In this document: positions 1 to 64,000 of the stretch, piece after piece
Position numbering within the stretch: the first letter of the stretch is position 1
Layout: every line of letters begins with the position of its first letter
Source: Bradymonadia bacterium
GTDB taxonomy: Bacteria; Myxococcota_A; Bradymonadia; UBA7976; UBA1532
Direction: 5' to 3'
Assembly (NCBI GenBank): GCA_046290225.1
Contig: JBKAGE010000003.1
Span: 33,244-97,243, forward strand
Length of the DNA stretch: 64,000 nucleotides
Notes under the pieces: model-generated
Database searches by the model: none
What the model was told of the DNA's origin: nothing
The model's input: only the letters and a program-made list of their open reading frames with translations
Program-made: the position numbers and the translations under genes

Positions 1-1615
1 CCTCGGTCGGGAACACTACCTGGTCCTGCTCGAGCCCGTGATCTTCGATCTGGCGTCGCAGGAGATGTGCCTCGGCGATGGCGACCTTCTCGTCTTCGAT
101 GTACCCAGGCAGTTCGATCAGCTCCATGCGATCGAGCAGGGGCGCCGGGATGGTGTCCGCTCTATTGGCCGTCGTGAGAAACAAGACCTGTGACAAGTCC
201 ACAGGCACTTCCAGGTAGTGGTCACTGAAGGTGTCGTTCTGTTCGGGATCGAGGACCTCGAGCAAAGCAGACGCCGGATCCCCCCGAAAGTCGTTGCCGA
301 GTTTGTCGATCTCGTCAAGGACGAAGACTGGGTTCATCGTGCCCGCTTTTTTGAGGCCCTTGACGATGCGGCCGGGGAGAGCGCCGATGTACGTGCGACG
401 GTGCCCGCGGATCTCGGATTCGTCTTTGACCCCGCCCAGGCTGATGCGCACGAAGGTACGCCCGAGGGCTTCGGCGACGGACTTGCCCAGAGAGGTCTTG
501 CCCACACCAGGCGGTCCCACCAGACAGAGGATCGGCCCCTTCAAGTCGCCTTTGAGCTTGCGTACGGCGAGAAACTCGACGATGCGCCGCTTCACCTTGT
601 CCAGACCATGGTGATCAGCATCGAGGGTGGCGCGGGCCTCGCGAATGTCGATGGTATCCGTCGTCACTTCTGCCCAGGGCATATCGAGCAGCCAGTCCAA
701 GTAGGTTCTGGCCACTGAAGCCTCAGCGCTCTGGGGATTCATCCTGCCCAGGCGTCGGAGTGCCTTCTTCGCTGCTTTCAGTGGGGCTTCGGGCATCTGG
801 GCGTCGTGAATACGCGCAGCCAACTCGTCGAGGTCATCATCGTCGCCAAACTCTTCGCCGAGCTCTTTGCGGATCGCCTTCAGCTGCTCGCGCAGGTAGA
901 CCTCTCTCTGATGTTTGTCGAGAGAGTCACGGACCTCACTGCGGATCCGACCTGAAATTTCGAGGACTTCAGCCTCTCGTGCCAACAAGATGAGCAGGCT
1001 GCCCAGGCGGGCATTGACTGAGGTTTCTTCCAGGAGACTCTGCTTCTCCTCCTGGTTGAGGCGCATCTGGGTGATGACCAGGTCGGCGAGATGCGCTGGA
1101 TCCTCGATGCCCTCCACGACATTGAGCGCTTCGTCGGGGATCCGTGGTGAGAGGTGAATGACCCTGCCCACCATCTCCTTCATGGTGCGGATCATGGCCT
1201 CGGTTTCGGGATCCGTCGGATCGGCATCATCGAAGACGGGTTCGAGGGATGCGCGGAGATGACCATCAACCTCACGGTATTCTACGACCCGGGCCCGTGT
1301 GATGCCTTCGAGCAGCAGGTCGTGGGTGTCGTCGCTGCCCGCTGTCAGTCTGAGGATTCGAGCGATCGTGCCGAATGAGTAGAGACCGTCTATCTCGGGC
1401 TCGTCTTCTTCGGGATCTCGTTGACTGACGACGAGGACGTGGTCGCTCTCAAGCTGAGCCTGCTCCAGGGCCAGAAGGGTCTGCCTTCGACCGACCGACA
1501 AGGGAATCGGCAGGCTCGGTATGGGGAAGACCACGGCGTTCTTCACCGCGATGACCGGCATGTCGTCTGGCAAGTTCGAACGACGGTCGTCGTGGGGCGT
1601 CTGCGTGTCGTGCAT
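1..1615 (-). CDS. lon: ATP-dependent protease La (Lon), N-terminal and AAA+ part; runs off the window start
   Basis: Not in the ORF track because it is open-ended. Manual translation from ATG 1615 gives MHDTQTP...MPVIAVKNAVVFP (LON N-domain), YLREQLKAIRKELGE, Walker A GPPGVGKTSLG, EIRGHRRTYIGALPGRI and DEIDK...GDPASALLEVLDPEQN. Confidence 0.97.
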   Translation of the reverse strand, partial: MHDTQTPHDDRRSNLPDDMPVIAVKNAVVFPIPSLPIPLSVGRRQTLLALEQAQLESDHVLVVSQRDPEEDEPEIDGLYSFGTIARILRLTAGSDDTHDLLLEGITRARVVEYREVDGHLRASLEPVFDDADPTDPETEAMIRTMKEMVGRVIHLSPRIPDEALNVVEGIEDPAHLADLVITQMRLNQEEKQSLLEETSVNARLGSLLILLAREAEVLEISGRIRSEVRDSLDKHQREVYLREQLKAIRKELGEEFGDDDDLDELAARIHDAQMPEAPLKAAKKALRRLGRMNPQSAEASVARTYLDWLLDMPWAEVTTDTIDIREARATLDADHHGLDKVKRRIVEFLAVRKLKGDLKGPILCLVGPPGVGKTSLGKSVAEALGRTFVRISLGGVKDESEIRGHRRTYIGALPGRIVKGLKKAGTMNPVFVLDEIDKLGNDFRGDPASALLEVLDPEQNDTFSDHYLEVPVDLSQVLFLTTANRADTIPAPLLDRMELIELPGYIEDEKVAIAEAHLLRRQIEDHGLEQDQVVFPTE

Positions 1616-1708
1616 GAGGGCTCGGCTCTCGAGAGAATGTATACGGCGGCTTAGGGTGGGCACCGTCGAGGGAAATGCAAGGGCCTCGGGGATAATGGTG
1701 GGGTGAGA

Positions 1709-2257
1709 TCAGGGGGCGAAAGGATCGCCGAGGGTCCACCGGCGTCCCAGGCGCACGCCGATGGTGATGTAGCCAGGAAACTCGCCCTCACCCTCCATGA
1801 GCGCATGAGCGCGTACCGCAACGCCGATCGTCGTCTCCGGGCTCTGTAGCCAGTCCACTCCGACACCGACTGCAACCGACAGGCCCGAGTAGGGTGCGTC
1901 GCCTTCGGTCAAGAAATAAGTGGGAGAGACTTCGATCCACGGCACGTAGGTGAAGACATCGAGCAGATAGCGTACCCCGACGCTGGGCTGGTAAGCGGTG
2001 AAGGCCCGGTTGGCGCTGTCGTGGCGTGCGAGGGCATATCCTGCTCGGAAGCTCCACATTGCGTTGGGGGTGTAGGCGAAATCGGCAGCCCCGTACCCAC
2101 CGTCAATGCGATTGTTTTCCTGGTCCGAGATGCAGGCATAACCGAGCTCGCCGTCCAGTCGGAGGCTGCCATCTTCCTGCGCAAGTGCTGTGCTGCTCCA
2201 AGACAAAAGCGACACAGCGAAAATGGCCCGAATGAACAGGAGTGAGAAGACGTTCAT
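1709..2257 (-). CDS. Outer membrane beta-barrel protein (small, probably 8-stranded), signal peptide
   Basis: Signal peptide ending ALA-Q. Alternating hydrophobic/Gly-aromatic strands (SFRAGY, SVGVRYLLD, VGVGVDW, ITIGVRLG). ATG at 2257 chosen. Confidence 0.7.
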   Translation of the reverse strand: MNVFSLLFIRAIFAVSLLSWSSTALAQEDGSLRLDGELGYACISDQENNRIDGGYGAADFAYTPNAMWSFRAGYALARHDSANRAFTAYQPSVGVRYLLDVFTYVPWIEVSPTYFLTEGDAPYSGLSVAVGVGVDWLQSPETTIGVAVRAHALMEGEGEFPGYITIGVRLGRRWTLGDPFAP

Positions 2258-2345
2258 GCAGTGGATGCTCTGTTGCGGTCGTGGGCCCACGGGTGATCGC
2301 TGGCACGGTAGGGCCAGATGACAAGTGGGTCAAGGCGGGCCGTCG

Positions 2346-2374
2346 TTGACACCGATCGCCCTCAGTGGTAATCA
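2346..2374 (+). promoter_or_regulatory. Putative sigma70 promoter for the yfgM-bamB-like pair
   Basis: Perfect TTGACA at 2346-2351, a 17-bp spacer, then TAATCA preceded by TGG, in a divergent intergenic gap. Confidence 0.4.
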
Positions 2375-2423
2375 GCCCTGCTTCAATCTACACATCCAGA
2401 GCGCATGAGCAGGAGCCCACGCG

Positions 2424-3392
2424 GTGGTTAAGAAAATCAAGAAGCGGATCCCCAAGCAGCCCGCTGATGTTGATGCCGGCCTGAGCCCCGATGTCGCTGA
2501 TGGCGGCGTGAGTCCCAGTGATGGGGGTGATCTCGCCACGCTTGCGGCTCCGGCCACTGCCGCTGCGGCTTCCACGGCTTCTGCAGCCGTCTCTGCCTCT
2601 ACCTCAATCGTGCCCGACAGCACATCGACTGATGATGATGGGTTCGGTGATGAGGACGAGGTGCCTTCCGGCAAGCTCGATTTCGGTGACATCGCTGAAG
2701 ACGACTTCGGTCGCGCCACTGCACGTGGTCTGCAGTGGCTCGTCGAGCGCAAGGGCCTCGTCATTGGGGTGGCGCTCGCCGCGCTGGGTGCCTCCATTGG
2801 TGTCTGGTACTCCAACAGCAGCAGTGCCGCGGAGAAGGCCACCACGGCGAAGAGCTTCTTCAGTGGCACTGAGAGTTTCACTGAGGCCAATGCCCCTGCA
2901 GACAAAGACAAGCCAGTCGACACTGCCGCGCTCGTGGAGAGTGCCCGGGCTGACTTCGATCGGCTCAAGAAGGCAGGGCAGGGGACGCCCCTCGCTCAAC
3001 TGGCCGATCTGGGCCTCGCCGGCGCTGCTTTCAAGCAAGGCAAGACCAAGGATGCTGTAGACGGCTACGCCAGCGTTGCCTCCGGGTCCAAGGATCCTAT
3101 GCTCAAGGCGGTTGCCATTCACGGTCGTGCCGTGGCCTGGGAAGATGCGAAGAATTACGGCGAAGCCGTGAAGGCGTGGCAGACCCTCGCCGAGGTCGAC
3201 AAGCCAGCTTTCGGTTTGCTTTCGGGCATTCAGGTCGGCCGTCTCCTCGAGGCTGAAGGTAAGAGCGCCGAGGCCAAGACTCATTACGAGACCATGCAGA
3301 AAGATTTTGCAGAGGATCTCGAGAAGCCCGCCAACCGCTCCGTCAAAGCTGACATCGAGCGTCGGATCGCACGCCTCAAGGGCGGTGCCTGA
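2424..3392 (+). CDS. YfgM-like membrane-anchored TPR protein
   Basis: Low-complexity N-terminus, a single TM helix (GLVIGVALAALGASIGVWY) and TPR-like helices. Lies directly upstream of a BamB-like gene, the conserved yfgM-bamB order. Confidence 0.7.
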   Translation: MVKKIKKRIPKQPADVDAGLSPDVADGGVSPSDGGDLATLAAPATAAAASTASAAVSASTSIVPDSTSTDDDGFGDEDEVPSGKLDFGDIAEDDFGRATARGLQWLVERKGLVIGVALAALGASIGVWYSNSSSAAEKATTAKSFFSGTESFTEANAPADKDKPVDTAALVESARADFDRLKKAGQGTPLAQLADLGLAGAAFKQGKTKDAVDGYASVASGSKDPMLKAVAIHGRAVAWEDAKNYGEAVKAWQTLAEVDKPAFGLLSGIQVGRLLEAEGKSAEAKTHYETMQKDFAEDLEKPANRSVKADIERRIARLKGGA

Positions 3393-3397
3393 GCCTG

Positions 3398-4696
3398 ATG
3401 TTCAAAATCTCAGTCCTCGCTGGCCTTTGTTGTCTACCTTTCGGATGCGCCCGTCCGATCGGCCTCCCTGGGGACGAGCTGCCACACACAGGCAAGGCAA
3501 AGCGTCTGATGCCGACGCACCTCAGCCCAGGTTGGCGTCGCGATTTCAGCGAGGGTCGTCTCGAGACACTCAAGGGTGTTCAGCTGGCGTCACCGGCTGT
3601 TGACGTTGCACGTAACCGCCTCTGCCTGGGCACACCAGATGGCCATCTCGAGTGTATGACTGCGAGTGGTGGTCAAACCCTCTGGCGTAAACGGATCCCC
3701 CCGCGCAAGGCCGGGCAAGAAGGTACACCTCTGAATCTCGAGGCTGCAGCAGCTGTTGCCGAAGCCGAAGCAGATAAAGAGAAGATCAGGCGGACCTCGA
3801 GTCACAGCGCCATCTTCGATGGTGGACAGCTGATCGTCGGCACGGATGACGGTCTTCTGTTGTGTTTGGATTCAGCCTCTGGTGAGGAGATCTGGCGTTA
3901 CGAAGTGCCTGGTGCGCTGATTCGAAAGCCATTGCTGGTCAAGGATCGCGTGGTTTTTGTAGATGGCACCAACACTGTTTACGCCCTTGATCGGAACACC
4001 GGTGCGTGGGTCTGGCAGGTTCAACGGCCACCGCCGGCGGAGTTCGCGCTTTCGAGCGAGGGCGCGCCAGCAAGTGATGGTGAGCGCGTTTACGTCGGTT
4101 TTTCAGATGGCCACCTCGTAGCTCTGAGCCTTCAAGATGGTGCTCAGATCTGGAAGCGTGATCTGGCGCCCGAGCATGACAAGTTCGAGGATGTCGACGC
4201 GACCCCGCAGGTCATCAATGGGACTCTATATGCTGCCTCTGCGGCTTCAGCGCTCTATGCACTTGATCCCAGTACTGGTGATGTCCGGTGGACTCAACCC
4301 ATCGAAGGGATCGTAGGGCTTCACGCTTTCCAGGGTGATCTCATCGCTTCTACCGATCGTTCGACTGTGATCAGACTATCAGGCCATGACGGGAGCAGAC
4401 GATGGCGCCTGCGTTATCCTGGCGGAGCAGCAAATGAGGCTGTGACAGCTGGCCAATATGTCGTGGTGACTCTTGCAGAGATCGGTTTGCAGTTCATCAA
4501 CCCCCATACAGGGCAGCCCATACAGCGGTTCAATCCCGGTCATGGTGTGAGTGCACCGGCAACAGTGACTCCGGAAGGGCACGTTTACTTTGTCGGTGAT
4601 GGCGGGGTGCTCTACAGCCTCGTTCACAGAAAAACCGGACCTGGCCGGAGTACTCGATCCGAAGCGCCTTTTGGTCACTACGGTTTGGACAACTGA
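3398..4696 (+). CDS. BamB-like PQQ-repeat beta-propeller lipoprotein
   Basis: Lipobox-like LPFGC. Repeated 'ALD..TG...W' propeller blades (CLDSASGEEIWRY, ALDRNTGAWVWQ, ALDPSTGDVRWT) and FEDVDATP typical of BamB. Confidence 0.8.
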   Translation: MFKISVLAGLCCLPFGCARPIGLPGDELPHTGKAKRLMPTHLSPGWRRDFSEGRLETLKGVQLASPAVDVARNRLCLGTPDGHLECMTASGGQTLWRKRIPPRKAGQEGTPLNLEAAAAVAEAEADKEKIRRTSSHSAIFDGGQLIVGTDDGLLLCLDSASGEEIWRYEVPGALIRKPLLVKDRVVFVDGTNTVYALDRNTGAWVWQVQRPPPAEFALSSEGAPASDGERVYVGFSDGHLVALSLQDGAQIWKRDLAPEHDKFEDVDATPQVINGTLYAASAASALYALDPSTGDVRWTQPIEGIVGLHAFQGDLIASTDRSTVIRLSGHDGSRRWRLRYPGGAANEAVTAGQYVVVTLAEIGLQFINPHTGQPIQRFNPGHGVSAPATVTPEGHVYFVGDGGVLYSLVHRKTGPGRSTRSEAPFGHYGLDN

Positions 4697-4838
4697 TTTT
4701 TCGGTGAAAAGCAGTTGAGTAGGAGAGGGATCCTGGTTCCTTCTTCTGCTCAACCTGTCATCTAGTTTACATAATATACATTGTGCGACTTTTGGCGACG
4801 ACGGGAGAATGTCGGTCCCATTCGAGATTCTTAGGCCT

Positions 4839-6452
4839 TCAGCCCCGCGCGGACGTCTTGAGTTTACGTTGTACGTAAAGAAGTTCGCTTTGGGCCTCAG
4901 TTGCCCCAGCGTTCACTGAGAGTGCTTGTTTGAAGTACTTCTGGGCGTTCTGCCAGTCACCACGATTGCGATACAAACGACCAAGATAGATGTAAGGCTC
5001 TTCACGTGGCGGGTTCTGGTCGACGAGCTGCTTTAGTTCGGCGAACCCTCTGCTCTGAGGAGACTGAACAGCGTCTATATAGGCCATCCCGGAGAGAGCC
5101 ACGATCTCCTCTGCATTGAGCAAGAGCGCTTCCTGGAAACGACGTCGAGCCACATCGAGCTCGCCATTCTTGAGCAGTCGAGTGCCTTCCTTTACAAGAC
5201 GCTCACTCTGTAGAGCGGACTGAACCATACTCGCGGCATCTTGCCCTGGTGTGCCCATGGACAAGCTCAAGTCGTAGTTTCGCCTCTTCTCGTCATCGAT
5301 CAATACGTGGTAGGCCCGGTTGATCTCCATGAAGACCTTCTTGACCCGGCTCCTCAGCTCCTGATCAATCCCCAACCGAACAAACCGATCGAGATGAAAG
5401 TCTCGGGCCAGACTTCTGAACCTTTCACGGATCTGACCGGCTTCAGCCCCGGATTCCAAACCCATCAGCTCGTAATGATTAAGCTGACCCAGTTGGGCAT
5501 AAAGACTCTCCGCTTGCTTCAATGCTGCACGAGCAGCCTCATCAGCCTTCCGAGCCTTTCGAATCATCGCCTCACGAGGCGCCTTCGATACTGCGTTTGA
5601 TCGTGCTGGGGGCCTGGCGGCCTGTTGAGGTCCAGTCTTCGGAGCGGGCCTGACCGGGCGGCTGGAAGTTGATCCTGTAGTAGACTTCGAAGCCGGCATC
5701 TTAGGCATCACTGCTGGTCGGGGTGAAGGCGCCCTCATGCTCTGAGAAGCAGTAAAAGTGCCCAAACCGCTGATCACCAGGGTGAAAACCTGACGGATCG
5801 CCCGCTCGCCACCCCCCAAAGTCGCCAACAACTTCGAGTAGTCTGCCGGGCCATGATTGATCGCCTGGAACACGTTTGGAGACTTGAAGAGCTTGTTGAA
5901 CAGATCTTCGAGTTGATCCTGGCGAGGTCCGAGTTTCACAGCCTGATGCTGGTAGCGTTCGAGGAACAGCTGACACTGGTCCAGTGTGGCGACAAATGCA
6001 CCGGCGTGGAGCAGGACATCAGGGATCGCCAGGCGGATGTCTCCCTCAAGGCGATGAGTATCGTCGGAGCTGAATTGAAAGCGCCCGTCTTCCCAACGGA
6101 AGACATCCAACAGCCGTAAGCGATGAACCGCTGCCACGTGCTGAACGAATTCGTCTCGGCGGCCAATGACCGAGGCAATGGCATCAAGTGAAGATCCACC
6201 TGTAGCCACCCTGAAGCGGCTGATGGCTTCGCCCTGGTCTGGCGTGAGCACCCTGCCCTTTACCAGGTGGTAGATCACCCCCTCGGTCTTCACGTTCGAA
6301 GACACGTGTACAACCACCCCAGAAGAAATACGGGCCTTCTTCACCAGCCGATTGTTTTGGATCGTGAGACGCCCGCTCAGGCGCCTCTCGGCGATGATCC
6401 TGAGCACCCTGTAGATGCTCAGCGGTTCGAGTTGGCCAGCAGTCAGCCCCAT
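4839..6452 (-). CDS. DUF4388-like / J-domain / TPR protein (myxobacterial type)
   Basis: N-terminal 'SGRLTIQ...LLDVFRWEDGRFQF' (DUF4388/PATAN-like), Pro/Ala/Arg linker, J-domain NHYELMGL...FHLDRF...INRAYHVLIDDEKRRNYD and C-terminal TPRs. Confidence 0.8.
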   Translation of the reverse strand: MGLTAGQLEPLSIYRVLRIIAERRLSGRLTIQNNRLVKKARISSGVVVHVSSNVKTEGVIYHLVKGRVLTPDQGEAISRFRVATGGSSLDAIASVIGRRDEFVQHVAAVHRLRLLDVFRWEDGRFQFSSDDTHRLEGDIRLAIPDVLLHAGAFVATLDQCQLFLERYQHQAVKLGPRQDQLEDLFNKLFKSPNVFQAINHGPADYSKLLATLGGGERAIRQVFTLVISGLGTFTASQSMRAPSPRPAVMPKMPASKSTTGSTSSRPVRPAPKTGPQQAARPPARSNAVSKAPREAMIRKARKADEAARAALKQAESLYAQLGQLNHYELMGLESGAEAGQIRERFRSLARDFHLDRFVRLGIDQELRSRVKKVFMEINRAYHVLIDDEKRRNYDLSLSMGTPGQDAASMVQSALQSERLVKEGTRLLKNGELDVARRRFQEALLLNAEEIVALSGMAYIDAVQSPQSRGFAELKQLVDQNPPREEPYIYLGRLYRNRGDWQNAQKYFKQALSVNAGATEAQSELLYVQRKLKTSARG

Positions 6453-6525
6453 ACAGCCTCTGGTCTCCGCAGAGGAGACGTGATCAACCAGGGTGCGCCG
6501 CTGCCCGGAGGAAGGACGGCGACGT

Positions 6526-7677
6526 TCAATCTTCTCTCAATGCTTGAAGATGATGCTTCGCAGGCTCCAGCAACGCCTCAACGGTGCCTGCGGCGATCTT
6601 CGACCACAACGCCACAGCGAGATCCGTCTCACCCTCCAGTTCGGCGATGAGCGCATCCCTATGCCAATACCATTCGTCCTTTTGGAACCGGGTGTTGAGT
6701 CGACTGAGTCTGGATGGGTCTCTGGACCATCCATCGATCATGGCGTCCAGCGCAGCATCTGGCTCATCGTTCAACTCGAACACCGTGGCCAGTCCCATAT
6801 AACCCCAGGGGCTCTCCGGAGCGACCTCGATGGCGTCTTCGTACAACCGGCGTGCATCGACATATGCCCCACGGAGCATGGCCAGCTCGCCGAGGTTGGA
6901 CACAAGCAGACTCTCGAGCCCATCTTCTTGAGTCGTGTACTCAAGACCCCGAGCATATGCAGCCTCTGCCGATTCCAAATCTCCCCGCAAGTAATGAATC
7001 ATGCCGAGATTGTTGTGGACGTCCGCCAGTTTCGGCGACCGCTCGAGAATCTGCAAATAAAGGGCTTCGGCCTCATCGAACTCGTCACCGCTCAGATGCA
7101 CATATGCCAGGGACAGCATCCCCTCAAGAGCGCCAGGTGCTGCCTCGATATGGGCCCGGGCACTGGCCTCGGCAGTCGTGTAGTCTCCCGCTAGGCAAGC
7201 GAGCTCGGCGTGTGTGAGTAAGGCGTTCAACCACCGCTCGCGGGCCAGCTGAGCTTTCCCGGGTGCCAGCTCTATCGACTCAGCCCAATGAGCCTTCGCA
7301 AGTCTCACAAGGGTGCCAGCAGCTTTGCTCGCCCGAGCATAATCACCCAGGTGCCCTGCCCCTTTCATCACGCGCTCAGCGTACACGAACGAATGAGGCT
7401 CCAGCTCAAGGGCCTGTGCCCATGCATTCACAGCCTGGGCGGTCTCGCCATGATGGAAACGTAGATCCCCCAACAGCTTGAGGGTCTCTGGCTCACTCTG
7501 AATCTCGAGCCAGGCACCCTCGAGTACTCGCTGAGCCTCAACTCGATCACCACTGAGCAGTGCTTTCCGAGCCGCGTCGGCCATGTGGGGCTTCGCTGAC
7601 GCCGTGCCTGCGAGGGTAAGAGTCGTGAGGCAACCGAGCATCATTCGCGAGAGCTTGGACACTGTACTTCTCCGCAT
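6526..7677 (-). CDS. Secreted tetratricopeptide repeat protein
   Basis: Signal peptide (LTTLTLAGTASA) and several canonical TPRs (VHNNLGMIHYLRGDLESAEAAYARGLE). ATG 7677 chosen. Confidence 0.8.
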   Translation of the reverse strand: MRRSTVSKLSRMMLGCLTTLTLAGTASAKPHMADAARKALLSGDRVEAQRVLEGAWLEIQSEPETLKLLGDLRFHHGETAQAVNAWAQALELEPHSFVYAERVMKGAGHLGDYARASKAAGTLVRLAKAHWAESIELAPGKAQLARERWLNALLTHAELACLAGDYTTAEASARAHIEAAPGALEGMLSLAYVHLSGDEFDEAEALYLQILERSPKLADVHNNLGMIHYLRGDLESAEAAYARGLEYTTQEDGLESLLVSNLGELAMLRGAYVDARRLYEDAIEVAPESPWGYMGLATVFELNDEPDAALDAMIDGWSRDPSRLSRLNTRFQKDEWYWHRDALIAELEGETDLAVALWSKIAAGTVEALLEPAKHHLQALRED

Positions 7678-7874
7678 GGTGAGGTGGTGCCCTGCCCTAC
7701 GTGCACCGCTCGGTAAGGATCTAATCCCATGGTTGGATCGAGAGTACCCCCAGTCCCGGGTTGGGGGAAACAACACACTACGGCTTTTGCCCCTTCGCGT
7801 TCAGATGAACGGATTTCCTGAACGATTTAGGCAGACTTTCCACATCAACTTGAGTGAATTCAAGCGTTTGAGAA

Positions 7875-7889
7875 TGGAACAGACCTTGC
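7875..7889 (+). promoter_or_regulatory. Putative sigma54 (-24/-12) promoter upstream of comM/yifB
   Basis: TGGAAC-AGACC-TTGC has the exact GG-N10-GC spacing and one mismatch to TGGCAC-N5-TTGC. It is followed by RBS AGGAG and ATG 7928. Confidence 0.5.
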
Positions 7890-7927
7890 CAAACAGAGCG
7901 GCCTGTCAACCGTCAGGAGCTTTGCAA

Positions 7928-9490
7928 ATGTCCACTTCTTCCATCGCCATCGTCGCCTCAGCCGCACTGTTGGGCGTAGAGCCCAGGACCATCGAAGTCG
8001 AGGTCGATCTGAGCCCGGGCATGATGCTCTTCTCCACCGTGGGGCTGCCAGTCGGAGCAGTCGTCGAAGCTCGAACTCGGGTGAAGTCGGCGATGCAAAA
8101 CACTGGACTCCCCTTTCCTCAAAAACGTGTCGTCGTCAATCTCGCCCCCGCTCACCTGAGGAAGGAAGGCACCACATACGATCTCCCCATCGCACTGGGC
8201 ATCCTCATGGCTCAGGGAGAGATCCGAGCGGATGCCCTCGAAGGCACACTCGTCTTTGGCGAGCTTGCTCTCGATGGGCGGTTGAGAGGTGTTCGGGGTG
8301 CGCTTCCCATGGCCCTTCACGCACGTCAAAGCGGATTTCAAAGGCTCATTGCACCGATGGAAAACGCCTCGGAGATCTCCGCCGTCACAGGCATCGCGTG
8401 CCTCGGTGCCCACACGCTCTCCGAGGTACTGGATCATCTGCGTGGCGCAGCAGCACTCGAAGTCGTCTCTCCACGCACCGTCCAACATGCGCAATTCGAT
8501 GGCCAACCCGACCTGCGAGAGGTTCGAGGACAGCCCCTTGCCCGGCGAGGGCTCGAAATTGCCGCAGCAGGGGGTCATCATCTCCTCCTCATCGGCCCAC
8601 CAGGTGTGGGTAAGACCATGATCGCCCGGAGGCTCGCCTCCATCACCGCGCCCATGTCGGAGCAAGAGCGCTTGGAGTCGGCAGCAGTGGCCAGCGTCTC
8701 AGGGCATGCGGATCCTGAGTTGGCCCTTGCCGGAGTGAGGCCCTTCAGAGCCCCGCATCACAGTGCCTCCCATGTCGCTCTCGTTGGCGGTGGTAACCCG
8801 CCGCGGCCTGGTGAAGTCGCCCTTGCTCACCATGGTGTCCTGTTTCTGGACGAAATGCCCGAATTCAGCCGAAGCGCCCTCGAAGCACTCCGACAGCCGC
8901 TCGAAGATCGCCACATCACCATCTCCAGAGCATCAGGACGCCTGCGTTGGCCTGCACAGTTTTCTCTGCTGGCTTCGATGAATCCGTGTCCATGTGGATA
9001 CCTGGGTCATCCACGACGAGCTTGCGTGGATCCGCCCCATAGAATCTCCGCCTATGCTCAGAAGATCAGTGGCCCACTCCTCGACCGCCTGGACCTTCAG
9101 GTGGCGATGGAGATCCCCGACAAGGGCGCGCTGTTCGGCTCCGAGCCTGGCGAGGCGTCTTCCATCGTCGCCGAGCGGGTCGCCGAGGCATCGAGCCGCC
9201 AGCTGCATCGATGTGACCGATTGCAGATGCCTCTCACCCGAAACGCCGATCTACGCCCCGCCAAGCTGAGTATGACCTGCACGATGAGTCCCGAGGGGGC
9301 GCGATTCTTCGAACAGGTCTTCAGCACGCTCGACCTGTCACACAGGGCTCATGATCGGGTGCTGAGAGTGGCCCGAACCATCGCTGACCTCGACGGATCC
9401 ACTGATCTTGAGCCCCACCACATCGCCGAAGCCGTTCAGTTTCGACCGCTCGATCGGGATCAGGCACTCAGTGGAGGACTTCGACGATGA
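7928..9490 (+). CDS. comM: YifB/ComM family Mg-chelatase-like AAA+ ATPase
   Basis: VVVNLAPAHLRKEGTTYDLPIALGIL, GELALDG, GPPGVGKTM, RPFRAPHHSAS, PGEVALAHHGVLFLDE, MNPCPCG, RVARTIADL. RBS before ATG 7928. Confidence 0.93.
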   Translation: MSTSSIAIVASAALLGVEPRTIEVEVDLSPGMMLFSTVGLPVGAVVEARTRVKSAMQNTGLPFPQKRVVVNLAPAHLRKEGTTYDLPIALGILMAQGEIRADALEGTLVFGELALDGRLRGVRGALPMALHARQSGFQRLIAPMENASEISAVTGIACLGAHTLSEVLDHLRGAAALEVVSPRTVQHAQFDGQPDLREVRGQPLARRGLEIAAAGGHHLLLIGPPGVGKTMIARRLASITAPMSEQERLESAAVASVSGHADPELALAGVRPFRAPHHSASHVALVGGGNPPRPGEVALAHHGVLFLDEMPEFSRSALEALRQPLEDRHITISRASGRLRWPAQFSLLASMNPCPCGYLGHPRRACVDPPHRISAYAQKISGPLLDRLDLQVAMEIPDKGALFGSEPGEASSIVAERVAEASSRQLHRCDRLQMPLTRNADLRPAKLSMTCTMSPEGARFFEQVFSTLDLSHRAHDRVLRVARTIADLDGSTDLEPHHIAEAVQFRPLDRDQALSGGLRR

Positions 9491-9942
9491 ACTGGGCAGC
9501 TCACATGTGGTGGCTCTCTGCGTTTGTTCTGATGTGTCTGCCCATGATGAGAAGCCGGCGCCAGGCTCGGTCGACACCACCTGCGTGGTCCGCAGACATC
9601 ATCCTTGAGCTCGATCCCGAGTGCTTGCCTCAACCGGCTGTCTGGCTGAGAGGGCCGGGATCCCCTGATTTCTCATCAACAGCAACGGACACGCTCTGGA
9701 TGATGTTCGCGCAGGCAGACCAGGGGCCAGAGATGCTCTCCGCCCTGACGCGCCACCCATGCTTCGCCAGTATCTGTGTCGACAGCGAGTGTTTGTACTC
9801 AGCTCGATTGCCCAGTTGGCGACGAGCCTTCGCCCTCGCCGCTGGTGCGTCCACACAGGTGGTCATCCGGCTGTCGGATCCGTGGGATTTGGGCACTGTG
9901 CGATCAGTGTGCCCCACAGCGCACTTTCATGCCTCAGGTTGA
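9487..9942 (+). CDS. Hypothetical protein, N-terminal hydrophobic segment
   Basis: ATGA overlap with the comM stop; fills the gap up to convergent mutM. No recognisable motif. Confidence 0.45.
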   Translation: MNWAAHMWWLSAFVLMCLPMMRSRRQARSTPPAWSADIILELDPECLPQPAVWLRGPGSPDFSSTATDTLWMMFAQADQGPEMLSALTRHPCFASICVDSECLYSARLPSWRRAFALAAGASTQVVIRLSDPWDLGTVRSVCPTAHFHASG

Positions 9943-10736
9943 CACTGAGGGCACCAGAAGGTGGAGCGTCCACCCTGGGTCATACGGAGCAGAGTCGAAG
10001 TACACCGCCGGCATTGCTCCCCTTCACGTCCGTAAACAGCGAAAGGGTTCTCTGCGCCTTCGTGTATGTAGGTGACCTCAGGGCTCATATCACGTTCGAG
10101 TGTGGCGGACATACACTCTGCGACATGATTCGAAAGCTGATCACAATCCTCGATCGAGAGAGCGCTGGCCCGCTTGCTCGGGTGGATGCCTGCATACCAG
10201 AGCCCCTCACAGGCGTAGATATTGCCAATGCCTGCGATGAGGTGTTGGTCGAGCAATGCAACCTTCACCGCCCTGCGAGTTTTTTGAAGCGCGGAGTAGA
10301 GCACACCTGACTGGTGGCCACTCTCCAAGGCGTCAGGGCCCAGCGCATCCACCGCAGTCTCGAGGCCTCTGGCATCCACGACAGAGAAACGCCCGATGCG
10401 CCGCGGATCGGCGAACAAGACCTCAGTACCGTCATCCAAAGTGAGGGCGACACGCCATCCCTTGCGACGCGGCTCCCCGGCCTTCGATTGCACGTACTTT
10501 CCCGTCATCCCCAAGTGGGTGAGGACGACACGGCCGTCGTCGAGGGGCAGCCACATCTGCTTGCCCCGGCGGCATACGTCATCCACTGTGCGACCCGAGA
10601 GCGCTGCTCGCACCTCCGCCGCCGCGATCCCTCTCAGAGGAATACCATCCAAGGCATCGACGGCCTTGATACGACGGCCCACGAGCCAGCGCCTCAGGTT
10701 ACGGGCACAGATCTCGACTTCCGGCAGCTCGGGCAT
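9927..10736 (-). CDS. mutM: Formamidopyrimidine-DNA glycosylase / AP lyase
   Basis: Starts MPELPEVE. Contains RRGK, HLGMTG, DPRRIG, AGIGNIYACE and the C-terminal zinc finger CRRC...FWCPQCQ. Confidence 0.97.
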   Translation of the reverse strand: MPELPEVEICARNLRRWLVGRRIKAVDALDGIPLRGIAAAEVRAALSGRTVDDVCRRGKQMWLPLDDGRVVLTHLGMTGKYVQSKAGEPRRKGWRVALTLDDGTEVLFADPRRIGRFSVVDARGLETAVDALGPDALESGHQSGVLYSALQKTRRAVKVALLDQHLIAGIGNIYACEGLWYAGIHPSKRASALSIEDCDQLSNHVAECMSATLERDMSPEVTYIHEGAENPFAVYGREGEQCRRCTSTLLRMTQGGRSTFWCPQCQPEA

Positions 10737-10743
10737 CGGGAGG

Positions 10744-12087
10744 CTATTCTTCGTCTGGCGAGGAGCGACGCTCACGTTGGCGGAAGATCAACCGGATCGG
10801 CGTACCGTGTACCGGAAAGCTCTCTCGGAACTGGTTGATCAAAAAGCGCTGGTAGCTGAAGTGCACGCCGGTGGGATCATTGCACTGCACCACAACCGTA
10901 GGGGGCGCGTTCCGCGCCTGAGTCGCGTAGTAGAGCTTGATCTGGCGGTTCTTCACCACTGGAGGGCTATGCTTATGGACAGCCTTCTCGAGCCAGCGGT
11001 TCAGCTGGCCCGTGGTCACCCGGAACAGGTGTGCCTCGCGGGCTTTGTCCACCATGGCCATCAGCTTGTGCACGCGCTGACCAGTGAGGCTCGACATGAA
11101 GAGGTGGTCTGCGTAGTTGATGAAGGGCAGGCGACGCTCAATCTCGTCGATGAACGTGTAGATCGTCTTGTCGTCCTTCTCGATGGCGTCCCACTTGTTC
11201 ACCGCGAGGATGAGGGCGCGCCCCTTCTCGTGCACGTACCCCAGGATCCGAGCATCCTGCTCAGTGACCCCTTCAGTGGCGTCGAGCAGATGAACGGCCA
11301 CGTGACACCGATCGATGGCCCGGAGGGTCCGCATGACGCTGAAGCCCTCGATGCTGCCCTTGGCGATCCCACGCTTGCGGCGAAGCCCTGCAGTGTCGAC
11401 GAGCAAGTAGTCGGTTTCCCCCACAGTGAGTGGCGCGTCGATGGCATCTCGGGTGGTGCCCGGCATGTTGGCGGTGATCATGCGATCTTCGCCCAGCAAG
11501 CGGTTCACCAGAGTGGACTTACCAACGTTCGGGCGACCGACGATGGCCACCCGAGTGACCCGCTCGTCCTCTTCAGCTTCGTCAGGTGCAGGGGGCTCGA
11601 ACTGCTCGATCACGGCGTCGAGCAAATCGCCGATGCCCTGGCCATGCTCCGCAGAGATGGGCACCAGGAACTCGGCGCCGAGCTCATAGAACTCCATGGC
11701 CTGGTCGCGGTACTTGCTGTTCTCCGTCTTGTTCACCGCGTAGACCACTCGCTCGTGGTGACACCTGAGAATGTGCGCGACTTCGCGATCCGCGGGCACC
11801 AGCCCTGACTGGGCATCGACCGTGAAGACCACGACGTCTGCCTGCTCCACAGCAGCCATGGCCTGATGGCGCATCATGGCCAGCACGCCTTCTTCAGCCT
11901 TGGGCTCGAAGCCCCCCGTGTCCACGACGGTGAAGTGGCGGCCAAGCCACTCGCAGTCACCGTAATTGCGATCTCGGGTCACGCCAGGGGTGTCGAGGAC
12001 GATGGCTCGGCGCTCACCGATGAGACGATTGAACAAAGTCGACTTGCCCACATTGGGGCGGCCGACGATGGCGACGATGGGTTTCAT
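10744..12087 (-). CDS. der: Ribosome biogenesis GTPase Der (EngA)
   Basis: Two G-domains (GRPNVGKSTL twice, DTGG/DTAG, NKTE/NKWD) and a C-terminal KH-like domain. Start MKPIV at 12087. Confidence 0.97.
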   Translation of the reverse strand: MKPIVAIVGRPNVGKSTLFNRLIGERRAIVLDTPGVTRDRNYGDCEWLGRHFTVVDTGGFEPKAEEGVLAMMRHQAMAAVEQADVVVFTVDAQSGLVPADREVAHILRCHHERVVYAVNKTENSKYRDQAMEFYELGAEFLVPISAEHGQGIGDLLDAVIEQFEPPAPDEAEEDERVTRVAIVGRPNVGKSTLVNRLLGEDRMITANMPGTTRDAIDAPLTVGETDYLLVDTAGLRRKRGIAKGSIEGFSVMRTLRAIDRCHVAVHLLDATEGVTEQDARILGYVHEKGRALILAVNKWDAIEKDDKTIYTFIDEIERRLPFINYADHLFMSSLTGQRVHKLMAMVDKAREAHLFRVTTGQLNRWLEKAVHKHSPPVVKNRQIKLYYATQARNAPPTVVVQCNDPTGVHFSYQRFLINQFRESFPVHGTPIRLIFRQRERRSSPDEE

Positions 12088-12100
12088 GATCTGCTCCCCC

Positions 12101-13006
12101 TCACTCGTAACCGAGCTTGCGCATGCTTGAGGCATTTCGGGTCCAGCCCTTCTCTACCCGCGCGAAGAGCTTGAGATGCACGCGCGTGCCCAGCAAGCGC
12201 TCGATGTCGCGTCGGGCACGGGTGCCGATCTCTTTGATCATCTGGCCACCACGACCGATCACGATGGACTTCTGCGAGTCGCGCTCCACGTGAATGACCG
12301 CCTGGATCTCGGTGAGATTGTCGTCGCTGCGGTCCTGCCAGGTCTCGATGGTGACGGCCGTGGCGTAGGGCACCTCTCGCTCGAGCAGCTGGAACAGCTT
12401 CTCGCGGACGATCTCGGCGACGATGAAGCGCTCGGGCAGATCGGTGAGGGCGTCCTCCGGGTACAGGGCCGGGCTCTCCGGCATCTGCTGCGCCAGGGAC
12501 TCCACGAGGATCTCCACCCCGTCGCCCTTCAGGGCAGAGATGGGCACGATCTCGGTGAACGGATACGCATCCCTCACCTGATCGATCATGGGCAGGAGCA
12601 GCATCTTGTCGATGCGATCGATCTTGTTGAGCACCAGGAACACTGGCTTGTTCACCTCGGCGAGGCGCTCGAGCACCTTGGCCTCGACTTCACCGATGAG
12701 ACCCTCCTCGGCCACCTTGGCTTTCACCTCGATGAGCAGGGCGATGACGTCGACGTCGGCGATGGAGTTGTGCGCGATGTCCACCATATAGGTGTTGAGT
12801 GCACGCTCGGCGTGGTGGATCCCTGGCGTATCGATGAAGATCATCTGATCCGCCTCGCGGGTGAGCACGCCGGGGATGCGGTTACGGGTGGTCTGAGGAC
12901 GATGGGAGGTGATCGCCACCTTCTCGCCGAGGATCCGATTGAGCAGGGTACTCTTCCCTGCGTTGGGTCGGCCGAGCAGTGTGACAAAGCCGCATTTGAA
13001 CGACAT
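12101..13006 (-). CDS. era: GTPase Era
   Basis: GRPNAGKSTL, PQTTR, DTPG, NKID, EIVREK, EVPY and KH motif VIGRGG. Confidence 0.97.
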   Translation of the reverse strand: MSFKCGFVTLLGRPNAGKSTLLNRILGEKVAITSHRPQTTRNRIPGVLTREADQMIFIDTPGIHHAERALNTYMVDIAHNSIADVDVIALLIEVKAKVAEEGLIGEVEAKVLERLAEVNKPVFLVLNKIDRIDKMLLLPMIDQVRDAYPFTEIVPISALKGDGVEILVESLAQQMPESPALYPEDALTDLPERFIVAEIVREKLFQLLEREVPYATAVTIETWQDRSDDNLTEIQAVIHVERDSQKSIVIGRGGQMIKEIGTRARRDIERLLGTRVHLKLFARVEKGWTRNASSMRKLGYE

Positions 13007-13102
13007 GAGGGGGCTCCTCTGAGCACGTGGGCGGGGGACTATACACCAAGTTGAGATTGCATCCTCCCCCCCTCATGTGAATTGGGGTATGTTCTCCTCC
13101 AG

Positions 13103-14995
13103 ATGAGCACCACCCGACACCCACCTGCAGACGACGACACCGCGACAATCTCTGTGGCGGAGCACCGCGCCGAGGCGCCCCCAGAAGCCTGGGTCGGCCC
13201 CAGCGAGAGGCCCGCGGAGCGTGTGGCCGAGCTCGAAGGCGCCGTGCAGGCCCACGAGCGACGCCTCGAAGGTCTGGTCACCATCGCCAGTAATCTCGGC
13301 GTCAGCCGGGATCCGGCCCGGGCGATGCGGGCCATCGTGGCGAAGATCTCCGAGTTGCTCGAAGCGGATCGCACGACGATCTACGAGTTGAGGCCTGAAG
13401 AAAACATGCTGTGGGGCCTCGCTGTTCAGGGCGAGATGTCCACTCAGGTGGGCGTGCCCGTGGGTCAGGGGGTCGCGGGGCTCGTCGCCGCTCGGGGTCG
13501 GCCCATCAACCTCAAGGATGCGTATCTGCATCCAGCCTTCGATCCGAAGTTCGACAAGCTCACCGGCTATCGCACCCGATCGATGTTGTGCGTACCCATG
13601 CGCAACTCCCGAAAGCAGGTCATCGGGGTGGTGCAGGTCCTCAACAAGCAACAGGGCTACTTCACCGTCGAAGACGAGCGGCTGCTCATGGCCCTCGCCA
13701 ACCAGGCAGCCATCACCCTCGAAGCGCTGCGGCTTCAGGTGAGGCTCAATATGAGCAACGCCGAGCTGAAGAGCCTCTCGGAAGATCTGCAACAACGTGT
13801 AAGAGAGCAGGACCTGCTGCTCGACGTAGAACGGGCCTACCGTGGCACTGAAGACCCGGAAGTCTTCGCACGGCAGATCCTCGCGCAGCTTGCGGTGGTG
13901 GCTCGCGCTCAGGCGGCGGCGATGTTCGTCCCTGAGGAGAACGGCTTTGGCCCCGTCTACATCGCCGAGGGTGGGCAGTTCAGCATCCTGCCTCGCGTAG
14001 AAATCGGTGAGGGCGTGCTCGGTAAGACCGCCAGTCGAGGCAAGCGGTTGATCCTGGGTGTGGCAGAGTCATCCCCCGAGGACGACATTCCCCTCACCCT
14101 CGGCGAGGGCTGCCCGCTCGAGCTTCGGGATGTGATGACTGCCCCCCTCAGTCACGCTGAGCGCATCCTCGGCTCGGTGGCTCTGATCAATCGTCAGAAG
14201 GCACACCGCCGTGATCTCGCTGCGGATCAACAACTGATGATGCTCGTGGGATCCGCCCTATCCCAGGGGGTGGCCGACATGGTGACCCGGCGAGAAGCAA
14301 AGACGCGCGATCGGCTGATGACCATCGGCCAGATGCTCGGAGGCGTGCTCCACGATCTCAAGGGCCCCATGGCCGTGATCAGCGGCTACACCCAGTTCAT
14401 GGCCGATCAGGAAGATCCCGAGACGCGTCATGAGATGGCCGACACCATTCGTCGCCAGATCGCCCAGTTCAACGATATGACCCGAGAGGTCATGGCCTTT
14501 GTGCGAGGAGAGCGCACAGTCTTCGCCCGCCCGGTGGACATTCGCCGGTTCCTCAAGCGGGTGCGGGAGTCTCTTGAGCCCGAGTTCACGGGCCGAGGTG
14601 TCGATCTCGAGATCGATGATCAATCATCGGTGAGTGGCTGGTTCGACGAGCCCAAGATCATGCGGGTGATCACCAACATCGCCCGAAACGCCCGGCAGGC
14701 CATGGGCAGCGATGGCACGTTCACCCTCTCGGTGGCCGACGCTGACGACGGCGGCTTGAGGTTCGCCCTGAGCGACAATGGCCCAGGTATCCCCGAGCAT
14801 TTGCGAGATCGTCTGTTCGAGCTGTTCACGACATCGGGTAAAAAAGGCGGGACAGGTCTGGGCCTCGCCATCGTCAAGCGGATCACCGAAGATCACGGCG
14901 GTACAGTGAACTTCACCACCGAGACCGGCCGGGGCACCACCTTCGAGGTGTATTTGCCCCCTCAGGGCACAGATGCAGAGCAGACCGAGACTTGA
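13103..14995 (+). CDS. Cytoplasmic tandem-GAF sensor histidine kinase
   Basis: Two GAF domains (first with VLNKQQGYFTVEDE), H-box VLHDLKGPM, N-box NIARNA, G1 DNGPGI and G2 GGTGLGL. No TM helix. Confidence 0.92.
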   Translation: MSTTRHPPADDDTATISVAEHRAEAPPEAWVGPSERPAERVAELEGAVQAHERRLEGLVTIASNLGVSRDPARAMRAIVAKISELLEADRTTIYELRPEENMLWGLAVQGEMSTQVGVPVGQGVAGLVAARGRPINLKDAYLHPAFDPKFDKLTGYRTRSMLCVPMRNSRKQVIGVVQVLNKQQGYFTVEDERLLMALANQAAITLEALRLQVRLNMSNAELKSLSEDLQQRVREQDLLLDVERAYRGTEDPEVFARQILAQLAVVARAQAAAMFVPEENGFGPVYIAEGGQFSILPRVEIGEGVLGKTASRGKRLILGVAESSPEDDIPLTLGEGCPLELRDVMTAPLSHAERILGSVALINRQKAHRRDLAADQQLMMLVGSALSQGVADMVTRREAKTRDRLMTIGQMLGGVLHDLKGPMAVISGYTQFMADQEDPETRHEMADTIRRQIAQFNDMTREVMAFVRGERTVFARPVDIRRFLKRVRESLEPEFTGRGVDLEIDDQSSVSGWFDEPKIMRVITNIARNARQAMGSDGTFTLSVADADDGGLRFALSDNGPGIPEHLRDRLFELFTTSGKKGGTGLGLAIVKRITEDHGGTVNFTTETGRGTTFEVYLPPQGTDAEQTET

Positions 14996-15941
14996 TCGCC
15001 AACTTCTCTTGAGAGCGCTGTCCCTGGCATGCCTCAGTGCTGCTGCGCTCATGGCCTGTGGCGAAGAGCCTGCCCGACAACGCTCAGCCACGACTCAGGA
15101 GGACGCCGCAGCACCTGCTTCAGGGCCAGATGCACAGGTCAAGGCCCCTGCCCTGTCTTCGCCCCCTTTGGATGGTGTGCCGCCTCCTGTGGAGGTGAAG
15201 CCGCCCGTCTTGAGCCCCGAAGCCCAGCTCGAAGCGCTTAAAAAAGCGAAGTCAGAGCTCAACGAGGGCCGCACCCGAGCGGCATATCGTATCTTCAAGT
15301 CTGCGATGAATGGCCCCGATCTGGGCATCAAGCTCTCCGCCGGCCTTGCCGCCGCAGAGCTCGCCGAGCTCGAAGGTGAAGTCAAAGAGGCTCAAGCCCT
15401 GTACGAGCGCTTGATCAACCTCGGCTCGGAGGTGGCCGAGGTCCATCTGCTCGCCGGCCGCTTCTTTCATCGGACTGGAGACTCCGCACGAGGGATCGAC
15501 GCTTTGAGAGCCGCCACCAACCTGCAGCCCGATTTGTTGCCTGCCTGGCTATCGCTGGGCCAGGTGCTCATCGAGCGTGGTCGCCACGATGAAGGCGCCA
15601 CAGCGCTGGTGCAGTACGAACGCCGCCTGAATGCTCTGAGTCGACAGCTCGAAGATGAGCAGGTGCCCCTCGGTGATCGGCTGGCCATCGTACAGCTCCT
15701 GGGCACGCTCAATGACGAGCGCTCCACCGCACTGCTCATCAAACTGCTCAAGCATCACGGGCCGCTGATCCGCGCCTCCGCCGGTGAGGCTCTGGCTCAG
15801 GATGATGATCCCGAGGCGTTGGTGGCCCTCTCCGAGGCCGCCCTGCAAGAGCGAGATCCCGAGGTCAAGCGGGCCCTCACCGGAGCAATGCTTCAGGCCC
15901 GTGAAGCGGTGCGTCGCTCACTCAAGCCTGAAGCCCCCTGA
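14973..15941 (+). CDS. TPR/HEAT-repeat lipoprotein
   Basis: Lipobox ALMAC, Pro-rich linker, TPRs, then PBS-lyase HEAT-like repeats (LIRASAGEALA, ERDPEVKRA). Confidence 0.75.
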   Translation: MQSRPRLDRQLLLRALSLACLSAAALMACGEEPARQRSATTQEDAAAPASGPDAQVKAPALSSPPLDGVPPPVEVKPPVLSPEAQLEALKKAKSELNEGRTRAAYRIFKSAMNGPDLGIKLSAGLAAAELAELEGEVKEAQALYERLINLGSEVAEVHLLAGRFFHRTGDSARGIDALRAATNLQPDLLPAWLSLGQVLIERGRHDEGATALVQYERRLNALSRQLEDEQVPLGDRLAIVQLLGTLNDERSTALLIKLLKHHGPLIRASAGEALAQDDDPEALVALSEAALQERDPEVKRALTGAMLQAREAVRRSLKPEAP

Positions 15942-15973
15942 CAACATCTTTGACCTGGTAACCCAAAGGAGCG

Positions 15974-18457
15974 GTGAGCACCGTGTCTGACCTACGCATC
16001 GATCTCGACCTTGAAGGCGCCGATCTCATTCGCATTCGCTGCGACGCACGAGGGCTCACTGGTACCTCCGAGGCGCCTTGGGCCGGTGACGAGAGCCTCG
16101 CGGAGCTCGAGGCTCAAGTCCGCCTGCGCGAGGCCGCCATGGGTGCTTCGCGGGAGATGTCCGCTCTGCTCGGGCGCTTGCTCTTCGGCGGTGAGGCTGG
16201 GGCGATCCTTCGAGAGGCGCTGGCCACCGATCCAGAGTCGGCCATCACCCTCACGGGATCAGAGCGACTGCTCACTCTGCCCTGGGAGCTGGCCCGGGAT
16301 CCAGAGACCGGACACCTGCCCACCCTCGATGGCGCCACCTTTGTCCGGGTCATCGGCAGCGCGCCCAGCCTCGACGGCGCGCCCCGTCGCGGGATCCTCA
16401 CGATCCCAGCGGCCACGGGTGCTGGTCGGCTCGACGCCCTCACCGCCGTGACCCGCTCGTTGGCCCGGAAAGCAGAGGTCGACGTGTTTCCCTCTGAGCC
16501 GGTCACTGGCCTGGGCCTGCGGCGGGCGCTGTCGACGGGGGCACTCTTCATCCACTACGCCGGCCTCGCCGCCAACGGTGCGCTGCTGTTGGACGATGGC
16601 AAGGTGCCTCTGGAGCGTACGGGTCTCAACGAGCGGTGTTGGATGGCCGTCATCGCCGGTACCCGCCCCGCTGAAGGCGCCGGCCCGGCTCTCCGTGCAT
16701 TGGGTACCCCCCTCGTGGTTCAGTTCCAGCGTGAGCTCGCGCCCAAGGAGATCGGGGCCTTCAACCAGGCCTTTTACAAGGCGCTGGCCACAGGGTGCTC
16801 GGTGGCCACGGCGCTCCAAGCTGGCCGCGCCCGCCTCGTGAAGGCTTCCGGTGCAGAGTCTTTTGCTTGGATGGCGCCCATCGTCTGGTCGGCCCCAGGT
16901 CTCGGCCAGGGTGACTCCACAGCACTTGAGGCCTTCCCCCCGCCCTCCCGGGTGGTGGCGGCGCCAGAGCCCCTGGCTCCGGAAGCCACCCGCCCCGCGA
17001 TGGTATCGGCGCCGGTTCAATCAGAGGAAGCCGGGTTGCGATCGGGGCTCGATCCTGTGGGCTACCCCTTCCCTGCACCCAACTTCATCCACGACACCCT
17101 GCGCCGTATCCAGGACGCTCACACCCATGGTGGTGGCACCAGCGCCGATCTCGAAGCCCGAGTGACTGCGATGCGCGCTCTGGGCACTGGCGCCACGGCA
17201 GCACCAGAGGGCATCCACCTCTCACCCGCTGAGCGTACGGCTCAGTTGGCGGATCATCTCGTCGACGCCATCACCCACAGCGACGAGCCCCTCGCAGCCC
17301 CCTTCGACTTGAAGGCTCGGGTGGTGAAGCTCGCCGAGCAGCTCGGCGTGGACGAAGATGCCCTGCTCGCTGCGAGCAGAGCGTTGCTCAGTCACCGTGC
17401 AATCAATCTCACAGGGCTCTCGAGCAGGCGCCGCCGTCAGGTGGCTGAGGGTCTCACCGCCCTGATCTACGACCGACACCCGGTCATGGGTCACAGCGGC
17501 CAGCCACATGTCCACATCGAGGCCGGTGAGATCCCTCGAATCTCGGGGTGGGCCTGGCAGGCAGTCAGCCTGAATTGGCGACGAGACGAGCTGGATCCGC
17601 TCCAGCCTGGTCAACGGGCACCTCAGTCGAGGGTACCTGTGGTCGTACAATCAGGCGGAGAGCATACACACTATGCGGTCCGCCAGGGCGCGTGGGTCAT
17701 CGTCACTGGCTCGACGTTCCGAGTCCAGGATCAGGCAGGCCTCGCCTCAGCCTTCTCCCAAAGCGTGTTGAGCCATGCAGAGGCGGGGCACCAGCTGTGG
17801 CTGCCCCTCAGCGCCGACTTCCGCCTCATCTTCACGGATCTCGGCAGGGCCGACTTCGAGGGCGTGCCGACCTTCGAACTCACCGCGCACAGCAAGGTGG
17901 CTCTAGAAGCCAGGGCCTGGCTCGCTGACATCGTGGCCACCACAGGGCATGGCGCACCAGAAGAGCACCAGGAAGCCTGCCTCGAACACACGACTCTGGC
18001 CATCCACCGTCTGCGGCTGCTCGCCGAGATCCCGGGTGATCTCGGCCGGACGGTGCTTTCGGAAGCGCTGTGGTCCGATGAGCCACCTGTTCGAGCGGTC
18101 GATCAAGCTCTGGCCCGGGCAGTCACCGCTCTATCGCCAGGCACCCCAGCATCAGAGCTGGTACGCGATGTCTTCGCCGGGCGTTTCGAGTCGATCGTGA
18201 AGCTGTGTGATCGGCTGCTCGCCAACCAGGGCAACAGCCCCGAGGAGGCCTGGTCTCTCTGGTTCCGCCTGGGCACCTTCATCTCCACGGCCCCTGGGGC
18301 AGACGATACGATCCCCAACGCCGAAGCACTCAAGGCCATATGGTGGGCGCTCACCCCCACCCCAAGGGAGATCCTCCAGGGCTGGATGCCTCAGCTGAAG
18401 CAACAGAAGGCCCTGGAGCTGCCCCTCACAGCCATGGCACTCACCGGTCTGAAGTAG
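15974..18457 (+). CDS. CHAT-domain protein (degenerate) fused to a degenerate McrB/AAA-like domain
   Basis: LLTLPWELARDP, FIHYAG, FYKALATGCSVATALQAGR and WMAPIVW are CHAT hallmarks. The C-terminal half loosely follows the McrB-type AAA layout. Confidence 0.7.
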   Translation: MSTVSDLRIDLDLEGADLIRIRCDARGLTGTSEAPWAGDESLAELEAQVRLREAAMGASREMSALLGRLLFGGEAGAILREALATDPESAITLTGSERLLTLPWELARDPETGHLPTLDGATFVRVIGSAPSLDGAPRRGILTIPAATGAGRLDALTAVTRSLARKAEVDVFPSEPVTGLGLRRALSTGALFIHYAGLAANGALLLDDGKVPLERTGLNERCWMAVIAGTRPAEGAGPALRALGTPLVVQFQRELAPKEIGAFNQAFYKALATGCSVATALQAGRARLVKASGAESFAWMAPIVWSAPGLGQGDSTALEAFPPPSRVVAAPEPLAPEATRPAMVSAPVQSEEAGLRSGLDPVGYPFPAPNFIHDTLRRIQDAHTHGGGTSADLEARVTAMRALGTGATAAPEGIHLSPAERTAQLADHLVDAITHSDEPLAAPFDLKARVVKLAEQLGVDEDALLAASRALLSHRAINLTGLSSRRRRQVAEGLTALIYDRHPVMGHSGQPHVHIEAGEIPRISGWAWQAVSLNWRRDELDPLQPGQRAPQSRVPVVVQSGGEHTHYAVRQGAWVIVTGSTFRVQDQAGLASAFSQSVLSHAEAGHQLWLPLSADFRLIFTDLGRADFEGVPTFELTAHSKVALEARAWLADIVATTGHGAPEEHQEACLEHTTLAIHRLRLLAEIPGDLGRTVLSEALWSDEPPVRAVDQALARAVTALSPGTPASELVRDVFAGRFESIVKLCDRLLANQGNSPEEAWSLWFRLGTFISTAPGADDTIPNAEALKAIWWALTPTPREILQGWMPQLKQQKALELPLTAMALTGLK

Positions 18458-18524
18458 TCAGGGTTTATCCCCTCGACTCGCTCATGGCCTCTCGACGGAG
18501 ACTCTCGGCGGAGAGGCTCCATGC

Positions 18525-21500
18525 TCAATCGAAGGTCTGCAGGGCCCGGAAGATCTCGGTGTAGATGTCGAGATCGACCACCTCGACGACGGAGCCCACG
18601 GCGCTGTCGACGATGTAGAGGTGATCGTCCAGGGGCAACCAGCTCATCTCCTGAGCCAGGCCGACGATGACAGAAGCTGATCGCGTGCTCCGCCCCGCCC
18701 GAGTCGTGAAGGTGAAGCTGGTCTCCACCATGTGAGGCAGGCGGCTCGTGGGCACGCCAGAGATGACGTCATCGCCCGCGCCGAGGTAGCCAAGCCGGAA
18801 CCGGAACCACTCGTTCTCGAAGACATCACCCAGGTAAGTACGCCCGTGGCGGCCTGCAGCGAGACGCTCCTCGTCTGCCACACACTCTCCGCCGAGGTTC
18901 ACGATCGAGTGGCGGTAGCCAGAGCGCGCCCCGGTGAGCAGCCACTGATCGTCGGCGACGCGTACACGGTACTGAATGAACTGCGCAGCACACTCGAAAG
19001 GCGGCACCTGAGTCACGGCGTCGAGGGTCTGCACACTCGAACGATCGTCTCGTGGGACCTGAGGCAAGTAGTCAGTGCGTGGATCCGGCTGCAGGACCAT
19101 CCTGTGCTCTCCGACCTCCACCACTCGATAACGCAAAGGCTCGGCAGAAAGCTGGGCGTACAGGTTGGCACACACCGGAATCTCTGCCGCGGCGTCATCT
19201 GCAGGCACCATCTGATCCACCAGCACCACATCGTTCACCTGTATGCCGCGATCACACAGGTCGACCTGGTAATCGAGCAGTGTCCAGGTCTCCGCCTCCG
19301 CCGTGGCGGGGTCGAGCGCCGAGAAGTAGGGCGGGCCATATTGCCCGGACCGGCTCTCAGTGCGTGGGAGCTCACCCTCGTAGGCCAGAGTGAAGTCGTC
19401 GGAGGGCACACGGCGAGGGTTCTCCTCAAGCACCTGAATGCCCTCGTACACATCGACACTGAACTGGGTGCGATCCCGGCTGCTCTGAAGGGCCTCTTCG
19501 GTCCCATCAGACTCGAAGCCGACGGGGGTGCACGGACCATTGGCGAGCAGGCTCGCGAGATCCCGGTCTGCTGAGGTCACCGGCTCCGCAGCGTCGAGCG
19601 TGGGATCCGGGCGGCAGAAAGTGGGGTGTCGCTGCCGCTCGTACCGGATCGCGGTCTCCTCCACCCGCAGCGTCGGAACGGTGGACACGAGGTTGGACAT
19701 GCCCTGAGCCGTCGTGGACACGTTGGCGAGATCTTCCAAAAGGCGTCGGGTGCCTCCAAGGATCATCAGCGGATCCCGGAAACCGCGATCCCGATCAGCG
19801 TCGGCGTTGTCGGGATCGAGAAGAGAGACCGTGACCCCGAGGGCGCCGTTTGCCGGGACCAGGCTGGTGAGCGCCTGACGATCAGCATCCGAGAGGGTTA
19901 CCTCAAGCTGGAAACTCTCTGGTGAGAGAGGCAGAGCCCGTGAGTCCACAGCCATGGTGAACAGCGGGTGGGCCTCACCTGATGCGGTGGTACAGCTTTC
20001 GAGATCGTCCACGGTGGGACAGCTGTTCTCGGCACCCTCGCGGAACACCTGCTCGTTGCAGTAGCTGACGCAGTAGGCCACGCCATCCTCGAGGACGTAG
20101 TACTGACCGTTGAGAGTGAAGTCGTCGGTCCGGCGCTGGTAGTTCTCCAGTCGGGCATAAATCGGACGACCGCTCTGATCCACCAACGGCGTGCGATCGG
20201 AGATCTCGACGCTGCGCAGCACACCACCACCGTCGAGGGTGAGCAGCGCGTCGGACTCACCTGGGATCTGGCGGGCCACCATCTGCTGCAGGTCGAGGCC
20301 AAAACGGAGCCGGCGCACACTGAGCGGGCCATCGAGCAAGGCAGCAGGATCACCGGGGAGCTCCACTCGATGGGGATCGCCCGTGGTGCGATCGAGGGCG
20401 TAGAGGAAATGACGCCTCTCACCATCCACCACGACCACCGGTGCCGTGAGCGCCGTGGGGCCAAGGCGCACAGCCTGCCCACCCTCATTGTCGTCGGAGG
20501 CTGCGTAGCAGTCAGGATCCGCGCTGCCATCAGGAGCGAAGTCGATCAATCCGTCGCCATCGTCGTCCACCCCGTTGGCGCACTCGGGGATCCGTTCGAT
20601 CCCAAAGCGCCGAGGCGCGTCGAAATCGCGACAGCCAGGATCCTCAGAGTCGGTGAGGCCGTCGCCGTCATTGTCGATCCCGTCTCGACAGGGCGCACCT
20701 TCAGCGACCTCTTCCGGGAGAGACAAGGGCGTAGGCGGGCAGCCCTCTGGAGGGGTCTCCGTCAGCGCGATGTTGCACTCAGGGGGCACATCACAGTCTT
20801 CATCGACCTGACCATCAGCGTCATTGTCGATGCCATCTGCACACGTAGAGACTTCACGACCCTCTTCCGTGGTGTCTGCCTCGTTGCGACAGTCCGGATC
20901 AGCGACATCGACGAGGCCATCACCATCGTTGTCGAGGCCATCTGCACACGCGGGGGTCGGGCGCTCCCAACGCACAGCCTCAGTGCAGTCGTCATCGATG
21001 GCGTCGACGAGGCCGTCACCATCGTTGTCCACATTGTCGAAGCACTCGTAGCGTTGCGGGCACTGAGCGCGGCTGGGCTCACCGGCGAGGGCTGCGGGTA
21101 CGCCTTCCCAGCCCAGACCCTGAGCACACTCAGGATCATCCGCGTCGATGGTGCCGTCGCCATCATTGTCGAGGCCATCAGCGCACAAGGCCGCCTCGGC
21201 CAGATCGGTGATCACGCTGGTGAGGTACCCGTCATTGCACTCTCCAGGAGCCAGCTGCACCGTCACCTGGCGAGAGAAATCGGTGCGATCGACCACGGTG
21301 ATCGAAGACGACTCCAGATGGGCGACGAAGAGGTAGAGCCCAGCCTCATCTGCGGCCAGTCGCCCAGGCAGAGCATCAGCGTCATCGAGCACCAGCGTGT
21401 CGATGATGACTGAGTCAGCTGTAGCCTCGGGATCAGCGAGGGCGTCGAGGTCGACGACGAGGACCTGCCCCTCGTGGGGGGCGGAGATGAAGGCCAGGGC

Positions 21501-22379
21501 CGGAGCCCTCCACCACTCTTCGGTGGGCATGGCCGTGGGCGACGGCGTCACCAGCGCCTCGAGGATCGGCGTGGTCAAACCCAGAGAGACTGTGTGCGAA
21601 GGCAGCAGGCGATCCTCAGTGATGACCGTGAGACTCGCCGTGGTGGAGTTTACGGTGAAGACAAAGCGCCCACGAGGATGCGTACCGATGTCGGAGATGA
21701 CGTCGTCGACAAAGATGGAGGTGTTCCCCGGGATCGTGCGGTCGACATCCTCAATGGCCGAATCGTCGCTGAGATCGATGAGGGCCACCTCTCCACGGCG
21801 GGCAGCAGAGACATAGGTCCGCAGCTCACCACCTCCGTCGGAGGCGCAGCGGATGGTCTGCGGACGAGGCGGCACGTCAGGACAACCATTTGCCGGGGTG
21901 CCCGCCCCTTCGGGCGTACGATCAGCGGGGATCCAGTCTCCGGTCTCGGGATCGGTGATCGGCGTGCAGTCCCAGTCCACCTGACACCCGCGCTCGTCGT
22001 TCACCGGCTGGCACTCGTCGGGGTTCACCTCGACGAAGTCCACATTGCGCAGGAACCGCTCCGCCTCGTCATTGGGATCTTCCGCGGGGACCACCTCGAT
22101 GGTCTGGCACGTACACGCCACACGGCCCAATGATCGGTAACCCGTCTGTAGAGGCCCTTCTTCAGTGAGGATCGCCCCCTCGGGATCAGGCACGATGCAC
22201 CCACAGCCCGAAACCGGCACCCCGCCCCCAGGGGCGAGGCACTGGAACGTGAGAGCTTGTGGATCATCGAGGCGAGTGCGAGAGGGCAAGGACGAATCCT
22301 GGCACCCTGCGGCGAGCAGCAGCCCACCGATCATCAGCACGTGGAGTGGGGCCCACCGAAGGCCGTGGGTCATGCTCAC
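18525..22379 (-). CDS. Large Cys/Asp-rich surface lipoprotein with beta-propeller-like segments and Ca-binding-type repeats
   Basis: Lipobox LAAGC, propeller-like strands (HPRGRFVFTVNS, YLFVAH, DDHLYIVDS) and six C-x-DG-x-DND-x-DG repeats. ATGA overlap with the upstream gene. Confidence 0.8.
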   Translation of the reverse strand: MSMTHGLRWAPLHVLMIGGLLLAAGCQDSSLPSRTRLDDPQALTFQCLAPGGGVPVSGCGCIVPDPEGAILTEEGPLQTGYRSLGRVACTCQTIEVVPAEDPNDEAERFLRNVDFVEVNPDECQPVNDERGCQVDWDCTPITDPETGDWIPADRTPEGAGTPANGCPDVPPRPQTIRCASDGGGELRTYVSAARRGEVALIDLSDDSAIEDVDRTIPGNTSIFVDDVISDIGTHPRGRFVFTVNSTTASLTVITEDRLLPSHTVSLGLTTPILEALVTPSPTAMPTEEWWRAPALAFISAPHEGQVLVVDLDALADPEATADSVIIDTLVLDDADALPGRLAADEAGLYLFVAHLESSSITVVDRTDFSRQVTVQLAPGECNDGYLTSVITDLAEAALCADGLDNDGDGTIDADDPECAQGLGWEGVPAALAGEPSRAQCPQRYECFDNVDNDGDGLVDAIDDDCTEAVRWERPTPACADGLDNDGDGLVDVADPDCRNEADTTEEGREVSTCADGIDNDADGQVDEDCDVPPECNIALTETPPEGCPPTPLSLPEEVAEGAPCRDGIDNDGDGLTDSEDPGCRDFDAPRRFGIERIPECANGVDDDGDGLIDFAPDGSADPDCYAASDDNEGGQAVRLGPTALTAPVVVVDGERRHFLYALDRTTGDPHRVELPGDPAALLDGPLSVRRLRFGLDLQQMVARQIPGESDALLTLDGGGVLRSVEISDRTPLVDQSGRPIYARLENYQRRTDDFTLNGQYYVLEDGVAYCVSYCNEQVFREGAENSCPTVDDLESCTTASGEAHPLFTMAVDSRALPLSPESFQLEVTLSDADRQALTSLVPANGALGVTVSLLDPDNADADRDRGFRDPLMILGGTRRLLEDLANVSTTAQGMSNLVSTVPTLRVEETAIRYERQRHPTFCRPDPTLDAAEPVTSADRDLASLLANGPCTPVGFESDGTEEALQSSRDRTQFSVDVYEGIQVLEENPRRVPSDDFTLAYEGELPRTESRSGQYGPPYFSALDPATAEAETWTLLDYQVDLCDRGIQVNDVVLVDQMVPADDAAAEIPVCANLYAQLSAEPLRYRVVEVGEHRMVLQPDPRTDYLPQVPRDDRSSVQTLDAVTQVPPFECAAQFIQYRVRVADDQWLLTGARSGYRHSIVNLGGECVADEERLAAGRHGRTYLGDVFENEWFRFRLGYLGAGDDVISGVPTSRLPHMVETSFTFTTRAGRSTRSASVIVGLAQEMSWLPLDDHLYIVDSAVGSVVEVVDLDIYTEIFRALQTFD
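20508..21186 (-). repeat. Six coding repeats of consensus CxDGxDNDGDGLxDxxDPxC
   Basis: CADGLDNDGDGTIDADDPEC, CFDNVDNDGDGLVDAIDDDC, CADGLDNDGDGLVDVADPDC, CADGIDNDADGQVDEDC, CRDGIDNDGDGLTDSEDPGC, CANGVDDDGDGLIDFAPDGSADPDC. Confidence 0.9.
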
Positions 22380-23716
22380 TGCAAGCTCGCTTTCACGGTG
22401 AATCGATCCGCAGAGTCGGGATCGACATCGACCACCATCATCCGGCTCTCTTGAAAGGCCCCCACATAGGCCATCAGGCGGCCATCTGCGTCAGGCAGAA
22501 ATGAGATCTCGTGGGGCCCGCGGTCCACGGGGATACGGGCCACCACCGAGAGCGTCGTGGGATCCACCACCACCACCAGGTCGTCGGTGAAGGAGGAGAT
22601 GTACACCAGGCCCTCACCACGGGCGTCGACGATCTCGTCGATCAACCCCTGAGTACGACCACCTGCCGGACGGACCTCCGGGCTGCTTCCACCGCGCAAG
22701 CCTGCCACCCGAACGACATTGGGCCCCGTACCGAGGGGGATCGCTGCGACGAGTCGGTTTCTCGGCTGGCCAAAGCGATCCACGGAGGTGTCGTACACCC
22801 TCAAGGCCCCTTCGGTGGCGCTGGCGACGTACATCAGCGTGCCATCAGCGCTGAAGGCGATCCCCCGGGTTCGACCCCCCGTGATGGTGTCGTCCAGACC
22901 AATGACGTCGCGAATCTCCATGCGACACACATCGCGACTGGTGAACCCGCGGCGACCCCGGTCCAGGGGATCCAGAGTCTCCACCGAGTGCATCGCCTGA
23001 CCGAATCGATCAGTGACGTACGCCCAGCCGAGCGTCGGGTGTCGAGCCACGGAGCTGGCCCCGTTGGGCAGCGTCACGGTGCAGTCGCCCACGGGGGTGC
23101 CATCCTCGGTAAAGTGCCATCGAGAGAGCACACCTCGCTCGAGGTGGGTCATGTAGAGCCCCTCAGCGTCGAGGGACAAACCGTAGGGATCTCCGGAGAG
23201 TCGATCCGACTGGTTCATCCCCAACATACGCTCGATGCTCGCCCCTGCCCCACAGGTCGTGTCGGACCCTTGATCGCATTGAAGGTGATCTTGTGCATCC
23301 CCCGCCTCGGCATCTACCTGGATGACCACCAGCCGATCGTCATCTCGGGTGGGCACCAGCAACTGCACGGTGTCGTCGGCAGTGCGATGCACCGAGATCT
23401 CCCCAGCGAAGAGGCCGATCCGCACCGTGGCGTTCTCCAGGATGCGCCGCTCGAAGGTGTCATACACCGTCACCGTGCCGGCGTTGTAGCGCCGATCGAA
23501 GCCGGAGTTGGCCACGTAGAGGTATCGCCCGTCCGGGTGGGCGGCGATGCCCAAGGGGAAATAGAGCGCGTCCACCAGGGGTGGATCCCCTGTCGTCTCG
23601 GTGCCACACCCGCCAGAGAAGAGCGCAACGGACATGAGGCCCGCGGCACAGCAGGCGGTCACGGACCGCGCCGTCATCTGACGGACCACCGAAGCAAAAC
23701 TCGAAGCGATACTCAA
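22376..23716 (-). CDS. YncE/YVTN-like beta-propeller lipoprotein
   Basis: Lipobox FSGGC and blades HPDGRYLYVANS, IAFSADGTLMYVAS, VVARIPVDRGPHEI. RBS AGGAG before TTG 23716, which overlaps the ppdK stop. Confidence 0.8.
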   Translation of the reverse strand: MSIASSFASVVRQMTARSVTACCAAGLMSVALFSGGCGTETTGDPPLVDALYFPLGIAAHPDGRYLYVANSGFDRRYNAGTVTVYDTFERRILENATVRIGLFAGEISVHRTADDTVQLLVPTRDDDRLVVIQVDAEAGDAQDHLQCDQGSDTTCGAGASIERMLGMNQSDRLSGDPYGLSLDAEGLYMTHLERGVLSRWHFTEDGTPVGDCTVTLPNGASSVARHPTLGWAYVTDRFGQAMHSVETLDPLDRGRRGFTSRDVCRMEIRDVIGLDDTITGGRTRGIAFSADGTLMYVASATEGALRVYDTSVDRFGQPRNRLVAAIPLGTGPNVVRVAGLRGGSSPEVRPAGGRTQGLIDEIVDARGEGLVYISSFTDDLVVVVDPTTLSVVARIPVDRGPHEISFLPDADGRLMAYVGAFQESRMMVVDVDPDSADRFTVKASLQ

Positions 23717-26376
23717 AGAGATGCTCCTGTGGGGGGATCGTGCAGGACCGCCGCCTGAGCAGAGGCGAGGCGGGCCTGGGGAATCTGATGAGGCGGACAG
23801 CAGATGAAGTCCACCCCATGACGCTCGATCCAGCGGATCGAGTCGGGATCGCTCGTCTGCTCCCCGGCAATGCCGAAGCGCACCTCCGGGGTGCTCGCCC
23901 GAGCCTTGGCGATGGCCAGCTCGATGAGCGGCCCCACCCCCTCTTCGTCGAGGGAGATGAAGGGATCGTGCTTGAGCACCTCGCGCTCGAGATAGAACGG
24001 CAAAAAGCCCGCCCCATCATCCCGGCTGAAGCCAAAAGTGCTCACAGTGAGATCATTGGCGCCGAAGAGCAGGAAGTCTGCGGACCTGGCCAGCTCGCCG
24101 GCGATGAGGCACGCACGGGGCAGCTCCACCATCACGCCCACCTCGAGAGGGATAAGCGGCACCTCCCGAGCAGCGCACAGGGTCTTGACCACGCGCTCCA
24201 AGCGGCGGCGGATCCGCACCAGCTCGGGTACGGCCACCACCACGGGGATCACCACCTGAATCGGGGCGGTGCGGTTGAGCTCGATGGCCGCTTCCACCAT
24301 GGCCCGCCCTTGAACCTCATACACCTCGGGGAACAGCAACCCCAGACGCACCCCTCGGTGTCCGAGGGCGGGGTTGTCCACGTTGAGCTGCCGTACACGG
24401 GCTTCGAGGACCTCCACCGGCAGCTTGAGCTGCTTCGAGAGGGCCTCGAGCTGGGCCATCGTCGTGGGCAGGAAGTCGTTCAGAGGCAGATCGAGCAACC
24501 GGATGATCACCGGCTTGTCCGCCGTGCACGCGAAGATGGAGGCGAAGTCGTCTCGTTGAGCGGGCAAAATGCGGTCGAGGGCTGCGCGGCGACCACCCTG
24601 GCTCTCCGCGAGCACCATCTCGTGGAGCAGGGCCACCCGGGCAGGATCGAGGAACATGGGCTCTGTGCGACACAGCCCGATGCCCCCTGCCCCTTCAGAG
24701 ATGATCTCTGGCGCATCGGCGGTGCGATCGAGGGTGCCCATCACATCGAGCCGTCGCCGCTCGTCGGCCCACCGCATCAGGGTGCCGTACGCCGCAGGCA
24801 GCTCCGCAGGTGTGGTGGCCGCGCGACCAAGGATGACCTCGCCCGTGGTGCCGTCGAGGGTGATCCAGGTGCCCTCAGAGACCACAAGGCCCTGACTGCG
24901 CACCGTGAAGCGACTGCCGCGCTCGTTCACCACGATGTCTGCACAGCCAGCCACACAGCAGACCCCCATGCTCCGCGCCACCAGCGCCGCATGACTGGTC
25001 ATCCCGCCCCGGGCGGTGAGCACACCTGCTGAGGCCCGCATGGCCACCAGATCTTCGGTGGAGGTCTCTACCCGCACCAGAATGACCGGTGTTCCGGACT
25101 TGGATTTCTCCACAGCCCGCTCGGGATCGAAGACCACCACCCCGGACACTGCGCCCGGGCTCGCCGGTACACCTCGCCCGAGGATGCGACGTCGGGCGTC
25201 CACGTCGACGCAGGGGTGGAGCAGTCGACTGATCTGCGCAGGCTCCACCCGCATGAGGGCCTCGTCCCGGGAGATCAACCCCTCTTCCACCAGCTCCACA
25301 GCGGTGACCACCGCCGCCCGAGCACTCAACTTGGCGCTGCGCGTCTGCAGCAGCCAAAGCTTGCCCTGCTCCACGGTGAACTCGATGTCCTGTACATCGG
25401 CGAAGTGGCGCTCGAGGGTCCCTGCCAATCGCTGAAGATCTGCATGAACCTCAGGCATCGTCACCGCCAGAGTCAGCTCGGGCGGGGTCACCTCATCAGG
25501 TTCGATCAGGTGAGGGGTGTGTCGACCACTCACCACATCCTCACCCTGGGCGTTGGGCAGGAACTCGCCGATCATGCTGCGGGCCCCGGTGTTGGGATCC
25601 CGAGTGAACAACACGCCCGTGCCCGAAGCCTCGGCGAGGTTGCCGAAGACCATGGCTTGCACGGTCACGGCGGTACCGGGCCGCTCTGGGATGGCGTACT
25701 GCCGCCGAAACTGCAGCGCTCGGCGGCTGTCCCAGGAAGACAGTACGCCCGCCACCGCACCGCGGAGCTGCGCCACTGGATCTTGAGGGAAAGGCTCGCC
25801 GGTCTCTTCCTCTACTCTGACCAGGTAGGCGCGCACGAGGCCCATAAGCAGCGGTTCGGGGAGCGCTTGTACCGAAGGCACAGCTGCAGCCTCGACCACC
25901 CCCTCACGGACGTGAGCCAAAATGGTGGGATCGAGGCCGATCACCGTCTCGGCGTACATCTCGACGAACCGCCGATAACAATCGTGTGCCGCTCGAGTGC
26001 CGATGGACTGGCCGAGGCCGTACACGGTGTGATCGTTGAGGCCCACGTTGAGCACAGTGTCCATCATGCCGGGCATGGAGATGGCCGCGCCCGATCGGAC
26101 CGAGACCAGAAGGGGCGCAGTGGGATCACCGAACTGCAAACCCCGAGCTGCCTCGATGTGACCGACGCCAGACTCGAGGAGCGCGTCGAGCTCGCCAGGC
26201 AGCTGGCTGCCGCCGTCATGAAACGCATCACACAGAGTGGTGGGCAAAGTGAAACCCGGCGGGACAGGGACCCCGATCCGGCTCATGGCCGCGAGGCCAG
26301 CCCCTTTGCCGCCGAGCACCGACACCATGTCGGCGCTGCCCTCTGCGGTGCCGTCGCCGAAGGTGTAGATCCGCAT
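23713..26376 (-). CDS. ppdK: Pyruvate, phosphate dikinase homolog (C-terminal PEP/pyruvate domain divergent)
   Basis: GGKGAGL, LLVSVRSGAAISMPGMMDTVLN, AQGEDVVSG, QDIEFT, LQTR, phospho-His GGMTSHAA, GIGLCRTE. Full length, 887 aa. Confidence 0.9.
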   Translation of the reverse strand: MRIYTFGDGTAEGSADMVSVLGGKGAGLAAMSRIGVPVPPGFTLPTTLCDAFHDGGSQLPGELDALLESGVGHIEAARGLQFGDPTAPLLVSVRSGAAISMPGMMDTVLNVGLNDHTVYGLGQSIGTRAAHDCYRRFVEMYAETVIGLDPTILAHVREGVVEAAAVPSVQALPEPLLMGLVRAYLVRVEEETGEPFPQDPVAQLRGAVAGVLSSWDSRRALQFRRQYAIPERPGTAVTVQAMVFGNLAEASGTGVLFTRDPNTGARSMIGEFLPNAQGEDVVSGRHTPHLIEPDEVTPPELTLAVTMPEVHADLQRLAGTLERHFADVQDIEFTVEQGKLWLLQTRSAKLSARAAVVTAVELVEEGLISRDEALMRVEPAQISRLLHPCVDVDARRRILGRGVPASPGAVSGVVVFDPERAVEKSKSGTPVILVRVETSTEDLVAMRASAGVLTARGGMTSHAALVARSMGVCCVAGCADIVVNERGSRFTVRSQGLVVSEGTWITLDGTTGEVILGRAATTPAELPAAYGTLMRWADERRRLDVMGTLDRTADAPEIISEGAGGIGLCRTEPMFLDPARVALLHEMVLAESQGGRRAALDRILPAQRDDFASIFACTADKPVIIRLLDLPLNDFLPTTMAQLEALSKQLKLPVEVLEARVRQLNVDNPALGHRGVRLGLLFPEVYEVQGRAMVEAAIELNRTAPIQVVIPVVVAVPELVRIRRRLERVVKTLCAAREVPLIPLEVGVMVELPRACLIAGELARSADFLLFGANDLTVSTFGFSRDDGAGFLPFYLEREVLKHDPFISLDEEGVGPLIELAIAKARASTPEVRFGIAGEQTSDPDSIRWIERHGVDFICCPPHQIPQARLASAQAAVLHDPPTGASL

Positions 26377-26565
26377 GCTCTCCCACGGTTCAAGGCTATG
26401 AAGAGTCGTCTTCTAACCGACCCACCAAGGCAGGGGCAAGCATGTGATGCCCTTGGGCCCTCGGATATTCCGGAGAACATGCTCCAAATCACCGCGAGAG
26501 CAAAAACTGGCGTGATACAGGCTTTGCCCCGAAGATGGACCCACATGTAGACCCTAGGAGCACAC

Positions 26566-27612
26566 ATGCCTTCATCAAGCCTCCTCACGCGCCCCTTGTG
26601 CTGGCTCTTGTCGGCGAGCGTGTGCATCGCATGTGGCGACGGCAAGCACATCGACGGTCTCCAGGATCCTGGCCCCGGCGAGATGAGCACCTCTGATGGT
26701 GATCTCGTCTTCTCCGAGCCTGATGATCTCGTCTCGGATACAGTTTCTGGTGGCGCCCTCTCGGTAGACGATGTGTGGTCTGAGGGTCTGCCTCTGGCCA
26801 TCGATGGCCTTCAGTGGCGCGAGCCCGACGTGTTGTCGTGTCTGATTTCCATCGTCGATCCTGACATCTCCAACCCCAGCTCCACCCTCGAGAAGGCTGA
26901 CTACGCCTTTGCCGAGAACGAGGTCGAGTTGGGTCGAGAGGCGATCTTCGAGATCGGGGCCCTGGAGGCCCTCGACGTGGTGCTCGTCTTGGATCTTTCG
27001 AGATCGATGGTGGCCGGTGAGGTGGTTCGGGCGCTCAAGTCCGGCGCTCTGGGCTTCGTCGAAGCGCTCCCCGAAGCGTCTCAGGTCTCGGTGGTGCAGT
27101 TTGCCTCAGAGCACGCTCTGGCCCAGGATTTCTCCGCCGATCGAGAGGTACTCGAGGACGCCATCGACGCGCTGAAGACTCCAGAGGGCCGCTCTGGCCA
27201 GTTCACCAACCTCTGGGGCGCCGTGCTTCGTGCCGGGCGCGCACTCTCCGCGCGAGATGCGAACGCAGGCAAGGCCGTGGTCGTGTTCACTGACGGACTG
27301 GACAACGTCGCCGAGATCTCGGAAGAGGCCGCCGTCTCCATGCTGCGGGACAACGGCATCATGACGTATGTGGTGAGCGTGGGAGAGCAGCCAGCGCCTC
27401 AGGCTCTGTCCGATCTCGCGGGATCCCGACGCAACTTCGTTGCCGAGGATGCTTCGAAGCTCCCTGAGCGGTTCACCCAGGTGGCCCACCTCTTGAGCCA
27501 TGTGGTCAAGCTCACCTATGAGACCCCGAAGAAGTCGGGCGCTCACACGCTCCACGTGGACATCGACACCGGAAGGGATTCTGGTGGCTTCGCGCTGAAG
27601 TTCGAGCGGTGA
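26566..27612 (+). CDS. VWA-domain lipoprotein
   Basis: Lipobox CIAC. MIDAS DLSRS...T(NL)...FTDG and C-terminal beta-sandwich-like strands. Confidence 0.85.
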   Translation: MPSSSLLTRPLCWLLSASVCIACGDGKHIDGLQDPGPGEMSTSDGDLVFSEPDDLVSDTVSGGALSVDDVWSEGLPLAIDGLQWREPDVLSCLISIVDPDISNPSSTLEKADYAFAENEVELGREAIFEIGALEALDVVLVLDLSRSMVAGEVVRALKSGALGFVEALPEASQVSVVQFASEHALAQDFSADREVLEDAIDALKTPEGRSGQFTNLWGAVLRAGRALSARDANAGKAVVVFTDGLDNVAEISEEAAVSMLRDNGIMTYVVSVGEQPAPQALSDLAGSRRNFVAEDASKLPERFTQVAHLLSHVVKLTYETPKKSGAHTLHVDIDTGRDSGGFALKFER

Positions 27613-27621
27613 GCGAAGGCG

Positions 27622-28176
27622 CTACTCTTCTTCTTTGTTCTTACGCGACTTACGACGCTTCATCTTCACCGAAGCTTTGACATCAGGCTTCACCGGTGGG
27701 CCACCCTCCCCCTTGGCCGCCTTGTCATTGGGCACAAACCTGATCTCCGTGCTCACCTCAAAGGAGACGCTGGTGAGCACTTTGGTGAGGGCGTCCACGA
27801 GATCGACGTGATCGAGGAAGTCGCGGACTTCCTGGGACACCATGCGGAACAGCTCATCTTTGTAGTCGTCGAGTCGACCGGTGAGCTTGTCGATCGTCTC
27901 CTTGGGCAGGGGCAGATCTTCGCCGAACCGCCGGATGCGGTCCTCGGTGGAGTCCACCACTTCACTGCCCACATTGATCGCCCGACGCACCACCTCGGCG
28001 ACGACGGTCTCGCGAATCTGCTCGTTGTTGAGCGCCTCGGCGCCCTGGTTCAGGGCTCGACGCACCACTTCGGGCAGGATCCCGTCGAAACGCCCCTTCT
28101 TGGGGCCTCCCTTTTTGTCGTTTGATTCAGGATCTATGGGCTCAGTGCCCTCAGGCTTCTCTTCATCTTGGGACAT
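27622..28176 (-). CDS. Hypothetical protein (helical, basic C-terminus)
   Basis: Coding-like GC3 bias; starts 3 bp after the upstream gene stop. EVRDFL...KVLTSVSFEVSTEIRFVPN resembles myxobacterial hypotheticals (from recall). Confidence 0.75.
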   Translation of the reverse strand: MSQDEEKPEGTEPIDPESNDKKGGPKKGRFDGILPEVVRRALNQGAEALNNEQIRETVVAEVVRRAINVGSEVVDSTEDRIRRFGEDLPLPKETIDKLTGRLDDYKDELFRMVSQEVRDFLDHVDLVDALTKVLTSVSFEVSTEIRFVPNDKAAKGEGGPPVKPDVKASVKMKRRKSRKNKEEE

Positions 28177-28179
28177 GCA

Positions 28180-28893
28180 TCACCGTGCGCCACTGGCAGG
28201 AGCGAGCGGGCTGCCCTCAGGCATGAGATCGACAGACAGCTCGGAAAATGATCGAGCGAGGGTGCGCTGCCCCGTTCGCCCGGCGAGATTTGATAGCCAC
28301 CACCACAGGCTGGCGTCTGCGGCGCCCAAGGCTCCGGCAGCGGTGAGCGCTTCCCACGCCTGCGGGCCCTGGCCGAGGGCCGCGAGGGCGCGCCCACGGG
28401 CCCACATCAGGCGGCCCCGGGTCGCCGCGCTCAACTTGGGGTCAGAGAGGGCCTGGCCCGCCATGTGAGCAGCGGTCCGCCACCGGCCCTCCTCGAGGGT
28501 GGCCTCGATGGCGGCGAGGTCGACCCCCGCCTGCCCCTTGTCTTGACGCATGGCCTGGGCGATGCGGGCCACGTCGGCCGATGCGGGAGCGCCACCTTCG
28601 TCGGAGGCCACTACGGAGAGGGCCTCTCTCTGAGCTGCGGCAGGCTTCTCGGCCAACAAGCTCGACACCGCCAGACGGTGGCGGAGAGCCAAATCAGCTG
28701 GCTTGTGCTTCGCCGCTTTGGCATAGCCCGTTCGCGCTTCGCCATATCGACGGTCAGCGAAGGCCTCGTCTGGGCTCACTGCAGGTGCCACAGAGGTCTG
28801 GGCTGCCCCCTTCTGCGGATCCCCCGCGGGTGGGGCAGCAAGACTCACATCGGCCACGAGGGCCGCCACCACTCCGAGCATCAGCCCACGCAT
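28180..28893 (-). CDS. Secreted TPR-like protein
   Basis: GGAGG RBS and TGATG overlap with the upstream stop. Signal peptide ending SLA-A, Ala-rich TPR-like helices. Confidence 0.65.
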   Translation of the reverse strand: MRGLMLGVVAALVADVSLAAPPAGDPQKGAAQTSVAPAVSPDEAFADRRYGEARTGYAKAAKHKPADLALRHRLAVSSLLAEKPAAAQREALSVVASDEGGAPASADVARIAQAMRQDKGQAGVDLAAIEATLEEGRWRTAAHMAGQALSDPKLSAATRGRLMWARGRALAALGQGPQAWEALTAAGALGAADASLWWWLSNLAGRTGQRTLARSFSELSVDLMPEGSPLAPASGAR

Positions 28894-30290
28894 CAGGAGA
28901 CCTCCATCATGGTCAGGCAATAAGGCAGGATCGCCCCGCCGGTGTCGTACAGCTCACGGCTCAACTGGCACGTGCTCAACACCCCTTCAGAGATGCCAGG
29001 GACGCGAAAGAGGTGGCCGGTGATGCGATGACGACCGGGGGGGATCATGCCGCCGTTGGCGCCGAGGGTCACCGCAGAGGCGATGATGGCCTGGAACTTC
29101 GACGTCTTGGGATCGATGAGATCGAAGCCCGCCACTTCATAGACCAGCAGGCCCTCGGGCACAGTGGACAGCATCTCATTGAGGCCCAGCGTGCCGGGAT
29201 CCATGACCAGACACCCGAGCCGGGGGCTCACCTCGACGTGCTCCACCCCCTGGCCACCCTGGGAGCGACGATAGCCGTTCCCTGTAGGGGTCACACCGCG
29301 GGCCGCGGCTTCCTGATAGGTCACCAGCGTCTGTGTCAGCCGACCCTTGAGGATCACCGGGATGCGCCGGGTGGGTGTGCCTTCGTCGTCAAAAGCCCGG
29401 CTCGTGGCGAGCCCGTCGAGGGTGCTGTCGTCGGCGAGGGTGATGTTGCGATCGGCCACCATGGCCCCTGGCAACAGGGGCGAAGCGCCACACTCCGTCG
29501 CCGTCGTGGACAGCATGGGCTCCCCCACCCGCCTCAGGAGCAGCTCCATGAGCCTCGGGTGCAGCAGGACCGGCACTTGTCGCCCGGTGATGTGGCGGGG
29601 CAGCTGAACTCGCGCCGAAGGCATGTTCAGCCACGCCCGGGCCCCGAGCATCGCCAGGGGCAGGAACGAGTCGGGCAAATGCACCTGATGGAACAGCTCG
29701 CTGTACATCCCGTTGAAACGCAGTCGGGCGTCGAGATCTCCGTGGAGCGCGAAGACTGTGCCCTTACTGGTGGCCACCACTCGCGTCTGCACCGTGTAGA
29801 CCACCCCCCCAGAGAGGCGCTCCAAACCGGGAGTCCGCGCGGCTTCATGGTGGGCGTTGTCACACAGCGCGAAGGCGAGGTGCTTCATCATCGCCTCGTC
29901 GGCGAGGGCGTCGGCGAGATCTGCGTCGAAGGTGAAAGGCGCGGGTCGACGCATGGTCGGGCGGGTGAAGCCGTTCACCGGGCCCTCAGGCCCCAGCTTC
30001 GCCATGGCCCCGTCGAGGGCCGTCGTCCAGTCACCCATGTCGAAGCTGGAAACGCCCGCCCTGCCCATGCGGCCGCGAGCGAGCACGCGGAGGCCCGCAC
30101 GCTCGGACCGGATCGTGCGCATGGGGATCAAGCGATGGTCATGGAACATGAAGCCGTGTTGCAGGGTGCCGCAGAGCCACAGCTCGACGTCATCGGCCAC
30201 CCCTCTGGACTTCGCCATGAAGGCCCGGGCGCGCTCGGCGAGTTGTTCGAGCTCGGTCAGCAAAACTGCTGAGGAGTAGTCACGGGTCAT
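28893..30290 (-). CDS. TldD/PmbA family protein, PmbA(TldE)-like non-catalytic subunit
   Basis: GLRVLARGRMG, ITLADD, AFDDEGTPT, ILKGRL, PTGNGYR, LVMDPG. No HExxH. Confidence 0.85.
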   Translation of the reverse strand: MTRDYSSAVLLTELEQLAERARAFMAKSRGVADDVELWLCGTLQHGFMFHDHRLIPMRTIRSERAGLRVLARGRMGRAGVSSFDMGDWTTALDGAMAKLGPEGPVNGFTRPTMRRPAPFTFDADLADALADEAMMKHLAFALCDNAHHEAARTPGLERLSGGVVYTVQTRVVATSKGTVFALHGDLDARLRFNGMYSELFHQVHLPDSFLPLAMLGARAWLNMPSARVQLPRHITGRQVPVLLHPRLMELLLRRVGEPMLSTTATECGASPLLPGAMVADRNITLADDSTLDGLATSRAFDDEGTPTRRIPVILKGRLTQTLVTYQEAAARGVTPTGNGYRRSQGGQGVEHVEVSPRLGCLVMDPGTLGLNEMLSTVPEGLLVYEVAGFDLIDPKTSKFQAIIASAVTLGANGGMIPPGRHRITGHLFRVPGISEGVLSTCQLSRELYDTGGAILPYCLTMMEVS

Positions 30291-30380
30291 TCAGCGTCCA
30301 CACAGGTCGATTCGTGGGCCTCCATCGCGAATTCGGGGCACCCTAACACGGCCTCCATCGTCCCGAGAAGACACATGCAA

Positions 30381-30409
30381 TTGACAGCGGAGGGCCCTGA
30401 TGTTACCCC
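30381..30409 (+). promoter_or_regulatory. Putative sigma70 promoter of the nuo block
   Basis: TTGACA, 17-bp spacer ending TGT (extended -10), then TACCCC. RBS GGAGG before nuoA. Confidence 0.4.
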
Positions 30410-30484
30410 TCCCGCGCATCCGGCAGGCCACCCTGCGTATCCCTATGGCACACCGGTATACCCCCCGCCACGGAGGAACACCTG

Positions 30485-30856
30485 ATGTACGATCCGTACA
30501 TCTCGATGATCGTACTGGCCTTGTTGGCCATCGTCATCGGGGCATCGATTCTGGTCCTGACACGGTTTCTTGGCCCATCGAACCCCACAGAGTCGAAGCT
30601 GGACACCTTTGAAACCGGCAATGAACCCGAGGGCGATGCCCGCGAGCGGTTCTCGATCCGGTTTTATCTGGTGGCCATTCTGTTCATCCTCTTCGACATC
30701 GAAGTGGTGTTCCTTTTCCCGTGGGCGGTGCTGTTCCGAGACTACATCTCGATCGGCATGGGCACCTTTGTCTTCGTAGAAATGGTGGTCTTCGTCGGCA
30801 TTCTCGCCGGCGGACTGGCCTACGTGTGGCGTAAAGGAGCGCTGGAATGGGACTAG
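30485..30856 (+). CDS. nuoA: NADH-quinone oxidoreductase subunit A
   Basis: FYLVAILFILFDIEVVFLFPWAV, YVWRKGALEWD. Confidence 0.97.
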   Translation: MYDPYISMIVLALLAIVIGASILVLTRFLGPSNPTESKLDTFETGNEPEGDARERFSIRFYLVAILFILFDIEVVFLFPWAVLFRDYISIGMGTFVFVEMVVFVGILAGGLAYVWRKGALEWD

Positions 30857-31365
30857 AGACTACGCTCACCGCGAACGGCGGATTCGTGGGTTCAAAACTG
30901 GAAGCGGCCATCAACTGGGCCCGTAAATTCTCGCTCTTCCAATACCCCTTCGTGACAGCTTGCTGTGGCATGGAGTTCATGGCCACCGCCTGCAGTCACT
31001 ACGACATCTCCCGGTTCGGCGCGGAGATCCCCCGATTCTCACCGCGTCAGGCCGACCTGCTCTTCGTCGTGGGCACCGTGAGCCACAAGCTCGCCCCGGT
31101 GCTGCGCAAGGTGCACGAGCAGATGTGCGATCCGAAGTGGGTCGTGTCCTTTGGCGCCTGCGCCTCGAGCGGCGGCTTCTACGACAACTACTGCACCGTG
31201 CAGGGCATCGACACCATCGTCCCCGTCGACGTCTACATCCCCGGTTGCCCTCCGCGGCCCGAGGCTGTCCTCGACGCCCTCATCATGCTCCAGGAAAAGA
31301 TCCAGCAGCAGCCCCTGGAGCCTGGCAAGCGCACCCCTGTGGTTCTCGAAGAGCGCCGGATCTGA
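30847..31365 (+). CDS. nuoB: NADH-quinone oxidoreductase subunit B
   Basis: TACCGMEF, SPRQADL, GACASSGG, VDVYIPGCPPRPE. Confidence 0.97.
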   Translation: MGLETTLTANGGFVGSKLEAAINWARKFSLFQYPFVTACCGMEFMATACSHYDISRFGAEIPRFSPRQADLLFVVGTVSHKLAPVLRKVHEQMCDPKWVVSFGACASSGGFYDNYCTVQGIDTIVPVDVYIPGCPPRPEAVLDALIMLQEKIQQQPLEPGKRTPVVLEERRI

Positions 31366-31378
31366 GGTACTAGAATCG

Positions 31379-31900
31379 ATGAGCGAGATCGTCATTCAGA
31401 GCGTGCTCGAGAAGTTCGCCGATCAGGTGATCGAGACCCACAGCAAGCTGGGCGATGACACCATCGTGCTCAAGCGGGACCGCCTGCTCGAGCTGCTCTA
31501 CTTCTTGCGCGACGGCGAAGGCATGGCCTTCGACATGCCCATCGACCTCACCGTGGTCGACTGGTACCGCAAGCAGGAGCCCCGCTTCGAGGTGGTCTAC
31601 CACCTCTACTCCACCACCAAGAAGCACCGCATCCGCCTGAAGGTTCAGGTCGATGAGGACGATCCGGTGGTGGCCAGCTCCAACCCCGTGTGGCCGGGCT
31701 TCGACTGGTACGAGCGCGAGGCCTACGACCTGTACGGCATCGAGTTCGAGGGTCACCCCAAGCACGAGCGGATCTTGATGTGGGAAGGCTTCGAGGGTCA
31801 CCCCCTCCGCAAGGACTACCCCATCAACAAACGCCAGCCCCTCACCACGCTGGTGAGTGAGCGCGCCGATGAGCTCGAAGCTCAAGGTCCGGAGGTCTGA
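31379..31900 (+). CDS. nuoC: NADH-quinone oxidoreductase subunit C
   Basis: RFEVVYHLYS, WYEREAYDLYGIEFEGHP, GHPLRKDYP. ATG 31379. Confidence 0.96.
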   Translation: MSEIVIQSVLEKFADQVIETHSKLGDDTIVLKRDRLLELLYFLRDGEGMAFDMPIDLTVVDWYRKQEPRFEVVYHLYSTTKKHRIRLKVQVDEDDPVVASSNPVWPGFDWYEREAYDLYGIEFEGHPKHERILMWEGFEGHPLRKDYPINKRQPLTTLVSERADELEAQGPEV

Positions 31901-31903
31901 TCG

Positions 31904-33118
31904 ATGAGCGAGTTGATGTTCGAAGCGGTGGACATGCAGGGCGAGGATCTCGGCGAGGTCCCGATGCAGGTGCAGATGGGGCCCAGTCACCCCGCCATGC
32001 ACGGCACCATCAAGATGCGCATCGCCCTCGACGGCGAGATCGTGAAGAAGGCTGACGTCGAGGTGGGCTACCTGCACCGGGGCTTCGAGAAGTCCTGCGA
32101 GGCCTCCACCTGGACCCAGGTCTTCCCCTACACCGATCGCCTCAACTACGTGAGCCCCCTGTGCAACAACGTCGGCTACGCCATGGCCGTCGAGAAGCTC
32201 ATGGGCATTCAGGTCACCGAGCGCTGCGACTACATCCGCATGATCATGTCGGAGACCAGCCGCGTCGGCGATCACCTGACCTGTGTCGGCGCCAGCGCCA
32301 TGGAGCTCGGGGCCTTCACGGCCTTCCTCTACGCCATCGAGGCCCGTGAGGAGATCTGGCGGATCACCGAGCAGGTCACCGGCGCCCGCCTCACCCACAG
32401 CTATGTACGGATCGGCGGTCTCCAGCGCGACCTCCCGGCGAACTTCGCTGCGGACTGGAAGGTGGTGGCCAAGAAGGTCTGGAACGTGGTCGGGGACATG
32501 GAAGCCCTGCTCAACAAGAACCGGATCTTCCTCGACCGCATGCGGGACGTGGGCAACATCTCTGCGGATCGCGCCATCTCGTGGGGCTTCACCGGCCCCA
32601 TGCTCCGGAGCACCGGCATCGACTACGATGTGCGCAAGGATCACCCCTACAACCACTACGATCGCATGGAGTTCACCGTGCCCGTAGGCACCACCGGCGA
32701 CAACTACGACCGGTACCTGGTGCGCATGGAGGAGATCAAGCAGTCGATGTCCATCATCGACCAGTGCTTGCAGCAGATCGAGCCCGGCCCCTTCAACGCC
32801 GAGGCCCCTGGTGTGCTCCTGCCCACCAAGGATGAGGTCTACGGCTCCATCGAGGGCACCATCGAGCACTTCAAGATCATCATGGAAGGCATCAACGTGC
32901 CCGCCGGCGAGGTGTACTCCTACACCGAAGCCGGGAACGGCGAGCTGGGCTTCTATCTGGTGAGCGTCGGCGAAGGCCGGCCCTACAAGTGCCGCGTGCG
33001 ACCCCCTTGCTGGTCCTTCATGCAGGCCGTGCACGAGTTGATCGAAGGCTGGCAGATTGCCGACATCGTGCCCACCTTTGGCTCGGTGAACATGATCGGT
33101 GGAGAGTGCGACCGATGA
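31904..33118 (+). CDS. nuoD: NADH-quinone oxidoreductase subunit D
   Basis: GPSHPAMHG, GYLHRGFEK, YTDRLNY, GFTGPMLRSTG, GELG, ends GECDR. Confidence 0.97.
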   Translation: MSELMFEAVDMQGEDLGEVPMQVQMGPSHPAMHGTIKMRIALDGEIVKKADVEVGYLHRGFEKSCEASTWTQVFPYTDRLNYVSPLCNNVGYAMAVEKLMGIQVTERCDYIRMIMSETSRVGDHLTCVGASAMELGAFTAFLYAIEAREEIWRITEQVTGARLTHSYVRIGGLQRDLPANFAADWKVVAKKVWNVVGDMEALLNKNRIFLDRMRDVGNISADRAISWGFTGPMLRSTGIDYDVRKDHPYNHYDRMEFTVPVGTTGDNYDRYLVRMEEIKQSMSIIDQCLQQIEPGPFNAEAPGVLLPTKDEVYGSIEGTIEHFKIIMEGINVPAGEVYSYTEAGNGELGFYLVSVGEGRPYKCRVRPPCWSFMQAVHELIEGWQIADIVPTFGSVNMIGGECDR

Positions 33119-34767
33119 GCGACACCATTTCGTGCAAGGTCAACGGCGTCGACGTCGAGGTGCCCAAAGGCACCTCGGTCTACGAGACCGCCAAGGCCGC
33201 GGGATTCGTCATCCCCCACTTCTGTTACCACCCGGGGCTCTCCCGGCCGGCGAACTGTCGCATGTGCCTCGTCGATGCGTCGAACAGCCGCAAGCCGATC
33301 CCCTCGTGCTACATCGACGCCGCCCCCGACGCCGAGTACACCACCGACTCCGAGCACGTGCACGAGATGCGTCGCGCCATCTTGGAGTTCATCCTGCTCA
33401 ACCACCCCGTCGACTGCCCGATCTGCGATCAGGCCGGCGAGTGCGAGCTGCAGGACAACTACTTCGATCACTCGCTCCAGACCAGCCGGCTTGTGACCCC
33501 CAAGGTCCACAAGCCCAAGGCCACGCCCCTCTCGGACAAGATCATGTTCGACGGCGAGCGTTGCATCGTCTGCACCCGCTGTGTGCGGTTCTGCGACGAG
33601 GTGGCCAAGACCAGCGAGATCGGGGTGATCAACCGGGGTGAGAAGTCGGAGATCGCCATCTTCCCCGGCCAGGATCTCTCCAACCCCTACCAGATGAACA
33701 TCGTGGACCTCTGCCCTGTGGGGGCCCTCACCTCCCGTGACTTCCGGTTCAAGATCCGGGTCTGGTTCATGGAGAGCGTGGAGAGCGTCTGCGATCACTG
33801 CGCCCGCGGCTGCAGCGTGCACCTCGACCATCACAAGGGCGAGGTCATGCGGTATCGCCCTCGGGAGAACCGCAATGTGAACGATTGGTGGGTCTGCGAC
33901 GAGGGTCGCCTGAGCTACCAGAAGATCCACGAGCGCCGCGTGCTCGCCCCCGTGGTGAGCCAGAACGGCAAGCCCCGCCGGGCCAGCTGGACCGACGCCG
34001 TCGACGCCATCGAGACCGCCATGGCCGGTGTCGCCTCCGATGCCGTGGCCATCGCCGTGAGCGCCACGGTGAGCGTCGAGACCGCCTACGCGCTCCGTCG
34101 CCTACGGGAAGAGGTCCTGCCCCAGGCCCAGGTGTTCCGCACCGGTCGCGCCGACGGCACCGATCAGGACGACATCCTGATCCGCAACGACAAGAACCCC
34201 AACGCCCGGGGCCTCGAGGCCGTCTTTGGGCCGTTGCCCGACGAGGTCGCCCTCGCCGGCGCGGTGTCGAGTCGCAAGATCACGCACGTCATCGCCTTTG
34301 GCGACACTGTGCACGCCACCACCCTCGCCGGCGCCCAGTGCGTCATCGTGGCTGGGGTACACGCCTCTGACGCCGTGAAGGCTGCCAAGGTGGCCCTGCC
34401 TCTGCAGAGCCACGCCGAGCACGACGGGGTCTTTGTGAACTTCGACGGCCACGTGCAGCGGTTCCACGGCGCCATCAGCCCTGTGGGTGAGGCCGAAGCT
34501 GGCTACGCCATCGTGAGCCGCATCGCTGGGGCCCTCGGCGCCACCCTGAAGTGGCGGACCGCTGGCGCGGTCTTCAAGGCGCTGGCCTCGGAGACCATGG
34601 CCTTCTCGGGCATGACCCACTTCAACCTGGGCAGCACCGGTCGTCCCCTGGTGACCGAAGCGCCTCAGAGCGAAGCCGTCTCCGAAGAGGCCTCCGAAGA
34701 CGCCCAAGCCAGTGACGCCGCCGAGCAGCCTGCAGAAGAAGCACCTGTCGAAACGACCGAGGCTTGA
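33115..34767 (+). CDS. nuoG: NADH-quinone oxidoreductase subunit G (short form, 550 aa)
   Basis: N1b PHFCYH...NCRMC...PSC; N5 NHPVDCPICDQAGEC; N4 CIVCTRC...CPVGAL; N7 CDHCARGC...CDEGR. ATGA overlap with nuoD. Confidence 0.92.
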   Translation: MSDTISCKVNGVDVEVPKGTSVYETAKAAGFVIPHFCYHPGLSRPANCRMCLVDASNSRKPIPSCYIDAAPDAEYTTDSEHVHEMRRAILEFILLNHPVDCPICDQAGECELQDNYFDHSLQTSRLVTPKVHKPKATPLSDKIMFDGERCIVCTRCVRFCDEVAKTSEIGVINRGEKSEIAIFPGQDLSNPYQMNIVDLCPVGALTSRDFRFKIRVWFMESVESVCDHCARGCSVHLDHHKGEVMRYRPRENRNVNDWWVCDEGRLSYQKIHERRVLAPVVSQNGKPRRASWTDAVDAIETAMAGVASDAVAIAVSATVSVETAYALRRLREEVLPQAQVFRTGRADGTDQDDILIRNDKNPNARGLEAVFGPLPDEVALAGAVSSRKITHVIAFGDTVHATTLAGAQCVIVAGVHASDAVKAAKVALPLQSHAEHDGVFVNFDGHVQRFHGAISPVGEAEAGYAIVSRIAGALGATLKWRTAGAVFKALASETMAFSGMTHFNLGSTGRPLVTEAPQSEAVSEEASEDAQASDAAEQPAEEAPVETTEA

Positions 34768-34840
34768 CCTTCTGCTCAGTTGAGCCCATAAGAAGCCAAG
34801 TTTTCTCCCCTTTCACCGGACCGAGGGGTCGATCCACACC

Positions 34841-35989
34841 ATGGAACTCCTGATTCTGCTGGGCGCGAGCCTGGCCAAGATCGTCGGCATCGTGCTCGTC
34901 TTCGTGATGGTCACCGCCACCATCATGACCTGGGCTGACCGCAAGCAGGCGGCCCTGATCCAGGACCGTGTGGGCCCCAACCGGGCCAACCTGGGCAACA
35001 TTCGCGCAGCGGGTTTGATCCACATCCTCGCTGACGCCTTGAAGACCCTCCTCAAAGAGGACTTCGCCCCCCGAAACGCCAGCAAGGGGCTCTACCGGAT
35101 CGCCCCCTTCCTGGCCTTCGTGCCGGCGCTGCTGAGCTTCGCCGTCATCCCCATCGGTGACACTTGGTGCCCCGAGGGCGCCGTGCAGGTGGTGAACTAC
35201 CGCGACGTCTGCACCGCCGGCGACGCCTACACCCCCTTCCAGATCAGCGCCATGAGCGCTGGGCTGCTCTACATCTTCGCCATCCTGTCTCTCGGCGTGT
35301 ACGGCAGCTCCATCGGTGGTTGGGCCAGCAACAACAAGTACTCCCTCATCGGCGGCGTCCGGGTCTCGGCCCAGATGATCAGCTACGAGGTCACCCTGGC
35401 CCTCACCCTCATGGGCCTGCTCATGGTGTACCAGAGCATCGACCTCAACGAGATGGTCCGCGAGCAGGGTGAGCTGCTCTTCGGCTTCTTGCCCAAGTGG
35501 GGCATCTTCATTCAGCCCCTGGCTTTCTTCCTGTTCTTTGCTGCAGCCATCGCCGAGACCAAGCGTCCGCCCTTCGACATTCCCGAGTCAGAGTCCGAGC
35601 TCGTGGCAGGTTACTTCGTGGAGTACTCCTCCATGCGGTTCGCCCTGTTCACCCTCTCGGAGTACGTGGGCTCGGTGCTCGTGGCCATGATGGTCACCAC
35701 CCTCTTCCTCGGTGGCTGGCAGGTGCCCTACCTCTACGGCGACGGCATCCGCTTCACCATGGAGGGCGATCCCACCCTGGCCATGCCTTACGCCCTGGTG
35801 AAGCTGATTCAGGTCGGTGCCTTCTGCTTCAAGGTGCTCGTGCTCTGCTGGTTCCAGTTGATGATTCGCTGGACCCTGCCCCGCTTCCGCTACGACCACC
35901 TCATGCGTCTCGGCTGGAAGATCATGCTCCCCCTGAGCATCGCCAACCTGGCCGTCACTGCCATCTTCCTGCTCTGGTGGGACACCTGA
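34841..35989 (+). CDS. nuoH: NADH-quinone oxidoreductase subunit H
   Basis: QDRVGPN, GWASNNKYS, AQMISYE, RPPFDIPESESELVAG, RWTLPRFRYD. Confidence 0.97.
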   Translation: MELLILLGASLAKIVGIVLVFVMVTATIMTWADRKQAALIQDRVGPNRANLGNIRAAGLIHILADALKTLLKEDFAPRNASKGLYRIAPFLAFVPALLSFAVIPIGDTWCPEGAVQVVNYRDVCTAGDAYTPFQISAMSAGLLYIFAILSLGVYGSSIGGWASNNKYSLIGGVRVSAQMISYEVTLALTLMGLLMVYQSIDLNEMVREQGELLFGFLPKWGIFIQPLAFFLFFAAAIAETKRPPFDIPESESELVAGYFVEYSSMRFALFTLSEYVGSVLVAMMVTTLFLGGWQVPYLYGDGIRFTMEGDPTLAMPYALVKLIQVGAFCFKVLVLCWFQLMIRWTLPRFRYDHLMRLGWKIMLPLSIANLAVTAIFLLWWDT

Positions 35990-36055
35990 TAGAGGCCCTC
36001 ATGGCAGAGCTTCTCCGACGCTCTACTGCGCCTCCTCGTACCCGCCCCCTGCGCT

Positions 36056-36262
36056 CTACTTTCCCCACCGCCCTACGAGCCCCTTGAGGCGGAGCTCCCA
36101 GCGCCATCGCTTCACGAGTCGCTCCACCCTCTGCTTGCACGTCCCACAGCCCCCTGTGGCCTTCGTCCGCGCGATCACATCGGCCACTGAGCCGTCTCCG
36201 GCGATGAAAGCATCGAGCAGATGGGCTTCTGTCACCGTCATGCACACACACACGTAGCTCAT
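36056..36262 (-). CDS. BFD-like [2Fe-2S] ferredoxin (68 aa)
   Basis: MSYVCVC...TKATGGCGTC = C-x-C...C-x2-C BFD signature. GAGGAG RBS upstream of ATG 36262. Confidence 0.85.
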   Translation of the reverse strand: MSYVCVCMTVTEAHLLDAFIAGDGSVADVIARTKATGGCGTCKQRVERLVKRWRWELRLKGLVGRWGK

Positions 36263-36325
36263 GGATGGATACGCTCCTCGAAGACCACCATGAGAAATGC
36301 GGCCTTCGTCACGAAAGGTTGCCCG

Positions 36326-36360
36326 TGTCACCTTGACAGCGGGGACATGGTGTTTAGCCT
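36326..36360 (+). promoter_or_regulatory. Putative dnaJ promoter with overlapping inverted repeat
   Basis: TTGACA (36333-36338), 16 bp, TAGCCT. The -35 is one arm of TGTCA-cct-TGACA. Confidence 0.35.
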
Positions 36361-36398
36361 GCGCCCCTGGCCACAATCATCAGGCGCACAGCACGCTC

Positions 36399-37445
36399 AT
36401 GCCCAAGGATTACTACGACCTCCTCGGCGTTTCACGACAGGCCTCCGCTTCTGAGCTCAAGAAGGCTTATCGAAAGCTGGCGATGAAGTACCACCCGGAT
36501 CGCAACCCAGGCGACACCGTGGCGGAGGAGCACTTCAAAGAGATCAGCGAGGCTTACGAAGTCCTCTCCGACGATCAGAAGCGGCAAATCTACGACCGTT
36601 TCGGTCACGAGGGGCTGAAGAGCCAGGGCATGGGCGGAGGTTTCGCTGATGTAGGCGACATCTTCGGTCAGTTCGGCGATCTCTTCGGCGACTTGTTCGG
36701 AGGTGGCGGAGGACGCCGCCGTCGGGAGAGGGGCGCCGATCTGCGCTACTCCCTCGTGCTCGGCCTCGAAGAGTGCCTCACCGGGGTAGAGCGAGAGCTG
36801 GAGATCCCCCGCGATCACATCTGCGACACGTGCCATGGCACAGGCGCCCACCCCGATCACCCTCCTGTCACCTGTGACATGTGTGGCGGCAACGGTCAGG
36901 TCTTCGTCAGCCGGGGCTTCATCCGGATGAGCACCACCTGCCCCAAGTGTCAGGGTCAGGGCCGCATCATCACCAAGCCGTGCCCCACCTGCCATGGTGA
37001 GGGCACCCGCCAGGAGGTGAGCAAGGTCAAGGTCACCATCCCCCCCGGGGTGGACCATGGCATGCGCCTTCGCTTGACCGGCCAGGGTCAGCCTGGGCCC
37101 AACGGACTGCCACCTGGGGATCTATACGTCGTGATCCAGGTGAGAGAGCACCCGCGATTCGAGCGCAGAGACGCCGAGCTCATCAGTGTGCTCAAGGTGG
37201 ATATGGTCACCGCCACCCTCGGTGGCACCTTGCCCTTCGAGGGCCTGGACGAGTCACTGGAGATCGAGGTGCCGGCAGGCACCCAGCCGGGTACGCTGCT
37301 CCGCGTTGCGGGTCAGGGTATGCCTACGGTGGAGCGCAAGCACACCCGTGGCGATCTTCACCTGCAAGTTCAGGTGGCCATTCCCACCCAGTTGACCAAA
37401 AAGCAGCGGGAACTCCTCAAGGAATTTCGGACATCAGGCGATTAG
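36399..37445 (+). CDS. dnaJ: Molecular chaperone DnaJ (class A)
   Basis: J-domain with KYHPDRN, G/F region, four CxxCxGxG repeats and the C-terminal domain. Confidence 0.97.
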
Positions 37446-37478
37446 AGCTATCATCGGGCGCACCTCGGCGATGGTTCT

Positions 37479-38660
37479 ATGAAGCTCATCATACAAATTC
37501 CATGTCTCAACGAAGAGCAGACGCTGCCGGAGACGGTGGCGGACTTGCCTCGGTACATCGAAGGCATCGACGAGATCGAGTACCTCGTGATCGACGATGG
37601 CAGCACTGATCGTACAGTACAGGTGGCTCGACAATGTGGGGTCCACCACATCGTACGGCTGCCGAACAACCGAGGTTTGGCTCGGGCGTTCGAGTCAGGC
37701 CTCGACGCCTGCTTGAAGCTCGGCGCCGACATCATCGTGAACACCGACGCTGACAATCAATACAAGGGGCAGGACATCCCCCTGCTCCTCAAGCCCATCC
37801 TGTACGAGAACGCCGACATGGTCATCGGCGACCGGCGAACCGACACCATCCAGCACTTCTCCTTCGTCAAGAAGCGGCTGCAGAAGCTCGGCAGCCGGGT
37901 GGTGCGATTCCTCTCCGAAACTGAGGTCGCCGACGCCACCAGCGGGTTCAGGGCGTACAAACGAGAAGCCGCCATGTCGATGAACGTGGTGAGCCCCTTT
38001 ACGTACACCCTCGAAACCTTGATCCAGGCGGGCAAGAAGCAGATGGCCGTGGCCAGCGTGCCCATTGGCACCAACGCCCCGACTCGCCCTTCGAGACTGT
38101 TCCGGGGCATTCCCCAGTACATCAGGCGATCTGGGGCCACCATGGTCCGCATGTACCTGATGTACCAGCCGCTCCGGGTGTTCATCTATTTGTCCATGCT
38201 GCTCATCGCCATGGGGCTGTTCCTCATCGGCCGGTGGATCTACTACCACTTCAGTTTGGGTATGGACGCCCCGCTCGGCCATCACATCCAGAGCCTCACT
38301 GTGGGCGTGGGCATGCTGGTCGTGGGCTTCATCACCGGCGTACTGGGGTTGCTCGCAGATCTGGTGAACTTCAACCGTCGCCTGATCGAGAATACTCAGG
38401 TCACCGTGCGCAACATCGAGTTGAACCTCATCGAAAAGGGCCTCGTGCGATGGGGTGCTGGCTACCTCGCCCACAGCACACACCCTGACTACAAGACCAA
38501 GGACAAGAGCGGGTATCAGCCCCAGCGTGTCAGGCGACCCACGACGGTGGACATCCCCGCCCTCAGGGATCACTCCCATCCAGGCGGCAGCACCGACGAT
38601 CTTGGGCTGCTCAATCCCTACGACGACCCCTCGGATCCCAACTTCGGGCGTAAGCCGTGA
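37479..38660 (+). CDS. Glycosyltransferase family 2 (DPM1-like) with C-terminal TM helices
   Basis: IQIPCLNEE, IDDGSTD, NTDADNQY, DATSGFRAY and two TM segments. Confidence 0.93.
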   Translation: MKLIIQIPCLNEEQTLPETVADLPRYIEGIDEIEYLVIDDGSTDRTVQVARQCGVHHIVRLPNNRGLARAFESGLDACLKLGADIIVNTDADNQYKGQDIPLLLKPILYENADMVIGDRRTDTIQHFSFVKKRLQKLGSRVVRFLSETEVADATSGFRAYKREAAMSMNVVSPFTYTLETLIQAGKKQMAVASVPIGTNAPTRPSRLFRGIPQYIRRSGATMVRMYLMYQPLRVFIYLSMLLIAMGLFLIGRWIYYHFSLGMDAPLGHHIQSLTVGVGMLVVGFITGVLGLLADLVNFNRRLIENTQVTVRNIELNLIEKGLVRWGAGYLAHSTHPDYKTKDKSGYQPQRVRRPTTVDIPALRDHSHPGGSTDDLGLLNPYDDPSDPNFGRKP

Positions 38661-39802
38661 AGATCGCCCTCGTGGGCCCCACCCACCCTTTTCGCGGTGG
38701 CATCAGTCACTACAACACGCTGCTGTACCAACACCTGAAGGCTCACTCTCCGGAGACGCGCTTTTATGCGTTCTGGAGGCAGTATCCGCAGTGGCTGTTC
38801 CCCGGACAGAGCGATCGAGATCCCAGCGCCGAGGCTCTCACCGCCGACGGCGTGGAGCACGTGCTCGACGGGTGCAACCCGGCGACCTTTGCCCGTCTCG
38901 GGTGGCGGTTGCGGCGAGATCGTCCCGATCTACTCGTCCTGCCCTGGTGGGTGGTCTTCTGGGCGCCCCATTACTTGACATTGTTGTCCATCGCTCGCCC
39001 TCGTCGGACCGTTTTTTTGGTGCACAACGCCCATGAACACGAAGACCACTGGGCCAAGCGTAGAGTGACCCGAGAGGTCCTCGCCCGTGGAGACGGCTTC
39101 TTGTGTCACACGCGGGAAGACGAAGCCAAGCTGGGTGCCATGAAACTCGGAGGGCCCATCGCCCGGGCCTTTCACCCCACATACGAAGACATCGCCCCCG
39201 GGGCACCGAGGGCGGAAGCCCGCAGGCGCCTGCGAGAGACCTTTGACGATGGTCTCGACCCCTCTGATCCGGTGATCTTGTTCTTCGGGTTCGTGCGACC
39301 CTACAAGGGCCTCGAGGATCTACTCATTGCCCTGGCAAAGGCCGACACCCCCGCCCGCCTTTGGGTAGTGGGTGAGTTCTGGCAGGGTGGTCGGGCCACA
39401 ATCGACGCTCAGATCAGCACCATCGGCCTCGGCGATCGGGTGCGCATCATGGATCGGTACGTGGCCAATGAAGAGATCGGCGATTATTTCAGCGCCGCCG
39501 ATGTCGTGGCGCTGCCCTATCGCAGCGGCACCGGCAGCGGGGTCCTGCAGCTCGCCTTCGGGCACCGCCGGCCGGTGATCGCCACCGCCGTGGGCAGCCA
39601 GGCAGACGCTGTTCGCCATGGCGCCACTGGCTTGCTGGTGCCTCCTGAAGCGCCAGAGGCCCTCGCTGGGGCCATCGACCAGTTCTTCAGGGATGAAGAC
39701 AATGTGCCGTACGACAGGCACATCGACGAAGACGTGAAGGGGCGGTTCAGCTGGACCGCACTCGTAGATGCCCTCGTGAGTGTGGCTCACGACGGTCACT
39801 GA
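38657..39802 (+). CDS. Glycosyltransferase family 4
   Basis: GPTHPFRGGISHY, LFFGFVRPYKGL, ADVVALPY, RPVIATAVG. Confidence 0.93.
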   Translation: MKIALVGPTHPFRGGISHYNTLLYQHLKAHSPETRFYAFWRQYPQWLFPGQSDRDPSAEALTADGVEHVLDGCNPATFARLGWRLRRDRPDLLVLPWWVVFWAPHYLTLLSIARPRRTVFLVHNAHEHEDHWAKRRVTREVLARGDGFLCHTREDEAKLGAMKLGGPIARAFHPTYEDIAPGAPRAEARRRLRETFDDGLDPSDPVILFFGFVRPYKGLEDLLIALAKADTPARLWVVGEFWQGGRATIDAQISTIGLGDRVRIMDRYVANEEIGDYFSAADVVALPYRSGTGSGVLQLAFGHRRPVIATAVGSQADAVRHGATGLLVPPEAPEALAGAIDQFFRDEDNVPYDRHIDEDVKGRFSWTALVDALVSVAHDGH

Positions 39803-39828
39803 CACCGGCTCGCTCCTGAGGAGATGCC

Positions 39829-40971
39829 ATGGACGCCCGCAGCTTCATGACCGATCTCCTGCCCAAGATGCCCAACTTTCTCCTGGCACGGGCAGGACTC
39901 GCCAAGGCCAAGGCCCCCATCACGCTCACGTACTCTGTGACCAACCAGTGCCAGTCGCGCTGCAAAACCTGCAACATCTGGGAGATTTATCCCAAGAAAT
40001 GGCAGAGCCGGAGCACGGAGCTCACCCTCGACGAGCTCGATCAGGTCTTCGGCAGCCTCGGGCACATCTACTTCTTCAACATCAGCGGTGGAGAGCCATT
40101 CCTCAGGCGTGATTTGCCGGAGATCGTGGAGCGGGCCATCAAGCACATGAGCCCCCGCATCATTCACTCGCCCACCAACGCCCTGACGCCCAAGCGGATC
40201 GAGACCATGGTGGTGGAGATCTGCGAGAAGATGGCCGCGCTGGACTACACCCATGTGCCCTTGACCATCAAGCCCAGCTACGACGGCATCGGCAAGGATC
40301 ACGACTTCGTCCGGGGGATCCCGGGCAACTTCGAAAAGCTGATGGACACCATCGAGCGGCTCAAGGCGGTCTCCAAGGAATACCCTTGGCTGCACGTCGA
40401 GGTGGGCACGGTCATCAGCAACTTCAACAAGCACAAGATCGACGAGATTGCCGACTTCGGCCACAGCCTCGGCGTAGAGAGCTACCGCAACGAGATCGCC
40501 GAGCAGCGCGAGGAGTTCCTCAACGTAGGTGATCCGATCACCCCGTCTCCGTCAGAGTATCGGGAGATCATCGATCTCTTCAGCGGGCGCATTCGAGAGA
40601 ACCTCAAAAAGAAACGTGCCTATGCCCGGGTGACCGAGGCCTTCCGTCTGGTCTATTATCAGTACGTGGTGAAGATCCTCGAGGAGAAGCGCCAGGTGCT
40701 GCCCTGCTACGCCGGCATTACCAACATCCACCTGAACCCCCACGGGGACGTGTGGCCCTGCTGTGTGCTCGGCTATCGCAAGTCCATGGGCAATGTCAGG
40801 GACTTCGATCTCGACGTGATGGCTCTGCTCGAATCGGAGCAGGCGGAGTCGGTGCGACGCTTCATCGCCGCTGACGGGTGCGCCTGCCCCCTCGCCAATC
40901 AGAGCTACTCCAACATCCTCATGAGCCCCGTGGCCATGGCCAAGGTCGCCCGAAACATGTTCCTGGGGTAG
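39829..40971 (+). CDS. Radical SAM protein with SPASM/twitch extension
   Basis: CQSRCKTC, ISGGEPFLR, PCYAG...GDVWPCC...CACPL. Confidence 0.92.
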   Translation: MDARSFMTDLLPKMPNFLLARAGLAKAKAPITLTYSVTNQCQSRCKTCNIWEIYPKKWQSRSTELTLDELDQVFGSLGHIYFFNISGGEPFLRRDLPEIVERAIKHMSPRIIHSPTNALTPKRIETMVVEICEKMAALDYTHVPLTIKPSYDGIGKDHDFVRGIPGNFEKLMDTIERLKAVSKEYPWLHVEVGTVISNFNKHKIDEIADFGHSLGVESYRNEIAEQREEFLNVGDPITPSPSEYREIIDLFSGRIRENLKKKRAYARVTEAFRLVYYQYVVKILEEKRQVLPCYAGITNIHLNPHGDVWPCCVLGYRKSMGNVRDFDLDVMALLESEQAESVRRFIAADGCACPLANQSYSNILMSPVAMAKVARNMFLG

Positions 40972-40974
40972 GCC

Positions 40975-42624
40975 GTGGGGTACGAGACAAAGCTCTTCGA
41001 CGTCCCCATCCTGATCATCCTGTGCGGGTTGGCGATCATGGGGGTGGTGCGTCACCCCACCTACGCGATGTACGGCTACTACATCGTCGGCTTCATGCGC
41101 CCAAACGAGATGAGCCGCTGGCTCTTCGACATGCGCCTCTCGATGATGCTCGTGGGATCCACCCTCATCGGCTTCGTCATCATGATGGGCAACGAGGGGG
41201 TCCGAAAAGTCAGGGGCGCACCGGTGGCCATTCTGGCCCTGATGGTGCTGCACATGTTCCTCGTGGGGAAAGTGCACGAGGGCAATGGCATGCTCCAGAA
41301 CAGCATCGGCCATTGGCAGCGGTTCGACTACTACTGGAAGATGGCGATGATGATGTGGATCGCCAGCAAGATCTTCTCGAACCCGGCCTACATCCAAAAA
41401 GCCCTCACAGTGCTGGCGATGTGTGGTGCCTACCTCGCGATCTGGCAGAACCACCGGTACTTCTTCTTGTATCAGCAGCCCCCCCTCGCCGGCCCTGGGC
41501 CTCACCTCTCGATCTGGGCAGGCCTCTTCGCTGATCGCAATGACTTCGCGATGATGTTCTCCATGAGCGTGCCCATGTTCTGGTACGTGGGACAGCTGCA
41601 GAAACGCTTGATCTTCAAGCTCGCCTGGCTGGGCATGATCCCCGTGGCGCTGCACGCCGTGCTGCTCACGGAGAGCCGTGGTGGCCTCCTGGGGATCTCT
41701 GTGGCCATGGGCTACATCACCTGGCACAGCAAGCGCCGTGTCTTGATGTCCATCGCCGGCCTCATCGGCATGATCATGTTCGTGCTGCTCTTCGCCACGG
41801 AGAAGATGCTCAAGCGGTACGGCACCATCACCAACTACGAGCAGGACGCCTCTGCCCTCGGCCGTAAGGCCGCATGGCAGGTGGGCATGCGCATGGCGTG
41901 GGCCAACCCCATCTGGGGTCGTGGCCTGAACAACTTCGTCGCCGCGTACTACGACTACCAGCCAAATTACCGACCCAAGTACCACGTGTACCCCAACGGC
42001 AAAGTCGAGCTGATCATGGATCTCGAATGGGAGATCTATCGTGCGCGTCAGGCCCACAATATGTGGGTTCAGACGGGCGGTGAGCTGGGCATCCTGGGCA
42101 TCGTGCTGTTGGCCCTCTACATCATCTCCGTCTTGATCATGACCCGGTTCCGGATCGCGTCGAAGATCAAGCGGATCGGGTCCCGCGGCCCTCCCGACAT
42201 CGACATCAAGGTGATGCGCCAGATGCTCGAGTGCCCCTTCGGTCCATATTTGATCACCGGGTTCTTCTTGAGTATGCAGCACTTTGAGTACATTTTCGTG
42301 CTCGGCGCCCTGGCGACCTCGTACAACGCCTGGCTCGGACGCTACATCGCTGCTCTGGAGAAGGGGGAAGACCTCGTCCCGAGCGATGGACCGCCGCCGC
42401 AGCTGGACGAGTCCGAGGACGCACCAAAGGCGCCACCCCGAGACAAGCGGCGCTGGCGCAAGCCACAACCCGCGCCCTCTCCGGGCACAGGTGCGACAGG
42501 CAACGGCTCGACCGGCAATGGCTCGACCGGCAATGGCTCGACCGGCAATGGCTCGCAGGCGCCTGGAGTCAACGACGACCGCTGGAGTCACTTCCCGCCG
42601 CCGAGGAGGCAAGAGAACACGTGA
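40975..42624 (+). CDS. O-antigen ligase/Wzy_C family membrane protein (putative O-glycosylation ligase type)
   Basis: Many TMs, DRNDFA, LTESRGGLLG, DASALGRKAAW, NPIWGRG, AHNMWVQTGGELGILG. Confidence 0.9.
   Translation: MGYETKLFDVPILIILCGLAIMGVVRHPTYAMYGYYIVGFMRPNEMSRWLFDMRLSMMLVGSTLIGFVIMMGNEGVRKVRGAPVAILALMVLHMFLVGKVHEGNGMLQNSIGHWQRFDYYWKMAMMMWIASKIFSNPAYIQKALTVLAMCGAYLAIWQNHRYFFLYQQPPLAGPGPHLSIWAGLFADRNDFAMMFSMSVPMFWYVGQLQKRLIFKLAWLGMIPVALHAVLLTESRGGLLGISVAMGYITWHSKRRVLMSIAGLIGMIMFVLLFATEKMLKRYGTITNYEQDASALGRKAAWQVGMRMAWANPIWGRGLNNFVAAYYDYQPNYRPKYHVYPNGKVELIMDLEWEIYRARQAHNMWVQTGGELGILGIVLLALYIISVLIMTRFRIASKIKRIGSRGPPDIDIKVMRQMLECPFGPYLITGFFLSMQHFEYIFVLGALATSYNAWLGRYIAALEKGEDLVPSDGPPPQLDESEDAPKAPPRDKRRWRKPQPAPSPGTGATGNGSTGNGSTGNGSTGNGSQAPGVNDDRWSHFPPPRRQENT
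42496..42555 (+). repeat. 15-bp tandem repeat x4 encoding (TGNGS)4
   Basis: ACAGGCAACGGCTCG followed by three exact ACCGGCAATGGCTCG. Confidence 0.95.
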
Positions 42625-43769
42625 TCGGGCAAATGTTGGGGCGACTCGGCCGACGAGACCAGCCCATCGGGGTGATGCACGTGGTGCACACCCTCAATGT
42701 GGGTGGGGCCGAGAAGCTGGTGCACGATCTGGCCCTCGCCGTCGATCGTCAGCGATTTCGGCCAGTGGTGGCCTGCCTTGACGAGGGCGGTGCCCTCGAA
42801 GCAGGCCTGAAGGCCGAGGGGATCCCCGTGGAGATTCTCCACCGGGCCCCAGGGCTGAGACCGGATGTGGTGGGGCGCCTCGCCGCGGCATGCGTCAAGC
42901 ATCGCATCGACGTCATCCACGCCCATCAGTACACCCCGTTCTTCTATGGGCTGCTCGCCGGCCGCCTCGCAGGCTGGAAGCGATGCCTGCTCACCGAACA
43001 CGGGCGACATTTCCCTGATGTGCGCAAACCCAAGCGGGTCGCCGCCAACCAGTTGCTCTGGCGCCTCAACGGGGCCACCGTGGCGGTGAGCGAGTTCACT
43101 CGACAGGCACTCATCGACAACGACGGGTTCCCTCCGCATCACGTTCGAGTGCTCTACAACGGCATCGACACCCGCCGGTTCGATGATCTGCCACCTCGTG
43201 ACGACATCCGTGCGAGCCTGGGCGTCACGCCCGACACCCCTGTGGTGGGCATCTGCGCGCGGATGAGCCCCGAGAAGAACCTGCCCTTGCTGGTAGACGC
43301 CTTCGCTCGTCTGCGTCAGGTACAACCAGAGGCGGTGTTGCTCCTCGCGGGCGACGGACCAGCTCGAGCTGATGTGGAGCAGCGGGCTTCAGCCCTCGAC
43401 CTCGGTGACGCGGTGCGTTTTCTCGGCTTCAGAAAAGATGTGCCTGCCCTGGTGACGGCCTACGACGTCTTCGCGCTGTCCAGCCTCACGGAGGGCACCT
43501 CGGTCACCTTGCTCGAGGCCATGTACGGTCGATGCCCTGTTGTGGCCACCGCCGTGGGTGGCAACCCCGAAATCGTCGCTGACGGAGAGACCGGCGTACT
43601 GGTGCCCTCTGAAGATGTGGAGACCTTCGCCGGAGCGTTGGTGCACATGTTCGAAGACCGCGACGAGGCCCTGCGCATGGGCGTGAGGGGCAGAGCCCGA
43701 GTGCAGGCCCACTTCACCTTCGACGGCATGGTCAAGGCCTACGAGGACCTCTACACGGACCTCGCCTGA
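42621..43769 (+). CDS. Glycosyltransferase family 4
   Basis: HVVHTLNVGGAE, TEHG, YNGID, LSSLTEGTSVTLLEAM, ATAVGGNPEIV. Confidence 0.93.
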   Translation: MIGQMLGRLGRRDQPIGVMHVVHTLNVGGAEKLVHDLALAVDRQRFRPVVACLDEGGALEAGLKAEGIPVEILHRAPGLRPDVVGRLAAACVKHRIDVIHAHQYTPFFYGLLAGRLAGWKRCLLTEHGRHFPDVRKPKRVAANQLLWRLNGATVAVSEFTRQALIDNDGFPPHHVRVLYNGIDTRRFDDLPPRDDIRASLGVTPDTPVVGICARMSPEKNLPLLVDAFARLRQVQPEAVLLLAGDGPARADVEQRASALDLGDAVRFLGFRKDVPALVTAYDVFALSSLTEGTSVTLLEAMYGRCPVVATAVGGNPEIVADGETGVLVPSEDVETFAGALVHMFEDRDEALRMGVRGRARVQAHFTFDGMVKAYEDLYTDLA

Positions 43770-43859
43770 GCCACTCTTTCACTGATCTTACGATGCAGCT
43801 TGAGCCCGAGGCTTCTTCGGCCGTTTACCCAGGGGGAACCACACCTGGAGTGAGGGCTG

Positions 43860-46355
43860 ATGATTTCAGAGGGTTTGACGCGGACTGACGAGGTTGATCC
43901 CCTGAGCCGGTTGAGGAGCTTGGGGCAACGGCTCGATGATCTGCTCACACGACAGGCTGAGCTGCTCGATCAGCTCAACCGCTATCACCCGTCCATCTAC
44001 CCCCCTATGTGGCGCGCTCAGCTCGCCCAGCTGCCAGAGGCGGAGATCATGTCGGCCCTGGACGCTTGGGGACGCTGGTCCGACGAGCTCTCCCAATGCC
44101 TGAGCAAGACCGCCGTGGCAGAGCCCGGTACGGCGGCCGCCGAGGAGGCTGATCTCTTCTCCTGCTGGGATGACGAGGAAGACGACGAAGCGGTCTGGGC
44201 CCTTCCGAGCTCAGAGTCCGAGCGCGCTCTCGAGTCTGTCGCAGGATCGACCACTGTGGCCGAGATGGCCCCCTCCGCGCCCCCACCTGCTGAGGAGGCG
44301 TTCCCGGCTCAGCCTGAGCCCACCTTCGCAGAGCCTGAGCCAGAGGTGCAGATCGCGGAGCCTGATCTGAAGGATCTCGAATTCAGTGAGCACGCATCCC
44401 TGGATGCTTTCGGGGAAGAGATGCCGATCGAGGCTGAGGAGGATGCTTGGGCTGCCGTGGCCCTCGAAGCCCCTTCGGCTGACGAGGAGGTGGTGCTCGA
44501 TGCAACCCCTGACTCAACACCTGAAGCCCGAGCTGAGACCCCAATGGAGTTCATTGAAGCCGACTCTTCCGAGATTGACCTCGCCCATGACTTCACAGAG
44601 GCCGGACACAGCTCTGATGATGGAGACGAGGCAGCCTGGACTGAGGAGGGAGATCTCGACGAGCCTGCTCTCACAGATGAATTCGTCGCTGAGATGTTGA
44701 GCCCAGAGGGGGAAGAGCCCCCCATCCTCGAAGAGCCTGCCTTCTCTGAGACCTCAGATCTGGATGAGATGCTTCAGACAGGTGCAGTCGAGCAGGCCGC
44801 CAATGCCGATCCTGAGGAGAGTGTGCTGCCCAGCGAGCATCACGATGAGGCCGTCGAAGATGAGTTCCCGCCTGAAGCGCAATTCGACGTAGAAGACGAC
44901 GCCTGGGAGAGCACTCCCCCTGAGACCGAGCCGGGAGATCAGATCTCGGAAGAGGCAGCCTTCGGCGAAGAGCACGCAGAAGACAGTGCTGATGAAGACT
45001 TCACCGATGGGGGTTTTGTTGATGAGGGCTTTGCTGATGAGGGCACCTCGGAAGCTGCTCTCTCAGAAGAGGCCCTTCCTGATGAGGCGATGTTCGATGG
45101 TGAGATGTCTGAGGCGCTTGCCACAGAGCACGATGTCGACGACCCCGATCAGTACTCGGAGGTGGACTCCGATGAAGAGGAGGCTGCCGCCGCGTTGATG
45201 GAGGGCCTGGATGATGAAGCCGTCTCGGACCCAGAAGCCGCCTCAGACACTGGAGAAGGTGTCGACTGGGGCGCTGAGGCGGACTGGGACACCGACAACA
45301 TCGGCGATGTGTCCGATCCCGACGAGATCATCAACCCGACACCAGATGAGCCCTCTGATGCCGACGAAGAGCTCTCGGAAGACGAAGATCTCGATGCAGC
45401 CTGGGGCGCAGCCCTCGCAGAGGCTGAGGGTGACCCGGAAGCTGGGGGGGATCCGGAGCCCTCAGATGAGCTGACCAATGACATCGAGGCCCTCACTGCA
45501 GCCACCGCCGAAGAAGAAGAGGAAGAGGCGTTGCTCGATCCGGGGACAGCCGGCGAGGTGGACGACCTGTTTCAGGAATTCGACGACGATCCACTGGCAG
45601 ATCTCGATCCTTGGGACTTCGACGAGGGCATGGGAGAGCTCGACCCGGAGAACTTCGGCGCCTCTCTCGGGACCGCAGAGTCCTTTGTCCGCACGAGCCC
45701 TGGTGGCAGCAGTGAAGGCCGAGAGCCGCTGATCGAGGGGCCACGCCCAGCTCAGGGTGAAGATCCGTGGTCTGCCCTCGACACAACACCGGTACCTGTG
45801 GGCAGCGAAGGGGTGAAGTCCATCAACCGCGACGAGATCATGCCTGCGGAGCCTGGCAGTGAAGAGGCGCCCCTGGAAGAGGATTTCGGCAGCATGGAGG
45901 CGGGCTGGCTGGAGACGCTCGGTACAGAGGACTCGCCCGAGGACTTCGCAGCAACGGGTGCAGCGATGGATTCAGCGGGGGGCTTTGGAGAAGACGACGC
46001 TCCGGGTGAAGCCCTGGAGCCTCAGATGATGCATTGTGTCGTCGATGACCACTACGGCTACCGATTCTTCATGGGCGAAGACACCCGGATCGCTTCCGGT
46101 GGGCTCTTCGTACCTTCTGATGAGCCGTTCCCTGTAGGCACCCATGTAGACATCGACTTCGACATCCCCGATGGGCCACAGATCACAGCTCAGACCGTGG
46201 TGGCGTGGCTCCAGACCGTCGAGACAAACGAGCTGCTGCCGGGCATGGCGCTGGCTTTCAAAGAGCTCCTGCCTCAGGACGAAGCGGCCATCGAAGCCTA
46301 TGTGGAGAATTTCGGGGCTCTACCGCCCAAGATCGACTCTGAATTCGATATTTGA
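43860..46355 (+). CDS. Very acidic, largely disordered protein with C-terminal PilZ-like (TIGR02266-type) domain
   Basis: About 600 aa of D/E-rich low complexity. C-terminus IASGGLFVPSDEPFPVGTHV...VVAW...PGMALAF...AIEAYV. Confidence 0.8.
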   Translation: MISEGLTRTDEVDPLSRLRSLGQRLDDLLTRQAELLDQLNRYHPSIYPPMWRAQLAQLPEAEIMSALDAWGRWSDELSQCLSKTAVAEPGTAAAEEADLFSCWDDEEDDEAVWALPSSESERALESVAGSTTVAEMAPSAPPPAEEAFPAQPEPTFAEPEPEVQIAEPDLKDLEFSEHASLDAFGEEMPIEAEEDAWAAVALEAPSADEEVVLDATPDSTPEARAETPMEFIEADSSEIDLAHDFTEAGHSSDDGDEAAWTEEGDLDEPALTDEFVAEMLSPEGEEPPILEEPAFSETSDLDEMLQTGAVEQAANADPEESVLPSEHHDEAVEDEFPPEAQFDVEDDAWESTPPETEPGDQISEEAAFGEEHAEDSADEDFTDGGFVDEGFADEGTSEAALSEEALPDEAMFDGEMSEALATEHDVDDPDQYSEVDSDEEEAAAALMEGLDDEAVSDPEAASDTGEGVDWGAEADWDTDNIGDVSDPDEIINPTPDEPSDADEELSEDEDLDAAWGAALAEAEGDPEAGGDPEPSDELTNDIEALTAATAEEEEEEALLDPGTAGEVDDLFQEFDDDPLADLDPWDFDEGMGELDPENFGASLGTAESFVRTSPGGSSEGREPLIEGPRPAQGEDPWSALDTTPVPVGSEGVKSINRDEIMPAEPGSEEAPLEEDFGSMEAGWLETLGTEDSPEDFAATGAAMDSAGGFGEDDAPGEALEPQMMHCVVDDHYGYRFFMGEDTRIASGGLFVPSDEPFPVGTHVDIDFDIPDGPQITAQTVVAWLQTVETNELLPGMALAFKELLPQDEAAIEAYVENFGALPPKIDSEFDI

Positions 46356-46431
46356 TCCCCATCGGTCTGGAGTGTCATCTCGTTGAGACCCGTGGTAGAT
46401 AGGGCTCCTGCTATCGCTCGAAGGATCCCCC

Positions 46432-46944
46432 ATGCGTCTTCACTCCAGCCGTATCCCCTTGATCGTCAAAGATGTCGTACAACGCCTCGTCGAGCAGGAG
46501 CTCATCGAGGTGCTCCCCGACAACGTCAAAGAGGTAGAGCTCGACGTCGAGTCGGTGCTCAAGGAGTACCTCCGGGCCGAACGGCGTCTTACGGAGGAGG
46601 CGAAGGACATCGCCCACAATCAGGGCCTGGGTTACAGCGATCACCAGAAGATCAAGCGCCGTCTGGCCAGCCGTCGTGGCTTCGGGCTCTACGACGACGC
46701 AGTGGGTTACCTCTCGAATCAGCTCATCGAGACCTTCCTGCACACCAACCACATCGAAGAGATCTTCGCAGAAGACAATGAGTTGAGAGCGCAGATCGCC
46801 CCCGTGCTCAAGCGCCACATGTCCAATGAGGATCCCCTCGACGAAGAGGTGCGCAAGCGCATCAAGAACCTCAAAGAGGGCACCCAGGATTGGGAGATCC
46901 GCTACCAGCAGGAGCTCGAGCGGCTCAAGGATCTCATCGGCTGA
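46432..46944 (+). CDS. DUF507 family protein
   Basis: EVELDVESVLKEYLR...LDEEVRKRIKNLKEGTQDWEIRY resembles myxobacterial DUF507 proteins (from recall). Confidence 0.75.
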   Translation: MRLHSSRIPLIVKDVVQRLVEQELIEVLPDNVKEVELDVESVLKEYLRAERRLTEEAKDIAHNQGLGYSDHQKIKRRLASRRGFGLYDDAVGYLSNQLIETFLHTNHIEEIFAEDNELRAQIAPVLKRHMSNEDPLDEEVRKRIKNLKEGTQDWEIRYQQELERLKDLIG

Positions 46945-46961
46945 ACGATCAGTCCCCTGCT

Positions 46962-47040
46962 GCTCACTTCCCAGTCAGCTCACTTCCCAGTCAGCTCACT
47001 TCCCAGTCAGCTCACTTCTCTGTCAGCTCACTCTTCTGTC
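46962..47040. repeat. 16-bp intergenic tandem repeat GCTCACTTCCCAGTCA, about 5 units
   Basis: Three exact copies (46962-47009), one with 2 mismatches (47010-47025) and one degenerate copy overlapping the rnc stop codon. Confidence 0.93.
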
Positions 47041-47801
47041 TGCAATCGAGCCCACGCCGCCTGAGCCGCTGCCCGCTCAGCGTTCTTCTTAGATCGCCCC
47101 TCGCCTTGGGCGATCTCCTCGCCTCCGACCCACAATGCCACGGTGAACACCTTCTCGTGGTCGGGGCCTTCGGATTTCACGAGTCGGTACCGTGGGGTCT
47201 CTCCAAAACGAGACTGCACCAGCTCTTGGACAGCGGTCTTGAAGTCTCGATCGGCCACCTGCACTCGACCCGCCTCGATGTGTGGGCCCAGGCCCGCCAT
47301 GATCAGGGCTCGGGCGGCTTCCATGCCGAGGTCGAGGTAGACTGCCCCGATGACCGCCTCGAAGGCGTCGGCGAGGATCGAGCGTTTTCGATCCCCACCG
47401 GTCATGGCCTCTCCTCGGCCGAGGCGCATCACAGCACCTAGACCGATGCGCCCAGCCTCTTCGGCGAGGCGGCGCGCATTGACGAGGCCGGCCCGCATAC
47501 GGCTGAGCTCCCCCTCTCGCACATTCGGATGCGCGACCATCAACGCATGGCCCACGACCAGCCCCAACACCGCATCTCCGAGGAACTCCAGCCGCTCATT
47601 GTGTGGCGGTGAGTCCCGATGCTCGTGGGTGAAGGATTTATGAGTGAGCGCCTGCATCAAGAGCGCGGTCCGCTCGGGTACACCGTGGGGCCCTTCGGGG
47701 TACCCCAGGCTCGCGGCAAAGTGCGAGATCGCCATCTGAGGATCAGCGGAGGGCTGGTCCGTCTTCTGGTCAGCCTCTTCCTGGCCTTGCTGATCGCTCA
47801 T
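47028..47801 (-). CDS. rnc: Ribonuclease III
   Basis: [32 protein letters not shown] and dsRBD (DFKTAVQE...GRSKKNAE). ATGA overlap with mnmA. Confidence 0.96.
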
Positions 47802-48934
47802 GAGCCCGAGACCCGAGGCGTTACCTCTCCAGCGGAGAGGACCTGATCTGCGGCGAGGGCCTGGTCGATCCACCCACCACCGATGACTTCGTCACCGTTG
47901 TAGAAGACCGCGGCCTGGCCGCCAGTCACGGCTCGCTGTGGTGCCTGGAATCGCACCACGACCCCTCGGCCATCTTCGGAGGGCCGTACGATGGCCGGCA
48001 CGCCCGGGTGCCGGTACCGAATCTTCACGGTACAGGCCACCTCGGAGGTGGGGGCGAGGCCGCTGATCCAGTTACAACGATTGGCGGTGAGTCCGCCGGC
48101 GAGCAGACCCTCGGCGCCGCCCACGACAATGGTGCGGCCCGGGCCATCGACCTCGAGCACATAGAGTCGGGTACCCGCCGCGACGCCGAGGCCCTTGCGC
48201 TGACCTACAGTGAAATGATGCACACCCTGGTGCTCGCCGAGCACCTTGCCCTCAGTGTTGACGATGGGCCCTGCGCCGGGCACAGCGTCGGCGCCCACGG
48301 TCTGCTCCACCACCTTGGCGTAGTCACCGTCGGGTACGAAGCAGATGTCTTCGCTGTCGGCCTTGTCGGCCACGGCGAGGCCCATGCGATGGGCGTGGGC
48401 GCGGACCTCGTCCTTGGTCATATCGCCCAGGGGGAACCGGGTCCGTGCCAGGGCCTTCTGACGAATGCCGAACAAGAAGTACGACTGGTCCTTGCTGCCA
48501 TCAACCGCAGTGCGCAAGGTCCAGCGATCTCCCTGCTCTACCGAACGGGCATAGTGACCCGTGATGAGCAGATCAGCCCCGAGGGCCCGAGCGCGGGTCA
48601 GCAGCGCCGAAAACTTCAGGTGATCGTTGCACAACACGCAGGGGTTCGGCGTGAGGCCCTCGAGATAGCTCTTGGCGAAGGGCTCGATCACGGCCTTCTT
48701 GAAGGCATCTCGATAGTCGACGACATAGTGCGGTACACCGAGCTGATCACAGACCGCTGCGGCATCGCCGATGTCGTCAGGCGAGCAGCACGAGCCGCCC
48801 TGGCCGCCTCGCTCGAAGGTGGTGGTGTCCCTCAGCCTCATGGTGAGACCGATGACCTCGTGGCCTGCCTCGTGCATCAGGCCGCACGCCACCGAGGAGT
48901 CGACGCCGCCGCTCATGGCCACCATCACACGCAT
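47798..48934 (-). CDS. mnmA: tRNA 2-thiouridine(34) synthase MnmA
   Basis: [53 protein letters not shown]. Confidence 0.97.
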
Positions 48935-48973
48935 GATGTGCTCCGTTTTCCCTGTGTCACAGGCTTGTCAGAT

Positions 48974-50098
48974 CTAGAACTCATCTTCACTCGCTGCCCT
49001 GATCCGATGGATCACCTCGGGCAGGATGTGCATCACCTGCTCGATCTCTTCTGCTGTCGTCTCCGGGCCGAGCGAGATGCGCAGCCCCGAGCGGGCAGAC
49101 TCTGGATCGAGGCCCAACGCCGTCAGCACTGGAGAAGGCTCGACGGAGCCCGATGAGCACGCGGAGCCGCTGCTGATGTACACACCTTCGAGATCGAGGG
49201 CGGCGAGCACCACGTCTCCGGGCACACCATCGATGCGGAACGCCAGCGTGTTGGGCAAGCCCTCTCCAGGCACCCCGTGTATGATGACGCCGGGCACCGC
49301 AGCCAACAAGCGCTGTTGGAGCTGGTCTCGCAATTCCGCGACTCGGGACATCTGCTCGATCCGCGCCGGAATCCGCTCTGCGGCAACCCCCAGGCCCACG
49401 AGGCCGGCGACGCTCTCGGTACCGCCACGCAGGCCCCTCTCTTGAGGGCCACCCCGTTGATGAGGCTCGAGCAGGTGACCGCGCCGGGTCCAGAGGGCGC
49501 CGACGCCTTGTGGGGCGCCGACTTTGTGCCCCGAGAGGGCGAGCATGGTCACCCCAAGCGTCTTTACGTCGATGGGCACCCGACCCCACAGCTGCGCGCC
49601 ATCACACAATACGGGCACAGGGGCCACGGCCTCGACGATCTCAGCCACAGGGTACAGCACCCCGATCTCGTTCTGGGCCCCCATGATCACCACCAACGCC
49701 GTATCTTCTCTCACGGCGTCGGCGTACTGACCGGCGGTGAGTCGGCCCTGACGATCCACGGGGACCGTGATCACCTCGGCCCCGGAGACCTCACAGGCAC
49801 CACGCACCGCGGGATGCTCTACAGCAGAGATCACCACAGATTGCCCAGGGCCGACGCTCCCGACGATGGCCAGATGAAGCGCCTCCGTCGCCCCGGAGGT
49901 GAAGGTGATCTGCGAAGGCCGCTCCGCACCGATGCTCTGACCTACGGCTCGACGGGTTCGCTCCACCGCCGCCCGTGCGCGTCTGCCCGCCTGATGCACA
50001 CTGCTGGCGTTGGCGGGCTGATTGAGCCAGGGGATCATCGCCTGCACGGCCTCGTCGAGGGGGACCGAGGTGGCGTTGTGATCGAGGTAGATGGCCAT
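48974..50098 (-). CDS. iscS: Cysteine desulfurase (IscS/NifS type)
   Basis: IYLDHNAT, FTSGATE, PLP Lys in SGHK, catalytic SSGSACSS. Directly upstream of mnmA. Confidence 0.92.
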   Translation of the reverse strand: MAIYLDHNATSVPLDEAVQAMIPWLNQPANASSVHQAGRRARAAVERTRRAVGQSIGAERPSQITFTSGATEALHLAIVGSVGPGQSVVISAVEHPAVRGACEVSGAEVITVPVDRQGRLTAGQYADAVREDTALVVIMGAQNEIGVLYPVAEIVEAVAPVPVLCDGAQLWGRVPIDVKTLGVTMLALSGHKVGAPQGVGALWTRRGHLLEPHQRGGPQERGLRGGTESVAGLVGLGVAAERIPARIEQMSRVAELRDQLQQRLLAAVPGVIIHGVPGEGLPNTLAFRIDGVPGDVVLAALDLEGVYISSGSACSSGSVEPSPVLTALGLDPESARSGLRISLGPETTAEEIEQVMHILPEVIHRIRAASEDEF

Positions 50099-50377
50099 GG
50101 ACTCGAGCGTTCAGGTGAGGGCGTTGGGGCCACAAAAGCGGCGAATCATAACGGCCCGGTGGGTGGCTTTCAATTCAGCTGGCCATCTCGGCACCAGAGC
50201 GGGACCATCAGGTCTCACCATGTCGTCATTCGCTGCTGCCGATGTCACACCCTGGCGCGTTCCAAGGGCTCTACACCGTGGCGTACCGCCGGCACACCCG
50301 TTGCTCTGAGGTCCTGATGTATCTGCGCCTCTGCAGCGATGTCTCGGAGGCCACCCTGCGACCACTCAGGAGCCGCC

Positions 50378-51766
50378 ATGCGTCTTCGCCTCGCCGCATT
50401 TGTCATGCTGCCTCTCACCATCGCCATGGGCTGTGGCACCGAACAGGCCGAGTCGCCTACAGGACAGGGCCCACCCCTCGTGAACCCGCCACCCTCTGGT
50501 GAGCGACCGGGACGGGCCTGCGGGGAGGTGGACTACCTGGGCTATTGCCGGGGCACGACGGTGGTCTTCTGTCACAACGGCGCGCTCACTGAGTACGAGT
50601 GTGGCGCTCAGGGATGCGGCTGGATTGACGACGAGACGGGCCACTATTGCGGTGGTGGCGATGCCCCACCAGCGCCCATGGGTCCACCTGAGGTCGATCC
50701 GGAGGAGAATGGCCTCTTCCCGCCTCCAGCCCCTGACAAGCCCGAGGAAGATGACCCCCCGGTTGGGCCTTCTCCCGAGCCGGAGCCCGATCCGGTCCCA
50801 GAGCCTGAGCCCTGGCCCGAAGATCCACCGCCGGACCCCGATCCGAACCCTCAGCCCGATCCCGACCCGGCGCCAGATCCCGATCCTGCGCCAGATCCGG
50901 ACAGAGATCCGCCCCCTGATCCCTTGCCGGACCCAGATCGCGATCCACCCCCTGATCCGATCCCAGATCCCATGGGAGATGACTGCTATTTCGAGCCCTA
51001 CGACGCCGACGCCAATGTGGCGAACGCCGAGGCGATGATGCGCAACAACCCCCAGGGCGCGGCTTCTGCCTTCATCGAAGCTCGCTGGCCGGGAGGGATG
51101 GGCCTGATTCGTACCCGGCAGACCTTCTTCGAGATCCTGAGCACCAACTCGTGGAGCAACTTCCTCGACTCGCTGGCCACGGTCATGCACGAGAACACCC
51201 ACGGGTTCCATGCCGACAACGCGCTGTGGCAGCAACGGGCCACTTTCTACATCCGCGACGACATCAGGCTGCAGGCGAACTGGGTACAGACCCCTGCCCG
51301 CTCGGCCATTCGCCAGCGGCTGCCGGATGACTCGGCAGATCTGTACGCCCGCACCTACCTCACCGGGGAGCAGGGCCAGCGGGGCTTCTTCGACGTCATG
51401 GAAGAGTGGGAGTGCTACATCCACGATCTGGCGACATATTCTGTCGCAGCTGACGGCATCCAGGCCTTCGGCTTCAGCGGTCGCGATGGCGCGGTAGCCT
51501 TCGCCTGGTTCCTGACCCACTACCTGCGGATCCTGCGCACCGAGCACAACCAGACCTGGGAGGCCCTGCGGGCGCAGGCCAATATCAGAGAAGCCATCAA
51601 ACTCGACTGGCTGAAGATGCACTTCTGGCTCATCGAGAGCGATCAGCATCCAAGCCACGGCATCAATGACGACCGCATCCGCGGACACCTGTATCAGGCC
51701 GACAACCTACGTGAACTGGAGTTGTTCCTGGGGTTTGCAGTGACTGACAGTCACTGCCTGCCCTGA
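50378..51766 (+). CDS. Lipoprotein: Cys-rich module, Pro/Asp linker, C-terminal HEXXH domain
   Basis: AGGAG RBS, lipobox AMGC, six-Cys module, (DP/EP)n stalk and VMHENTHG. Confidence 0.8.
   Translation: MRLRLAAFVMLPLTIAMGCGTEQAESPTGQGPPLVNPPPSGERPGRACGEVDYLGYCRGTTVVFCHNGALTEYECGAQGCGWIDDETGHYCGGGDAPPAPMGPPEVDPEENGLFPPPAPDKPEEDDPPVGPSPEPEPDPVPEPEPWPEDPPPDPDPNPQPDPDPAPDPDPAPDPDRDPPPDPLPDPDRDPPPDPIPDPMGDDCYFEPYDADANVANAEAMMRNNPQGAASAFIEARWPGGMGLIRTRQTFFEILSTNSWSNFLDSLATVMHENTHGFHADNALWQQRATFYIRDDIRLQANWVQTPARSAIRQRLPDDSADLYARTYLTGEQGQRGFFDVMEEWECYIHDLATYSVAADGIQAFGFSGRDGAVAFAWFLTHYLRILRTEHNQTWEALRAQANIREAIKLDWLKMHFWLIESDQHPSHGINDDRIRGHLYQADNLRELELFLGFAVTDSHCLP
50770..50970 (+). repeat. Coding Pro-Asp/Pro-Glu low-complexity repeat
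   Basis: PEPEPDPVPEPEP...PDPDPAPDPDPAPDPDRDPPPDPLPDPDRDPPPDPIPDP. Confidence 0.9.
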
Positions 51767-51800
51767 GCGGGCATCTCAGCCGAGACTCTGGTGGGGGCGC

Positions 51801-52760
51801 TCAATCGATGGCCATCTGCTCGATGGTCTGACCCTCGAGCGGATCGGCGACGCCCCCCTGCCCTTCGTCGACGCGGGGCGCCTGCCCCCGGAGCACGGAG
51901 TTGCCCTCGAAGAGCATGCGCTGATCGATGGGGGCCGGGCTCTCCCAATCTTCGGCCTTGATCTGACCACTCTGACCATAACAGGCCAGGGCGTTGCCGT
52001 AGCAGAGATCGTAGACGTCTTTCTCGGGGATGCCCCGGGCGAGCATCAGCCGGGCGGTCTTGGGCACCGCCAGTGGATCAGAGACACCCCAGTCGGCGCT
52101 GGAATCGATGAAGATCTGCTTCGACCCGTACTTACGGGCGATGTGCACCATGCGCTCGGAGCCCATCTTGGTCTTGGGGTACAGGGTGAAGGCCGCCCAG
52201 AAGCCCCGCTCGATGGTCTCTTCCACCGTCTCTTCGTTGTTGTGATCGACCACCACCTTGCTCGGGTCGAGGCCATGCTCGATGCAGACATCCATGGAGC
52301 GGCTGGTGCCCCGCTTCTTGTCCCGGTGAGGGGTGTGGATCATCACCATCATGTCGAGCTCTTTGGCCAGCTCGAGCTGGGCCCGGAAGTACTTGTCTTC
52401 GAGGGCGGTCTGCTCGTCGTACCCGATCTCGCCGATGGCCACGACGCCTTCTTTGACGGCGAAGCGGGGCAGGATCTCCATCACCGCCTCGGCGAGGGCC
52501 TCGTTGTTGGCCTCTTTGCTGTTGAGGCCCATGGTGCAGTAGTGGCGGATGCCGAACTGAGAAGCGCGGAACCGCTCCCAGCCCACGAGGGTGCTGAGAT
52601 AGTCGATGAAGGTGTCCACAGACGTTCGGGGCTGACCGAGCCAGAACGCGGGCTCGATGACGGCCACCACACCGGCGGCGGCCATGGCCTCGTAATCGTC
52701 GGTGGTCCGGGCGTTCATGTGGATGTGGGGATCGATGAACTTCATCGGGATATCGGACAT
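51801..52760 (-). CDS. eboB: EboB, TatD-family hydrolase
   Basis: FIDPHIHMNARTTDDYEAMAAAG...EPAFWLGQPRT, GLNSKEANN, HTPHRDK, SADWGVSDPLAVPKT. Follows eboA. Confidence 0.9.
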   Translation of the reverse strand: MSDIPMKFIDPHIHMNARTTDDYEAMAAAGVVAVIEPAFWLGQPRTSVDTFIDYLSTLVGWERFRASQFGIRHYCTMGLNSKEANNEALAEAVMEILPRFAVKEGVVAIGEIGYDEQTALEDKYFRAQLELAKELDMMVMIHTPHRDKKRGTSRSMDVCIEHGLDPSKVVVDHNNEETVEETIERGFWAAFTLYPKTKMGSERMVHIARKYGSKQIFIDSSADWGVSDPLAVPKTARLMLARGIPEKDVYDLCYGNALACYGQSGQIKAEDWESPAPIDQRMLFEGNSVLRGQAPRVDEGQGGVADPLEGQTIEQMAID

Positions 52761-52777
52761 CAGGGGTGCGCTCCTCT

Positions 52778-53671
52778 CTAAATCAGTCCCGCGTCACGTA
52801 CCAAAGACGCCCAAGTGAGAGATCCAGTTTCGATGGCCTGCGACAACTCGGGGTGATCTTTGAGCACCTCACCGGCATCGGGGTGCGGACTCGCGGCGAG
52901 GGCCAATGCCCCTGCCTGTCGTTCGTGGAGATCGTCACTGGCGAGTACCCGCTTGAGATCAGCGATGGTCTCGTCGGTGGCGTAACGGCTGGTGCACCGC
53001 CACAGCTCGGGGGTGATGGTCCGGCTGGCAGCCCACCGCTCGTGGGCGTAATCGCACAACATTCGGGTGAGCTCGGGGTTCTGACGGGCGTCGAGACCTT
53101 GGATGTGGAACAGGGTGCTGCCGATGAAGATCGACTTGAGCACCAGATGGTTCCAGGCCACCTCGTCGAACCGCTCCGAGGGGTACGGGTTGTGGTGCGA
53201 GACGGCCTCGAAGACCGCCTTCATGTTGGTCCGGCACCCCTCGGCAGCCCGAGCAACGAAGGCCTCGGACTCCGGGAACAACGGCAAACCCTGATAGAAC
53301 GCCACAAGCTCGCCGACGTCGGCGGTGCGGAAGAGTTTCTCGACCCGGGCGACGAAGCCTTCGGTGCCATGTAGGGCGCTGGTGAGGATCATGAGCAGAC
53401 GGGCAGTCTGATCCACCGTCCAGCCAACTGGATGCCAGCCCTCACGCTGAGCGGCAGCGGCATCGAAATCGTCGGCGGTGAGCTCGAGATCCGACTTCCC
53501 GTACTTCCGAATCGCGAGGCTGACCTCTTTGAAGATCAACCGATCGACGGCAGGACCTGCCTCACGAATGTGTTTGAGGGTGGCGTCGAGCTGCTCGACC
53601 TGTGCTGAGGTGAGCTGCCGCCCCAACCAGCGTCGCAGTAGTCCCGTGGTCTCGTTCAAGGTGTCGTCCAT
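52778..53671 (-). CDS. eboA: EboA domain protein
   Basis: RAAEGCRTNM, NPYPSERFDEVAWNHLVLK, GLDARQNPEL...DYAHERWAASR...PELWRC. Confidence 0.9.
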   Translation of the reverse strand: MDDTLNETTGLLRRWLGRQLTSAQVEQLDATLKHIREAGPAVDRLIFKEVSLAIRKYGKSDLELTADDFDAAAAQREGWHPVGWTVDQTARLLMILTSALHGTEGFVARVEKLFRTADVGELVAFYQGLPLFPESEAFVARAAEGCRTNMKAVFEAVSHHNPYPSERFDEVAWNHLVLKSIFIGSTLFHIQGLDARQNPELTRMLCDYAHERWAASRTITPELWRCTSRYATDETIADLKRVLASDDLHERQAGALALAASPHPDAGEVLKDHPELSQAIETGSLTWASLVRDAGLI

Positions 53672-53834
53672 GAAAACCTCAGTGATCTTCGAGGGCCATG
53701 ATGATCAGTATGAACCCTCACCGGCCATCTGTGACATTCGGGATATAGGCAGAGTTACCCTATCACCGGTTTGACGCCCTGGCCTCAGCTTCATAGCATC
53801 GGCAGCGCCACCAGGACACTTGGGAGCATTTGAG

Positions 53835-54539
53835 ATGAATCGTCTGGTCGTGTGGGGGTTTGCTGCGCTCTTGATCACCATCTTCGGGTGCACAAAGAGC
53901 GAAGAACAGGCTGAAGGCAACGGGGTAGACGAGCTCGCAGGTCCGCCTGATCTGCTCACAGTGACGGACACCACCCCCGATTTGATGTTCAGATACGAAT
54001 CGGGGCAAAACGCCTCGGGCATCGAGTACAGCGTTGCGCCCACGATCAAAGATGTACCCCGCAAGGCCCGAGAGGCGGTGCTGGTGGTCGACCTGAATCA
54101 GTCCCCTGAAGAGCGCCGAGCGGGGCGTTACGCCCAGGTCTTCGATTTACGTAAGAAGCAGGCGGACGGTACCTACCCCGGGCGCGTCATCTCCCTGGTG
54201 AACATCCAGAGGGTGCCCCAAGCCGCTGCCCGCCGCCTGCTCGCCGACGAGAAGCAGACAGTTCAGGCAGAGAAGGCAGAAAAGAAGCGCCCGGCCCGGG
54301 TCATCATGTACTCGACGAAGTGGTGTGGGTACTGCAAGAAGGCCAAACGCTTCATGGAGCGTAAGAAGATCCCCTACATCGAGAAGGACATCGAGACTGA
54401 TCCTCAGGCGATGAAAGAGCTGGGGACCAAGATCGCCGCCTCGGGCAAAAAGATCCGCGGGGTGCCTGTCTTCGACCTCGGCGGCAAGCTTGTGCCGGGC
54501 TTCGACAAGAACAAGATTCTGGCCTACCACACTCAATGA
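53835..54539 (+). CDS. Glutaredoxin-domain lipoprotein
   Basis: Lipobox IFGC. C-terminal YSTKWCGYCKKA...YIEKDIE...GVPV...GF. Confidence 0.88.
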   Translation: MNRLVVWGFAALLITIFGCTKSEEQAEGNGVDELAGPPDLLTVTDTTPDLMFRYESGQNASGIEYSVAPTIKDVPRKAREAVLVVDLNQSPEERRAGRYAQVFDLRKKQADGTYPGRVISLVNIQRVPQAAARRLLADEKQTVQAEKAEKKRPARVIMYSTKWCGYCKKAKRFMERKKIPYIEKDIETDPQAMKELGTKIAASGKKIRGVPVFDLGGKLVPGFDKNKILAYHTQ

Positions 54540-54597
54540 TATAACCCGCGGCTTCGAGGTTCTCCGAGGACCTCCCACAGACGCTCTGGAGCCGCTG

Positions 54598-55458
54598 ATG
54601 TCTGCCCCCACCGTGCACCCCATCGCCCTCAGCCCAGGTACTCCCCTCGTCGAAGCCCTCGAGGCGCGCTGTGCTCAGCTGCAGATCGCCGATGCCCGCG
54701 TGCTGATCCGCGGAGGGCTCACCGCCGTGACGCTACAGCCCACGGTGGATGATCCACCCGTGACGCTCTCCGGACGCCTGCACTGTGTGTATGCCGAGGG
54801 CTGGCTCAAGGGCGGTGAGCTGGAGATTCACGGCCTCGTCTCGTGGGCAGGGCCGGGCATGCCTGGCAGCCTCGGTGGGATCTTCGAGGCGGCGGTGTGT
54901 GATCACATCGAAGTCATGGTGAGCCCATGGAGCCTCGCCGACAGTACGAGCGCGACACCTGCGAAGCCGACGAAGGCCCGCCGCGGAAGTGCTGCCCCCA
55001 AAGAGGTTGCACCGAAGAAGGCCAGCCGAAAGACCCCAGAGAGCCCGGTGGTGGATCTCTCGGAGGAGATGGACGCCCTGCAAACACCCGCAGCGCCTCC
55101 ACGACGGGCTCCCAAGTCAACGCCAGCACCCGAGCCGGCGGCCTCAACGGGTTGGGGCGCCGCGGTGGCGCAGTCGAAGAAGACGAGCACTCCGCGCCGC
55201 AGCACGCCTCGGGGGTCGAAGCCCACAGCAGTGGATCCCAAGGGCGTGAACGGAGATGAGCTGCAGGTGGGCGATCTGCTGCAACACCCTCGCTTTGGCC
55301 GCTGCCGGGTCATGCGCCCTGCAGAGCGGGGCAAGGTGAAGGTGCGGCTCCCTGCAGGCCGGCTCACCGATCTGCATCTGAAGGTGGTGCGCCTGATTCG
55401 GCAGCCCGACGAGAACGGAGCCCGGGTCTTCAAGGTGCTGATCGCACGGCGAGACTGA
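54598..55458 (+). CDS. PPC/DUF296-like N-domain, basic linker, small beta-barrel C-domain
   Basis: IALSPGTPLVEAL...IHGLVS...GG is a loose PPC match. P/A/K/T linker, then VGDLLQHPRFGRCRV. Confidence 0.6.
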   Translation: MSAPTVHPIALSPGTPLVEALEARCAQLQIADARVLIRGGLTAVTLQPTVDDPPVTLSGRLHCVYAEGWLKGGELEIHGLVSWAGPGMPGSLGGIFEAAVCDHIEVMVSPWSLADSTSATPAKPTKARRGSAAPKEVAPKKASRKTPESPVVDLSEEMDALQTPAAPPRRAPKSTPAPEPAASTGWGAAVAQSKKTSTPRRSTPRGSKPTAVDPKGVNGDELQVGDLLQHPRFGRCRVMRPAERGKVKVRLPAGRLTDLHLKVVRLIRQPDENGARVFKVLIARRD

Positions 55459-55568
55459 AACGCCCACCAAGGCGTTCGGCCACAGCCACCTTGCCCACCC
55501 GACGTCTGGCGATGTACGCTTCCTTCACACATTCACTGTCCATGTCAGCCACGAGAAGGAGGGAGCTC

Positions 55569-56537
55569 ATGGCGACCGATCCCGAGAAGCGGGGGATGCA
55601 CCGCCGTTCTTTCATGCAGACACTTGGCGCAGCGGGCGCGGTGGGGGCCGCGACGACGCTGGTGCCCACGCTCAGCTCTGCCAACCCCGATGAAGAAGCC
55701 GGCTTCGAGGTCGTGGACCTCGCAGCTGAAGGCTTCCCCGAAGATGAGGCCCCTGTCCCCTTCCCTGGCACCGCCGATGAGTACAACGCTCTCGAGCTCC
55801 CCGAGATCGAGCGCCCGGTGCTCGACGAGGGCTTCGAGTATGGCGACGACGCTCTGGTGGACGAGTGGCTCGAAGCCATCGACGCCGGTGACGACATCGA
55901 CGCCCTCGATGCCCGCGATCTGGCTCGGGAGATCATCGCCGAGCAAAAGGCCGAGCTCGCTGCTCGTCGGCGAGAGGTCTACGTCAAGCGTACCTCTGAG
56001 CAGAGCCGCAAGCGCGCAGTGCGCACGGAGCTCCAGGCCCGGCGCCAGCAAGAGGCCGCCCGTAAGCGGGCCGTACGCGCCAGCCAGGAAGAGCAGCGCA
56101 AGAGCAGCCGGAACCGCTTGCGAGAAGAGCACGCCAAGTCGGACGCCCCTGCTCAGGTGCGCCGCGAGGCCCACCAGAAGCGGCGTCAGCGCAACCAGGA
56201 GCAGCGGGTGAAGCAGTCCGCTCAGCGCACTCTGGAGCGACGCAGTTTGGAGAAGGAGCGCAAAGCCCTCGCCGCAGATCGCGCGGAGTGGCGCGAAGCC
56301 CGTGCCGAAGAGCGCGAGGCGATGCAGGCACGCCGGCGAGAGGCCAGGGCCAAGCGCCTCACGTTGCGCCGCCGGGCAGAGCAGAACTTGAAGTCGGAGC
56401 GCCAGTTCGCGGAAGAGAACCAGAAGATGGGCCGCGCGCAAGAGCAGGGCTCCAAGCGCCGGGCTGCTGAAGAGAAGCACAAGCGCGCCGAGCTGGATCG
56501 CGACCGCGAAGAGCACGCCAAGCAAGAGATCCGGTGA
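55569..56537 (+). CDS. Tat-exported protein with acidic segment and 14 ExxxK motifs (candidate precursor A)
   Basis: Strong RBS AGGAGGGAG, twin-Arg HRRSFM, h-region and SSA cleavage site. Acidic middle, Arg/Glu/Gln-rich C-terminal half. Confidence 0.85.
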   Translation: MATDPEKRGMHRRSFMQTLGAAGAVGAATTLVPTLSSANPDEEAGFEVVDLAAEGFPEDEAPVPFPGTADEYNALELPEIERPVLDEGFEYGDDALVDEWLEAIDAGDDIDALDARDLAREIIAEQKAELAARRREVYVKRTSEQSRKRAVRTELQARRQQEAARKRAVRASQEEQRKSSRNRLREEHAKSDAPAQVRREAHQKRRQRNQEQRVKQSAQRTLERRSLEKERKALAADRAEWREARAEEREAMQARRREARAKRLTLRRRAEQNLKSERQFAEENQKMGRAQEQGSKRRAAEEKHKRAELDRDREEHAKQEIR

Positions 56538-57970
56538 CGGCAGACACACCGAGACATCGCCTCGTCGATGACTTTCTGTCACCAAACCAGGTGAGCACCC
56601 TGAGAGCGTTGGTCCTTCACCAGGCTGACGCTGCCGACTGGGCTCAGAGTGACGTGGGTCGCGTCGGTGAGCTGCTGGCCACCGAACACCCCGCGCTCAA
56701 CGCCCTCGTGGCAAAGCTCGACACGCTCATCGGTTTGCCGACCGCGCTCGAGCCCTTCGTCCGCTGTCGCATCGCCGAGGCAGGTGCCAGCCATCCGGCC
56801 CACCTCGACACATATGTCATGGATGGCTGTGCGCTGGTGGCAACGGCGCTGGTGTATCTCGACGCAGTGGAAGGCGGTCACACAGTCTTCGAGTCGGTGG
56901 AGCCCCCAATGGCCGTAGCGCCCCAACCTGGGCGGGCGCTGGCCTGGCTCAACGTACGCGGTGACGGTCGGCCTGATCCACGCTCCGAGCACGCCATCGA
57001 GGCGGTGAAATCGGGTACCCGGACCACCTTGACCTGGTTTGTGTATGCCACGCTCGAGGCTGCTCAAGAGGCAAGGCTGCGAGGCCTCGAATCTGATGCA
57101 GCACCGCTCATCGCCGATCTCGACGCGCCCACCACCGGGCCTCGGTTCTACTGCATCGACGATGGTGTGCCTCAGGAGACCGTACGCTCTCTCTATGATG
57201 CCTGCACTGCTCGAGGCTTGACCTTCGTGCGGGTGAGGCCTCGAGAGGTGGATCCCCGCCGTGGCCCCCTGGAGGTTGGCGCTCTGCTCTACACACCCTC
57301 GACGAGCATGGTGGCAGAGCGCATGGAGCAGCGCCTCTGGCGACCGGGCGTGGTGACGTTCCATCGCCGCCCGGAGGGACCATTCGTCAGCACGCTCAAC
57401 CCGCTGCTGGCTTTCGAGCGCGCTGGTTTGCCCGTCCCTCGCTGGCTCCAGGTAGAGACAGCCCCAGGAGACAAACTCGAGGGCTGGGTGGAGTGGCTCG
57501 GTGGCTTGCCGATTGTGGTCAAGTCAGGCGGCGGTGAGGGCGGCGTAGGCACCCTGCGGGCCGACTCCATGCCGGCCTTGAGATCATTGCTTGATCTACT
57601 CCTGCACCAGGGGCGCACGCCCACACTGATGGAGTATGTGCCCGAAGCTGTGCACCTGCGCCTGGTCGTCGTCGGTGACGATGTGGTGACCTGTTATCGC
57701 AACCCTGTGCGCTCAGGCGATTTCAGGAGCGAGCCCAGCATCGACGCTGCCGACTACGACATCGAGGCCGAGCCTGACATCATCGAGTTGGCGGTTCGAG
57801 CCAGCGAGGTGGTCGGGTACGCCTTTGCCGGGGTGGACGTCTTGATCGATCCTGAGGGCGGTCGATGGCTGCTCGAAGCCAACTTCCCCTGCTACTTCCC
57901 CCAAGCAGAGACCTTCGGCGCCGACGTCGCTGGTGCCATGATCGACCATCTCACGCGGCTGGCCCCCTGA
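56534..57970 (+). CDS. 2OG-Fe(II) oxygenase (prolyl-4-hydroxylase-like) fused to RimK-type ATP-grasp ligase
   Basis: Oxygenase: HLD, TALVYL...EGGHTVF, PGRALAW, EH...V.SGTR. Ligase: LPIVVK, GEGGVG, MEYVP, RLVVVG, GDFRS, AGVDVL, LLEAN. GTGA overlap with the upstream gene. Confidence 0.9.
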   Translation: MTADTPRHRLVDDFLSPNQVSTLRALVLHQADAADWAQSDVGRVGELLATEHPALNALVAKLDTLIGLPTALEPFVRCRIAEAGASHPAHLDTYVMDGCALVATALVYLDAVEGGHTVFESVEPPMAVAPQPGRALAWLNVRGDGRPDPRSEHAIEAVKSGTRTTLTWFVYATLEAAQEARLRGLESDAAPLIADLDAPTTGPRFYCIDDGVPQETVRSLYDACTARGLTFVRVRPREVDPRRGPLEVGALLYTPSTSMVAERMEQRLWRPGVVTFHRRPEGPFVSTLNPLLAFERAGLPVPRWLQVETAPGDKLEGWVEWLGGLPIVVKSGGGEGGVGTLRADSMPALRSLLDLLLHQGRTPTLMEYVPEAVHLRLVVVGDDVVTCYRNPVRSGDFRSEPSIDAADYDIEAEPDIIELAVRASEVVGYAFAGVDVLIDPEGGRWLLEANFPCYFPQAETFGADVAGAMIDHLTRLAP

Positions 57971-58037
57971 CGGGCGAGATTGCCCCACCCCCCACCTGCC
58001 GGTACGCTCATCCCAGACTCAACTCGAGGAGGGAGAG

Positions 58038-58496
58038 ATGTCGGAGAAATCATCCACACCCAACACCGAAGGACTGGATCGGCGGGCATTTGTCACCACG
58101 ATGGCTGCCGCTGGGGCTGTAGTGCTGGCGCCACAGCTGGCCCACGCTCAGGTCGATGATCAGGCTGGCTTCGAAGAAGGCGCCCCCACCGAGAAGGCGC
58201 CGCAAGAGGGTGCCGCGGATACACCTGCAGCCGCAGCGAAGCGCCGTCGGGCGGAAGAGGCTCACAAGCGCAAGAAGCAAGCCGCCCCGACACAGCGGGA
58301 GGAAGCGCAAAAGCGCACACCCATGGTGAAGCGACGCCGGCTCGAGCAGGCGAAGAAGGCCCAGACCGAAGAGCAGACGAAGAAGCGCGCCGCGCCCACT
58401 GACACCCCCCAAGATGCTCAACCTGAAGGGCAGTCTCAGGGTCGTCACCGCGAGGCTGCCCGCAAGCGGGGCAAGCGCTCTGCCATCAGGAAGTAG
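58038..58496 (+). CDS. Tat-exported small protein with 5 ExxxK motifs (candidate precursor B)
   Basis: RBS GAGGAGGGAG, twin-Arg DRRAFV, AHA cleavage site, DDQAGFEE. Motifs EEAHK, EEAQK, EQAKK, EEQTKK, EAARK. Confidence 0.85.
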   Translation: MSEKSSTPNTEGLDRRAFVTTMAAAGAVVLAPQLAHAQVDDQAGFEEGAPTEKAPQEGAADTPAAAAKRRRAEEAHKRKKQAAPTQREEAQKRTPMVKRRRLEQAKKAQTEEQTKKRAAPTDTPQDAQPEGQSQGRHREAARKRGKRSAIRK

Positions 58497-58540
58497 CTCG
58501 ACGCCCTCAACGGAAGCGGACTGCGGCCCGGCCTTCGGTT

Positions 58541-59113
58541 ATGGTGATGCCGAACCATCTCCCGGAGGCCGCTGTGAGCATCAACGCCATCGAAGACAAG
58601 ATCGCCGACGTGGGCCGGCGCATCTCGCGCCTGCTGGCCCAGGACGCGGGCTACTTCTTTCGTCAGACTGTGCGCACCGAGTTCGGCGAGCACCCCGAGG
58701 TCGCGGACGGGCTCTCCGATGACGCCCTGGCCGCCCTCAAGGGTGAGGCCTACGACGCAGCGAAGGCCGCCTCCGAGCATGTGGCCAGCACTCTTGATGA
58801 CACCGCGCTGTGGTTGACCGGTGAGCCCGGTGACAACCTCAAAGCCCCCGTGAAGGACATCTCGGGCGTCGCCGAGGTGATGAGCGAGATCGAGAAGCGC
58901 ATCACCGCATTTCTCTCGAGCCACAGCCTCAGCCCTGCAGAGCCGGTCAGCTGGCGGTTGCCAGCGCGATTCATCGACGGCGAGCATCTGCCCACCCTCA
59001 CCGAGACGTACTGGAAGCACATGATCCGCCGTGCCGAGCTCGTGGCCGTGGCCCGGGCCAAAGCTGAGGCTCAGTCCGCGGCAGATCGGCTGCGTCGCTG
59101 GGATGAAGCATGA
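58541..59113 (+). CDS. Hypothetical protein
   Basis: Strong GC3 bias and ATGA overlap with mazG. No recognised motif. Confidence 0.75.
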   Translation: MVMPNHLPEAAVSINAIEDKIADVGRRISRLLAQDAGYFFRQTVRTEFGEHPEVADGLSDDALAALKGEAYDAAKAASEHVASTLDDTALWLTGEPGDNLKAPVKDISGVAEVMSEIEKRITAFLSSHSLSPAEPVSWRLPARFIDGEHLPTLTETYWKHMIRRAELVAVARAKAEAQSAADRLRRWDEA

Positions 59114-59925
59114 GCGAGAAACCACGATTCTCGGCACAAGATGCGGCGAAAGCTGGAGAAGCCTTCGCTCGCCTCGTCCGCATCATCAGCCGGCTGCGCG
59201 ATCCTGAGGGTGGTTGTCCCTGGGATCAGAAGCAAACCCTGGACTCGATCCGCCGCTACCTGCTCGAAGAGACCTACGAGACCCTCGATGCCCTGGACTC
59301 GGGGGATGTAGACGCTCACCGAGACGAGCTCGGCGATCTGCTCATGCAGGTGGTATTTCACGGCCAGATCCGCCACGAAGAAGGCCGCTTCGATGTCGCT
59401 GACGTCTCTCAGGCGATCTCCGACAAGATGGTCCGACGTCACCCCCACGTCTTCGGTGACACGGTGTACGAGACCGAAGAAGAGCTGAAACGCGCCTGGA
59501 GCAAAGCCAAGACCAAAGAAGGCCGTGTGTCGGTCCTCGATGGGGTGCCCAAAGCACTGCCGGCGCTTCTCCGTGCCTTTCAGCTGGGCAACAAGGCCGC
59601 CTCAGTGGGGTTTGACTGGCCCAATGTCGAAGGCGTCGTGGACAAGATCGCTGAAGAGGCCCGTGAGCTGACCGAGGCGAAGACCCTGGGCCCAGAGGCC
59701 ATCGAACACGAGATGGGAGATCTGCTCTTCTCGATGGTGAACCTGTGCCGTCACATGAAGATCGATCCAGAGACGGCCCTACAGAAGGCCAACCTGCGTT
59801 TCGAGGGCCGCTTTCGCCACGTCGAAGCAGGCTTGAAGGCGGAAAACCGAACGCCAGACGACGCAGAGATCGACGAGCTCGAGGCTCGCTGGCAAGCGGC
59901 GAAGACCGAGCTCGACGACGCTTGA
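59110..59925 (+). CDS. mazG: Nucleoside triphosphate pyrophosphohydrolase MazG
   Basis: LRDPEGGCPWD.KQT, EETYE, DELGDLL, RRHPHVFG, GFDW, EMGDLLF. Confidence 0.96.
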   Translation: MSEKPRFSAQDAAKAGEAFARLVRIISRLRDPEGGCPWDQKQTLDSIRRYLLEETYETLDALDSGDVDAHRDELGDLLMQVVFHGQIRHEEGRFDVADVSQAISDKMVRRHPHVFGDTVYETEEELKRAWSKAKTKEGRVSVLDGVPKALPALLRAFQLGNKAASVGFDWPNVEGVVDKIAEEARELTEAKTLGPEAIEHEMGDLLFSMVNLCRHMKIDPETALQKANLRFEGRFRHVEAGLKAENRTPDDAEIDELEARWQAAKTELDDA

Positions 59926-59941
59926 TTGCAGGACGAGAGAC

Positions 59942-60721
59942 ATGAACCACCCAACAGCTGCTGCACTTCTCTTGTTGACCGCTGTGACGACGCACGTGGG
60001 CTGTGATGACGATGACACATCGTCGACCAACATGCCTGATGCCGCGCAAGCTGCCGAATCCGACGCCTCCATCGATGCCAGCCTTCCCGAACCTGACGCG
60101 ATGATGATGCCGGATGCCGATCTCCCCGACATGGCGCCACCCGCACCCACCGACGTGGAGCTCGCCGCGGACTGGCTCACGGGTGACTTCAACAGTCGAG
60201 CCCAGGCCATGGCCGATCGGCGCTACTTCGACGTACACCTCTACGCGATCCAGATCTGGCCTGATCGTGAAGACGGCGCGTGGATGTATGTGCAGCAGTC
60301 CCGAGACGACAATGACGACGGCACTTACGAGGCACCCTATCGCCAACGTGTCTACTGGGTGCACGGTGAAGGCGATGGGGTAGTCAGTACGGTGTACCGC
60401 ATCGAAGACGAAGACCAGTTCGTCGACCCCTGGAACGACCTGTCGGTACTCGACGCCCTCAGCGAAGAGAGCCTCACCCTCGCCGAAGGCTGTGATGTCC
60501 GCCTCACCCGGATGGGCGAGACCTTCGTCGGTGGCACTGAAGGCACAGCATGTCGACTGAGCTTCGGTGGCTACGCCACCTCTGCGGTCACGCTCTCCGA
60601 AACCGGCTTGCGGAGCCTCGATCTGCTTTACGACGACGGCGGGAACATCATCAATGGTCTCACCGAAGACTCCACACCGTACACCTTCGACAAGCTCGAG
60701 AACTTCCCCCTCGCTCAGTGA
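59942..60721 (+). CDS. CpcT/CpeT family beta-barrel lipoprotein
   Basis: Lipobox HVGC. WLTGDFNSRAQA, IWPDR..GAWMYVQQ, PYRQRVY, GCDV, C...FGGYATSAVTL, PYTFDK. Confidence 0.85.
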   Translation: MNHPTAAALLLLTAVTTHVGCDDDDTSSTNMPDAAQAAESDASIDASLPEPDAMMMPDADLPDMAPPAPTDVELAADWLTGDFNSRAQAMADRRYFDVHLYAIQIWPDREDGAWMYVQQSRDDNDDGTYEAPYRQRVYWVHGEGDGVVSTVYRIEDEDQFVDPWNDLSVLDALSEESLTLAEGCDVRLTRMGETFVGGTEGTACRLSFGGYATSAVTLSETGLRSLDLLYDDGGNIINGLTEDSTPYTFDKLENFPLAQ

Positions 60722-60798
60722 CACGGCGACCTCTTTTCGGCGTTCGAAGAGATCCCACCACAGCCTGCTTCGTAGATGTCCCGGGAAAGGACTCGAAA

Positions 60799-61467
60799 TT
60801 GCGCAGACTCGTACTCTCAGCATTGGTCTTTGGTGCTTCAGCTCCGGCTCTGAGCGCCCCTCTCGATCCCCCACCCTCTGTGGAGCCCCTGGTGAAGACA
60901 CTCACAGCTCAAACCTCGCCTCGCAAGATGACTGGCCCTGGCATGAGCGAGGGCGCCCTGTCGGCGAGATTCCCCGAGATCGAGGTCGAAGTGACCTCCA
61001 GCTTTGCCCACGATCGCGGGATGATGTCATACGTGAAGTCACAGAAAGTGGGTGGCGAAGAGGTCGGGCCCAAGGGTGTGCTCTACCACCTCGTGAAGCT
61101 GAGGAAGGGGTGGACCGCCCAGGGCGGATCCAGCGACGAAGAGGCCCTCACCGTCTTCAAGCACTTCATCAAGGACTGGAACGCGCTCTTCGAGTATTCC
61201 ACGCGCATCACCACCCCAGAGCTCCCCGATCACCTCAAGCGCCTGTCAGGTGGTTTCCCCGGCTTGCCTCCATATCACCCGCCAAAGTTCGAGGTTCGCA
61301 CTCTGGAGAGTGGTGAGAAGGTGGTCGTGCACAGCTACTTCAGCAGCTGGGATGGTGGGAATCACGGCAGGCAGATGGGGTACAGCGAGGATGCGTATCT
61401 GATCAGCACCGGTGAGATGCACAGGCTGCCCCGCCCAGGTGAGCAGGGTCTACTCAAGAGGCAGTAG
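60799..61467 (+). CDS. Secreted hypothetical protein
   Basis: AAGGA RBS, TTG start and signal peptide RRLVLSALVFGASAPALSA. Confidence 0.65.
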   Translation: MRRLVLSALVFGASAPALSAPLDPPPSVEPLVKTLTAQTSPRKMTGPGMSEGALSARFPEIEVEVTSSFAHDRGMMSYVKSQKVGGEEVGPKGVLYHLVKLRKGWTAQGGSSDEEALTVFKHFIKDWNALFEYSTRITTPELPDHLKRLSGGFPGLPPYHPPKFEVRTLESGEKVVVHSYFSSWDGGNHGRQMGYSEDAYLISTGEMHRLPRPGEQGLLKRQ

Positions 61468-61474
61468 AGTCGCC

Positions 61475-63013
61475 TCAGACCGGGCGCACCCCGTGCTTAC
61501 GACCGTCGGTGGTCGGCACATAGCCCTCGCGATAGAAGGCATAGCGGCGGATCAGCTCTTCGCGCAGCTGGGCCCCGGGCACAATGCCGTCGATGACCAG
61601 CTCACTTGCCAGCTTCACCAGATCCACATCTTCAGCATACGCCTTGCGCTGAGCCTCTACGTAGGCCGGGCGCTCCTCTTCGGGCAATGCCTGGATCTTG
61701 TTGTAGTACACCGCGTTCACGGCGGCTTCGGGACCCATGACGGCAATCATGGCCTGGGGCAGCGCCAGGGTACAGTGCGGGTCAAACCCCGGGCCGCACA
61801 TGGCGTAGAGGCCAGCGCCGTAGGCCTTTCGGACCACCACCGAGATGCGAGGCACGGTGGCGCTGGACATGGCGCTGATCATTTTCGCCCCATGGCGGAT
61901 GATGCCTTGCTGCTCGACCTTGCTCCCGATCATGAAGCCCGGCACGTCGGCGAGGTACAGCAGCGGGATGTTGAAGGCGTCGCACAGATCGATGAACCGG
62001 GTGGCCTTGTCGGCGGAGTCGACGAAGAGCACACCCCCCTTCTGTCGGGGGTTGTTGGCGATGATGCCGATCACCTGGCCGTCGAGGCGGGCGAAGCCCG
62101 TGAGCAGCTCCTTGGCGAAGCGCTTCTTGATCTCGTGCCACGAGCCCTCGTCGATGATGGCCTCGATGAGCTTGAGCATGTCGAAGGGCTTGTTCTGTGC
62201 AGGCGGGATGATGGCGTCCACCTCACCGGCGCCAGCATCCACGGCCTTCGACTCGGCCACGGGGGGCAGCCCGGCACTGTTGCTCGGCAGGTAGCCGAGG
62301 TAGCGCTTGCACCAGTCGAGGGCCTCCACCTCAGTCTTGACCAGCACATCACCACAGCCGGACTCACCGGTGTGCATGCGGGCGCCGCCCATCTCCTCGA
62401 GGGAGACCTTCTCGCCGATGACCATCTCCGCCATACGGGGGCTGCCGAGATACATGCTGGCGTTTTTGTTCACCATCACCACCACGTCACAGAAGGCGGG
62501 GATGTAGGCACCACCTGCGGCAGAGGGACCAAAAAGCAAACAAATCTGGGGGATTTGCCCCGAAAGGTGGACCTGGTTGTAGAAGATGCGGCCGGCCCCT
62601 CGTCGACCGGGGAACATCTCCACCTGATCGGTGATGCGGGCCCCGGCAGAGTCCACGAGATAGAGCAGCGGGCACTTCACCTTCGCCGCCGTCTCCTGGA
62701 TACGGACGATCTTCTCCACCGTACGCTTGCCCCACGAGCCCGCCTTGACGGTGGAGTCGTTGGCCATGATGGCCACCGGGCGCCCATCGACTCGGGCGAG
62801 GCCAGTGACCACACCATCAGCGGGCAACCGCCCGTCAAGGGCGTTGGCAAAGAGGGCGTCCTCGACGAAGCTGTCTTCGTCGACGAGGTGGGCGATGCGA
62901 TCGCGAACGAAGAGCTTGCCCTTGGCGCTGTTCGACGCGTGATACTTCTCGGCCCCACCCTTGAGGATCCCCTCGGTGAGGGTGCTGATCTGGCTGCTGT
63001 CGTGCTCGGACAC
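61475..63013 (-). CDS. Acyl-CoA carboxylase beta subunit (methylcrotonyl-CoA carboxylase LiuB/YngE-like)
   Basis: PADGVVTG, TVKAGSWG, DSAGARI, SAAGGAYIP, DVPGFMIG, RKAYGAG, VMGPEAA. Confidence 0.93.
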   Translation of the reverse strand: MSEHDSSQISTLTEGILKGGAEKYHASNSAKGKLFVRDRIAHLVDEDSFVEDALFANALDGRLPADGVVTGLARVDGRPVAIMANDSTVKAGSWGKRTVEKIVRIQETAAKVKCPLLYLVDSAGARITDQVEMFPGRRGAGRIFYNQVHLSGQIPQICLLFGPSAAGGAYIPAFCDVVVMVNKNASMYLGSPRMAEMVIGEKVSLEEMGGARMHTGESGCGDVLVKTEVEALDWCKRYLGYLPSNSAGLPPVAESKAVDAGAGEVDAIIPPAQNKPFDMLKLIEAIIDEGSWHEIKKRFAKELLTGFARLDGQVIGIIANNPRQKGGVLFVDSADKATRFIDLCDAFNIPLLYLADVPGFMIGSKVEQQGIIRHGAKMISAMSSATVPRISVVVRKAYGAGLYAMCGPGFDPHCTLALPQAMIAVMGPEAAVNAVYYNKIQALPEEERPAYVEAQRKAYAEDVDLVKLASELVIDGIVPGAQLREELIRRYAFYREGYVPTTDGRKHGVRPV

Positions 63014-63040
63014 ATCGATCTCCTGTCGTATGAGTGGGGC

Positions 63041-63817
63041 TTACTCGCCCTTGTAGTTCGGCGCCCGACGCTCGGCAAAAGCCCGCAGACCTTCGAGCCG
63101 GTCCTCAGTCGGAATGGTGACGTCGTAGCAATCCCGCTCGTGGGCGAGGGCGGCCTCCATGGGCAGATCCCAACCACCCTCGATGGCCTGCTTGGCCTGG
63201 GTGAGGCTGATGGGGGCGCACTTGCACACCTCGGCGGCGAGGGCCTCGGCGGCTGCGAGGTGATCCTCGGCCACCTCGTTCACCACACCGAGGCTGGCCA
63301 TGTGCTCGGCGCTGTGCCGACTGCCAGTGAGGATCAGCGACTTGGCCCGGGCGACGCCGATGAGCCGCGGAAGCCTCTGAGTGCCACCAGCACCGGGGAT
63401 GATGCCAAGACGGGCCTCGGGCAGCCCCATGATGGAGCCCGCACGGGCGACGCGCAGATCACAACAAAGCGCCAACTCGAGCCCTCCACCAAGGCAGGCG
63501 CCATGGATGGCGGCGATCCACACCTTGGGGCTGTTGGCTACGGCGTTGAAGGTGTCGTTGAGCAGGGTAACAAAGGCCCGGACATCAGCCTCAGGCATAC
63601 CCTTACGCTCTTTGAGATCGGCCCCGGCACAGAACGCCTTGTCCCCTGCCCCGTGCAAGATCACGGCGCGAACTGCACGCTCTTTGGCCACCCGCTCGGC
63701 GACGTCGCGGATGCCCTCGACGACGGCTCGGCCGAGGGCGTTCCGGCGCTCAGGGGCGTTGATGGTGACCCGCCAGAGCGGGCCCTCCTCGCTGACCAGG
63801 ATCTTGGCTTCACTCAT
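63041..63817 (-). CDS. Enoyl-CoA hydratase family (methylglutaconyl-CoA hydratase LiuC/YngF-like)
   Basis: AFCAGADLKER, GGGLELAL, LPEARLGIIPGAGGTQRLPRLIG. Adjacent to the carboxylase beta gene. Confidence 0.92.
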   Translation of the reverse strand: MSEAKILVSEEGPLWRVTINAPERRNALGRAVVEGIRDVAERVAKERAVRAVILHGAGDKAFCAGADLKERKGMPEADVRAFVTLLNDTFNAVANSPKVWIAAIHGACLGGGLELALCCDLRVARAGSIMGLPEARLGIIPGAGGTQRLPRLIGVARAKSLILTGSRHSAEHMASLGVVNEVAEDHLAAAEALAAEVCKCAPISLTQAKQAIEGGWDLPMEAALAHERDCYDVTIPTEDRLEGLRAFAERRAPNYKGE

Positions 63818-64000
63818 GGTGACCTCCGCTTTGTGAAATCTTTACAAAGGCGTTTATCTGAGCGCTTTGCTGAAGGCAAGGCCAGAGGGGTTTCGGGGCA
63901 GGGCAATCGCACCAAAATAGGATTGACGTGAAGTACGAAGAATGAGCAGGGGGTGGGTGCTCGGACACGCTTGAACTTCCCGATGGCCGAGTGGAGACAC

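Follow-up and report, generated by a model that had tools for sequence, protein, structure and literature searches.

An oxygenase–ATP-grasp fusion enzyme encoded between two ExxxK-repeat proteins, a probable undescribed system for cross-linking Glu to Lys

In the window analyzed here, a 64,000-nucleotide stretch of a Bradymonadia bacterium contig, a gene for an oxygenase fused to an ATP-grasp ligase lies between two genes, A and B, whose products are rich in E-x-x-x-K units. The question raised by this locus is whether A and B are what the enzyme acts on and, if so, what it does to them. Because the pairing with ExxxK proteins recurs in many phyla, we conclude that the locus probably represents a system not yet described in which every Glu is joined to its Lys, much like the corallotide system discussed below. 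That the intervening enzyme takes A and B as its ribosomal substrates, with the full scheme of Glu-Lys stapling, hydroxylation, and twin-arginine (Tat) export, we put at a probability of about 0.6.

Gene order and junctions

The open reading frame list places A, the enzyme gene, and B on the + strand in the same orientation, and the ribosome-binding sites (RBSs) of A and B could be read from the sequence.

55569..56537, + strand: gene A, 322 aa, predicted substrate with a Tat signal, an acidic region, and an ExxxK-repeat region (ORF and translation)
56534..57970, + strand: enzyme gene, 478 aa, 2OG-Fe(II) oxygenase-ATP-grasp ligase fusion (ORF and domain matches)
58038..58496, + strand: gene B, 152 aa, second predicted substrate (ORF and translation)
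55557..55565, + strand: RBS of A, AGGAGGGAG, 3 nt 5' of the ATG at 55569
58027..58035, + strand: RBS of B, AGGAGGGAG, 2 nt 5' of the ATG at 58038

The stop codon of A overlaps the GTG start codon of the enzyme gene within the sequence GGTGAC, and the coordinates leave 67 bases between the enzyme stop codon and the start of B. Every element of the arrangement described in the original prediction (three co-oriented genes, a GTGA overlap between A and the enzyme gene, and a 67-bp gap to B) is present, and the two RBSs that it called near-identical are identical. Direct reading likewise found the acidic motif that it assigned to both proteins just after the signal (DEEAGFE in A, DDQAGFEE in B) and the string EAARKR common to the two.

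The enzyme joins a P4H-type oxygenase to a RimK-like ATP-grasp ligase

56546..57088, + strand: P4H-type 2OG-Fe(II) oxygenase domain, about residues 5 to 185, with H90, D92, and H153 (family profile and alignment)
57131..57967, + strand: RimK-like ATP-grasp domain, about residues 200 to 478, with K330, D435, E448, and N450 (PF08443 and RimK structure matches)

The enzyme's own sequence gave no Pfam oxygenase match at an E value of ≤1. A profile of the enzyme family matched the prolyl 4-hydroxylases 7zsc, 2jig, and 5hv0 over residues 4 to 175 (E values of 1e-15 to 1e-12), and PF13640 was found in 22 of the 108 enzyme homologs listed. The HPxHxD...H columns are conserved in the enzyme alignment, and the iron triad H90, D92, and H153 is intact, so that both the triad and, by the profile matches, the double-stranded beta-helix fold of a P4H-type oxygenase are accounted for.

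The ligase half matched PF08443 over residues 313 to 472 (E value of 3.9e-14). Its top NCBIfam match was TIGR00768 (rimK_fam), at 73.2 bits and below the cutoff of 143.4; it scored 53.6 bits against NF007764 (cutoff of 331) and 28.7 bits against the graspetide-synthetase model TIGR04187, far below the cutoff of 350. Profile comparison with the PDB gave 111 bits for RimK (E value of 3e-31), 47.6 bits for PsnB, and 17.9 bits for MdnC. Structural comparison pointed the same way: a Foldseek search with the AlphaFold2 model of the enzyme (mean pLDDT of 93.1) returned RimK as the best match (E value of 1.3e-16, TMt of 0.76), followed by LysX/ArgX (TMt of 0.78 to 0.80) and PsnB (E value of 2.3e-14, TMt of 0.65 to 0.69). 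Among the Mg/ATP-binding residues, D435, E448, and N450 are invariant in the alignment, whose sequences retain K330 in 90% or more of cases. The P4H-profile matches and the PF08443 and RimK matches agree with the predicted fusion of an oxygenase to a RimK-like ATP-grasp ligase.

A and B carry Tat-type signals and an excess of ExxxK units

55569..55682, + strand: Tat signal of A, residues 1 to 38, RR at 12 and 13, SSA before the likely cleavage site (TIGR01409 and PF10518 scores)
55689..55709, + strand: DEEAGFE motif of A, residues 41 to 47, common to B, candidate docking motif (read from the sequence; its equivalent in B is the modeled interface)
55974..56522, + strand: ExxxK-repeat region of A, residues 136 to 318, 14 units (E/K spacing count)
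58152..58187, + strand: residues 39 to 50 of B (VDDQAGFEEGAP), modeled docking strand (complex model)
58254..58466, + strand: ExxxK units of B, residues 73 to 143, at five places (E/K spacing count)

Twin-arginine signals had been proposed for both proteins. That of A (HRRSFMQTLGAAGAVGAATTLVPTLSSA) exceeded the NCBIfam TIGR01409 cutoff (19.3 bits against 16.7) and fell slightly below that of Pfam PF10518 (20.1 bits against 22.7), whereas that of B (DRRAFVTTMAAAGAVVLAPQLAHA) contains the motif, as RRAFV, but scored 13.2 bits, below the TIGR01409 cutoff of 16.7. The claim therefore stands for A and, for B, holds at the level of the motif only.

In residues 121 to 322 of A, 14 of the 17 lysines have a glutamate at −4, against 2.7 ± 1.4 expected from composition, and none of 2,000 shuffles of the region reached 14. 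Just 3 of the 46 arginines in this charged region have E at −4. Among the 92,180 ORFs of the whole genome, A ranks first for ExxxK. B has six E/K pairs at five places, involving 6 of its 13 lysines (1.2 ± 1.0 expected; 0 of 2,000 shuffles reached six); the other seven lysines lie outside the motif, which counts against stapling. These counts reproduce the 14 tandem units in A and the 5 in B that had been predicted.

The pairing recurs across phyla, with the ligase as the constant partner

The original prediction had proposed examining the neighbors of fusion homologs, and the outcome was positive. At 61 of 80 related loci there is an adjoining RRE/RR-helix protein, an ExxxK-rich ORF, or both; the count is 40 of 47 for fusion loci and 21 of 33 for loci with an ATP-grasp-only match. 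By a strict criterion, ExxxK is conserved in the neighbors of 46 of the 80. ExxxK-rich ORFs number 47 among the 6,750 ORFs (0.646 Mb) of the related loci, whereas the rate in the organism's own 8.58-Mb genome predicts about 0.7; in that genome, 12 of 92,180 ORFs reach the same threshold and 2 of those 12 are A and B. The RRE/RR-helix neighbor is the sole neighbor family conserved across the related loci. Going by record titles, the adjacency is found in Myxococcota, Acidobacteriota, Chloroflexota, Planctomycetota, Bacillota, and Proteobacteria, and it occurs in both orientations. A paralog of the enzyme in the same genome, 32% identical, has no neighbor of this kind, which counts against the proposal.

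The same ExxxK neighbors stand beside stand-alone ATP-grasp genes with no oxygenase within 4 kb, so that the ligase, and not the oxygenase, is the constant partner. At one locus (L056) the oxygenase is a separate gene, and in one relative (P0038) the domain order is reversed. That the oxygenase is dispensable in many loci had escaped the original prediction.

It had also missed that the putative substrates of most relatives begin with a PqqD/RRE-like domain, with the Tat segment internal. The neighbor architecture consists of this N-terminal domain, an APP..RR twin-arginine hydrophobic segment, and then ExxxK repeats (up to 43). The domain comprises three strands followed by three helices and matches PqqD by profile (3g2b, E value of 1.8e-5) and TbiB1 by fold (E value of 5.5e-3, TMt of 0.65 to 0.69). 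Selected by this N-terminal domain alone, the family has 2,961 library representatives (E value of ≤1e-10), and it is without a curated model. A is 38% identical over 282 aa (E value of 3e-24) to the RRE-bearing neighbor in the closest related locus (L003), and a whole-genome search with the neighbor-domain HMM gave no match at an E value of ≤0.01 in A, in B, or elsewhere. As judged from sequence, A and B belong with these neighbors but no longer have the RRE domain, a lack that counts against the proposal.

Glu and Lys are paired at a strict spacing of four

In the tails of 51 neighbor proteins from 49 loci, 587 of 1,082 lysines have E at −4, against 132 expected. The E-to-K spacing histogram has its sole peak at +4 (587, against 68 to 179 at all other spacings). 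E-to-R at +4 is depleted (59) in these tails, D-to-K at +4 shows no peak (34), and spacings with K before the acid are likewise not enriched. The consensus of the repeat is A-x-E-Q-x-x-K, and Pro occupies the three inner positions of ExxxK in 0.1% of cases, compared with a background of 2.6%. A spacing held so strictly at +4, with Pro excluded, argues for a pair within a helix; against stapling, E(i)-K(i+4) is also a favored salt-bridge spacing of ordinary helices. An independent sample, the best 150 of the 2,961 representatives, included 128 whose tails were 40 aa or longer. ExxxK was enriched in 90 of the 128, and 1,086 of 2,063 lysines lay at +4 from E (266 expected). At aligned sites both E and K were present in 332 cases and neither in 197, with E alone in 44 and K alone in 47, counts that carry a bias from the choice of sites and from relatedness. 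This distribution suggests that the two residues of a pair are retained, or disappear, jointly.

A modeled docking site and the export signal

We modeled the enzyme with ATP and residues 38 to 152 of B. Three runs scored 0.71, 0.71, and 0.00 (agreeing in at least 0% of contacts), against 0.02 for the best of three controls. Of the complexes used to calibrate such scores, 116 of 157 solved ones attain the mark, and so do 2 of 215 mismatched pairs. The fold of the B partner was uncertain in the model (pLDDT of 43 to 44, reported also as at least 42). Confident contacts were restricted to residues 39 to 50 of B, which include the AGFE motif common to A and B, paired with residues 206 to 244 of the enzyme (strand 230 to 236). 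The motif was placed on the N-domain of the ATP-grasp ligase, and the model placed no ExxxK unit in the active site.

TatC is encoded in the genome (230 bits). Across the neighbor family the twin arginines are either invariant or conserved in 90% or more of the sequences, and two members of the family end in PEP-CTERM sorting signals. Four relatives (L027, L038, L042, and L058) have no export signal, so export is not universal.

Proposed mechanism

The chemistry that we predict from these observations would run as follows. In the cytoplasm, the ATP-grasp domain would dock on the acidic motif, AGFE, found after the signal peptide. The ligase would activate the Glu gamma-carboxylate of A-x-E-Q-x-x-K as an acyl phosphate, and the activated Glu would close onto the epsilon-amine of Lys(+4) to give an i,i+4 lactam on the helix, 14 times in A and about 5 times in B. 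The fused P4H-type oxygenase would then hydroxylate the cross-linked unit, its target, by analogy with corallotide, most likely being the Lys side chain. The modified, partly prefolded protein would leave by the Tat route, with the signal cut at SSA or AHA, and may serve as a protease-resistant extracellular matrix or coat protein. Stapling of this kind predicts a mass change of −18 Da or −2 Da per unit.

Relation to known systems

The closest published system (Carter et al. 2026, PMC13097080) is corallotide of Corallococcus exercitus, a group 15 graspetide. There, the ATP-grasp enzyme CorB forms Lys(i)-Asp(i+4) isopeptides in five repeats, and the PF13640 oxygenase CorC 5-hydroxylates the Lys after cyclization; CorB requires CorC, and the two copurify (PMC13097080). 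Both systems pair an ATP-grasp enzyme with a PF13640-type 2OG-Fe(II) oxygenase, associated there and fused here. Both have a large substrate with repeated acid/Lys i,i+4 pairs and a myxobacterial host, and the N-terminal domain of the corallotide substrate is enzyme bound. The likeness would extend to the order of the chemistry, lactam first and Lys hydroxylation after, for which corallotide provides an experimental precedent and which for the present locus is proposed.

The differences are several. The corallotide motif is KxxxD, set in V-K-h-h-h-D-D-P in five copies, whereas that of A and B is ExxxK and not KxxxD, in Pro-free A/Q/E-rich sequence with 5 to 43 copies in the family. CorB is a separate protein that matches TIGR04187, whereas the present ligase is RimK-like (28.7 bits to that model) and fused; this comparison with CorB and CorC is by their description only. 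The substrates here carry a Tat signal and, in relatives, an RRE domain. A Pfam scan of nine flanking ORFs found no counterpart of the beta-lactamase-like CorD, nor does a family of that kind recur across the related loci. Corallococcus is reported to be the only genus with group 15 (PMC13097080), whereas the present family occurs in many phyla. The original prediction did not recognize the locus as a described system. In literature searches, no enzyme from nature emerged that staples helices at E(i)-K(i+4), but corallotide lessens the chemical novelty claimed (PMC13097080).

Like the enzymes of microviridin and plesiocin (MdnB/C and PsnB), the present ligase would act on side chains of a precursor whose cores may be repeated; its structural kinship with PsnB is clear, and adjacent proteins with repeated acid and nucleophile residues are present (14 units in A and 5 in B). 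In contrast to those enzymes, it lies outside the curated graspetide-synthetase family (TIGR04187, MdnB/C-like); the substrates are protein sized and predicted to be exported, and a folded RRE domain, a signal peptide, or both together make up the leader. The LADAGL motif of the neighbor family was absent from the part searched of a 20,891-row RODEO graspetide table. RimK, the S6 glutamate ligase, and LysX/ArgX, which act with LysW, are the nearest sequences and folds and are ATP-grasp enzymes that activate a protein carboxylate. The present enzyme nevertheless falls below the family cutoffs, its partner is neither S6 nor LysW, and the fused oxygenase, ExxxK repeats, and export signal have no counterpart there. 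With respect to PqqD and the RREs of TbiB1, lasso B1, CteB, and SuiB, the RRE-like domain differs in belonging to the presumed substrate, rather than to an enzyme or a free chaperone, and in being followed by a Tat segment. Synthetic lactam-stapled helices share the i,i+4 acid-Lys amide geometry proposed here, are made chemically, and include the Lys-i/Asp-i+4 type (PMC9285742).

Alternative explanations

An unlikely alternative is that the ATP-grasp domain carries out RimK/TTLL-type ligation, attaching free glutamate (or a different amino acid or amine) to a terminus or to the ExxxK glutamates through their side chains, with Lys serving for recognition only. The best sequence and fold matches, the RimK poly-alpha-L-glutamate ligases and LysX/ArgX, all couple an amino acid from solution to a carboxylate on a protein, although the TIGR00768 match is below the family cutoff. 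A Lys needed only for recognition would poorly explain the depletion of R at +4, the lack of enrichment of D at position 0, or the joint loss of E and K, and the C termini of A (..KQEIR) and B (..SAIRK) are basic, unlike the acidic ends of S6 or LysW. In corallotide, moreover, an ATP-grasp enzyme paired with a PF13640 oxygenase makes i,i+4 lactams (PMC13097080). We consider it improbable, too, that the cross-link is of a different kind, with the oxygenase first making hydroxylysine for a Glu-hydroxylysine ester or the ligase building a network by linking Glu in one repeat or chain to Lys in another. Graspetide ligases form esters as well as amides (PMC13097080, PMC8939145), corallotide material aggregates once its N-terminal domain is removed (PMC13097080), and the predicted export of the products, with PEP-CTERM in two relatives, would suit a matrix role. 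Yet the loci that pair ExxxK neighbors with a ligase and no oxygenase within 4 kb imply that ligation should be able to proceed before any hydroxylation, the +4 spacing and Pro exclusion argue for a pair within one helix, and hydroxylation of corallotide follows cyclization (PMC13097080).

It is very improbable that there is no modification at all, the ExxxK regions being ordinary charged single alpha-helices, the enzyme acting on a small molecule or another protein, and the adjacency reflecting coregulation. Helices of the ER/K type are common, and at 19 of the 80 loci neither type of neighbor was found within the DNA examined. Against this stand the conservation of the adjacency over six phyla in both orientations, the depletion of R at +4 even in the R-rich A, the RRE fold carried by most neighbors, and, as far as a model can tell, the complex scores of two of the three runs relative to the controls.

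Significance

Chemists routinely stabilize helical peptides by lactam stapling at i,i+4. If Glu-Lys stapling is what the enzyme does, the locus would encode natural machinery for helix stapling whose evolution was separate from that of the canonical graspetide synthetases, an ATP-grasp lineage outside those synthetases having adopted the same chemistry. An enzyme that staples a tag as simple and portable as A-x-E-Q-x-x-K would then be of use as a biocatalyst. Side-chain macrocyclization would be extended from small peptides to exported, protein-sized products. The conserved twin-arginine signal would also be explained, since a cross-linked chain could not be threaded unfolded. More broadly, we regard it as an even bet that RimK-like ATP-grasp enzymes, in many cases carrying a fused P4H-type oxygenase, make up a large undescribed multiphylum family that staples helices through Glu(i)-Lys(i+4) lactams, placing tens of them in each chain of protein-sized substrates with an RRE and Tat leader, which are exported by Tat and freed by signal peptidase. 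The neighbor family of 2,961 representative clusters (E value of ≤1e-10) would thereby gain a role.

Genes A and B flank the enzyme gene and are rich in ExxxK units

Genes A and B, the predicted substrate genes, and the gene between them, which encodes an oxygenase/ATP-grasp fusion enzyme, lie on the same strand in the arrangement originally predicted:

55569-56537, + strand: gene A (ORF call)
56534-57970, + strand: enzyme gene (ORF call, GTG start)
58038-58496, + strand: gene B (ORF call)

A runs four bases into the enzyme gene, so that its stop overlaps the GTG start (GTGA), B starts 67 bases after the enzyme stop, and the near-identical ribosome-binding sites described for A and B were found as AGGAGGGAG upstream of both. 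The protein features named in the original prediction also held. A and B each start with a twin-arginine motif, a hydrophobic stretch and an AxA-like site, the signal is followed by a common acidic motif (DEEAGFE in A, DDQAGFEE in B), and EAARKR occurs in both. The signal of A scored over the NCBIfam TIGR01409 cut-off and that of B under it.

We counted ExxxK units (Glu, then Lys four residues later, at E+4). The segment of A from residue 121 to 322 has 17 lysines, of which 14 are at E+4, against a composition expectation of 2.7 +/- 1.4, and none of 2000 shuffles of this segment matched the count of 14; only 3 of its 46 arginines are at E+4. In B, 6 of 13 lysines are at E+4, versus 1.2 expected. 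This observation is real, and it lies far beyond chance.

Pfam matches among nine flanking ORFs were to TatD-like, glutaredoxin, PCC-like, MazG, CpeT and carboxyltransferase proteins; no protease, transporter or beta-lactamase was found in these nine. A promoter scan of the locus returned no promoter-like site, and the six terminator-like sites (1.8 +/- 1.3 in shuffles) included none convincing for an operon. Among sequencing runs for the locus, no RNA run was listed, and one DNA run contained a small share of the words. Immediately 3' of the MazG gene, 59942-60721 (+) encodes a CpeT/CpcT-family protein (PF06206, E = 1.6e-31) in a non-cyanobacterial genome. The gene upstream of A (54595-55458, +) matches the PCC domain weakly (E = 0.005), and its product has a long middle region rich in Pro, Ala and Lys; its adjacency to the enzyme is not kept at other loci.

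The enzyme combines a RimK-like ligase with an oxygenase

Pfam placed a RimK-like ATP-grasp domain at enzyme residues 313-472. The top NCBIfam match was rimK_fam (73.2 bits, below the cut-off of 143.4), and the graspetide maturase model TIGR04187 gave 28.7 bits against a cut-off of 350. A profile built from 21 aligned homologs was compared with structures. It matched RimK best (E = 3e-31) and, among other ligases, PsnB (7.7e-12), ArgX/LysX (2e-10) and MdnC (0.0075); on the oxygenase side it matched prolyl 4-hydroxylases (1e-15 to 1e-12). Foldseek, run on an AlphaFold2 model with a mean pLDDT of 93.1, likewise ranked RimK first (E = 1.3e-16), with ArgX/LysX and PsnB after it. Across this 21-homolog alignment, the ATP-grasp domain keeps D435, E448 and N450 without exception, K330 is kept in at least 90%, and the HPxHxD...H columns of the oxygenase (H90, D92, H153) are conserved. 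A precomputed PF13640 oxygenase match is present in 22 of 108 enzyme homologs.

Of 401 genomes sampled from the window's phylum, 38 have a homolog of the enzyme; one such homolog (G254:C150:872-2302, 49% identity) contains one in-frame TGA. In a Viridibacterium curvum relative (P0038, locus L034) the domain order is reversed, with ATP-grasp first and oxygenase last, which looks like an independent fusion. A paralog on contig C76 of the window's own genome (L002, 1432-2880, - strand, 32% identity to the enzyme) was excluded from the system: it lacks ExxxK and RRE neighbours, the ORF downstream of it is small and lipoprotein-like, and on reading its ATP-grasp motifs look degenerate.

One family of ExxxK proteins adjoins the ligase across loci

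We scanned one genome per species for relatives of the enzyme, which returned 80 loci. By record title, these come from Myxococcota, Acidobacteriota, Chloroflexota, Planctomycetota, Bacillota, Verrucomicrobia, Actinomycetota and several proteobacterial groups. In an all-against-all BLAST of the ORFs, just one neighbour family was kept across many loci. Its members consist of an N-terminal domain of ~90 residues, an A-P-P-x-G-x-x-R-R motif with a hydrophobic helix, often ending in AxA, and a tail filled with ExxxK units, 43 of them in one tail of locus L016. This architecture is previously unseen, and none of the NCBIfam families fitted the proteins.

An HMM of the N-terminal part matched 51 ORFs, spread over 49 of the 80 loci, and had no match at E <= 0.01 in the window's own genome. 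We then required at least five ExxxK units and, within the span of these units, 40% or more of the lysines at E+4. This strict criterion was passed by 47 ORFs, which come from 46 of the 80 loci. In the 8.58-Mb genome of the window, only 12 of 92,180 ORFs passed, A and B among them and A ranked first; the other 10, ordinary proteins without repeats, were rejected as extra substrates. Overall, an RRE/RR-helix and/or ExxxK-rich neighbour stands beside the ligase in 61 of 80 loci, the enrichment of twin-arginine and ExxxK neighbours that the original prediction expected around fusion homologs. Of the 47 fusion loci, 40 have the neighbour, as do 21 of the 33 loci at which only the ATP-grasp part matched; the remaining 19 loci showed neither feature within the locus DNA examined. 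The comparison of these sequences establishes the link of the ligase family to ExxxK proteins.

An oxygenase domain is encoded in 50 of the 80 loci, at L056 as a separate gene adjoining the substrate gene. Where a stand-alone ligase has an ExxxK neighbour, there is in most cases no oxygenase within 4 kb; the ligase is therefore the partner that stays constant, and the oxygenase is an addition to it. One Myxococcota locus (L011, 2452-8307) holds three tandem RRE/ExxxK genes and two ligase genes, one stand-alone and one oxygenase-fused; each tandem product has an extra conserved C-terminal region past the repeats, which is also present at L014 and L015.

Most neighbour proteins carry an RRE-like domain that A lacks

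A profile of the neighbour N-terminal domain matched PqqD structures (3g2b, E = 1.8e-5; 5sxy, 7.6e-4). Pfam PqqD matched the neighbour proteins weakly: 8 of 14 gave E < 0.1, and a single one exceeded the cut-off. For the L003 domain, AlphaFold2 predicted three strands followed by three helices, with block-mean pLDDT of 94-97 across residues 21-80, and the top Foldseek matches of this model were TbiB1, a lasso B1 protein, CteB and SuiB, weak by E-value (at least 5.5e-3) and with TM to target of 0.65-0.69. Judged by profile and model, the domain is RiPP recognition element (RRE)-like.

A aligned with the RRE-bearing L003 neighbour over 282 residues (38% identity, E = 3e-24), an alignment by which it is an ortholog, and starts straight at the twin-arginine segment of the L003-type protein. 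The same shortened form occurs at L014, L026 and L072, and neighbours at L027, L038, L042 and L058 have neither RRE nor signal. Three of these, small ExxxK proteins directly 5' of a fusion enzyme (L027 2859-3848, L038 3276-3848, L058 3417-3848), have the C-terminus PRVPKVI in common and look like a cytoplasmic version of the system.

We modelled the enzyme with ATP and B residues 38-152 in three runs, alongside three controls. The scores were 0.71, 0.71 and 0.00, and the best control reached 0.02. Of 157 solved complexes, 116 reach the score mark, as do 2 of 215 mismatched pairs; contact agreement over the runs was at least 0% and partner pLDDT at least 42. The confident contacts of this model joined B residues 39-50 (VDDQAGFEEGAP), the motif common to A and B, to enzyme residues 206-244, and none of the ExxxK units came to lie in the active site.

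In an alignment of the neighbour-family N-terminal domains, one Arg of the twin-arginine pair is invariant and the other at least 90% conserved, and the window's genome encodes TatC. We infer that ATP/Fe(II)/2OG chemistry must be cytoplasmic and that a cross-linked chain suits Tat better than threading. Two ExxxK neighbours end in PEP-CTERM sorting signals (L048 7674-8789, - strand; L056 4836-5534, - strand); in the L048 protein the ExxxK units also follow a very regular heptad, and 33 of its 36 tail lysines are at E+4.

The motif is strict for Glu, Lys, spacing and order

In 51 neighbour tails, Glu stands at -4 for 587 of 1082 lysines (132 expected). The E-to-K spacing has a single peak at +4 (587; other spacings 68-179), E-to-R at +4 is depleted (59), and Asp-to-Lys at +4 shows no peak (34). 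The units follow the consensus A-x-E-Q-x-x-K. Gln fills +1 in 36% of them, four times its background frequency, and Pro is nearly excluded from the three inner positions (0.1% versus 2.6%). At aligned sites in five ortholog groups, E and K were both present at 332, both absent at 197 and alone at 44 (E) and 47 (K), a co-retention inflated by site choice, sequence relatedness and low-complexity alignments. As an independent sample, we ran the N-terminal domain profile alone against 1.84 billion representatives and obtained 2961 proteins at E <= 1e-10. Among the best 150 of these, 128 had tails of at least 40 residues, 90 of the 128 were ExxxK-enriched, and 1086 of 2063 lysines were at E+4 (266 expected).

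A helix held by salt bridges would accept Arg, and the Lys- and Glu-strict pattern differs from this. A requirement for Lys and Glu with a single spacing and a fixed order is as predicted by a side-chain to side-chain reaction.

Relation to corallotide and other graspetides

The closest published system is corallotide, graspetide group 15. According to its report (PMC13097080), the ATP-grasp enzyme CorB (WP_171433379.1) links Lys(i) to Asp(i+4) in a precursor of roughly 22 kDa with five KxxxD repeats, the PF13640 oxygenase CorC (WP_171433381.1) then 5-hydroxylates the cross-linked Lys, and CorB depends on CorC and co-purifies with it. Judged from that account, the overall logic is common to both systems, but the present one differs in the lineage of its ligase, in the order and the acid of its motif, in sequence context, in being a fusion, and in its leader and export parts. 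Carter et al. (2026, PMC13097080) describe group 15 as limited to Corallococcus, whereas homologs of the present enzyme occur in the window's phylum and several others.

No LADAGL-motif precursor was found in the searched part of the 20,891-row RODEO graspetide table (PMC13097080), and the accessible portions of the Makarova 2022 graspetide survey and a 2025 RRE survey do not describe the system. A 2010 paper from the Iyer et al. group, in the portion available, mentions only ATP-grasp genes beside JmjC-type dioxygenases in myxobacteria. Our literature searches returned no description of the system; an earlier in silico mention of the gene pair in amidoligase work is possible.

Taken together, we put the probability that A and B are substrates of the enzyme at about 0.85. 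Formation of a Glu(i)-Lys(i+4) lactam followed by hydroxylation is the somewhat favoured account of its chemistry. As a family, the A/enzyme/B system is undescribed. In a minority of the best 150 of the 2961 proteins, Cys-rich tails replace ExxxK; four proteins (P0160, P0174, P0204, P0254) join the RRE-like domain and twin-arginine helix to Cys-rich tails without ExxxK repeats. Other kinds of cores and enzymes may use the RRE/RR-helix module as well, as a general leader.

Follow-up and report, generated by a model that had tools for sequence, protein, structure and literature searches.

Putatively exported helical proteins with repeated Glu-x-x-x-Lys motifs beside a RimK-like ATP-grasp ligase: a candidate helix-stapling system

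The 64,000-nucleotide stretch of Bradymonadia DNA analysed here (the window) encodes a protein, ORF A, in which Lys is almost confined to the fourth position after Glu, and whose gene overlaps that of a 2-oxoglutarate (2OG) oxygenase fused to a RimK-like ATP-grasp ligase. The combined evidence from the sequences strongly supports chemistry at the Lys amine of the ExxxK motifs. In our preferred reading, to which we assign a probability of roughly 0.68, the ligase would join Glu(i) to Lys(i+4) as lactams along an extended helix ahead of export, and the oxygenase may hydroxylate the product. The system is apparently undescribed and widespread.

ORF A and its ExxxK motifs

ORF A starts at an ATG preceded by a purine-rich ribosome-binding site, and the protein collection holds a 322-aa record for it. 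The features of the locus are as follows.

55569..56537, + strand: ORF A, putative substrate protein of 322 aa, with a Tat signal, an acidic spacer and a long helix carrying 14 ExxxK motifs
55569..55682, + strand: predicted Tat (twin-arginine) signal peptide, approximately aa 1–38, with RRSFMQ and a hydrophobic stretch; the cleavage site is approximate
55683..55958, + strand: acidic spacer, aa 39–130, with 31 D/E against 4 K/R, containing AGFE
55974..56522, + strand: ExxxK core, in which 14 Glu-x-x-x-Lys motifs follow one another without overlap along a helix predicted to be continuous
56534..57970, + strand: fused enzyme gene, 478 aa, whose GTG start overlaps the ORF A stop (GTGA)
56543..57061, + strand: 2-oxoglutarate/Fe(II) oxygenase domain with a prolyl-4-hydroxylase fold; H90-x-D92, H153 and R163 are present
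56555..56570, + strand: weak terminator-like hairpin just 3' of the ORF A stop
57134..57967, + strand: RimK-like ATP-grasp ligase domain (PF08443, E=3.8e-14)
58038..58496, + strand: ORF B, putative second substrate of 152 aa, with a Tat-like signal followed by AGFE

ORF A is a predicted Tat substrate with an N-terminal twin-arginine signal, which scored 19.3 bits against TIGR01409 (above the cut-off of 16.7) and 20.1 bits against PF10518 (below the cut-off of 22.7). The acidic spacer was modeled with largely low confidence; its AGFE sequence is also found in ORF B. The core extends from the Glu of EVYVK at position 55974 to the end of the Lys in the last EEHAK at 56522. Single-sequence AlphaFold2 predicted one long helix for the core, comprising residues 110–190 and 195–321 with a break at SDAPA and a pLDDT mostly about 85–97. 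Terminator-like hairpins numbered six in the region, with 1.8 expected by chance; the one behind ORF A might, speculatively, be an attenuator.

The first-pass annotation, made from the sequence of the window, had described a near-restriction of Lys to the E+4 position, and this was borne out by the count: 14 of the 17 Lys residues after the signal peptide are at E+4, K229 and K303 lie inside motifs, and K127 lies outside. In 12 of the 14 motifs an R, Q or A precedes the Glu, also as described. When the 183-aa core was shuffled 20,000 times at constant composition, E→K(+4) pairs numbered 2.5±1.4, compared to 14 in the actual sequence (z 8.3), and no shuffle reached 14. E→R(+4) was depleted, at 2 against 6.6 expected, and the distribution of K and R at E+4 was strongly skewed (14/16 vs 2/42, Fisher p=1.3e-9). 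The five E→K(+3) pairs (p 0.08) all derive from EExxK motifs, while K→E(+4) and K→E(+3) each occurred once, against 2.5 expected. R→E(+3) was mildly raised (12 vs 6.6), and was the sole ER/K-type pairing tested that was raised.

The DNA itself could have been the source of the repetition, but this was rejected, in agreement with the annotation: TRF called no array in the core, its one hit being a 14-bp unit in 1.9 copies at 56439-56465, and the motif codons are diverse apart from two EEHAK motifs that are identical at 17 of 18 nt. Within its own genome, ORF A ranked first among 92,180 six-frame ORFs in a motif search (binomial 1e-9; the next ORF had 4e-5). The enrichment also exceeds that of ordinary charged helices. 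In 112 other E/K/R-rich segments, K was found at E+4 in 159 of 792 cases (20%) and R in 215 of 1192 (18%), and the best control segment reached 50% K at E+4, compared to 14/17 (82%) in ORF A. An arrangement of the motifs on one face of the ORF A helix was considered and not seen (Rayleigh p 0.7); it was significant in one of eight proteins tested.

The annotation had argued that a salt-bridged single α-helix would accept Arg equally well, and that Lys must therefore have been selected for chemistry at its ε-amine. The premise was somewhat too simple. The PDB statistics in the available part of PMC5347031 show that E–K pairs do favour +4, that K→E(+4) ranks above E→K(+4), and that E–R salt bridges are commoner. 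Since this order is opposite to that of ORF A, helix electrostatics do not give the one-way, Lys-only pattern, and because Arg avoids E+4 and Lys→Glu pairs in the opposite direction show no enrichment, the ORF A core is not an ordinary salt-bridged helix. The conclusion itself survived, now supported by the intact ATP-grasp ligase whose gene overlaps that of ORF A and by the tracking of the motif with the enzyme clade (see below).

ORF B has a weaker version of the same pattern, with six E→K(+4) pairs at five sites between 58254 and 58466, compared to 1.6 expected (p=0.00125); the K-versus-R test alone was not significant (p=0.10). Its signal scored 13.2 bits against TIGR01409, below the cut-off of 16.7. 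ORF A ends in EIR and ORF B in IRK, so that neither has a C-terminal Glu.

Homology searches with ORF A found nothing but ORF A itself at E<=1e-5 among 8000 candidates, and the ESM Atlas gave zero feature matches and, by structure, generic helices only. Substrates were instead located via the enzyme loci, as the sequence of ORF A did not retrieve homologues. In three orthologues, the motif Glu and Lys keep register and the three inner residues vary. The orthologues at L001, L003 and L075 have a fused RRE. ORF A appears to work without one, because a profile search of its genome found no RRE (best E 0.08), as did a second profile that included three misaligned rows.

The fused enzyme and its linkage to the motif

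The 478-aa enzyme was modeled at a pLDDT of 94, and no signal peptide was evident in it. The oxygenase domain aligned to 2jij over 165 residues (VIA Z 19.7, rmsd 1.9), and among non-gap rows of the alignment H90 was conserved in 28/30, D92 in 26/30 and H153 in 28/30. PF13640 matched homologues, though not the window protein itself. Across the loci, the oxygenase is fused N- or C-terminally, encoded by a separate gene, or absent, and it is therefore an accessory in this family.

The ligase domain is best matched in structure by RimK (Z 26.3, rmsd 2.6, 267 aligned residues), with RimK, ArgX and LysX spanning Z 26.3–24.1; the graspetide synthetases PsnB (Z 20.4) and MdnC (Z 18.6) are lower. R376, R398, D435, E448 and N450 are invariant in 51 of 51 aligned sequences, and K330 is K or R in 50 of 51. 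We take these five invariant residues to be catalytic from the alignment with RimK. The clade has its own motifs, DFRS-x-x-S and EANFPCYF. It has no conserved Lys where RimK has its first ATP-binding Lys, and it does not keep the Asn of the RimK FRSN loop, position 400 being variable. All scores against the RimK and LysX models were below the cut-offs (TIGR00768, 73.2 bits with a cut-off of 143.4; NF007764, 53.6 and 331; TIGR02144, 44.1 and 275.6), and the score against the graspetide model TIGR04187 was 28.7 bits with a cut-off of 350; no other graspetide model was listed for the enzyme at E<=1. The ligase thus falls outside the graspetide family as defined by that model.

The window's own genome also contains a full-length oxygenase–ligase paralogue (G000:C76:36287-37750, minus strand) with 29% identity. 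Its ligase motifs and H-x-D site have decayed and it has no ExxxK neighbour; it is possibly a pseudo-enzyme. Two distant relatives, P0090 and P0101, have two tandem ATP-grasp domains, the second apparently without catalytic motifs.

A scan of species-representative genomes yielded 46 loci with a relative of the enzyme, from Myxococcota, Planctomycetota, Acidobacteriota, Pseudomonadota, Actinomycetota, Hydrogenedentota and others; some are close kin (for example, five from Nannocystis), so the counts that follow are not independent. An ORF enriched for E→K(+4) at p<1e-3 was present in 28 of the 46 loci, compared to 0–3 for 15 other residue and spacing pairs; K→D(+4) was enriched in none. When short proteins with one to five motifs were included by eye, 39 loci had a motif ORF, although the small cases are individually weak. 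Of the seven others, six run into a contig end, which leaves L016 as the one genuine exception. In two fragmented genomes (L075, L121), multi-motif substrates are found off the enzyme contig.

L016 (L016:2066-2302 and 3210-5459) is a ligase-clade locus with a 78-aa NHLP-like peptide that ends DQRVSKLHSGDGEVWGINS, the last residues being DQRVSK, and with a gene that by eye resembles an RRE-M50 peptidase. The peptide is probably a different type of substrate.

A forward test used 17 genomes of the host phylum with strong matches, of which six repeated earlier loci and were dropped. A multi-motif neighbour lay within 1.5 kb in nine of the remaining 11 loci; in a tenth, the neighbour bears a signal and has one motif only, at its terminus. 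The eleventh, the intact locus G084, had no ExxxK neighbour within 15 kb. Six matches at the level of RimK (30–34% identity) had no ExxxK neighbour within 1.5 kb, and a long branch separated them from the enzyme clade (SH-aLRT 100) in a quick tree that left out graspetide synthetases, five duplicate rows and short or broken matches.

In the host family, the enzyme was found in 11 of 27 genomes, and a profile of the RRE–Tat leader hit the same 11; seven of these had supplied rows to the profile, which makes the test partly circular, and several of the 16 double-negative genomes are incomplete. Full-length phmmer searches gave 122 representatives at E<=1e-30, and the enzyme was present in 30 of 301 sampled genomes of the host phylum, about a tenth, at E<=1e-40.

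Substrates in the homologous loci

After removal of nine near-duplicates, 42 substrates were reduced to a non-redundant set of 33, in which the share of K is circular because the proteins were chosen by motif. The set contains 352 motifs, and Pro is absent from positions +1, +2, +3 and +5, where about 27 would be expected at 1.9% Pro. The lack of Pro at these positions suggests a helical turn. DxxxK was counted just 20 times. The motifs almost never overlap, and their spacing peaks at 8 and 11 residues. In homologues with a spacing of 8, K→E(+4) pairs arise as well (120 counted, compared to one in ORF A), and for these proteins the connectivity is ambiguous.

Substrates carry from one to 39 motifs, with 14 in ORF A and a single one at L017 and L116; where a locus has no more than one or two motifs, as several do, the call is individually weak. 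The backgrounds are Arg-rich, Gln-rich or Ser/Ala-rich. In most substrates, a PqqD/RRE-like domain is combined with a Pro-Pro linker and an internal Tat-like segment. Overall, however, the N-termini vary between RRE plus Tat-like, Tat, Sec-like (by eye, at L059, L060 and L116), double-Gly-type (L018, L044) and no evident leader (L030, L032, L037, L101, L103). The PqqD/RRE matches and double-Gly leaders are features of RiPP precursors. No peptidase or transporter recurred among 35 non-redundant loci.

Several substrates have additional features. Two acidobacterial proteins (L038:5873-6658 and L039:3236-4285, the latter on the minus strand) have 17–18 motifs, preceded by a Tat-like segment and followed by a PEP-CTERM-like tail, which in L039 scored 20.6 bits against PF07589, with a cut-off of 20.7. 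The protein at L041:4627-4977 has a C-terminal domain of ~120 aa resembling the tube proteins of contractile injection systems (PF19266 clusters, Atlas 0.94), a likeness that is a lead only and has no Pfam match. Similar tails were found at L005:4298-4696, L006 (three copies), L087 and L105; at L006, three tailed ExxxK substrates surround two enzyme genes. Two proteins (L019:4009-4944, L035:4148-4975) have a signal- or lipoprotein-like N-terminus before the RRE and lack the twin-Arg segment. At L122:1249-1959 (minus strand), the RRE plus Tat-like architecture precedes a short Cys-rich core; since this core lacks ExxxK, the leader type is common to other, non-ExxxK systems.

Proposed stapling reaction, alternatives and known systems

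The arrangement suggests that the adjoining ATP-grasp ligase acts on both ORF A and ORF B. The cytoplasmic enzyme would use ATP to phosphorylate the side-chain carboxylate of the motif Glu, and the Lys amine one helical turn further on would attack the acyl-phosphate, closing a Glu(i)–Lys(i+4) lactam. ORF A could receive up to 14 such staples and homologues up to 39. An acid and a primary amine one turn apart are the sole feature common to the substrates, and they are found beside an amide-forming enzyme, which makes a lactam the most economical product. E(i)–K(i+4) lactams stabilise helices. The fused oxygenase would then probably hydroxylate the lactam, as in corallotide (below), or it might be an activating partner. 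Because the N-termini of the substrates are unrelated, what the enzyme appears to recognise is the ExxxK motif in its helix, not a leader.

Modification would take place before export, since the ligase needs ATP and has no evident signal peptide. The stapled protein would then be exported, in the case of ORF A by Tat, a pathway that suits folded, modified cargo. Three features, namely the export signals, a membrane anchor present in some homologues and the missing protease, suggest that the product would be used largely intact, as a rigid, protease-resistant rod that may be surface-anchored or displayed in some species, and not as released peptides. We hold this last step, the structural role as an intact rod, only tentatively, at somewhat less than even odds. 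A broader proposal falls just short of an even chance: a RimK-derived clade independent of the graspetide synthetases would be a leader-independent stapler of full-length proteins, exported as rigid rods for the cell surface or for tube-like assemblies, and the reaction would be a structural modification of proteins, not a route to small peptides. Several observations count against stapling: in structure, the ligase resembles the known macrocyclases less closely than it does RimK and LysX, enzymes that couple free amino acids to protein carboxylates; a conserved Lys at the position of the first ATP-binding Lys of RimK is missing; the intact loci L016 and G084 have no ExxxK neighbour; the K→E(+4) pairs of homologues with a spacing of 8 leave their connectivity ambiguous; calls on loci with one or two motifs are weak; and the ORF A motifs are not aligned on one helix face.

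As RimK, ArgX and LysX, the nearest relatives in sequence and structure, are intermolecular ligases, the enzyme might instead modify the motif Glu carboxylate with a free amino acid or amine, or, by activating a free acid, couple it to the Lys amine; the other residue of the pair would then serve only for recognition. We consider this unlikely, because it leaves the one-turn spacing of acid and primary amine unexplained, with neither Asp nor Arg accepted, and the loss of the FRSN-loop Asn also argues against it. Protein substrates of RimK and LysX (S6 and LysW) have a C-terminal Glu, which ORF A and ORF B lack. Glu–Lys bonds could also form between chains, giving a covalent polymer or filament of antiparallel helices. 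The lack of a conserved peptidase or transporter, together with the PEP-CTERM or tube-like ends of some substrates, would suit such a structural product. We nevertheless give cross-linking little credence: ring closure calls for just such a fixed i,i+4 spacing within the chain, a cytoplasmic ATP-dependent enzyme would polymerise the protein ahead of export, and L017 and L116 have single-motif substrates.

The oxygenase, with its intact iron site and its presence in many loci as a fusion at either end or as a separate gene, could be the enzyme that acts on the motif, hydroxylating Lys or Glu, while the ligase acts elsewhere. This is hardly probable, as many loci that match just the ATP-grasp part keep motif-rich substrates (e.g., L003, L023, L025, L037-L040), and the C76 paralogue, in which the ligase site has decayed, has no motif neighbour. 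That the core is an ordinary salt-bridged single α-helix or coiled coil with an incidental enzyme neighbour is very improbable. The core is indeed E/R/K/A/Q-rich and predicted to be helical, its structural look-alikes are generic long helices, and E–K pairs favour +4 in the PDB. However, depletion of E→R(+4) without enrichment of K→E(+4) is the reverse of the PDB order, control segments of the host have only 20% K at E+4, and the motif recurs beside the enzyme clade in unrelated sequence backgrounds. Like the ER/K single α-helices in the accessible portion of PMC5347031, ORF A has a long, charged, Pro-poor predicted helix rich in E, R and K; unlike them, it uses one pairing only, with Lys only, and lacks the two-way Lys/Arg pattern at +3 and +4 by which they are recognised.

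For stapling, the closest precedent is corallotide, a graspetide of group 15 from the cor cluster of Corallococcus exercitus. According to the part of PMC13097080 available to us, corallotide receives five K(i)–D(i+4) lactams from its ATP-grasp ligase, and a PF13640 oxygenase then brings about Lys δ-hydroxylation and activates the ligase, so that chemistry of this kind is shown to be feasible. Both systems combine a large precursor, repeated five-residue amine/acid motifs, an ATP-grasp ligase and a 2OG oxygenase, here with a P4H fold, an H-x-D...H site and PF13640 matches in homologues, and the i,i+4 lactam formed in corallotide is the bond proposed here. As far as that source goes, the two differ in the direction of the motif, the clade of the enzyme, the leader and the size of the substrate. 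Corallotide has five copies of KxxxD, whereas the present substrates have 1–39 copies of ExxxK, acid first, on long Pro-free helices. Its ligase belongs to TIGR04187, whereas the RimK-like ligase is far below that cut-off; its cluster includes a PF13640 oxygenase, whereas the oxygenase here is fused or optional; and the β-lactamase-like CorD of its cluster has no recurrent counterpart in our loci. The corallotide group is reported there only from Corallococcus, while the present system spans many phyla, and the substrates here carry export-type signals, unlike corallotide. In a passage on lactams, K(i)–D(i+4) is singled out as the most effective helix inducer; the passage does not extend to E(i)–K(i+4).

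In the graspetides more generally (microviridin, plesiocin, myxomiditide), as far as covered by the available parts of PMC12848669 and PMC8939145, a ribosomal precursor with multicore repeats is likewise combined with an ATP-grasp enzyme. Macrolactams between Lys and acidic residues are known there, for example the (KxxE)n lactams of myxomiditide (PMC12848669), and are proposed here. Thr/Ser donors and a conserved peptidase or transporter were not found in our loci, nor was a leader motif in common with graspetides apparent among the varied N-termini. The ligase does stand beside a ribosomal precursor with a donor and acceptor pattern, the 14 ExxxK motifs in register, and the system appears graspetide-like in its working. 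We have not filed it as a graspetide, because the enzyme falls outside the family model and the motif is not that of group 15. The Tat/RRE–ExxxK repeat is absent from the 174 graspetide family consensuses in the accessible part of PMC8939145. Among the rows listed in the PMC13097080 table, 51 from Nannocystis and 13 of 19 from Hydrogenedentota all belong to other groups; eight motif strings matched no precursor there, although groups 34, 35 and 41, with long repeat precursors, could overlap. The available portions of two RRE papers (PMC12710340, PMC7470986) make no mention of this architecture, and full-text searches of literature outside subscription journals listed no description of the system.

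With RimK, LysX and ArgX, the ligase shares its best sequence and fold matches and the acyl-phosphate active-site residues; it differs in forming a separate clade, in scoring below the family cut-offs and in having a dedicated, motif-bearing protein partner. We infer a distant variant of known chemistry, set apart by its separate enzyme lineage, its reversed motif, helical substrates on the scale of proteins, predicted export and an apparent independence of leaders. This suggests that side-chain macrocyclisation arose a second time among ATP-grasp enzymes, and that RiPP machinery (RRE, double-Gly leaders) is connected with proteins that are exported or anchored at the surface. If so, the modification would occur in about a tenth of the sampled genomes of the host phylum and be scattered over other phyla. 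Stapling by i,i+4 lactams is a standard chemical means of helix stabilisation, and a genetically encoded, apparently leader-free stapler of a five-residue motif in many sequence backgrounds could be put to direct use in libraries and recombinant proteins. The system is present in cultured Nannocystis strains, which makes native testing possible.

Elsewhere in the window, the 475-aa product of positions 50339-51766 is lipoprotein-like, has a repeat linker rich in PDP and matches nothing in Pfam. A CpeT/CpcT-family protein (PF06206, E=1.6e-31) with a lipoprotein-like N-terminus is encoded at 59942-60721, with no evident phycobiliprotein context around it. An 831-aa, extremely acidic low-complexity protein is encoded at 43860-46355; by eye, it ends in a C-terminal segment that we take to be PilZ-like.
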